A stretch of DNA of 32,000 nt from Haloferax volcanii DS2 (GTDB lineage Archaea > Halobacteriota > Halobacteria > Halobacteriales > Haloferacaceae), in contig NC_013967.1 in the NCBI RefSeq assembly GCF_000025685.1, forward strand, positions 90,001 to 122,000. The letters run 5' to 3'. Of this stretch, positions 1 to 32,000 are shown piece by piece. The notes beneath the pieces are model-generated. The model had not been told where the DNA came from and made no database searches. It was given only the letters and a program-made list of their open reading frames with translations. Made by a program: the position numbers and the translations under genes. How positions within the stretch are numbered: position 1 is the first letter of the stretch; every line of letters begins with the position of its first letter.

Positions 1-341
1 TCCTCGATCGCCGCGACGATTTCGCGCGCTCGTTCGACGCGGTTCCGCTGGAGTCGTTCGACCGTCTCGACGAGAGCGGGCCGCTCCCTGAGACCGTACC
101 CGAGGAGGTCGACCCGGCGGTCGCCGGCGTCGACGCGCAGTTCGATGCCGCGGACGACTGTCACGCCGTCGCGTTCGACCACCGGCGCGTCGAGCTCCGG
201 GTGATAGCGGTCGTGGTCCGTCACGGCCACCACGTCCACCCCGCCCGCGCGGGCCGCGTCCGGGAGCGCGTCGATAGTGAGCCGGCCGTCCGAGGCGGTC
301 GTGTGGAGATGGAGGTCCGCGACCGGCGGGCTTTCGTCCAT
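1..341 (-). CDS. PHP-domain metal-dependent phosphoesterase (N-terminal part; gene continues past the window start)
   Basis: Absent from the ORF track because it runs off the edge. The minus-strand ATG at 341-339 gives MDESPPVADLHLHTTASDGRLTIDALPDAARAGGVDVVAVTDHDRYHPE... The DLHxHT and TDHD metal-ligand motifs are typical of the PHP family. Confidence 0.8.
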   Translation of the reverse strand, partial: MDESPPVADLHLHTTASDGRLTIDALPDAARAGGVDVVAVTDHDRYHPELDAPVVERDGVTVVRGIELRVDAGDRRVDLLGYGLRERPALVETVERLQRNRVERAREIVAAIE

Positions 342-389
342 GTCTCGTGGTCGGGGCGAGGGGGAGACAAACGTTGCGCCCAGTACGTC

Positions 390-408
390 ATTAAGGACGA
401 TTAAGGAC
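390..408. promoter_or_regulatory. tandem ATTAAGGAC repeat (10-nt period) in a divergent promoter region
   Basis: ATTAAGGAC at 390-398 and 400-408. A third ATTAAG lies at 441-446 inside the palindrome TCATTaagAATGA (439-451). Confidence 0.4.
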
Positions 409-473
409 TCCAATGCCACTAATCAAATACATGGAAAATCATTAAGAATGATGGCGGTCCAGTTGTGGGTGTA

Positions 474-758
474 ATGCGCCTGAACGGACTCGGCGACGCG
501 ATTGATCGCCACGAATACCCGATTAGCTCGACCGACTTCGCCCAACGTCACGGCGACGAAGTAATCGAGCTCCAGAACGGTCAGGAGACCGTCGCACAAA
601 TCCTGGCCCGTCTCGGCGACGAGACGTACACGTGCCCGCAGGACGTGCGGGACGCCCTCTTGACCGGTGTCGGACACGAGGCAATCGGTCGCCGCTACTA
701 CAGTGACCGCGACCCGTCCCCGCTCGGTGAGAACGGACCAGAGATGGTCTCGTTCTGA
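474..758 (+). CDS. small conserved haloarchaeal protein (DUF2795/DUF5789-like; family name from memory)
   Basis: ORF track 465..758 starts at GTG. The first ATG at 474 gives MRLNGLGDAIDRHEYPISSTDFAQRHGDEVIELQNGQETVAQILARLGDETY... An AT-rich box ATTAAGAAT (441-449) is centred about 28 nt upstream, consistent with a leaderless mRNA. Confidence 0.8.
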   Translation: MRLNGLGDAIDRHEYPISSTDFAQRHGDEVIELQNGQETVAQILARLGDETYTCPQDVRDALLTGVGHEAIGRRYYSDRDPSPLGENGPEMVSF

Positions 759-920
759 GGTCGGCTCTCGTCTCGCTCCGATTTTTCTTTCTCCCCGCGA
801 TTCCCGAGCCGTCGGCTCGGCGTCCCGCTCGTTGATTCGTTCATTCGCTGATTCGCCCGTGTCACCGCCGTTCACGGGCCGAAGCGGCCGACAGCCGACG
901 GCCGACAGGAGTCCGCCCCG

Positions 921-1925
921 TCACTCGGTGAGCCACGGCAGGTCCACCGGGACCGACCCCTTGGAGTAGCCTTCGACCGCTCCCGACGGCCGGAGGCGGA
1001 AGACGACGGCCGGTCGGTGCCGAACGTCGGGCTTCTCGCCCATGATGGCGGCCCAGTCGTCGTCGGGGAACGACGAACAGTCGACGAACAGCGTCACGCC
1101 GCCGCCGTGTTCCGCGAGTTGGCCTTCACCGTTGGTCTTGGTCTGAGCCGTGTCGCGGATGGCGGCGACGGGGTTGCTCACGGAGCGTCGGTTCGGCGGC
1201 AGCGGGCGCGTCACCTCGATGAGCGCGCCGCCCGCGCGGGTGTTCTCGGCGCGGAAGTCGATGGAGTGGCCGGTCGCCACGGCGATTTCGGGCGTGATGT
1301 CGTAGCCCGCGTCGTCGAGGAGGTACGCCACGTCGAACTCGCCCATCGCCGCGGCCATCCGTATCGGGTCGAAGTACTCCGAGGTGCCGAGCTTTCCGGC
1401 CATGACCTCGCGGTACTCGTCGAGGACGCCCGTGGCGAAAAACGACTCGTAGAACTCTAGGGCTTCCTTGCGGGTCGCGTCCGGGAAGCCCGCGGCGTGG
1501 TCGTGGAAGAACTCGCGGGTCGTCTCGCGGCCGTCCTTCGAGAGGAACACCGGGAGGAAGAACCACGAGAGGTGCGAATAGGGCTTCAGCCACGGCGACT
1601 GGTCGAACAGCTCGGCGATGAGCTCGCGCTGGGCCCACCGGGAGACCTCGAAGGGGGCCTCGTCGAAGCCCTCCTTGTCGGTCCGCCACAGCGAACTCGG
1701 CGTCTCGGTGTTGCCGATCCAGTAGGCGTGGTCGTCGGTCCACGCGAACAGCGCGGTGTCGCCGTTGTCCATATCGAACCGTCGGGCCTCGTAGCCGTCG
1801 GGCGGTGCGTACCACGGCGCACCCATCTCGGCACCGAGGTTGGCGTCGAGCGGCTGGAAGATATCGCGGCCGATGCGCGACTCGTCCCAGCGACCGGGGG
1901 CGTAACGAAAGCGAAGCGGGCGTGC
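921..1925 (-). CDS. conserved hypothetical cytosolic protein, function unknown
   Basis: ORF track 921..2036. The in-frame GTG at 1925 is preferred: third-codon-position GC is about 80% between 1925 and 1826 but about 58% upstream of 1925. A TAAAAACA box also begins 28 nt upstream of this GTG. The alternative first ATG is at 1826 (MGAPWYAPPDGYEARRFDMDNGD...). Acidic, soluble-looking sequence. Confidence 0.75.
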   Translation of the reverse strand, partial: ARPLRFRYAPGRWDESRIGRDIFQPLDANLGAEMGAPWYAPPDGYEARRFDMDNGDTALFAWTDDHAYWIGNTETPSSLWRTDKEGFDEAPFEVSRWAQRELIAELFDQSPWLKPYSHLSWFFLPVFLSKDGRETTREFFHDHAAGFPDATRKEALEFYESFFATGVLDEYREVMAGKLGTSEYFDPIRMAAAMGEFDVAYLLDDAGYDITPEIAVATGHSIDFRAENTRAGGALIEVTRPLPPNRRSVSNPVAAIRDTAQTKTNGEGQLAEHGGGVTLFVDCSSFPDDDWAAIMGEKPDVRHRPAVVFRLRPSGAVEGYSKGSVPVDLPWLTE

Positions 1926-2061
1926 CACACACGGTGTAGTTCGGCGATTGTTTTTACGCTTTCCTGCGACAGCCCCGAATTTCGGCTCCATCCCCGCTCG
2001 GTTCGGCGTTCCGGTCCCCCGTCTCCAGAATATCACGATTGTGAACGTCTCCGATAGTTAT

Positions 2062-2080
2062 ATGTGGTACTATACCACAT
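2062..2080. promoter_or_regulatory. perfect 8-bp inverted repeat ATGTGGTA-cta-TACCACAT between the TATA box and the start codon
   Basis: Read directly. It overlaps the 3' edge of the ATAGTTATAT box and ends 14 nt before the ATG at 2094. Confidence 0.5.
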
Positions 2081-2093
2081 GGTAAGTCGAACC

Positions 2094-2270
2094 ATGTCAA
2101 TGGGGGCATACGACGAAGCCGAACACGAACGCCGCGAGCGGATGACGAGCCAGGTCGAACCCGGTACCGACGACGACCGGAAGACGTACCACGGCAGCGT
2201 CGAGTACGACTCCGGCGACTCGACCGACGCGCTGCTCGAACAGTTCAAGCGGATGAAGTCCGACGACTGA
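2094..2270 (+). CDS. small acidic conserved haloarchaeal protein (DUF5786-like; name from memory)
   Basis: ORF track 2064..2270. The ATG at 2094 gives MSMGAYDEAEHERRERMTSQVEPGTDDDRKTYHGSVEYDSGDSTDALLEQFKRMKSDD. A TATA-like ATAGTTATAT box lies at 2054-2063. Confidence 0.8.
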   Translation: MSMGAYDEAEHERRERMTSQVEPGTDDDRKTYHGSVEYDSGDSTDALLEQFKRMKSDD

Positions 2271-2297
2271 CCGTCCCCTCTCCTGTTCCTGCGTCCC

Positions 2298-2993
2298 TCA
2301 CGTCCTCGTCAGCGCCGCCGCCGTCACCGAGACGACGGTCACGGCGACGACGTGCCCGCCGACTGCGAGCAACAGCACCGGCTGGTCCGCGACGAACGGG
2401 AGCAACAGCACCTGCGCGACCGCGAAGCCGACGTTCAGAAGGTTCACTCGCCTGACCGTCTCGGCGGTCGGACCGTCGAATCGGTAGCGAATGGCCCCCC
2501 AGAGGCCGACGACGGCCGCCCACCACGACGTGCCGATTCGGTAACAGAGGTCCCAGAGGACGAGCAGCGTCAGGTAGACGACCACGACCGGCGGCTCGGG
2601 GCCGAACAGCGTCGTCATGAGCGGCGTCCCCGGCTGTCGCGGGTCGAAGACGAACAGATGCGTCACGAGCGCGACGAACGCGAGCACACCCAGCACGACT
2701 TCGATGCTCGACCCGAACAGCAGGCGTCGATAGGGAGCGGGCACTCTCGCGGCGCGGGTCCACTCGCCCATGCGGAGCATCACGACACTCCCCGCGGCCG
2801 CGACGACGATGGCCGCGGTGCCCGCGACCGCCGCGGCCCACAGGTCGTACACCCACGCGAAGACGAGCACCGCGACCTCGAACACGGCGATTTGGAGGGC
2901 GATAGCGCCCGCCTCGCCGATTCTCACGCCCGGGAGCGCGCCGACGATGCTCTCGTACACCCACGTCTCGCCGTACTCCGGGGCGTCGTTCAT
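2298..2993 (-). CDS. polytopic integral membrane protein, unknown function
   Basis: 231-aa ORF with an ATG start. It contains about 6 long hydrophobic segments (e.g. IALQIAVFEVAVLVFAWVY, VVVVYLTLLVLWDLCY, LLLAVGGHVVAVTVVSV). Confidence 0.8.
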   Translation of the reverse strand: MNDAPEYGETWVYESIVGALPGVRIGEAGAIALQIAVFEVAVLVFAWVYDLWAAAVAGTAAIVVAAAGSVVMLRMGEWTRAARVPAPYRRLLFGSSIEVVLGVLAFVALVTHLFVFDPRQPGTPLMTTLFGPEPPVVVVYLTLLVLWDLCYRIGTSWWAAVVGLWGAIRYRFDGPTAETVRRVNLLNVGFAVAQVLLLPFVADQPVLLLAVGGHVVAVTVVSVTAAALTRT

Positions 2994-3096
2994 GTCCCGC
3001 TCCTACGGCCCCGCGGTATATCAATCGCCGCCGCGCTCGGGATGCTCGGGGCGGTCGGGGCGGTCGAGGCGCGCGGACGGGCGATCCGGGTCCCGT

Positions 3097-4029
3097 TCAC
3101 GTCGGAGTCGTCGACGCCGGTTCGACGGTTTTCTCCCGCTGCTCGCGCTCCTCGCGGAGTGCCCGCTCGACCGCGGCGTCGAACGGCGTCTCGTCCACCG
3201 CGACGATGTCGCGGATGCGGTCGTCGCCCACGACGACGGGGTTTTTCAGCCCCTCGATGAGCGGGCGGGCGACGCCCGTGTCCACGTCGGTCACGAGGCC
3301 GATCCAGTACGACGAGAGCCGCGGCGTCAACACGGGCACGGGGACGATTCGCGGCGCGTGGCCCAACTGCGCGCCGACGCGCTGGAGCATCTCCCGGTAG
3401 GTGAGCACGTCGGGGCCGCCGATTTCGTAGGTCTCGCCCGCCGTCTCGGGGTGGTCGAGGACGCCCGCGAGGTAGGCGACCACGTCCGCGATGGCGACGG
3501 GCTGACACCGCGTCTCGACCCACTGCGGCGTCACCATGACCGGCAGGCGCGTGGCGAGCTGGCGGACCATCTCGAAGCTCGCGCTCCCCGCGCCGACGAT
3601 GATGGCCGCCCGGAGCGTCGTGAGTGCGGGCGCGCCCGACGCGAGAATGTGTTCGACCTCGCGGCGCGACCGCAGATGCGCCGAGAGTTGGTCGCGGTCC
3701 TCGCCGAGGCCGCCGAGGTAGACGAGTCGTTCGACGCCGGCGGACCCGGCGGCGTCCACGAAGTTGCGGGCGGCGAGCCGGTCGCGCGCCTCGAAGTCGC
3801 CGCCGGCGTGCATCGAGTGGATGAGGTAGTACGCCGCGTCCACCCCCGCCATCGCGGGGTCGAGCGTCGCCGGTTCGAAGATGTCGCCCTCGACCACCTC
3901 CACGCCGGGCGGACCGTCGTAGCGCGCCGCGTCGCGGACGAAGACGACCACGTCGTGGTCGGCGTCGAGGAGGAGGGGTACGAGGTGCCGGCCGACGAAC
4001 CCGGTCGCACCGGTCACGAGAACTTTCAT
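3097..4029 (-). CDS. NAD(P)-binding NmrA/atypical-SDR family oxidoreductase
   Basis: 310-aa ORF. The N-terminal Rossmann motif is MKVLVTGATGFVGRHL (GxxGxxG). Overall layout resembles NmrA-like/SDR-a5 proteins. Confidence 0.9.
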   Translation of the reverse strand: MKVLVTGATGFVGRHLVPLLLDADHDVVVFVRDAARYDGPPGVEVVEGDIFEPATLDPAMAGVDAAYYLIHSMHAGGDFEARDRLAARNFVDAAGSAGVERLVYLGGLGEDRDQLSAHLRSRREVEHILASGAPALTTLRAAIIVGAGSASFEMVRQLATRLPVMVTPQWVETRCQPVAIADVVAYLAGVLDHPETAGETYEIGGPDVLTYREMLQRVGAQLGHAPRIVPVPVLTPRLSSYWIGLVTDVDTGVARPLIEGLKNPVVVGDDRIRDIVAVDETPFDAAVERALREEREQREKTVEPASTTPT

Positions 4030-4071
4030 GCCATACGGTAGCGCCGCTCACGATGTTAACGTATCGCCCGT

Positions 4072-4098
4072 CCGACCGACCACCGACCGACCACCGAC
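4072..4098. repeat. tandem 11-nt repeat CCGACCGACCA x2.5 in an intergenic spacer
   Basis: Read directly: CCGACCGACCA at 4072-4082, again at 4083-4093, then the partial copy CCGAC at 4094-4098. Confidence 0.8.
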
Positions 4099-4153
4099 TG
4101 CCCGCTGACCTGACCGCGGACCGCCGTCTCCCCCGCCGCTCGCCGCCCGCGAC

Positions 4154-5038
4154 TCAGCCGTCGTCGCGAACCGCGTCCCAGCCGGGCGTTTCGGGCGCGC
4201 CGCGAGCGACTTCGACCTCGTCGGGGTCGGGCGCGTCGCCGGCCGCGCTCCCGAGGCGACCGGCGACCGCGTCCCACGCGGCGACCGCTTCGCCCGCCCA
4301 CGACTCGCTTTCGAGCGTCTTCGCACGCGCCCGCGAGGCGCGGTCGCCGTCGACCTCGGTCGAACCGGGGTGCGACCCGACCGCGACGCCGACGAACTCC
4401 GCGCGGTCTTCGGGCGTCAGTTCGCGGCGTTTGAGGTGGTCGATAGTCCCCGCCAACCGCTCGGGCTCCGGGTGGACGAACAGTTTCGCGCCGAGGGCGT
4501 GGGGGCCGAGGAGCAGGCCGTGAAGGTCGTCCGGGGCCGCGTCGTCGAGCAGGCGCTCGCCGCCGTGGTGTCGCTCGACGCGCTCGCACTCGGTCTCCTG
4601 TTCGAGGACGAGGTTGTGCCCGGGGTACTCGGCGCACTCGCCGGGATAGAACTCGGTGTCGTGGATGCGGCACTGGAGGGTTTCGGGGTCGAGAAACGCG
4701 CAGGCGCGGAGCCACGTCCGTTCCAGTCCGAACGGCGCGACGGGCTTCGGCGGCTTGCGCATGCCGACGAAAAAGGCCGGCTTCCCGTCGACGGCCGCGA
4801 TTTCGACGCCGTCGATTTCGACGCCCTCGCCCGGCGGCGCTTCCCACAGCCGCGGGGAGAGAGCATTGCCGAACCCGGCCTCGACGAAGTCGCGAACCTC
4901 GTCGCGGGTCAGCGGGACGAGGTTGTAGGTGTCGTCGAGCGGCGCGCGCGGCCCGCGACGCTCGTGGTCGAGCGCGGCCGGCGCGACCGGTCGCCAGTCG
5001 ATACAGCAGCCGGCACAGCCTTCGCAGTCGACGCGCAT
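4154..5038 (-). CDS. YkgJ/UPF0153-type cysteine-cluster (zinc or Fe-S) protein with a long C-terminal extension
   Basis: ORF track 4154..5059, where codon 5059 is TTG. The first ATG at 5038 gives MRVDCEGCAGCCIDW (CxxCxxCC signature). Further Cys residues occur in ACAFLDPETLQCRIHD and ECAEYP. Confidence 0.8.
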   Translation of the reverse strand: MRVDCEGCAGCCIDWRPVAPAALDHERRGPRAPLDDTYNLVPLTRDEVRDFVEAGFGNALSPRLWEAPPGEGVEIDGVEIAAVDGKPAFFVGMRKPPKPVAPFGLERTWLRACAFLDPETLQCRIHDTEFYPGECAEYPGHNLVLEQETECERVERHHGGERLLDDAAPDDLHGLLLGPHALGAKLFVHPEPERLAGTIDHLKRRELTPEDRAEFVGVAVGSHPGSTEVDGDRASRARAKTLESESWAGEAVAAWDAVAGRLGSAAGDAPDPDEVEVARGAPETPGWDAVRDDG

Positions 5039-5155
5039 GGAACGAAAGTTATACGCCAACCGACAAGAACCTCTCGCCGGGTCGGCGGCGCCGGCCGATT
5101 ACGTTTCCGCAGACGCGGCGGGGCGCTTTTGCCGCCTCGGCTCTTCGGTTCCCTC

Positions 5156-5359
5156 ATGACCTCCGAACCGTGCGACGCCTGCGGGAAGGGCGTCCGCATC
5201 GCCGGCGGCATCGGCGACCTCTGGAACTTCCCCACCTCCTCGTCCGGCGGGATGACGCTGGAACTCGTCGACGGCTCCGAACACTTCCTCTGTTTCGACT
5301 GCATGGAGCGACTCCCGGGCGACCGCGAACCGACGGCCGAGGACGTGGCGGCGCTTTAG
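5156..5359 (+). CDS. small zinc-ribbon protein (67 aa)
   Basis: This is the 3' end of track ORF 4370..5359. The ATG at 5156 gives MTSEPCDACGKGVRIAGG...HFLCFDCMERLPGDREPTAEDVAAL, with two CxxC pairs (CDAC, CFDC). A weak T-rich box GCTTTTGC lies about 27 nt upstream. Confidence 0.7.
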   Translation: MTSEPCDACGKGVRIAGGIGDLWNFPTSSSGGMTLELVDGSEHFLCFDCMERLPGDREPTAEDVAAL

Positions 5360-5440
5360 GCTCCGATTTCTCGGCCTTGTCGATGCCGCGACCGCACCCC
5401 GGAGCGGTGGATTTAGGCCCGTCCGAGGACTCCATTGACC

Positions 5441-7351
5441 GTGGACCCGTCGCGCATCATCGACTCGTTTCCGGCCCCCAGTTTCCGCGGCGCGCAAGAG
5501 CGGGCCCTGCGCGACATTCGCGACGCCTTCGCCGACGGCAACGACGTGGTCTTGGTCCGCGCGCCGACCGGGAGCGGCAAGTCGCTTCTCGCCCGCGCCA
5601 TCGCGGGGTCGGCGGCGACCGTGGACGAGACTTCGCCCGCGCAGGCGACCGACGCCTACTACACGACTCCGCAGGTGTCGCAACTGGACGACGTGGCCGA
5701 AGACGACCTGCTTTCGGACCTCAAAATAATCCGCGGCAAGTCCAACTACAACTGCATCATCCGCGGCGAGGAAGACACGCCGGTCGACCGCGCCCCCTGC
5801 GCCCGCAAGCGCGGCTTCGACTGCTCGGTTCGGCACCGCTGTCCGTACTTCTCCGACCGCGCCATCGCCTCGAACCGCCAAATCGCGGCGATGACGCTCG
5901 CGTACTTCATGCAGACCGCCGGCTCCGACGTGTTCCGAAAGCGCGACGTGGTCGTCGTCGACGAGGCCCACGGACTGGCCGAGTGGGCCGAGATGTACGC
6001 GACTATCGACCTGAAACCCCGGACCGTCCCGGTGTGGGACGACATCGGCGTCCCCGACGTGGCGGCCGCGGGCGACCCCGTCGAGCGCGCCTCGCGCTTC
6101 GCGGAGACGCTCGTCGGCGTCTGCAAGCGTGAGAAAGACGAGCTGCTGACGAAGTCCGAACTGATGCCCGAGGAGGCCGCCCGCCGCGACCGCTTACAGG
6201 AGCTCATCGGCGAGCTGAACTGGTTCGTGGAGGACTACCGCGACCCCCAGAGCCCGACGACGTGGGTCGTCGACCAGCACGACGGCGAGGGGTCGCCCAT
6301 CGCCATCAAGCCGCTCGACCCCGCGAAGTACCTCAAACACACCGTCTGGGACCGCGGAAACAAGTTCGCGCTCCTGTCTGCGACCATCCTCAACAAGGCG
6401 GCGTTCTGCCGCTCGGTCGGCCTCGACCCCTCGAAGGTCGCGCTCGTGGACGTCGAACACACCTTCCCCGTCGAGAACCGGCCGCTGTACGACGTGACGC
6501 AGGGGAAGATGACCTACGAGCACCGCGACGAGACGCTGCCCAAAATCGCCCGCCTCGTCGTTCGCCTGATGGCGAAACATCCCGACGAGAAGGGGTTGAT
6601 TCACTGCCACTCGTATGCGATTCAGGCGGAGCTTCGCCGCCGACTCGCCGAGATGGGCCTCGGCAACCGCGTCCGCGGCCACGACCGCGACGACCGAAAC
6701 GCGGAACTGGAGACGTGGAAGGCGACCGACCGCCCGGAGGTGTTCCTCTCGGTGAAGATGGAGGAGGCGCTGGACCTGAACGGCGACCTCTGTCGCTGGC
6801 AGGTGCTCTGCAAAGCGCCGTATCTCAACACGAACGACTCCAGAGTCGCCCGCCGCCTCGAAGACGGCCAGTGGGCGTGGTACCGCCGCGCCGCCCTCCG
6901 AACCGTGATTCAGGCCTGCGGCCGGGTCGTGCGCGCGCCCGACGACTACGGCGACACCTACGTCGCCGACAGCAGTCTGCTGCAACTGTTCGACAAGACG
7001 CGGACCGACATGCCCGACTGGTTCGCGGCGCAGGTCGACCGGATGACGAAACCCGACCTCCCCGAGTTCGACCCCGTCGTGGCGGGCGGCCGCGGGAGCA
7101 ACGCGGGCAACGCAACCGGCGGGACCGCGAATCTCGGCGGTTCGACGGGTCGGTCGCGAGGAGCGTCGGGTTCCGGCTCCGACTCGCGGCGCGACTCGAC
7201 TCGCGGTTCGAGGTCCGCTGGGAGTCGCGCGGGCGGCTCCGGCGGTACGTCGTCCGGCGGTTCCGACGGCCGCGAGACCGGTGGCTCGGACGGGAGCGCT
7301 GACGACAGCGGCCGGAGCAGTCACCCGCTTTCCGACGTGTGGGGTGAGTGA
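5441..7351 (+). CDS. XPD/Rad3 (DinG-like) superfamily-2 DNA helicase with Fe-S cluster domain and a Gly/Ser/Arg-rich tail
   Basis: Track ORF 5435..7351. Walker A is APTGSGKS and the DEAH box is VVVDEAHGL. Four Cys lie between them (NYNCI..APCARKRGFDCSVRHRCPYF), as in XPD Fe-S helicases. C-terminal helicase motifs include LLSATI and QACGRVVR. Start is either TTG 5435 or GTG 5441. The ATTTAGG box (5411-5417) fits a leaderless start at 5441. Confidence 0.9.
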   Translation: MDPSRIIDSFPAPSFRGAQERALRDIRDAFADGNDVVLVRAPTGSGKSLLARAIAGSAATVDETSPAQATDAYYTTPQVSQLDDVAEDDLLSDLKIIRGKSNYNCIIRGEEDTPVDRAPCARKRGFDCSVRHRCPYFSDRAIASNRQIAAMTLAYFMQTAGSDVFRKRDVVVVDEAHGLAEWAEMYATIDLKPRTVPVWDDIGVPDVAAAGDPVERASRFAETLVGVCKREKDELLTKSELMPEEAARRDRLQELIGELNWFVEDYRDPQSPTTWVVDQHDGEGSPIAIKPLDPAKYLKHTVWDRGNKFALLSATILNKAAFCRSVGLDPSKVALVDVEHTFPVENRPLYDVTQGKMTYEHRDETLPKIARLVVRLMAKHPDEKGLIHCHSYAIQAELRRRLAEMGLGNRVRGHDRDDRNAELETWKATDRPEVFLSVKMEEALDLNGDLCRWQVLCKAPYLNTNDSRVARRLEDGQWAWYRRAALRTVIQACGRVVRAPDDYGDTYVADSSLLQLFDKTRTDMPDWFAAQVDRMTKPDLPEFDPVVAGGRGSNAGNATGGTANLGGSTGRSRGASGSGSDSRRDSTRGSRSAGSRAGGSGGTSSGGSDGRETGGSDGSADDSGRSSHPLSDVWGE

Positions 7352-7438
7352 TTACAGAATGACACTGGCCGCGGAGAACAGCGTCGACCCGATCATGAGC
7401 GCGACGAGCGTCAACGCGAGGAACTGCTGTCTATCCAT
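7352..7438 (-). CDS. candidate 28-aa hydrophobic micro-protein
   Basis: Below the ORF-track length cut-off. The minus-strand ATG at 7438 gives MDRQQFLALTLVALMIGSTLFSAASVIL, with a stop at 7354-7352. A TTAATTA box begins 28 nt upstream of the ATG (leaderless geometry). The sequence forms a single predicted TM helix. Confidence 0.35.
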   Translation of the reverse strand: MDRQQFLALTLVALMIGSTLFSAASVIL

Positions 7439-7728
7439 GGGTGTGGGTCGGTCGGCCGGTAATTAACGTTTCTGAACCGGTTCCCACGAGTGATAACCCC
7501 GCCCGACAGTCGGTGCCATCCTCACGATGTCATGCCATCACATCTCGTTTGTCCGGCAAAAATCGCCATAGTGTCCAGGAGAGTCGCCGCCTCCGCCACG
7601 TTTCCTCAATGATTGTTAATGCGTTTAACCGTTTAGAGAGCGTAGATGGAGAATAGCGCAACGTTTGTAAATCTATATTTCTACTAACTTTGTCTTTGAT
7701 ATGCTTTCTCACGAAATAGTTAACACCA

Positions 7729-7950
7729 ATGCCCCTGAATGGTGGAGTATCGGTCATGCACACCAACGCACTCGCCACGGCGATGACACTGTATCGTAGT
7801 GGGGCACTCACACTCTCGCAGGCGGCCGCTCGCTCCGGCTACTCCGAAGACGACCTGCTCCTCGCCCTCCAGCGCCACGGTGTGCCCGTGCACGAAGACG
7901 ACGCTCCGGCCGCATCCCTCTCGGCTGACCGGCCGGCCAGCGCCGACTGA
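7729..7950 (+). CDS. UPF0175-family (antitoxin-like HTH) small protein
   Basis: 73-aa ORF; an alternative ATG at 7756 gives MHTNALATAMTLYRSGALTLSQAAARSGYSEDDLLLALQRHGVPV. The segment Y-x-x-G-x-L-[ST]-x-x-x-A-A-x-x-x-G...G[VI]PV matches my memory of the UPF0175 C-terminal HTH. Confidence 0.6.
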   Translation: MPLNGGVSVMHTNALATAMTLYRSGALTLSQAAARSGYSEDDLLLALQRHGVPVHEDDAPAASLSADRPASAD

Positions 7951-8086
7951 TTCTGCTTCGTCGTTCGATTATCGCCCGTCTCTTAGCGACCGCTCTCTGG
8001 GCGATCTCGCTGGCTCGGACCGCGAGTCGTACAAACCGAAAACGACGATCTCGTCGTGTTCTGCCTCTCTCCTCGCCGCTTCTCGC

Positions 8087-9214
8087 TTACTCCTCGTCGT
8101 CGTCGACGACTTCCTCGGGGAAGATGTGCAGCCCCGACGGACTCTTGAGGACCGGCACCATCGACGCGTCGGGGTCGAAGTAGTCCGGCCGCGGGATGGT
8201 CTTCGCCTCGTACGTCTCGGGGTCGAGCACCTGTACGGCGTGTTCGTCCTCGACGGTGACGACGGTGGTCTCCGCCGCGTCCTCGATGGAGCCGAGGTCT
8301 TCGGCCTCGGGTCGTTCGCCCTCCTCGAACTCCGATTCGTAGAGGTCGCCGGAAGTGAGCCGCGTTCCTTTGAGTCGGCCGCGGTTGCTCCGCACGAGGA
8401 CCGGCCCGTCGCCGTCCTCGGGGTCGATGACGTCGCCGGCGGTGTACCGCGGCAGGCGGGCGACGAACGTGACGCGGTAGACCTCGTTGCCGTCGCCGTC
8501 CTCCGTGACGAGCGTCGGGTGCTCCTCGATGGTGCCGCCGAAGCGCTCGCGAATCTGCTTCGCGACGCCGCTTCCCATCTGGTTGGTCGATATCTTGATG
8601 TTCGGGCCGTCGGGCGTCCGGTTCACCTCCGTGATGAAGGCGTTGCGGTCGCCTTTGTCCTCGCGTTCCGCGATGTAGGACTCGGCGATTTCGATGGCCG
8701 TCTCGGCCTCCTCGGTCGTCGGCGTCCGGTCGTCGGCGCGGACCTGCACGAGGCTGGCGAAGTAGCCGCCGGCGATGCGGCCGCAGCGCTGGCACGTCTC
8801 GCGGGCGATGCTCACCGGGACGACGATGGACTCCTCCAGCGGCGTGCCGCGGACGACGCCCGAGAAGTGGCAGTGCATCCGGATGTTGTTCTCGTCGACC
8901 TGCTCGGGTTCGACGCCCCAGCGGACCTCCTCGGCGTTGAGGTGGACGCCCAGGGAGTTCGATACCTCCTCGATGGCGATGTCGGTGTAGTCGCGCGCGC
9001 CGACGTCCACCCACCGGTTGCCCCGGTGAATCGCACCGCACTGCGCGCAGACGCGGACCTGCACCTCGTCGGGCGCGTCCACGAGGTCGAAGTCCTCGAA
9101 GTAACACGAGTCGCAGAGCACGTCGTCGCGCTCGCGCGGCATCCCGGGGAGCGGTTCCGGTCGCTCCGGAACCGGGTCGCCGCACCGAGGGCAGAAGTCG
9201 CGGGATTCGCTCAT
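8087..9214 (-). CDS. nmd3: NMD3-family protein (archaeal homologue of the 60S subunit export/maturation factor)
   Basis: Inner part of track ORF 8087..9706. The ATG at 9214 gives MSESRDFCPRCGDPV... Four CxxC pairs are present (CPRC, CDSC, CAQC, CQRC), followed by the NMD3 core and an acidic C-terminus. Confidence 0.9.
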   Translation of the reverse strand: MSESRDFCPRCGDPVPERPEPLPGMPRERDDVLCDSCYFEDFDLVDAPDEVQVRVCAQCGAIHRGNRWVDVGARDYTDIAIEEVSNSLGVHLNAEEVRWGVEPEQVDENNIRMHCHFSGVVRGTPLEESIVVPVSIARETCQRCGRIAGGYFASLVQVRADDRTPTTEEAETAIEIAESYIAEREDKGDRNAFITEVNRTPDGPNIKISTNQMGSGVAKQIRERFGGTIEEHPTLVTEDGDGNEVYRVTFVARLPRYTAGDVIDPEDGDGPVLVRSNRGRLKGTRLTSGDLYESEFEEGERPEAEDLGSIEDAAETTVVTVEDEHAVQVLDPETYEAKTIPRPDYFDPDASMVPVLKSPSGLHIFPEEVVDDDEE

Positions 9215-9291
9215 TGACGGCTCTAGTCCGTTCGACCGCTTAAGTTCGGCGTCACGGCGCGCCGGTGAGCCTCGGCCGTCAGCAACTCGCC

Positions 9292-9930
9292 TCAGTGCTC
9301 GCCCGCCCCGTCGCGGAGGTACGTCGCGGCCTCCTCGTCGGAGACCTGCGCGAAGTCGCGGTAGAACGCGCCGACGGCCCCGAACGCCTCCGGCGACTCG
9401 ACCGCGACGACCGCGTCGCACTCGGCTTCGAGTTCTGAGAGGGTGTTCGGCGGGCCGACCGGGACCGCGAGAACGACGCGCTCCGCGCCGCCGGCGACGA
9501 CCTGCCGCAGGCACGCCCGGGCGGTCGCGCCCGTGGCGACGCCGTCGTCGACGACGACCACGCGCTTTTCGGCCACGTCGGGAAGCGGGTCGCCGCCGCG
9601 GTACAGCGACACCTTGTCTCTGGCCGCCGCGGCCTCGCGCTCGCGCTCGCGGTCGAGGTAGTCCTCGCCCACGTCGAGGTACGAAAGCAGGTCCTCGTTC
9701 CACCACGCGCTCCCGTCGCCGGCGACCGCCCCCACGGCGAGTTCGGGGTTGTCCGGCGCGCCGACCTTGGAGGCGACCACCACGTCGAGCGGCGCTCTGA
9801 GGCGGTCTGCGACCTCCCTGCCGACGGGGAGGCCGCCCCGCGGGATGGCCAACACGAGGTCGGCCGTCTCATCTCGCTCGTCGAGCAGGTCCGCCAGCCG
9901 GCGGCCCGCGTCTTCCCTATCGGCGAACAT
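9292..9930 (-). CDS. phosphoribosyltransferase family protein
   Basis: Track ORF 9292..10020. The ATG at 9930 gives MFADREDAGRRLADLL..LAIPRGGLPVG. The PRPP-binding motif is VVVVDDGVATGATARA. Confidence 0.9.
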   Translation of the reverse strand: MFADREDAGRRLADLLDERDETADLVLAIPRGGLPVGREVADRLRAPLDVVVASKVGAPDNPELAVGAVAGDGSAWWNEDLLSYLDVGEDYLDREREREAAAARDKVSLYRGGDPLPDVAEKRVVVVDDGVATGATARACLRQVVAGGAERVVLAVPVGPPNTLSELEAECDAVVAVESPEAFGAVGAFYRDFAQVSDEEAATYLRDGAGEH

Positions 9931-10054
9931 GTCACCCGGAGCTACGCGCTCCCGCGGCAAAACGGTATATTCCGATTCTTCACGACTGGGGCGGTCGCGT
10001 GCGAGGGCTTCGCACTCCAACAGCGTTTATTAGCCGGATTACTAATCACGTGGT

Positions 10055-10936
10055 ATGAACTGGAAACCGGACTGGGGACTTCGCGGGCGGATGGCGCTCA
10101 CGATGTTCCTCCTGTTCGCCCTCTACATCGTCTTTGCAGGCCTGTTGGCATGGTACTTCGACGGCCTGTTCATCATGGCCGGGTTCATGGGCGTCTTCCT
10201 CTTCGCGCAGTTCTTCTTCAGCGACAAAATCGCGCTGTACAGCATGGGCGCGAGCGTCGTCGACGAGGACGACGGCCCGCAGGCGCGGAAGCTCCACGCG
10301 ATGGTCGGCCGGCTCTCTCAGCAGGCGGACCTCCCGAAACCGAAGGTCGCCATCGCCGACACGCGCGTCCCGAACGCCTTCGCCACGGGGCGCTCCCAGA
10401 AGAGTTCGGCCGTCTGCGTCACGACCGGCCTGATGGAGACCCTCGACGACGACGAACTGGAGGGCGTCATCGCCCACGAGCTCGCGCACGTGAAGAACCG
10501 CGACGTGATGGTCATGACCATCGCGTCGTTCCTCTCCAGTATCGCCTTCCTCATCGTCCGCTGGGGCTGGCTCTTCGGCGGCGACGACAACCGCCAGAAC
10601 GCGCCGGTCATCGTCGCCATCATCGCGTCGCTCGTCGTCTGGATTATCTCGTACCTCCTGATTCGGGCGCTCTCGCGCTACCGCGAGTACGCCGCCGACC
10701 GCGGGGCCGCCGTCATCACCGGCCGCCCCTCGGCGCTGGCGTCCGCGCTCCTCAAGATTTCGGGCCGGATGGACAACGTCCCGAAGCGCGACATGCGCGA
10801 CACCTCGGAGATGAACGCGTTCTTCATCATCCCCATCAAGTCCGACTTCATCGGTCGCCTGTTCAGTACCCACCCCTCCACCGAGAACCGCGTCGAGCGC
10901 CTCCGCGACATGGAGCGCGAGATGGAGACCGCCTGA
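10055..10936 (+). CDS. htpX: zinc metalloprotease HtpX (peptidase M48)
   Basis: 293 aa, with N-terminal TM helices. Contains the HELAHV (HExxH) motif, a downstream EYAAD glutamate motif, and the C-terminal STHPSTENRV motif typical of HtpX. Confidence 0.95.
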   Translation: MNWKPDWGLRGRMALTMFLLFALYIVFAGLLAWYFDGLFIMAGFMGVFLFAQFFFSDKIALYSMGASVVDEDDGPQARKLHAMVGRLSQQADLPKPKVAIADTRVPNAFATGRSQKSSAVCVTTGLMETLDDDELEGVIAHELAHVKNRDVMVMTIASFLSSIAFLIVRWGWLFGGDDNRQNAPVIVAIIASLVVWIISYLLIRALSRYREYAADRGAAVITGRPSALASALLKISGRMDNVPKRDMRDTSEMNAFFIIPIKSDFIGRLFSTHPSTENRVERLRDMEREMETA

Positions 10937-10942
10937 GTTCCG

Positions 10943-11548
10943 ATGGGGCTGTTCGATTCATTCCGCGCCATGCTCGGCATCAGCGCCGAGTCCGACGCGA
11001 CCACGAAAGCGGACCCCGAGGACCTCTTCGGGATGAGCACGGCGTACCTCACGATGGAGGCCGACCTCCGGTTCGACTCGGCCGACGAGGCGGCGCTGTG
11101 TTTCTCCTCCGTCGACAGCACCGACTTCGCCGACACCGTCGACGCCGTCGAAGACATCCTCACCGCCGGGAGCGAAGAGACCGGCACCGAGTTCAGCCGC
11201 CACACCGACGGCCACGGCTACAACTGGGTCGTCCTCGCCGACGACGACCCCGAGGACCTCGTGACGAGCGTCCACTTCGCGGCCGACGAGTTCATCGAGC
11301 GCGGCTACGGGTCGCGCCTGCTCGCCGCCCTGTTCGGCTTCGAGCGCGACGGCGACCGCGCCTACTGGATTTACTCGTTCCGCCGCGGGGCGTACTACCC
11401 CTTCGCCCCGCAGGGCACCTCGACGCGGAATCAGAGTCTGGAGTTCAAACTCGAATCCGTCCTCGACGGCGAACTGGAAATCGAGGGCGACGAGAGCTAC
11501 TGGTACCCGCTGTGGCCGTCGACGCCGAACGGCCATCCGTGGGACTAA
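10943..11548 (+). CDS. conserved acidic cytosolic protein, PspA-associated (PspAB-like; name from memory)
   Basis: 201-aa ORF starting 6 nt after the htpX stop, so probably co-transcribed. Sequence: MGLFDSFRAMLGI...GHGYNWVVLADDDPEDLVTSVHFAADEF...YWIYSFRRGAYYPFAP. Confidence 0.8.
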   Translation: MGLFDSFRAMLGISAESDATTKADPEDLFGMSTAYLTMEADLRFDSADEAALCFSSVDSTDFADTVDAVEDILTAGSEETGTEFSRHTDGHGYNWVVLADDDPEDLVTSVHFAADEFIERGYGSRLLAALFGFERDGDRAYWIYSFRRGAYYPFAPQGTSTRNQSLEFKLESVLDGELEIEGDESYWYPLWPSTPNGHPWD

Positions 11549-11774
11549 CCGCGCTCGCCCGTCGTGCCTGACGCTCTCGTCGTCAGCCCCCGACCCCTTT
11601 CCTTTCTGTTCGATTCTACTTCCGCGCCAGCCCGCGCTCTCAGCCGAGTTCGGAGCCGACCCAGTCTCTCCCGTCCGCCCCCGTCCTCGCGATATCGCCC
11701 TTGAATCTCCGCACCGGCCCGATTGCCGACCCCACCACGTCTCCCGTTTTCACTTTCATCTTGCTGTTAACGAG

Positions 11775-11784
11775 GGTTTATGAG
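11775..11784 (+). promoter_or_regulatory. TATA-like box of the radA promoter
   Basis: GGTTTATGAG is centred about 27 nt upstream of the radA ATG (11807). This implies a leaderless or near-leaderless transcript. Confidence 0.5.
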
Positions 11785-11806
11785 GGTATAGGCGGAACGA
11801 CTGGGT

Positions 11807-12838
11807 ATGGCAGAAGACGACCTCGAAAGTCTCCCCGGCGTCGGCCCGGCGACGGCCGACAAACTCGTCGAGAGCGGTTACGACAGCTACCAGTCCATCG
11901 CGGTCGCCAGCCCCGGCGAACTGTCGAACAAGGCCGACATCGGCTCCAGCACGGCCTCCGACATCATCAACGCGGCCCGCGACGCGGCCGACGTGGGCGG
12001 CTTCGAGACCGGTTCCATGGTTCTCGAACGACGCCAACAGATCGGCAAGCTGAGTTGGCAAATCGACGAAGTGGACGAACTCCTCGGCGGCGGTCTCGAA
12101 ACGCAGTCCATCACCGAGGTGTACGGCGAGTTCGGTGCCGGGAAGTCCCAGATAACCCACCAGCTCGCGGTCAACGTCCAGCTTCCGCCCGAACAGGGCG
12201 GCCTCGGCGGCGGCTGTATCTTCATCGACTCCGAGGACACGTTCCGCCCCGAGCGTATCGACGACATGGTCCGCGGGCTCGAAGACGAGGCGCTCGAAGC
12301 GACGCTCGACGACCGCGAGATGGAGGGCTCCATCGACGACGAGGAGACCATAAAGGCGCTCGTCGACGACTTCCTCGACAAGATTCACGTCGCGAAGGCG
12401 TTCAACTCCAACCACCAGATTCTTCTCGCCGAGAAGGCCAAGGAGCTCGCCGGCGAGCACGAGGACACCGAGTGGCCGGTCCGCCTCCTCTGTGTTGACT
12501 CGCTCACAGCTCACTTCCGCGCCGAGTACGTCGGCCGCGGCGAACTCGCAGAGCGCCAGCAGAAGCTCAACAAGCACCTCCACGACCTGATGCGCATCGG
12601 TGACCTGTTCAACACGGGCATCCTCGTGACGAATCAGGTCTCGTCGAACCCCGACTCCTACTTCGGCGACCCGACCCAGCCCATCGGTGGCAACATCCTC
12701 GGCCACACCTCGACGTTCCGCATCTACCTCCGCAAGTCCAAGGGCGACAAGCGTATCGTCCGCCTCGTGGACGCGCCGAACCTCGCCGACGGCGAGGCCA
12801 TCATGCGCGTACAGGACGCCGGTCTCAAGCCCGAGTAA
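11807..12838 (+). CDS. radA: DNA repair and recombination protein RadA
   Basis: 343 aa. Has the N-terminal HhH domain ([20 protein letters not shown]), Walker [10 protein letters not shown], Walker B LLCVDSL, and the typical haloarchaeal acidic insertion. Confidence 0.97.
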
Positions 12839-12925
12839 GCCGTCGCTCGGTCGGCCGCTCAATCACTCGCTCGGCCGGCCGACTTCACACGACTCCGCGG
12901 TCCCCGTTCCCCCCACTCCCTCCGT

Positions 12926-12957
12926 CTCACTCCACTCCACTCCACTCCACTCCACCC
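12926..12957. repeat. pentanucleotide microsatellite (TCCAC)5 inside a G-depleted C-rich tract
   Basis: Five perfect TCCAC units at 12931-12955, flanked by the degenerate units CTCAC and CC. Confidence 0.9.
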
Positions 12958-13088
12958 TCCCCACCCCACCACATTCTCCCCTTCGTCTCGTCCCCCGAGC
13001 GGCCGCACCGCCGCTTGGTTCTCATAATGTTGGAAATGGCTTGCAATACTATCTCGTCGGCGGCCTACCGTTTAGGTAGGTGAACTCC

Positions 13089-14234
13089 ATGACGCACCGA
13101 ATCGTAGTCGTTGGCGGTGGCACGGGTGGGACGGTCGTTTCGAACCGTCTCGCCGAGGAACTCGAATCGGAGATAGACGACGGCGACGTGGGGGTAACGC
13201 TGGTCTCCGACGATACGAAACACGTCTACAAGCCGGTGTTCTTGTACGTCCCGTTCGGAGTCGCGGAGCCGGACGACGGCGTCCGCGACCTGCGGGACCT
13301 CGTCGACGAGCGGGTGGACATCGTCACCAACCGCGTTCGCCGGGTCGACACCGACGAAAAGTGCCTCTACTGTCAGGACGGCGACGAGGAACTCGACTAC
13401 GACACGCTCGTCCTCGCGACCGGCGCGAAGCTCGACCCCGACGCGGTTCCCGGCTTCCGGGAGGGCGCACACCACTTCTACAACGCCGATGGGGCCGAAC
13501 GGCTCCGCGACGCGCTCGCGGAGTTCGAGGGCGGTCGCCTCGTGTTGAGCGTCGTCGGGACGCCCCACATGTGCCCGGCCGCGCCGCTCGAATTCACGTT
13601 CATCGTGGACGACTGGCTCCGGAGCCGCGGGCTGCGCGAGGACACGGACCTCGTCTACACCTACCCGATGGAGCGGAGCCACGGGAAGCCCGAGGTCGCG
13701 GAGTGGGCCGACCCGATTCTGGCCGCACGGGGCGTCCGCGTCGAGACCGACTTCGTCGTCGACGCCGTCGACCCGGACGAACGGGTCGTCTCGGCGGAAA
13801 GCGGCGCGGAGGTGGACTACGACCTGTTGGTCGGCATCCCGCCGCACCGCGGTGACGAACTCATCACTGACTCCGGCCTCGGTGACGCCGGCTGGGTCGA
13901 CGTGGACCAGCGGACCCTCCACGCGACCGCCGCCGAGGACGTGTACGCCATCGGTGACACGGCGGCGCTGCCCATCCCGAAAGCCGGGAGCGCGGCGCAC
14001 TTCCAGGCCTTTGCGGTCGCGGAGCGCATCGCCGCGGAGGTCCGGGGTCGCACGCCGACGAAGCGCTACGACGGCAAGACCGTCTGCTTCGTCGAGACCG
14101 GCCTCGACGAGGCGTCGTTCGTCTCGTTCGACTACGAGACGCCCGCGACGATGCGCCAGCCGTCGAAGCCCGTCCACTGGGCGAAACACGCGTACAACGA
14201 ATCGTACTGGCTGACCGCCAGGGGGATGCTCTGA
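13089..14234 (+). CDS. FAD-dependent pyridine nucleotide-disulfide oxidoreductase, sulfide:quinone oxidoreductase-like
   Basis: Track ORF 13080..14234 starts at GTG. The ATG at 13089 gives MTHRIVVVGGGTGGTVVSNRLA (FAD GxGxxG motif). A second nucleotide-binding region is present, plus the IGDTAALP motif. The adjacent DUF1641 partner is typical of this family. Confidence 0.88.
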   Translation: MTHRIVVVGGGTGGTVVSNRLAEELESEIDDGDVGVTLVSDDTKHVYKPVFLYVPFGVAEPDDGVRDLRDLVDERVDIVTNRVRRVDTDEKCLYCQDGDEELDYDTLVLATGAKLDPDAVPGFREGAHHFYNADGAERLRDALAEFEGGRLVLSVVGTPHMCPAAPLEFTFIVDDWLRSRGLREDTDLVYTYPMERSHGKPEVAEWADPILAARGVRVETDFVVDAVDPDERVVSAESGAEVDYDLLVGIPPHRGDELITDSGLGDAGWVDVDQRTLHATAAEDVYAIGDTAALPIPKAGSAAHFQAFAVAERIAAEVRGRTPTKRYDGKTVCFVETGLDEASFVSFDYETPATMRQPSKPVHWAKHAYNESYWLTARGML

Positions 14235-14244
14235 GGTGAGACCA

Positions 14245-14658
14245 ATGCAGGACCACGAACCAACCACGACGACAGAACAGCAGGTGCCCGAGGAACTCGT
14301 ACGGGCCATCGAGAACAACCCCGAGGAGGTCGCGCTCCTCGTCGAGCGGATGGGTCTCGTCAACGACCTCATCGACGTGCTCGAACTCGGCGTCGGCGCG
14401 CTCGACGACGAGATGGTACGGTCGCTCGCGCGAACCGGCACCTCGCTCGCGGAAGTCGCAGACGACGCTTCCGACCCCGACACTGTCGCCGGGATGAAGC
14501 GCCTGCTCCGCGCCGTCGGCGACGCGGAGGAGGCGGAGGCGACGCCCGTGGGCGCGGTCGGCCTCCTGCGGGCCACTCGCGACCCCGAGGTCAAAGCGGG
14601 GCTCGGCTACCTCGTCGCGCTGGCGGCGGCGCTCGGCGCGGGGACGGACGAAGAATAA
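14245..14658 (+). CDS. DUF1641 domain protein (usual partner of SQR-like oxidoreductases)
   Basis: Track ORF 14236..14658 with an ATG at 14245. Starts 11 nt after the upstream stop. Contains the helical segment LVERMGLVNDLIDVLELGVGALDDEMV. Confidence 0.75.
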   Translation: MQDHEPTTTTEQQVPEELVRAIENNPEEVALLVERMGLVNDLIDVLELGVGALDDEMVRSLARTGTSLAEVADDASDPDTVAGMKRLLRAVGDAEEAEATPVGAVGLLRATRDPEVKAGLGYLVALAAALGAGTDEE

Positions 14659-14704
14659 CTCGAATCGCGTTCGGTTCGCCGTGCCGCTGCCGGCCGAAGC
14701 CGGC

Positions 14705-15133
14705 TCAGTCGTCGCCGTCTTCGGTCTTCGTTTTCTCGATTTCTATCTCGCCGTCGTGAATCTTCGCGCCGTCCTGTGCGACCTGTCGCGCGAGGACGGC
14801 GCACTTGATTCGCATCGGCGAGATGTCGACGCCGAGCATCTCGGTGATGTCGTCGGTGTCCATCGCTTCCAGCTCCGAGAGCGTCGTGCCCGGCAGTCGC
14901 TGGGTGAGCATGCTCGCGGACGCCTGACTGATGGCGCAGCCATCGCCGGAGAACGCGACGCGCTCTATGGTCTCGCCGTCGTCGGCGAGCTGCACGTCCA
15001 TCGTAATCGTATCGCCGCAGGAGGGGTTCTCCCCGGTGTGGGTGAACGTCGGCGACTCCAGCCGACCGTGGTTCCGGGGGTTCTTGTAGTGGTCCATTAT
15101 CTGCTGACGATACATGTCTGAGCCAATGCCCAT
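14705..15133 (-). CDS. sufU: SufU/IscU-type Fe-S cluster assembly scaffold / sulfur acceptor
   Basis: 142 aa. Begins YRQQIMDHYKNPRNHG. Cys ligands lie in NPSCGD, GDGCAISQASASM and RIKCAVL. Confidence 0.88.
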   Translation of the reverse strand: MGIGSDMYRQQIMDHYKNPRNHGRLESPTFTHTGENPSCGDTITMDVQLADDGETIERVAFSGDGCAISQASASMLTQRLPGTTLSELEAMDTDDITEMLGVDISPMRIKCAVLARQVAQDGAKIHDGEIEIEKTKTEDGDD

Positions 15134-15205
15134 TGGTGTTCGTCGGGAGTACGCCCGAGCGCCGTAAAAGGATTCCGGGGCCGGCGATTCGGCCGAATTC
15201 GTCGC

Positions 15206-15793
15206 TTACGTCGCGTCGGCCGTTGACGCGTCTTCGGCCGCCGGCGCGTCGTACTTCGTCCACTTCTTTTCGACGTCGCGGTTGGCCACGACGACGGTGT
15301 CGCCCTCGTCGCTCTCGAAGCGCGTCTTTCGGAGTTCGATGGAGCTGACCGTCCCCGTCACCGGGTCCGATTTCACGCGGTCGCCGGGGTTGAAATCGGG
15401 GTCTCGAAGCAGGTAGACGCCGGCCACCGTGTCGGCTATCATGTTCGACAGCGCGTAGGAGACGCCCAGCGCGATGAAGCCGGTCGCGGTACCGAGGCTC
15501 GCCGCGATTTCCGTCATCCCGACGATGTTCAACAGCGCGAGCGCCGCGCCGAACCAGAGGAACACGCCCGCGACGGCGACCCCGAGTTCGACCACGAGGT
15601 CCTGCTCTTCGGGGTACAGCCCGTCGAGCACGCCGCGGACGACGAACAGTATCGCCTTGATGCCGACGTAGGCGAGCGCGAGGAAGACGACCGCGGTGAG
15701 CACCTTCGGCGCGGCGTCCTGCACCGCGGTCCCGAACTCCGCGATGGTTTCGCGGAGCGTCTCGACGAGAAAGCCGGTCAGCGATTGGAGCAT
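15206..15793 (-). CDS. small MscS-family mechanosensitive channel protein
   Basis: 195 aa with three TM helices. These are followed by the MscS beta-domain signature NMIADTVAGVYLLRDPDFNPGDRV...GTVSSIELRKTRF. Confidence 0.8.
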   Translation of the reverse strand: MLQSLTGFLVETLRETIAEFGTAVQDAAPKVLTAVVFLALAYVGIKAILFVVRGVLDGLYPEEQDLVVELGVAVAGVFLWFGAALALLNIVGMTEIAASLGTATGFIALGVSYALSNMIADTVAGVYLLRDPDFNPGDRVKSDPVTGTVSSIELRKTRFESDEGDTVVVANRDVEKKWTKYDAPAAEDASTADAT

Positions 15794-15866
15794 ACGCTCC
15801 GACGACGTGTCAGCGGGACAAATGTATTGGGACGGTCGCGCTCCGACACCGCGAAAAACCGGGTAC

Positions 15867-17147
15867 TCAGGCGAACAGTTCGCGAGCGGCGTCGATAGCG
15901 TCGACCAGTTTGTCGACTTCCTCTCTCGCGTTGTAGATGTAGAACGACGCCCGCGTCGAGGCGGCGACGCCGAGTTTGTCGTGGAGCGGCTGGGTACAGT
16001 GGTCGCCGGCGCGGATGGCGACGCCCTGTTCGTTGAGGATGCTGGAGAGGTCGTGGGCGTGGACGCTGTCGAGGTTGAACGAGACGAGGCCGCCGCGGTC
16101 GTCGCCCGGCGGGCCGTAAATCTCGATGTCGTCGAACTCGGTGAGGCGGTCGTAGGCGTACTCCGCGAGCAGTTCCTCGTGGGCTTGGACGTTCTCCATG
16201 CCGATGTCGTCGAGGTAGTCCACGGCCGCGGCGAAGCCGACGCCCTGCGCGATGGGCGGCGTGCCCGCCTCGAACTTCCACGGGAGGTCCTCCCACGTGG
16301 AGTCCTCGTAGGTGACGCTCCGAATCATCTCGCCGCCGTAGAGGTACGGCCCCATCTCGTCGAGGATGTCGCGCTTGCCGTAGAGCGCGCCGATGCCGGT
16401 CGGGCCGCACATCTTGTGGCCCGAGAAGGCGAAGAAGTCGGCGTCGATGTCCTCCACGTCGACCGGGCGGGTCGGGACCGACTGCGCACCGTCGACGAAG
16501 ATGTACGAACCGACCTCGTGAGCCATGTCCGCGAGTTCGGAAACCGGGTTGACGGTTCCGAGGGTGTTCGAGACGTGGACGACCGAGACCATCTTCGTGG
16601 AGTCGTCGATGAGTTCCTTCGCGTGCTCCATGTCGAGGCGGCCGTCGTCGTCGACGCGGATGTAGCGCACCTCGGCACCGGTCTTCTTGGCTATCTGCTG
16701 CCACGTGACCAGCGAGGCGTGGTGTTCCATCTCGGTCATGACGACCGAGTCGCCCGGCCCGAGTTCGTCGAGGCCCCACGCGTAGGCGACGAGGTTCATC
16801 GACTCGGTGGTGTTCTTCGTGAAGACGACCTCCTCGCGGCCGCCGGACGCGCCGATGAACTCCGCGACGCGGTCGTGGGCGTCCTCGTAGGCGACCGAGG
16901 CCTCCTGGCTCAGATGGTGGATGCCGCGGTGGACGTTCGAGTTGTAGCCGTGGTAGTAGTCGACGATGGCGTCGACGACCTGTTCCGGCGTGTGGCTCGT
17001 CGCGGCGTTGTCGAGGTAGACCAGCGGCGTGGTGTCGTCGTCGTGTTCACCCGGCGTCGAGATGTCGCCGCCGACCTTCCGCTCGAGGATGGGGAAATCC
17101 GCGCGGATAGCGTCGACGTCGACGGGGTACGACTCCTGCACTCTCAT
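15867..17147 (-). CDS. sufS: cysteine desulfurase, SufS/CsdA group II
   Basis: Track ORF 15867..17255. The ATG at 17147 gives MRVQESYPVDVDAIRADFPIL. The PLP-lysine motif is FSGHKMCGPTGIG and the catalytic Cys motif is RAGDHCTQPL. Confidence 0.95.
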   Translation of the reverse strand: MRVQESYPVDVDAIRADFPILERKVGGDISTPGEHDDDTTPLVYLDNAATSHTPEQVVDAIVDYYHGYNSNVHRGIHHLSQEASVAYEDAHDRVAEFIGASGGREEVVFTKNTTESMNLVAYAWGLDELGPGDSVVMTEMEHHASLVTWQQIAKKTGAEVRYIRVDDDGRLDMEHAKELIDDSTKMVSVVHVSNTLGTVNPVSELADMAHEVGSYIFVDGAQSVPTRPVDVEDIDADFFAFSGHKMCGPTGIGALYGKRDILDEMGPYLYGGEMIRSVTYEDSTWEDLPWKFEAGTPPIAQGVGFAAAVDYLDDIGMENVQAHEELLAEYAYDRLTEFDDIEIYGPPGDDRGGLVSFNLDSVHAHDLSSILNEQGVAIRAGDHCTQPLHDKLGVAASTRASFYIYNAREEVDKLVDAIDAARELFA

Positions 17148-17326
17148 TGGGTGTGAGTTACCGCCGTAGGCACAACACGTCTTCGGTCCGCACGCGGCTC
17201 TGCAACCGATTTCGGTTTCGTCAGCCGGCAACTGTGGCCGGTGGCGGTGACGCAATCGCGATGCGGTGGCGACGTGTCGCTCACTCGCCCAAACGAATCA
17301 AGTAGCTCACGCCCGTTCATCCACCA

Positions 17327-18373
17327 ATGTCGAACGCCACCTCGTCCTCGCTCGCGTTTTCGAGCCTCGACGCGCTTCCGACGCAACTCGCGATTCTGGA
17401 CGAGGACGGCGTCATCCTCTACACCAACCGCGCGTGGCGGGAGTTCGGAACCGAACACGACTATCAGGGCGACAGCAGTTCGGTCGGCACGAACTACCTC
17501 GGGGTCTGCGACCTCAGCGCCGACGCCGACGCGACGACGGCCAGCGAGGGCATCCGCGCCGTCATCGACGACGACAGAGACGAGTTTTCCTTCGAATACC
17601 CCTGCGAGACGCCCGAAGAGCGCCTCTGGTTCACCATGCGGGCGACTCGATTCACCGACGACGGCGAGACGTACGTTCAAATCGCACACCTCGACATCAC
17701 CGACCGAAAGCGCGCGGAACTGGAGGCCGAAGAGAAGGCCGAGCGCCTCCGGAATCTCGCGCGGATGCTCTCGCACGACCTCAGAAACCCGCTTTCGGTC
17801 GCCGTCGGCTACGTCGAATCGCTCCTCGACGAGACGGCCGCCTCCGACCGACTCGAACGCGTCGCGGGCGCGCTCGACCGGATGGACGACATCATCACCG
17901 ACGCGCTGGTGTTGGCCCGTCACGACACGGTCGAAGGGCTGTCGACTGTCGACCTCGAAACCCGCGCGGCGGCCGCGTGGGAACACGTCGAAACCGGCAC
18001 GGCCACGCTCGTCGTCGCCGACTCCGTCGAGTTCCGGGCGGACTCGAACCTGCTGGGACACGTGTTCGAGAACCTGTTTCGGAACTCGGCCGAGCACGGC
18101 GCGAGCGACGACGACCTGACCGTGACGGTCGGCGTCCTCGATGGCGACGCGGCCGAAGCGGGCTTCTACGTCGAGGACGACGGCGTCGGCATCCCCACGG
18201 AGACGCGCGACGTGGTGTTCGAAGCCGGTTACTCCACGGGTGAGGAGGGGACGGGTCTCGGCCTGTCAATCGTCGCGCAGGCGGTCCGCACCCACGACTG
18301 GGACGTCGCCGTCACCGAGGCCGAGGGCGGCGGCGCTCGCTTCGAGATAACGGGCGTCGAGCGCCCGGCGTAA
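17327..18373 (+). CDS. PAS-domain sensor histidine kinase (soluble, no adjacent response regulator)
   Basis: 348 aa with an N-terminal PAS-like domain (LAILDEDGVILYTNRAW). H-box SHDLRNPL, N-box NLFRNSAEHG, G1 VEDDGVGIP, G2 GTGLGLSIV. Confidence 0.9.
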   Translation: MSNATSSSLAFSSLDALPTQLAILDEDGVILYTNRAWREFGTEHDYQGDSSSVGTNYLGVCDLSADADATTASEGIRAVIDDDRDEFSFEYPCETPEERLWFTMRATRFTDDGETYVQIAHLDITDRKRAELEAEEKAERLRNLARMLSHDLRNPLSVAVGYVESLLDETAASDRLERVAGALDRMDDIITDALVLARHDTVEGLSTVDLETRAAAAWEHVETGTATLVVADSVEFRADSNLLGHVFENLFRNSAEHGASDDDLTVTVGVLDGDAAEAGFYVEDDGVGIPTETRDVVFEAGYSTGEEGTGLGLSIVAQAVRTHDWDVAVTEAEGGGARFEITGVERPA

Positions 18374-18418
18374 CGTACCGGCGCGGAAGCGCGGAGCACA
18401 CCGATTTTCGACGGCGGC

Positions 18419-18721
18419 TCAGCGGAGCCAGAGCAGTTGCGCGTGGAGCGTGCCGTCGACTTCGAGGACGGTTTCCTCGTCCACGAGGCCGGCGTCGATG
18501 GCGACCGAGACGGACTCCTCGCCGACGATGTTGGCGACGGTCGCGCGGGTGAGGCTGTCCACGACGGCGTCTTCGTCGGCGGTCTCGGCCTCGCCGCCGC
18601 CGTAGAAGTCCTCCGTCACGTCCAGCGAGACGCCGTCGTCGGTGTAGGTCTCGCCGATGCAGTCGGGGTCGCAGACCGAGACGAGGAGTCCCTCGGGGGT
18701 CTCCCGCTCGCGGAGGAGCAT
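18419..18721 (-). CDS. DUF424 domain protein
   Basis: 100 aa: MLLRERETPEGLLVSVCDPDCIGETY... This matches my memory of DUF424/COG2412. Its ATG abuts the stop codon of the upstream TPR gene (18722). Confidence 0.8.
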   Translation of the reverse strand: MLLRERETPEGLLVSVCDPDCIGETYTDDGVSLDVTEDFYGGGEAETADEDAVVDSLTRATVANIVGEESVSVAIDAGLVDEETVLEVDGTLHAQLLWLR

Positions 18722-19462
18722 CTAATACTCCTCGACGAGTTCCGCTTCGGCCTGCTCGCGGAGGTCGTCGGCCTGCTGCTGGGCCTGTTCTGCTTCCTCG
18801 TCGCGCCCGAGTTCTTCGAGCGCGCGCGCCTTCTCCTCGTGGACGCCCGGAGTGCGCATCCCGAGGCGGATGGCGTTGTCGAAGGCGTTGACGGCGTCCT
18901 CGTTGAGGCCGCGCTCGTGGAGGAAGAAGCCGCGGTTGTACCACGCCTGCGGGAAGCGCGGGTCGAGTTCGACGGCGCGCTCCGCGTGGTCGAGCGCGTC
19001 GGCCGTCTGGCCGGCCTCCCAGAGCGCGTACGCGAGGTTGGTGTGGGCCGTCGCGGCGTGCTCGCTGTCGTCGTCGAGTTTGAGCGCCTCTCGGTAGGAG
19101 CCGATGGCCTCGTCCCACTCTTCGAGTTGGCCGTGCGCCGCGCCCTTGTTGACCCACGCCTCCTGGGCGATGTTGTCGTCGTCGCCGGCGTACCGAGCGA
19201 CGCGTTCGAACGCCCCCGTGGCCTCCTCGAAGCGGTTTATCTGCATGTACGAGAGCGCCACGTCGAGCAGTTTCTCGACGTCGACGTCCTCGGGGTCGAT
19301 GTTCCGCTGGTCGAGGATGTCGGTCAGGACGCGCGAGTCGACCGGGTCGACCTTCGTCGGGTCCACCGAGAGTTCGGGCGGGTCGAGCGAGAAGTCGGAG
19401 TAGTCCTCGTCGAACCCCTGTCCCTCGGAGAAGCGGTGGGGTCGATTGCCGTCGTCGGTCAT
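18722..19462 (-). CDS. tetratricopeptide (TPR) repeat protein
   Basis: Track ORF 18722..19483 starts at GTG; the ATG is at 19462. Repeated W/A-x-N-x-G-x-A-Y..G..EEA units are present (e.g. AWVNKGAAHGQLEEWDEAIGSYREALKLD, AWYNRGFFLHERGLNEDAVNAFDNAIRL). A GTTAAAC box lies about 29 nt upstream. Confidence 0.85.
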   Translation of the reverse strand: MTDDGNRPHRFSEGQGFDEDYSDFSLDPPELSVDPTKVDPVDSRVLTDILDQRNIDPEDVDVEKLLDVALSYMQINRFEEATGAFERVARYAGDDDNIAQEAWVNKGAAHGQLEEWDEAIGSYREALKLDDDSEHAATAHTNLAYALWEAGQTADALDHAERAVELDPRFPQAWYNRGFFLHERGLNEDAVNAFDNAIRLGMRTPGVHEEKARALEELGRDEEAEQAQQQADDLREQAEAELVEEY

Positions 19463-19553
19463 ATAGCCGCGCTTGGGCGTCACGGCGGTTAAACGCTGCG
19501 TCAGCGGGACGACACCGACCGCTTTTTAGCCTCCCGCGGGCGAGCGTCTCCGA

Positions 19554-20171
19554 ATGTCCGCGCCCCCGACGACGGTCGTGTCGTTCGTCCGGCACGCCCA
19601 CGTCCCGTCCGTCTCCGACGCCGAGCGCACCCCCGGCCTCTCGCGTCACGGCCGCCGCGACGCCGCGCGCGTCACCGCCCGCCTCGCGGACCTCGCGGAC
19701 GTGGTCGCCACCAGCCCCGCCGAGCGCGCCCGCGCGACCGTCGAGGGCGTCGCCGACGCGGCGGACGCCCCGCTCATCGTCGACGACGATCTCAGAGAAC
19801 GCGAACTCGCTGACTCACCCATCGAAGACTTCGACGAGGCCGTCGAACATCTCTGGGCGAACCCGAACGCGTCGCACCCCGGCGGCGAGTCCCACGCCGA
19901 GGCGCAGGCCCGCGGCGTCGCCGCCGTGGACCGCCTCGTCGAGGCGTACCCCGACCGCCACGTCGTCGTCGGCACCCACGCCACGCTCATGGCGCTCGTG
20001 TTCAACGCCTACGACCCCCGCTACGGCCGCGAGTTCTGGACGGGGCTGACGACGCCCGACGTGTACGAGGTGACGTTCGTGGACAGCGAGGCGTTCAGCA
20101 TCGCCCGGACGTGGACGCCCGAGGAGGCCGCCCGCGAGGGTGACGCCGACCGCGACCCGGCGGAACGTTAA
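19554..20171 (+). CDS. histidine phosphatase (phosphoglycerate mutase-like) family protein
   Basis: 205 aa. N-terminal VSFVRHAHV (RHG-type catalytic His motif) and a distal GTHATLM His motif. A CTTTTTAG box is centred 28 nt upstream of the ATG. Confidence 0.8.
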   Translation: MSAPPTTVVSFVRHAHVPSVSDAERTPGLSRHGRRDAARVTARLADLADVVATSPAERARATVEGVADAADAPLIVDDDLRERELADSPIEDFDEAVEHLWANPNASHPGGESHAEAQARGVAAVDRLVEAYPDRHVVVGTHATLMALVFNAYDPRYGREFWTGLTTPDVYEVTFVDSEAFSIARTWTPEEAAREGDADRDPAER

Positions 20172-20197
20172 CGTCCGGTTCGGGTCAACCACCTGCC

Positions 20198-20752
20198 ATG
20201 CGTTGCTTTCTCGCCGTCGACCTCCCCGACTCGCTCGCGGCGGGCGTCGCCGCGGTACAAGACCGGCTCTCGGACGCGGACGGGCTTCGGTTCACCGACC
20301 CCGAGAGTGCGCACGTCACCCTGAAGTTCCTCGGCGAGGTGTCGCCGGACCGCGTCGGAGCGGTGGAGGATGCGGTCGAATCAGCCGTCGAAGCCGCGGG
20401 CGTCGGCCCCTTCGACGCCTCGGTCGGCGGACTCGGCGTCTTCCCCTCGCTGGACTACATTCGAGTCGTTTGGGTCGGCGTCGACGACGGCGCGGCCGAG
20501 TTGACGCGGCTCCACGAGGCCATCGAGCGCGAGACGACGGCACTCGGCTTCGACCCCGAAGACCACGAGTTCACGCCGCACGTCACGCTCGCCCGCATGG
20601 ACGACGCCCGCGGGAAGGTCCTCGTGCGGCGCGTCGTCGGGGGCGAGTCACCGACGGTCGGGTCGTTTCGCGTGCGCGAGGTACGCCTGAAGAAGAGCGA
20701 CCTCGGCCCCGACGGCCCCGAGTACGAGACGGTGGCGCGGGTCTCGCTGTGA
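20198..20752 (+). CDS. thpR: RNA 2',3'-cyclic phosphodiesterase (2H phosphoesterase, ThpR/LigT)
   Basis: 184 aa with two H-x-T-x motifs, HVTLKF and HVTLAR. Begins MRCFLAVDLP. Confidence 0.9.
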   Translation: MRCFLAVDLPDSLAAGVAAVQDRLSDADGLRFTDPESAHVTLKFLGEVSPDRVGAVEDAVESAVEAAGVGPFDASVGGLGVFPSLDYIRVVWVGVDDGAAELTRLHEAIERETTALGFDPEDHEFTPHVTLARMDDARGKVLVRRVVGGESPTVGSFRVREVRLKKSDLGPDGPEYETVARVSL

Positions 20753-20868
20753 GGCGCGTCAGTCGTCGGTCGGTCGGCCGCCCGCGACGCCGACCCCCGC
20801 GGAGAGCCGCGTTTCAGCCGATTCGGGCGTGCGGACGCCCCTCACACGCCCGAAACTCGAAGGAACAA

Positions 20869-20877
20869 GATTTTATG
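20869..20877 (+). promoter_or_regulatory. TATA-like box of the rpl39e-operon promoter
   Basis: GATTTTATG is centred 30 nt upstream of the rpl39e ATG (20903). It is the only AT-rich element in the 150-nt spacer. Confidence 0.5.
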
Positions 20878-20902
20878 CGGAGGATGGAAAGTACAGCCCA
20901 CT

Positions 20903-21055
20903 ATGGGTAAGAAGTCGAAGTCCAAGAAGAAGCGTCTGGCGAAGCTCGAACGCCAGAACAGTCGCGTCCCCGCGTGGGTCATGCTCAAGACGGACATGGA
21001 AGTCACGCGAAACCCCAAGCGTCGCAACTGGCGGCGGAGCAACACGGACGAGTAA
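20903..21055 (+). CDS. rpl39e: 50S ribosomal protein L39e
   Basis: Below the ORF-track cut-off. Manual translation gives [50 protein letters not shown]. This is close to the haloarchaeal L39e I recall (..[22 protein letters not shown]..). Confidence 0.93.
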
Positions 21056-21058
21056 GCA

Positions 21059-21337
21059 ATGAGCGCAAACGACTTCGAGGAGCGCGTCGTCACCGTCCCG
21101 CTCCGAGACGTGCAGGCGGTTCCGGCACACGAACGCGCGGGCCGCTCGATGACGCTCATCCGCGAGCACCTCGCGAAGCACTTCAAGGTCGACGCCGAGA
21201 ACGTGCGTCTCGACACGCAGATCAACGAGGACATCTGGGCGCACGGTCGGCAGAGCCCGCCGAGCAAGTTCCGCGTCCGCGCCGCGCGTTTCGACGAGGA
21301 CGGCGAGTCGGTCGTCGAAGCGGAACCGGCCGAGTAA
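21059..21337 (+). CDS. rpl31e: 50S ribosomal protein L31e
   Basis: 92 aa: MSANDFEERVVTVPLRDV...IREHLAKHF...PSKFRVRAARFDEDGE. Starts 3 nt after the rpl39e stop. Confidence 0.95.
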   Translation: MSANDFEERVVTVPLRDVQAVPAHERAGRSMTLIREHLAKHFKVDAENVRLDTQINEDIWAHGRQSPPSKFRVRAARFDEDGESVVEAEPAE

Positions 21338-21340
21338 ACG

Positions 21341-22006
21341 GTGCTTCGCGCCTCCTTCGCCGGTTCGTCCTACATCGGCGTCTTCGCTCGCGCGACCGAC
21401 GACGCGCTGTTGGTCCGCCCGGACGCCGACGACTCGCTCGCCGAGCAGATGGCCGAGGAACTCGACGTGCCGCTGGTCAAGACGACCGTCGGCGGGTCGG
21501 GAACGGTCGGTGCGTTAGCGACGGGTAACGAGAACGGTCTTCTCGTGTCGAGCCGCGCCACGTCCCGCGAGAAGGAGGCTCTCACCGACGCCGTGGACCT
21601 CCCGGTCTACGAGCTTCCCGGTCGCATCAACGCCGCCGGCAACGTCGTGCTTGCGAACGACTACGGCGCGTACGTCCACGCGGAGCTCTCCGACGAGGCC
21701 GTCGCGGCCGTCGAGGAGGCGCTGGAGGTCCCCGTCGAACGCGGCGACCTCGCCGACGTTCGAACCGTCGGGACGGCGGCCGTCGCCAACAACCGCGGCG
21801 TCCTCTGTCACCCGAAGTCGCGCGAACCCGAACTCGAAGCGCTCGAAGCGCTGCTCGACGTTCGCGCCGACATCGGCACCATCAACTACGGCGGACCGCT
21901 CGTCGGCTCCGGCCTCGTCGCCAACGACGAGAGCTACGTCGTCGGCGAGGACACGACCGGCCCGGAGCTGGGTCGCATCGAAGACGCCCTCGATTACATC
22001 GACTGA
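21341..22006 (+). CDS. eif6: translation initiation factor 6 (aIF6/eIF6)
   Basis: 221 aa with a GTG start 3 nt after the rpl31e stop. Sequence [21 protein letters not shown]... shows the pentein repeat pattern (GxxxxVGxLxxGNxxGxLV). Confidence 0.93.
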
Positions 22007-22087
22007 GGGCCTCGCGTCCCCCCGTTTCTCGCTTCAGTTTCGCTCCGAGTAGGAAGACCTTTCCCGCTCGCCACCCGACCGACGTGC

Positions 22088-22264
22088 ATGAGCCAGTTCA
22101 TTATCACGGGCAGCTTCACGAGCCGTGGCGTCGTCCACGAGTTCACGAAGACTGTCGAAGCGCCGAACGAGAACGTCGCACAGGAACGCGCCTTTTCGCT
22201 CATCGGGAGCGAGCACGGAATCAAGCGCACGAAGGTCGAGCTCAACGAGGTGACCGCGGCATGA
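22088..22264 (+). CDS. rplX: 50S ribosomal protein LX (eL20 family)
   Basis: Below the ORF-track cut-off. Manual translation gives [58 protein letters not shown]. The position between eif6 and pfdA matches the conserved archaeal operon. Confidence 0.85.
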
Positions 22265-22734
22265 TGGGCGGCGGTCAGCAGCAACTCCAGCAGCTCTCCC
22301 AGGAGCTTCAGGCGCTCGACGAGGAAATCGAATCGCTCGAAGCCGAAGTCTCCGACCTGAACGACGAGAAAGACGAGATCGACGAGGCGGTCGAGGCCAT
22401 CGAGACGCTCGAAACGGGCTCGACGGTGCAGGTGCCCCTCGGCGGCGACGCGTATCTCCGCGCCGAAGTCCAGGACATCGACGAGGTCGTCGTCTCCCTC
22501 GGCGCGAACTACGCCGCCGAGCAGGAACAGAGCACGGCCATCGAGACCCTGCGACGCAAGCAGGACGCGCTCGACGAGGAAATCGCGAGCGTTCGCGGCC
22601 AGATCGAGGAGCTCGAAGAGGAGAGCGACGAGATCGAAGAGCAGGCGATGCAGGCCCAACAGCAGATGCAGCAACAGCAGATGCAGCAGATGCAGCAGAT
22701 GCAGGGCGAGGGCGACGACGGCGACGACGAGTAA
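22261..22734 (+). CDS. pfdA: prefoldin alpha subunit
   Basis: Inner part of track ORF 22084..22734. The ATG at 22261 overlaps the rplX stop (ATGA). Coiled-coil [30 protein letters not shown], central beta hairpins ([15 protein letters not shown]), a second coiled coil, and a Q/M-rich tail. Confidence 0.92.
22660..22704 (+). repeat. in-frame 9-nt tandem repeat CAGCAGATG (encodes QQM) in the pfdA 3' end
   Basis: CAGCAGATG at 22660-22668, then three perfect consecutive copies at 22675-22701, then CAG. Confidence 0.9.
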
Positions 22735-22766
22735 GGTAACCCCTACCCCCACCTCCTACTATTCAG

Positions 22767-24137
22767 ATGTTCGACGGACTGAAGAAGAAACTCAACCGCT
22801 TCCGTAACGACGTTGAAGAGACCGCCGAAGAGAAGGCCGAGGCGGCCGCCGACGAGGCCGAATCCGACGCCGACGCGGAAGCGGAATCAGCACCAGCAGA
22901 CACGGACAACGCGGCGGTCGAACCCGAGGCGTCCGAACCCGCTGCTGCCGACCCGGACGCCGACGCCGTCGGCGACGCGGACGCCGGGTCCGAAGCCGAC
23001 GCGGTCGACGCGGCCGACGCTCCCGCGGACGCCGAGTCGTCGTCTGCGGCGGTCGAAGCCGATGCCGAATCCGAATCCGAATCCGCGGCGACCCCGGAGC
23101 CGGATTCCGAGGTCGACGCCGGCGCGGACACGGGCGACGAGCCGAGCGGCGAGCCGACGGCCGACGAGGTCGAACCGCGCGAGTCGCTCGCCTCCGACGC
23201 CGCGAAGGCGGCGCTGACCGAGGAAGACGAAGACGATTCGTCCGGTCCGGGGCGGCTCCGCCGCGCCGCCGCGTTCGCCACGGGGAAGGTCGTCATCGAG
23301 GAGGAAGACCTCGAAGACCCCCTCTGGGAGCTCGAGATGGCGCTCCTCCAGAGCGACGTCGAGATGCAGGTCGCAGAGGAGATTCTCGAGACCATCCGCG
23401 AGAAGCTCATCGGAGAGACGCGAAAGCAGGTCGAGAGCACCGGCCAACTCGTCTCCGAGGCGCTCCACGACGCGCTGTACGAGGTCATCAGCGTCGGGCA
23501 GTTCGACTTCGATCAGCGCATCGCCGAGGCCGACAAGCCGGTCACGCTCATCTTCACCGGCATCAACGGCGTCGGGAAGACGACGACCATCGCCAAACTC
23601 GCGAAGTACTTCGAGAAGCAGGGCTATTCGACGGTGCTCGCCAACGGCGACACCTACCGCGCCGGCGCGAACGAGCAGATTCGCGAGCACGCTGAGGCGC
23701 TCGACAAGAAGCTCATCGCCCACGAGCAGGGCGGCGACCCGGCGGCGGTCATCTACGACGGCGTCGAGTACGCCGAGGCCCACGACATCGACATCGTCCT
23801 CGGCGACACGGCCGGTCGGCTCCACACCTCGAACGACCTGATGGCGCAGTTGGAGAAGATAGACCGCGTCGTCGGCCCCGACCTCACCCTCTTCGTGGAC
23901 GAGGCGGTCGCCGGGCAGGACGCGGTCGAACGCGCCCGGCAGTTCAACGACGCGGCCGCCATCGACGGCGCGATTCTGACGAAGGCCGACGCCGACTCCA
24001 ACGGCGGCGCGGCCATCTCCATCGCGTACGTGACGGGCAAGCCCATCCTGTTCCTCGGCGTGGGACAGGGCTACGACCACATCGAGAAGTTCGACCCCGA
24101 GCAGATGGTCGAACGCCTGCTCGGTGAAGACGAGTAA
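22767..24137 (+). CDS. ftsY: signal recognition particle receptor FtsY
   Basis: 456 aa. Long acidic Ala/Glu/Asp-rich N-terminal region, then the NG domain: GINGVGKTTT (G1), DTAGR (G3), TKAD (G4). Confidence 0.95.
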   Translation: MFDGLKKKLNRFRNDVEETAEEKAEAAADEAESDADAEAESAPADTDNAAVEPEASEPAAADPDADAVGDADAGSEADAVDAADAPADAESSSAAVEADAESESESAATPEPDSEVDAGADTGDEPSGEPTADEVEPRESLASDAAKAALTEEDEDDSSGPGRLRRAAAFATGKVVIEEEDLEDPLWELEMALLQSDVEMQVAEEILETIREKLIGETRKQVESTGQLVSEALHDALYEVISVGQFDFDQRIAEADKPVTLIFTGINGVGKTTTIAKLAKYFEKQGYSTVLANGDTYRAGANEQIREHAEALDKKLIAHEQGGDPAAVIYDGVEYAEAHDIDIVLGDTAGRLHTSNDLMAQLEKIDRVVGPDLTLFVDEAVAGQDAVERARQFNDAAAIDGAILTKADADSNGGAAISIAYVTGKPILFLGVGQGYDHIEKFDPEQMVERLLGEDE

Positions 24138-24179
24138 TCGGACTCGGTCCGTCGTCCGTTTCTTTCGGTCGCCTCACGC

Positions 24180-24797
24180 TCACTCCAGTGCGAGCACGAC
24201 TCCGAGCAGTAGCATCGTCCCCGCGCCGACGTAGTTCAGCGCGCTCGCGACCCGCGTCTCCGCGAGTCTCGACCCGAGTCGGTTCGCGCCGAGCGCGACG
24301 ACCGAGAGGTACAGGGCCGTGAGGGCGGCGTAGGTCGCGCCCAGACCCGCCATCCTGACGCCGGCTCCCGCGCCCTGTCCGGCGAAGCCGGGGAGGAACG
24401 CGAGGAAGAACAGCGCGACTTTCGGGTTGAGCGCGTTGACGAGGACGCCGCGCCGAAAACTCGCCCCGGCGTCGGTCTCGACCGAGGGGTCGAACTCGTC
24501 GTTCCGGAGGGAGGTGACGCCGAGGTAGCCCAGATACGCCGCGCCGACGTACTTGAGCGCCGCGGCGGCCTCGGGGACGGTTCGAAAGAGCGCCGCCGCG
24601 CCGACCGTCGCGAGGAGCGTGTGAAAGAGGACGCCCGTGGCGATGCCGAGCGCCGACCGGACGCCCGGCCCGCGACCGTCGAGGCCGCGGGCGAGGACGT
24701 ACATCGTGTCGGGACCGGGCGCGAGGATGAGCGCGACCGCCGCGCCGCAGAACGCGAGGTAGGTCGCGGCGTCGAGTCCGAACGCGAGCGTCGTCAT
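24180..24797 (-). CDS. LysE/RhtB family amino-acid exporter
   Basis: 205 aa with about 6 TM segments. N-terminal motif ILAPGPDTMYVLARG (PGP motif of the LysE family). Confidence 0.85.
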   Translation of the reverse strand: MTTLAFGLDAATYLAFCGAAVALILAPGPDTMYVLARGLDGRGPGVRSALGIATGVLFHTLLATVGAAALFRTVPEAAAALKYVGAAYLGYLGVTSLRNDEFDPSVETDAGASFRRGVLVNALNPKVALFFLAFLPGFAGQGAGAGVRMAGLGATYAALTALYLSVVALGANRLGSRLAETRVASALNYVGAGTMLLLGVVLALE

Positions 24798-24830
24798 CGC
24801 GCGAGCCTATGATTCGTCGCGGGAAGTAGC

Positions 24831-25805
24831 TCAGGGATTCGGACTCGGAACGACCTGATTGCGGAGCGTTGGCGTTTCGCCGTCCGACGCCGACGCCAGT
24901 CGCCCGACGTTCTCGGCGAGGATGTCGGCGACCCGCGTCCAGTAGTGCGGCGTGTGGCCGGAGACGTGCGGAGTGATGTAGACGTTCTCGAAGCCCCAAA
25001 GCGGGTGGTCTTCGGGCAACGGCTCCGGGTCGGTCACGTCGAGCGCGGCGGCGCGGAGTCGGTTGCTTCGGAGGTGCGAGACGAGGGCGTCGGTGTCGAC
25101 GATACCGCCGCGGGCGACGTTGACGAGGATGGCGTGTTCGGGGAGCGCGCTCAGCGCCCGCCGGTCGATGAGATCGCGCGTCTCGTCGGTCAGCGGGCAC
25201 GCGACCACGAGGAAGTCGGTGCGGACGAGCGCCGACTCGAGGTCGTCGAACCCGAGTACCTCGTCGGTCGGACCGCCCTTTTCGGGCGTGTAGCGGACGC
25301 CGACGGTCTCGACACCGAACGCGTCGAGTCGCTCGACGACCGCCTGTCCGATGGCACCGAGGCCGACCACGGTGGCCGTCGACCCCTGCAACTCGCCGTA
25401 CGACTGGAAGCGCCGCCACTCGCGGCGTCGCTGGCGGCGGAGTCCTTCGTCGAGTCGGCGGGTAATCATGAGGAGCCAGCCGATGACGTGCTCGGCGATG
25501 TTGGGGCCGTGGACGCCGGAGGCGTTGGTGACGCGGACGCCGCGCTCGCGGAGCGTTTCCAGCGGGAGATGGTCGTAGCCGGCGGCCGCCCCGGCGAACA
25601 GTCGGAGTTCGTCGGCGGCGTCGAGCACCTCGTCGGGGAGCGACGTACTCGTGATGATGGTCGCGTCCGTCGCGGCGTCGAGCGTTTCGGCGGTCGTCTT
25701 CGGGTGGCGCACGGTCGCGTCGGGAAGGCGCTCGCGGAGGGCCGCGGCGTACTCCGACGCCGGGATGCCGTGCGTGGGGCGGTCGAGGACGAGAATCGTC
25801 GTCAT
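24831..25805 (-). CDS. D-isomer-specific 2-hydroxyacid dehydrogenase family protein
   Basis: C-terminal 324 aa of track ORF 24831..27155. The ATG at 25805 gives MTTILVLDRP. NAD motif VVGLGAIGQAV; NVARGGIVD; catalytic His in ITPHVSGHT. Confidence 0.9.
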   Translation of the reverse strand: MTTILVLDRPTHGIPASEYAAALRERLPDATVRHPKTTAETLDAATDATIITSTSLPDEVLDAADELRLFAGAAAGYDHLPLETLRERGVRVTNASGVHGPNIAEHVIGWLLMITRRLDEGLRRQRRREWRRFQSYGELQGSTATVVGLGAIGQAVVERLDAFGVETVGVRYTPEKGGPTDEVLGFDDLESALVRTDFLVVACPLTDETRDLIDRRALSALPEHAILVNVARGGIVDTDALVSHLRSNRLRAAALDVTDPEPLPEDHPLWGFENVYITPHVSGHTPHYWTRVADILAENVGRLASASDGETPTLRNQVVPSPNP

Positions 25806-25886
25806 CGAGTGCGCTGTCGGGGGCCGAGCCGATAGGTGTTGGCCCCGAACGCGACGGATAAAGCCTTTACCGGCGCGCCGGCGTAG

Positions 25887-27293
<1,407 letters not shown>

Positions 27294-27370
27294 ACGCGCG
27301 CGATTTCTTCGCCGCGGTTTCTGTGCCTGCCCGCGCGAGTTCCTCGCCTCGCTGCGCCGCGATACCGCCG

Positions 27371-27380
27371 ACTTTTAACG
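27371..27380 (+). promoter_or_regulatory. TATA-like box upstream of the MgtE-like gene pair
   Basis: ACTTTTAACG is centred about 27 nt upstream of the ATG at 27403. Confidence 0.45.
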
Positions 27381-27402
27381 CTCGGGTCCGTCGCACCCCA
27401 CA

Positions 27403-27984
27403 ATGACCGTGCGAGACGTGGCGGTCGAGGCCTACAAGGAAGCCTTGCCCGCGCTCGCGGCCAGCCTCGTCGGCGGCCTCGTCGCCGGCGTCGTCCTCGG
27501 GGGGATGCGGGCCGAACTCCGGGCCGTCCCGGGGCTGCTCGTCCTCGTTCCCGCGCTGTTGGCGACCCGCGGCAACGTCTACGGCTCGCTCGGCGCTCGC
27601 ATCGCCACCGCGCTCCACCAGGGGCTCATCGAACCCCGCGTCACCGGCGGCGACGAGCGCCTTCGGGCGGCCGCGACGGCCGCGCTCGCAAACGGCGTGC
27701 TCACGAGCACGTTCGCCGCCGTCGTCGCGTACTTCCTCCTCACGTTCCTCGGCAGCCGGGTCGCGCCGCTTCCGATTCTCGTCGGCGTCGCCATCGTCGC
27801 CGGCCTGCTCTCCGGTATCGTCCTGACCGTCGTCGTCGTCAGCGTCGTCTTCGCGGGCTACCGCCGCGGGCGCAACCCCGACACCATCGTCGGTCCGGTC
27901 GTGACGACTACCGGCGACGTGTTCGGCGTCCTCTTTTTACTCATCGCCGTCAGAACCGTCCTCGCCGTCGCGGGGGTGTTCTGA
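27403..27984 (+). CDS. MgtE-type divalent-cation transporter, membrane domain only (paralogue 1)
   Basis: 193 aa. Contains LVPALLATRGNVYGSLGARI, which matches the MgtE TM-domain signature (P-x-L-x-x-x-G-N-x-G-S). About 5 TM helices; no N-terminal or CBS domains. Confidence 0.8.
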   Translation: MTVRDVAVEAYKEALPALAASLVGGLVAGVVLGGMRAELRAVPGLLVLVPALLATRGNVYGSLGARIATALHQGLIEPRVTGGDERLRAAATAALANGVLTSTFAAVVAYFLLTFLGSRVAPLPILVGVAIVAGLLSGIVLTVVVVSVVFAGYRRGRNPDTIVGPVVTTTGDVFGVLFLLIAVRTVLAVAGVF

Positions 27985-28545
27985 GTGCCGACCGAGTGGA
28001 CCGTCCGCGCCATCACGCGGGCGATGCTCCCGGTGTTGCTCGTGCTCACGCTCGTCGAACTCGGGAGCGGCCTCGTTCTCGGGAGCTTCGAGGCGCAACT
28101 GTTCCGCTACCCGTCGCTGCTCGTGCTCGTCCCCGTCACCATCGGGACCGCGGGGAACCTCGGGAGCGTCCTCGCGGCGCGACTGTCCACGTCGTTCCAC
28201 CTCGGGACGCTCTCGTTTTCGCCCCGCGACGACGAACTCGCGGGCAACGCCGTCGCCACGCTCGCCCTCGCGGTGACGGTCTTCCCAGTCATCGGCGCGG
28301 GCGCGTGGGTCGCCACGCTCCTCGTCTCCGGCGACACGTCGCTGGCCCTCCAGAAGGTCGTCCTCGTCGCCTTATCGAGCGGGATCTCGCTGGCCGTCCT
28401 CGCGGTCGTCGTGACGTTTTCCGCGACGTACCTCGCCTATCGGTTCGGTCTCGACCCCGACGACGTGGTCATCCCCGTCGTCACCAACCTCTGCGACGTG
28501 CTGGGGGTCGTCGTCCTGTTCGGGGTGGCGCAGGTGCTCGTCTGA
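27985..28545 (+). CDS. MgtE-type divalent-cation transporter, membrane domain only (paralogue 2)
   Basis: 186 aa. The GTG start directly abuts the upstream TGA stop. Contains LVPVTIGTAGNLGSVLAARL, the same signature as paralogue 1. Confidence 0.8.
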   Translation: MPTEWTVRAITRAMLPVLLVLTLVELGSGLVLGSFEAQLFRYPSLLVLVPVTIGTAGNLGSVLAARLSTSFHLGTLSFSPRDDELAGNAVATLALAVTVFPVIGAGAWVATLLVSGDTSLALQKVVLVALSSGISLAVLAVVVTFSATYLAYRFGLDPDDVVIPVVTNLCDVLGVVVLFGVAQVLV

Positions 28546-28619
28546 CCCCGCTGCCCCCGACGTTCGAACGCCTCCCGCCGACCGACGCCGATTAGTTCGC
28601 TCGGCACCGACCGTCGGTC

Positions 28620-29639
28620 GTGCAGCCGTCGGCCGTCCTCCCGGTGCTGTTCGAGGTGCTTCCGCGAGTCGCGCGCATCGCCGCCTACATCGCCGTGGGC
28701 GTCTTCGCCGCGAACCTCGTCGTCGCCTTCGGCCTCGTCGAGCGCATCGCCGGTCTCTCGCGGTATCTGACGAGCCCCGCGAACCTCCCCGACGAGGTGG
28801 GGACGGCCATCGTCACCACCGCCGCCTCGACGACGGCGGGCTACGGGATGCTCGCGGAGTTCCGCGAGTCGGGCGTCCTCGACGACCGGGCGACGCTCGT
28901 CGCCGTCACCATCAACACGTTCTTCGGCTTCGTCCAGCACATCTTCACGTTCTACTGGCCGGTGCTCATCCCCATCCTCGGCCGCGAGGTCGGCTTCATG
29001 TACGTCGGCGCGCGGGCGGCCATCGCGCTCGCCATCACCGCGACCGGCGTCGTCGCCGGCGCGGTGCTCCTCGCGGACCGGAACACGACCCCGGTCGCGG
29101 TCACCGAGACCGACGGCTCGGGCGGCGCGGTGGATGCGGCCGATTCGGCCGCCGACGCGGGCGACTCCGGCGACGCGGCCGAAAGCGACGACTCGCTCCG
29201 CGAGACGGTCGACGACGCCGCCCGGAGCACCTGGAAGAAACTTCGGCGCATCGTCCCGCGGCTGGCGGTCGTTTACGTGGCCGTCACGCTCCTGCTTCGG
29301 ACGACCGACCTCGAATCGTTCGCGGCGCTCGCCAGCCCGCTGACGAACCTCGTCGGCCTGCCGGGCGCGGCCGTCCCCGTCGTCGTCGCCTTCGCGTTCG
29401 ACACGACGACCGGCGCGGCGACCATCGCGCCCGCCATCGGCGAGACGTTTACGCCGAGACAGGCCGTGGCGACGATGCTCATCGGCGGCATCATCTCCTT
29501 CGCCGTCTCGACGTTCAAGCGGTCGATTCCCTTCCAGTACGGCATCTGGGGCCCCGAGTTCGGGTCCAAGGTCATCGCCGTCAACACGGGGCTGAAAATC
29601 GTCTTCATCGCCGTCGCGGTGGCGCTGTTGGTCGCCTGA
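28620..29639 (+). CDS. polytopic membrane protein, nucleoside-recognition (Gate)-domain-like, with an acidic central linker
   Basis: 339-aa ORF with a GTG start; the exact start is uncertain. Two hydrophobic halves are separated by the linker TETDGSGGAVDAADSAADAGDSGDAAESDDS. The family assignment is from memory and is weak. Confidence 0.7.
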   Translation: MQPSAVLPVLFEVLPRVARIAAYIAVGVFAANLVVAFGLVERIAGLSRYLTSPANLPDEVGTAIVTTAASTTAGYGMLAEFRESGVLDDRATLVAVTINTFFGFVQHIFTFYWPVLIPILGREVGFMYVGARAAIALAITATGVVAGAVLLADRNTTPVAVTETDGSGGAVDAADSAADAGDSGDAAESDDSLRETVDDAARSTWKKLRRIVPRLAVVYVAVTLLLRTTDLESFAALASPLTNLVGLPGAAVPVVVAFAFDTTTGAATIAPAIGETFTPRQAVATMLIGGIISFAVSTFKRSIPFQYGIWGPEFGSKVIAVNTGLKIVFIAVAVALLVA

Positions 29640-29673
29640 GTCGCAAGAAGCGTCCCCGCCGCAGTCGGCCGAG

Positions 29674-30096
29674 TTAGCGGTCGTTCGGGTCGACCGGCCG
29701 CCCCTCTTCGGTCGGCGGCGCGATGTAGTCGATGACCTCGTCGACGGAGGGGTCGCGGACGGTCACGTGCACTTCGATGTCACCGAGTTCGTCGGGGTTA
29801 CCGACGGAGAAGTTGACGACGCCCTTGAACGCGGCCTGCTTTTTCAGCGCGAACGAGAAGCCGTCGTCGTCGCGGCGCTTTGCGAACTCGCGGCGGGCGG
29901 TGTCGAGGATGGCCTGCTCGTGGAGGCGTTCGGAGAAGCGCTCCAGCTCGTGGGCCTCGCCGACGAGCTGTCCGGGTTCGTGGTCGAGTTCGACGCCGGG
30001 GAAGATGTTCTCGACGGCGTCGCCGACGCGGTCGGTGACCTCGGTGTCGCGGACGGGCACCTCGATGCGGACGTCGACGCTGTAAATCATGCTCAC
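29674..30096 (-). CDS. UPF0201-family predicted RNA-binding protein
   Basis: 140 aa: MSMIYSVDVRIEVPVRDTEVTDRV... Its start overlaps the upstream UPF0200-type kinase gene by 4 nt, the usual archaeal pairing. Confidence 0.75.
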   Translation of the reverse strand: MSMIYSVDVRIEVPVRDTEVTDRVGDAVENIFPGVELDHEPGQLVGEAHELERFSERLHEQAILDTARREFAKRRDDDGFSFALKKQAAFKGVVNFSVGNPDELGDIEVHVTVRDPSVDEVIDYIAPPTEEGRPVDPNDR

Positions 30097-30662
30097 GCGT
30101 CGGCCTCCGCGAGCGCTTCCGGCCCCTCTTCGAACAGCTTCGTGATGGTTTCGCGGTACTCAGCCAGCGTGCCGGTGTTCTGGATGACCACGTCGGCGCG
30201 GTCCATCGCGTCGCCCATCCCGAAGTCGAGTTCGCGGCGTTCGCGCTTTTTGAGCGCCTCTACGTCGGTGTCGCTGTCGTCGCGGTCGCGGTCGAGCAGG
30301 CGCTCGGCGCGCGTCTCGAACGGCGCTTCGACGCTCACGAGGACGAAGTCGTCGCCGAACGCCTCGCGGAAACGGTCGAGTTCGACGCCCGACCGAAGCC
30401 CGTCGACGAGCACCACGTCGTTCGATTCGAGGTGCTGTTCGACCATCGGCAGCGAGCGCGCCGCGATGGCGTCGTCGCCCTCCTCCTCGCGGAGCGCGGT
30501 CGCTATCTTCCCGTGGTCCGTCGCGGGGTCGAGGCCGCGCTTGCGACACTCCTCGCGGATGACGTCGCCCATCGTCACGACGGGTACGCCCGCGTTGCGG
30601 GCCACCTCGGCGAGCTCGCCCTTGCCGCTTCCCGGCAGGCCGACCGTCCCGATGACTCTCAT
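30093..30662 (-). CDS. UPF0200-family P-loop nucleotide kinase-like protein (often annotated dephospho-CoA kinase-like)
   Basis: Track ORF 30093..30704. The ATG at 30662 gives MRVIGTVGLPGSGKGE (Walker A). A GCTTTAAC box lies about 28 nt upstream. Confidence 0.8.
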   Translation of the reverse strand: MRVIGTVGLPGSGKGELAEVARNAGVPVVTMGDVIREECRKRGLDPATDHGKIATALREEEGDDAIAARSLPMVEQHLESNDVVLVDGLRSGVELDRFREAFGDDFVLVSVEAPFETRAERLLDRDRDDSDTDVEALKKRERRELDFGMGDAMDRADVVIQNTGTLAEYRETITKLFEEGPEALAEADA

Positions 30663-30801
30663 AGCCGGTGTTACCGCGTTGGCGCTGTTAAAGCCTCCCT
30701 TCACGTCGCTCCGGGTGGCGGGTTTCGCCGGTTCCCTTCACCCCGCTCCACCTCACCTCGACCACCCCGCTGCTTTTCGCCTCGGCCCGCGTACTACGCC
30801 T

Positions 30802-31179
30802 ATGTCTCAGCGCTCGTTCGTCGTCCGCGCCCTCTGGTTCGTCTTCGTCGGCTGGTGGGCGACGCCCGCCGTCGTCAACGTCGCGTGGTTCCTGAACGCG
30901 ACCGTCATCGGCATCCCGCTCGGCGTCGCGCTCATCAACCTCGTGCCGACGGTGCTCTCGTTGAAGGAGCCGAAAACCCGGCTCGACCCCGACTCGGGCC
31001 GCGGCCAGCGGTCGGTCGTCGTCCGCGCCGTCTACTTCGTGTTCGTCGGCTGGTGGCTGAGCTGGGTCTGGGCGAACGTGGCGGTGCTGTTCACGCTCAC
31101 CATCGTCGGCCTCCCGGTCGGCATCTGGATGCTCAACCGGCTCCCCGCGGTCACGTCGCTGTATCGGTTCGACGGGTAG
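30802..31179 (+). CDS. YccF-domain inner membrane protein (two DUF307 repeats)
   Basis: This is the 3' end of track ORF 29767..31179. The ATG at 30802 gives MSQRSFVVRALWFVFVGWWATP...VVRAVYFVFVGWWLSWVW (an internal duplication). A CTTTTC box is centred 27 nt upstream. Confidence 0.8.
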   Translation: MSQRSFVVRALWFVFVGWWATPAVVNVAWFLNATVIGIPLGVALINLVPTVLSLKEPKTRLDPDSGRGQRSVVVRAVYFVFVGWWLSWVWANVAVLFTLTIVGLPVGIWMLNRLPAVTSLYRFDG

Positions 31180-31188
31180 AACCCGATT

Positions 31189-31200
31189 CGTTTTTCTTGC
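31189..31200 (+). promoter_or_regulatory. T-rich TATA-like box upstream of tRNA-Arg
   Basis: CGTTTTTCTTGC is centred about 29 nt upstream of tRNA position 1 (31223). Confidence 0.4.
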
Positions 31201-31222
31201 AGGGACGGTTTGTGGGCATCGA

Positions 31223-31296
31223 GGGCGCGTAGCTCAGTCGGACAGAGCGTCGGACTTCTAATCCGATGGTCGCGGGTTCGAATCCCGTCGCGCTCG
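31223..31296 (+). tRNA. tRNA-Arg (anticodon UCU)
   Basis: Manual cloverleaf: acceptor GGGCGCG/CGCGCTC (one G-U pair); D arm GCTC-AGTCGGACA-GAGC; anticodon arm TCGGA-CTTCTAA-TCCGA (anticodon TCT); variable loop TGGTC; T arm GCGGG-TTCGAAT-CCCGT; discriminator G. 74 nt, with no encoded CCA and no intron. Confidence 0.95.
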
Positions 31297-31371
31297 CTCG
31301 GCCGGAGGCCTCGCTCGCGCGACGGACATCGCAAACGCTTCGCGTTTGCTCAATCCCGTCGCGCTCTTTTC
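31274..31371 (+). repeat. 98-nt direct repeat, copy 1 (tRNA-Arg T-loop and 3' end plus structured trailer ending in a T-tract)
   Basis: Identical to 31455-31552 except T31288 versus C31469. Alignment done by eye with an offset of 181 nt. Confidence 0.95.
31367..31370 (+). terminator. oligo-T tract after the hairpin of repeat copy 1 (a second one lies at 31548-31551)
   Basis: TCTTTTC immediately follows the 9-bp plus 8-bp hairpin. Oligo-T is the archaeal termination signal. Confidence 0.4.
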
Positions 31372-31442
31372 GTTGCTGAAACCCCCGAGTGGTAGCGAGA
31401 CGTGTGGGAACGCCACGCGCGGGATTCGAATCAGGGAGCAAC
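31372..31442 (+). pseudogene. 71-nt tRNA-like relic (degenerate cloverleaf)
   Basis: A 6-bp acceptor-like stem pairs GTTGCT with AGCAAC. AGTGGTAG is D-loop-like. TTCGAAT falls exactly at tRNA positions 54-60. The T-stem and anticodon arm do not pair properly. Confidence 0.45.
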
Positions 31443-31454
31443 TTGTTGCGACTG

Positions 31455-31552
31455 GGGTTCGAATCCCGCCGCGCTCGCTCGGCCGGAGGCCTCGCTCGCG
31501 CGACGGACATCGCAAACGCTTCGCGTTTGCTCAATCCCGTCGCGCTCTTTTC
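31455..31552 (+). repeat. 98-nt direct repeat, copy 2
   Basis: 97/98 identical to 31274-31371. It lacks a matching 5' tRNA half. Confidence 0.95.
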
Positions 31553-31709
31553 CTTGCGGTAGACCGCCGAGCGACGGCATCGGCGGCCCCACCTACTCCT
31601 GTCCTGAGCGGGTTCTGTTCTCGACGACTATGGGGCTTGACCTCGGATACGTGTGACCTACAAGTTAGGATGACAACATTTTTCGGTCGAGCGGCGCGAA
31701 ACGCCCCGC

Positions 31710-31985
31710 ATGGACGTTCTCGGCATCGTCGCCGCGGCGGTCGTCTTCGGCGTCGCCGCCTACAATCTCGTGACGAGCCTCGACGGCCGATTCGCGAGAC
31801 TCCTGTTCGGGTGTCTGGGCGTCGTCGCCGCGACGCTCTACGTCATCGAACAGTTCGGACTCGCGGCGTCGCTCGGACTGAACGTCGCTCACGGCCTCCA
31901 ATTCGTCGCGGCCCTGCTCGTGGTCTCGGCGCTGGTCGATTTCCTCGCCCGGCGCGCCGAGGCGGGCGATTCCGGGTCGTCGTGA
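31710..31985 (+). CDS. small membrane protein (3 predicted TM helices), unknown function
   Basis: 91-aa ORF: MDVLGIVAAAVVFGVAAYNLV...LLFGCLGVVAATLYVI...LQFVAALLVVSALVDFL. An ACATTTTTC box lies about 30 nt upstream. Confidence 0.6.
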   Translation: MDVLGIVAAAVVFGVAAYNLVTSLDGRFARLLFGCLGVVAATLYVIEQFGLAASLGLNVAHGLQFVAALLVVSALVDFLARRAEAGDSGSS

Positions 31986-32000
31986 ACGCCGCGACTCCCC

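Follow-up and report, generated by a model that had tools for sequence, protein, structure and literature searches.

tRNA-matched repeat cassettes behind haloarchaeal tRNA genes, as seen at the tRNA-Arg(UCU) locus of Haloferax volcanii

Layout and strain variation of the tRNA-Arg(UCU) locus

The window, the whole 32,000-nt stretch of Haloferax volcanii DNA analysed here, contains an intact tRNA-Arg(UCU) gene and, in the intergenic region upstream of HVO_0131, which a YccF-family gene bounds on the other side, a 98-nt direct repeat whose first copy starts at the third base of the 5' T-stem strand of the tRNA (GCGGG, 31272-31276). The two copies, at 31274-31371 and 31455-31552, differ solely at T31288 versus C31469 and are separated by 83 nt; allowing one more mismatch, at 31372 (G versus C), lengthens the repeat to 103 nt. 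Its 181-nt period and the 99% identity of the copies resemble a recent duplication. The 15-mer AATCCCGYCGCGCTC, hereafter T, is the 3' strand of the tRNA and occurs exactly four times (at 31281, 31352, 31462 as a C variant, and 31533), against 0.02 occurrences expected from shuffled sequences. The second copy has no 5' tRNA half, and ARAGORN detects one tRNA only in the 32 kb. A first-pass annotation of this DNA had described the same anatomy, of nested tRNA 3'-end duplications with no integrase, no cargo and no 5' tRNA half at copy 2, and all its coordinates for the repeat, the tRNA, the 15-mers and the spacing hold on recheck.

The 98-nt repeat resolves into two 71-nt cassettes, each made of a 56-nt insert (I) and one T. 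Insert I consists, in order, of a linker with a small hairpin, a 9-nt exact reverse complement of T (T'), an internal loop and a near-invariant 8-bp hairpin (hpB; Table 1). Cassette copy 1 is placed between the functional tRNA and its oligo-T terminator, on the tRNA strand, and copy 2 behind a second cassette type (C) and beyond an oligo-T terminator. Cassette C is built of an inverted copy of the T-arm, an apical hairpin and another T, in that order, and forms a palindromic pseudo-T-arm; trailer 1 duplicates, in diverged form, the genuine trailer (31548 onwards). The RNA fold predicted for I+T has an energy of -36 kcal/mol (z = -4.0). Both the antisense copy T' and the palindromic module that supplies the T of copy 2 had been overlooked in the first-pass annotation.

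Table 1. Features of the tRNA-Arg(UCU) locus, in window coordinates
Feature	Position	Strand	Remarks
tRNA-Arg(UCU), intact	31223-31297	+	ARAGORN tRNA-Arg(TCT); Rfam RF00005, 73 bits
T1, AATCCCGTCGCGCTC	31281-31295	+	T-loop A58, 3' T-stem, 3' acceptor strand; the 15 nt ahead of the discriminator; proximal copy of the direct repeat of cassette I-1
Insert I, copy 1 (56 nt)	31296-31351	+	Covariance model, 79.3 bits
Hairpin A (GGCC-GGA-GGCC), insert copy 1	31300-31310	+	
T' (GCGCGACGG), insert copy 1	31317-31325	+	Reverse complement of CCGTCGCGC in T
hpB (GCAAACGC-TTC-GCGTTTGC), insert copy 1	31331-31349	+	
T1b	31352-31366	+	Distal copy of the direct repeat of cassette I-1; assembly L002 lacks exactly I + T1b (71 nt)
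Oligo-T (31367-31370), then trailer 1	31367-31418	+	Trailer 1 is the 5' part of the 110-nt C cassette
C module	31419-31476	+	Inverted repeat; long hairpin, -35 kcal/mol
Inverted T-arm copy (GCGGGATTCGAA) in C module	31419-31430	+	
Apical hairpin in C module	31431-31457	+	
T2 (GGGTTCGAATCCCGCCGCGCTC) in C module	31455-31476	+	C variant at 31469
Insert I, copy 2 (56 nt)	31477-31532	+	Covariance model, 78.7 bits
Hairpin A / T' / hpB, insert copy 2	31481-31491 / 31498-31506 / 31512-31530	+	
T3 (31533-31547), then oligo-T (31548-31551)	31533-31551	+	Followed by the genuine trailer hairpin CCGCCGA...TCGGCGG

The locus varies between H. volcanii strains and assemblies. Over 12.8 kb, assembly L002 matches the window at 100.000% identity apart from exactly these 71 nt, and among relatives with 95-100% identical flanks the locus is empty or holds I only, C only, C+I, I+C+delta-I or I+C+I. 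Every difference between these arrangements is bounded by T. Precise empty sites are found in L002 and L193, where deletion between T repeats would yield the same product as excision. Within the H. volcanii group all arrangements can be derived from I+C+I via deletions between T repeats, and no gain event is directly seen. Insert I exists as two alleles, each occurring at either position, the second with loop TCC and stem GTTTGT. The window carries the same allele at both positions, unlike relatives with the second allele at position 2, a pattern that fits an earlier suggestion of gene conversion or a recent event. Additionally, the locus is a recombination junction whose flanks have discordant phylogenies, other Haloferax species have partial T+TTTT fossils downstream, and draft assemblies of several relatives show N-joined duplicates here.

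Several identities for the repeated segment were considered and rejected. The T-arm palindrome accounts for a 10-bit Rfam hit to tmRNA (31419-31468), which is noise. The proximal T completes the tRNA, which also exists without the insert; the insert folds without a BHB (two 3-nt bulges, 4 bp apart) and is not an archaeal tRNA intron. Nor does copy 2 lead into a D arm or anticodon arm, as a permuted or split tRNA would. An H/ACA or C/D guide RNA is contradicted by the lack of an ACA box, C/D boxes and a K-turn and by an internal loop that is too small, a retroelement primer-binding site by the absence of TGG (the complement of CCA) before T', and a casposon-like 14-15-bp target duplication by the lack of terminal inverted repeats and of a casposase.

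A cassette family across Halobacteria

The 98-nt repeat very probably belongs to a family of cassettes in which a flanking repeat and an internal antisense copy both match the local tRNA. This family, found behind many haloarchaeal tRNA genes, is conserved and, as it seems, undescribed; a literature search by topic and by sequences returned no description of it. Scanning 185,579 genomes with a strict hairpin pattern yielded ~43 loci in Halobacteria, and a metagenome scan ~35 more, giving ~80 in total. The 12-mer that follows hpB is repeated 45-61 nt upstream, with at most two mismatches, at 30/44 haloarchaeal genome hits versus 0/36 non-haloarchaeal ones. The cassettes lie 28-440 nt downstream of tRNA-Arg(TCT), Arg(CCT), Ala(CGC), Ala(GGC), Pro(GGG), Lys(TTT) and Gly(TCC), and the layout T-linker-T'-hpB-T recurs in several families of Halobacteria, with colinear inserts of 56-90 nt in related loci of many genera. 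Each species genome has one or two exact-pattern copies of the hairpin, the strict pattern leaving variant hairpins outside the scan. The first-pass annotation had held that the same 98-mer behind many unrelated genes would make it a generic dispersed repeat: the hairpin core is indeed dispersed, but it is nearly always linked to a tRNA, and the flanking repeat varies with that tRNA.

Across the family the module is 84-100% identical where its flanks are 50-80% identical. Among six Natrialbaceae genera, I+T is 84-99% identical, compared with 57-72% upstream and 50-71% downstream, and conservation far above that of the flanks is also found at syntenic tuf-rps10-tRNA-Ala loci. The insert of the window is 100% identical to that of H. 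larsenii, H. marisrubri and H. chudinovii, and 98% to that of Haloferax sp. Q22; in H. larsenii, the most divergent Haloferax compared, the leader is 90% and the downstream sequence 49% identical. This contrast between insert and flanks, together with covariation of T' with the tRNA, fits an earlier proposal of selection on the repeated element.

T' always corresponds to the local tRNA, whether at Arg loci (GCGCGACGG, CGGGCACGATG, CGCGGCG, GCGTGCCG), Ala loci (TGGACTCGCCG, TGGACTCGCTG), or Pro (GACCGCCG), Lys (CCGACG) and Gly (TGCGCCG) loci. Pairing reaches 82% between the proximal T and T' and 75% between T' and the distal T, versus 23-40% in slid controls, and double changes occur at seven pairs in each helix. 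The conserved hpB has a single covarying pair, a free position that is GC in 15 cases, CG in 11, AU in one and UA in one. Transition mismatches between the proximal T and T' are A.C in 17/17 cases and never G.T, a pattern expected neither of an RNA read from the top strand nor under neutrality. The beta allele of hpB carries a top-strand G.T, so the evidence on the strand is mixed. Covariation and conservation would be expected equally for an RNA that functions in the host.

Solo cassettes away from tRNAs sit in short intergenic gaps, directly after stop codons. Their proximal T has a complete 3' end and their distal T retains only its first 8-14 nt, which is consistent with crossing over in the 5' portion of T and contradicts an IS200/IS605-like insertion 3' of a whole T. 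As no shared inheritance from a common ancestor of the Ala, Arg, Pro, Lys and Gly tRNAs is possible, we infer that the module must have moved between tRNA genes.

Possible mobile element or trailer RNA

Our best guess, to which we give a probability of roughly 0.45, is that these are non-autonomous cassettes that target tRNA 3' ends, recombine within T and are transcribed as a stable trailer hairpin. As the mechanism we suggest single-strand fold-back recombination, a tentative choice at distinctly less than even odds. The cassettes would be non-autonomous DNA modules with their recombination site within T. In a single-stranded state T' and T would fold back on each other with hpB at the tip, recreating the duplex of a tRNA 3' end; if one strand were exchanged in T with a chromosomal tRNA end and the product replicated, the outcome would be precisely T-linker-T'-hpB-T. 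Loss, the only step directly seen, could proceed via recombination between T copies or slippage. The complementarity of T' and T is perhaps kept by selection for fold-back or by quasipalindrome template switching, and a resident cassette would be co-transcribed with the tRNA to give a very stable trailer hairpin before the terminator. The boldest version, a new minimal mobile element, is rather unlikely: a cargo-free hairpin of 70-110 nt, in which T' and T are a fold-back copy of the element's own target, would enter and leave as a folded single strand via a putative haloarchaeal recombinase, and its specificity would be rewritten for each tRNA by templated correction of the hairpin arms.

To our knowledge, no recombinase acts on such a site. 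No recurrent recombinase or transposase was found in the 8-kb flanks of 44 related loci, where no candidate gene is linked to the cassettes. Two further points speak against the mobile reading: one or two copies per genome, as counted with the strict pattern, are few for an active repeat family, and a crossover within T at a new tRNA species would give a chimeric acceptor strand.

The main rival, also unlikely on our estimate, is that I+T is selected as RNA in the host. After tRNase Z cleavage it would form a minihelix-like hairpin in which paired T' and T, capped by hpB, imitate the acceptor stem stacked on the T stem, serving as a terminator or stability hairpin, a processing signal or a stable small RNA of the tRF-1 type, and its copy number would shift passively through homologous recombination or slippage between T copies. 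The position of copy 1 between tRNA and oligo-T on the tRNA strand (31296-31366, then TTTT at 31367-31370), the strong and specific predicted fold, the covariation of T' and hpB, and conservation far exceeding that of the flanks, both in Haloferax and at the tuf-rps10-tRNA-Ala loci, all favour such a role, and solo copies right after stop codons occupy a useful spot for a terminator hairpin. The only precedent for a discrete trailer is the stable ~60-nt tRNA-His 3' trailer that accumulates in H. volcanii (PMC3495736). However, the cassette is dispensable, since copy 1 is missing or the tRNA end is empty in strains that are otherwise nearly identical; copy 2 lies beyond the oligo-T terminator; and one module behind unrelated tRNAs still requires spreading at the DNA level. 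Pairing of the proximal T with T', which is better kept than that of T' with the distal T, would compete with the tRNA fold and includes zero G.U pairs. No Rfam family covers the element: Rfam 15 returned only tRNA at E <= 1 in 30000-32000, and only tRNA at the gathering threshold in nine related loci.

The first-pass annotation had framed the duplications as attL/attR scars. On such a reading, repeated integration and imprecise loss of tyrosine-integrase elements, of the SNJ2 type or similar, would have left tandem att cores with arm remnants between them. The 15-nt tRNA 3'-distal duplication does match the 14-bp cores of haloarchaeal SNJ2-type integrases (PMC5861418), and both the T+TTTT fossils and the discordant flank phylogenies would suit such a history. 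Yet the ORFs of the window and 10 kb beyond are housekeeping genes with no integrase or cargo, and no integrase or cargo recurs in related loci. No homologue turned up among haloviruses; BLAST of the region and of an Ala-type module against phages (50,697 records) and plasmids returned only tRNA and chance matches and tRNA arrays of a Natribaculum megaplasmid, and the IMG/VR pattern scan only two unrelated low-GC terminators (chance hairpins). Independent deletions would leave random remnants, not one colinear insert of 56-90 nt that recurs in many genera of several families and at seven or eight different tRNAs. The insert is, moreover, conserved far more strongly than its flanks and has an internal antisense copy that covaries with the tRNA. 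With neither an integrase or cargo nor a homologue in viruses, plasmids or Rfam turning up in the searches, the att-scar reading in its simple form is unsupported, and we consider it improbable.

That the repeat is a tandem duplication private to this strain, or an artefact of assembly, with no wider meaning is hardly credible: the period and identity of the copies look recent and draft assemblies of relatives contain N-joined duplicates, but the independent NCBI assembly L001 is identical in sequence, the junction left by the 71-nt difference in L002 spans a 15-mer shorter than the assembler word size and so should exist in the reads, cassette variants recur in many other assemblies and in metagenomes, and the family is seen at ~80 loci; these comparisons already contradict it.

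Viruses and plasmids of archaea classically land at tRNA 3' ends. A cassette that is conserved and free of cargo, copies its landing site in both orientations and comes and goes between near-identical strains would be new on either reading, whether as a minimal site-specific element of a new type or as structured tRNA trailer RNA of a new class. Natural empty, single and double alleles make the question directly testable in H. volcanii, the main haloarchaeal model organism, which has established genetics, small-RNA methods and assays of polyploid gene conversion. Additionally, such tRNA-adjacent repeats will confuse the prediction of att sites and proviruses in haloarchaea.

Likeness to known systems

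The cassettes share with SNJ2-type att duplications a direct duplication of ~15 nt of the tRNA 3' end, an intact tRNA and repeat arrays at one tRNA. They differ in having only 56-110 nt between repeats, no integrase or cargo, a unit conserved across families, an antisense copy of the core, and no cognate attP found in viruses or plasmids.

Integron attC sites and the CTX-phi attP(+) site used by XerCD are likewise imperfect inverted repeats with an internal unpaired region that fold into a duplex recombination site, and integration of a folded strand followed by replication would yield T-linker-T'-hairpin-T. An inverted repeat that recreates a duplex target upon folding is present in the cassettes, with T' and T 75-82% paired and double changes at 7 pairs. 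By contrast, the hpB arms (GCAAAC/GTTTGC) and T fit neither attC cores (RYYYAAC / GTTRRRY) nor dif-like XerCD half-sites; the cassette mimics a tRNA end and not dif or attI, its cargo is essentially nil and no recombinase was found. The resemblance is one of logic only.

REP/REPIN sequences and IS200/IS605-derived MITEs (PATEs) are also short, non-coding, extragenic hairpin repeats, and a conserved stem suggests recognition by a protein. In IS608 a guide pairs with the cleavage site; likewise, the cassettes have a sequence, on the 5' side of the hairpin foot, that pairs with a site in the flank. The cassettes, however, are flanked on both sides by a 12-16-nt tRNA-specific direct repeat, their 'guide' of 6-12 nt changes with the tRNA, their copy number per genome is low, and solo copies retain the proximal and not the distal T. 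We know of no Y1 transposase or RAYT partner for them.

Stable tRNA 3' trailers and minihelices (tRF-1, mascRNA-type RNAs and the tRNA-His trailer) differ from the cassettes: the cassette stem is a plain Watson-Crick complement, for example with A3:U70 in place of the G3:U70 of tRNA-Ala, and thus not a faithful acceptor mimic, and the cassette is absent from close strains. What they have in common is a segment downstream of a tRNA that ends at an oligo-T and, in the predicted transcript, a 3' hairpin strand that equals the acceptor and T-stem strand.

Two cassettes behind tRNA-Arg(UCU)

The 98-nt direct repeat downstream of tRNA-Arg(UCU) in Haloferax volcanii consists of a modular hairpin cassette, conserved and of tRNA 3'-end derivation, that is resident in two copies. 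Direct reading bore out what the first-pass annotation had described, namely near-identical copies with a sole mismatch (T31288 versus C31469; the next falls at 31372) and four occurrences, against 0.02 expected, of the 15-mer AATCCCGYCGCGCTC, the tRNA 3' strand (T). Across the 10.3 kb that they have in common, the window does not differ from an independent NCBI assembly (L001).

Each copy runs T (15 nt), a 56-nt insert (I), T and TTTT, with I+T forming a 71-nt cassette. In order, I comprises hairpin A (GGCC-GGA-GGCC), an antisense of T (T', GCGCGACGG), ACATC, a perfect 8-bp hairpin (hpB, GCAAACGC-TTC-GCGTTTGC) and TC. The reverse complement of T', CCGTCGCGC, is found within T, and either the upstream or the downstream T is open to T' as a pairing partner; the trailer RNA I+T is predicted to fold through T':T and hpB at -36 kcal/mol (z = -4.0). 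Copy 2 is preceded by a palindromic pseudo-T-arm module (C) made of GCGGGATTCGAA, an apical hairpin and TTCGAATCCCGC (inverted repeat I10; -35 kcal/mol). Copy 2 thus takes its T from the 3' arm of this module, so that the T is no orphan; this explains the T-loop of copy 2 and its lack, as had been noticed, of a 5' tRNA half. The same palindrome produces a weak Rfam tmRNA match at 31419-31468 (10 bits, E = 0.21), which we rejected. A 51-nt repeat upstream is an internal two-domain duplication of a YccF-family membrane protein gene, with no relation to the tRNA repeat.

Features at the tRNA-Arg(UCU) locus, in window coordinates
Feature	Position	Details
YccF-family gene	30803-31179	
51-nt direct repeat	30808-30858 / 31006-31056	88% identity
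tRNA-Arg(TCT)	31223-31297	ARAGORN; Rfam tRNA 73 bits
Direct repeat	31274-31376 / 31455-31557	103 nt, 98% identity
15-mer (T)	31281-31295, 31352-31366, 31462-31476, 31533-31547	third with the C variant
C module, 5' arm	31419-31430	
C module, 3' arm	31458-31469	
HVO_0131	31710-31985	ORF

Cassette polymorphism among close relatives

Every cassette combination is present among the orthologous loci of close relatives, compared from the YccF-family gene to HVO_0131 with flanks 95-100% identical. A Logan assembly (L002) matches the window at 100.000% identity across 12.8 kb save for the copy-1 I+T, exactly 71 nt, which is missing, and a contig from a natural metagenome (L144) is arranged likewise. 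The 643-nt upstream flank is 100% identical between an empty locus (L193) and filled ones (L194, L195, L197). All locus states are derivable from I+C+I through deletions between T repeats; thus, cassettes are lost from this locus, and we infer that they are also gained.

Cassette content of orthologous loci
State	Locus	Intergenic length (nt)
Empty (tRNA-TTTTCG...)	L193, L196	278
I only	L199	349
C only	L200	403
C + I with 45-nt TCGC-microhomology deletion	L197, L198	418
C+I	L002	459
I+C+delta-I	L195	492
I+C+I	Window	530

Two alleles of I, alpha (loop TTC, stem GTTTGC) and beta (loop TCC, stem GTTTGT), are each found at both positions, the window carrying alpha twice. Thus, the 99% identity of its copies, for which a recent event, gene conversion or selection had been suggested, probably reflects constraint together with recent homogenisation.

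At the copy-2 position, the 45-nt deletion lies between two TCGC microhomologies; hpB and T are kept, and the linker and T' are gone. It is identical in L195, L197 and L198, three assemblies differing in cassette content. Flank similarities across L193-L200 are discordant (L197, for example, matches the L193 group at 100% upstream but resembles the window downstream), so that a recombination breakpoint between Haloferax lineages seems to lie at the tRNA-Arg(UCU) locus. Downstream of the cassette, H. gibbonsii, H. massiliensis and H. prahovense (L081, L076, L068) carry ~25-nt tandem units, (C)CGTCGCGCTCTTTTGATGTCTGCT, consisting of acceptor strand plus oligo-T. Several drafts contain N-joined tRNA duplicates with and without the insert, which may represent mixed alleles in the sequenced cultures.

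A cassette family across Halobacteria

Comparison of genomes indicates that the 98-nt repeat is a family member and no private duplication. The first example at a second tRNA, found by BLAST against plasmids, was tRNA-Lys(TTT) in a tRNA array of the Natribaculum breve megaplasmid, where the layout is identical, the insert homologous, a G-C pair of hpB has become A-T through compensatory change, and the terminal repeat is that of the Lys tRNA. This dense array (CP095391.1, 637 kb; L003:4368-6774) has at least 14 tRNA genes and one cassette, and at least one further T-arm/acceptor fragment (~5820-5845) was seemingly missed by ARAGORN.

Scanning for hpB and its immediate flanks gave 81 loci in genomes (one per species), ~43 of them in Halobacteria (ten Haloferax loci from nine species, many Natrialbaceae, Halorhabdus, Haloarcula, Halovenus, Natronoarchaeum and Saliphagus), and 103 metagenome contigs, ~35 haloarchaeal. 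The 12-mer 3' of hpB is repeated 45-61 nt upstream (≤2 mismatches) in 30 of 44 haloarchaeal versus 0 of 36 non-haloarchaeal genome matches. Upstream of the matches, at 28-440 nt, lie tRNAs Arg(TCT), Arg(CCT), Ala(CGC), Ala(GGC), Pro(GGG), Lys(TTT), Gly(TCC) and, weakly, Ser(TGA). Two arrangements recur, tRNA-I-T-trailer and tRNA-trailer-C-T-I-T-trailer, as does their combination, of which the window is one case. C is also conserved, its inverted arm tracking the local T-arm (GCGGGATTCGAA in Arg, GCCGGGATTTGAA or GCTGGGATTTGAA in Ala variants).

In a set of metagenome contigs (L105, L108, L111 and ~15 others; GC 0.54-0.58), the exact pattern additionally picks out a non-haloarchaeal soil lineage, in which GCTGCGGTGATA follows a conserved hairpin, as well as clustered loci of Vibrio and Aggregatibacter. 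The tRNA-end repeat is absent at both sets, which appear unrelated to the family.

Across 28 distinct units in alignment A2, T' pairs with the proximal T at 82% and with the distal T at 75%, against 23-40% in slid controls, and seven pairs in each helix have changed on both sides. T' tracks the local tRNA, being GCGCGACGG, CGGGCACGATG, CGCGGCG or GCGTGCCG at Arg, TGGACTCGCCG at Ala (TGGACTCGCTG when the T-stem has A), GACCGCCG at Pro, CCGACG at Lys and TGCGCCG at Gly. The two hpB pairs that the search pattern left free are paired in all units, one varying as GC15/CG11/AU1/UA1. In the 32-kb window, a covariance model built from A2 found the two copies and nothing else (79.3 and 78.7 bits).

At syntenic tuf-rps10-tRNA-Ala(CGC) loci of six Natrialbaceae genera, I+T identity is 84-99%, and flank identity is 57-72% (upstream 300 nt) and 50-71% (downstream 200 nt). 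I is 100% identical to the window in H. larsenii, H. marisrubri and H. chudinovii and 98% in Haloferax sp. Q22; against the first two, identity is 90-93% for the leader and 49-63% for the sequence downstream. Such a pattern is not what neutral scars would show.

Origin and mechanism

The family appears undescribed: it matched nothing in Rfam, and searches by topic and by sequence string found no description in the searchable literature. As Ala, Arg, Pro, Lys and Gly tRNAs lack a recent common ancestor, the module has apparently been copied between tRNA genes, with T and T' re-specified each time. The most likely mechanism, at a probability of about 0.35-0.4, is fold-back single-strand exchange. 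In a folded single strand, T':T pairing would recreate the target duplex; one exchange between chromosomal T and this strand, then replication, would give the order T-linker-T'-hairpin-T. Loss would proceed by T x T recombination, and either selection or quasipalindrome template switching could keep T' corrected. A difficulty for this model is that first integration at a new tRNA would be expected to disrupt the acceptor strand.

Solo copies occur in short gaps 3' of stop codons, away from any tRNA. Their proximal T is whole at its 3' end, beginning at (T)CCCGG, and their distal T is reduced to its first 8-14 nt. These ends fit crossing-over within the 5' portion of T and argue against simple insertion after a whole T. 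An hpB preceded by a hairpin-A-like GACC-GGA-GGTC, without tRNA context, occurs in Natronococcus pandeyae (two copies) and a Natrialbaceae MAG (L040, L049, L086). In L040, at 5351-5382 (-) and neighbouring positions, the hairpin sits beside an orc1/cdc6 gene, with an AT-rich stretch and three repeats of ACACATCGATAGAGGGGT also adjacent, a setting that looks like a replication origin.

The main rival, a host-functional trailer RNA, is only slightly less probable. Copy 1 appears positioned for co-transcription before oligo-T, the predicted fold is very stable, and H. volcanii accumulates a ~60-nt tRNA-His trailer (PMC3495736). Among transition-type mismatches in the proximal T:T' helix (44 units, at least 8 positions), A.C occurs 17 times and G.T never, an asymmetry predicted neither by top-strand RNA nor by neutrality; it would fit bottom-strand folding, although beta-allele hpB has a top-strand G.T that runs counter to this. 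The mobile-cassette and trailer-RNA readings are compatible, and both mechanism and function are directly testable in H. volcanii.

The attL/attR-like scar first proposed is not supported, given the conservation described, no integrase in the 10 kb past the window end (450 nt from the repeat; read in L001, encoding Hfq-like, KH and RIO1 proteins, eIF-1A and an aminoacyl-tRNA synthetase), no recurrent recombinase in the flanks of related loci, and a search for a cognate attP that, Natribaculum tRNA arrays and isolated hairpins aside, found no cassette homologue among 50,697 phage records, IMG/VR and plasmids. SNJ2-type integrases use 14-bp cores in tRNA 3'-distal regions (PMC5861418); thus, the 15-nt T is att-like in size, but the window repeat has no other trait of an integrated element. 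Fold-back exchange would instead resemble CTX-phi attP(+) and integron attC in its logic of folded-strand exchange.
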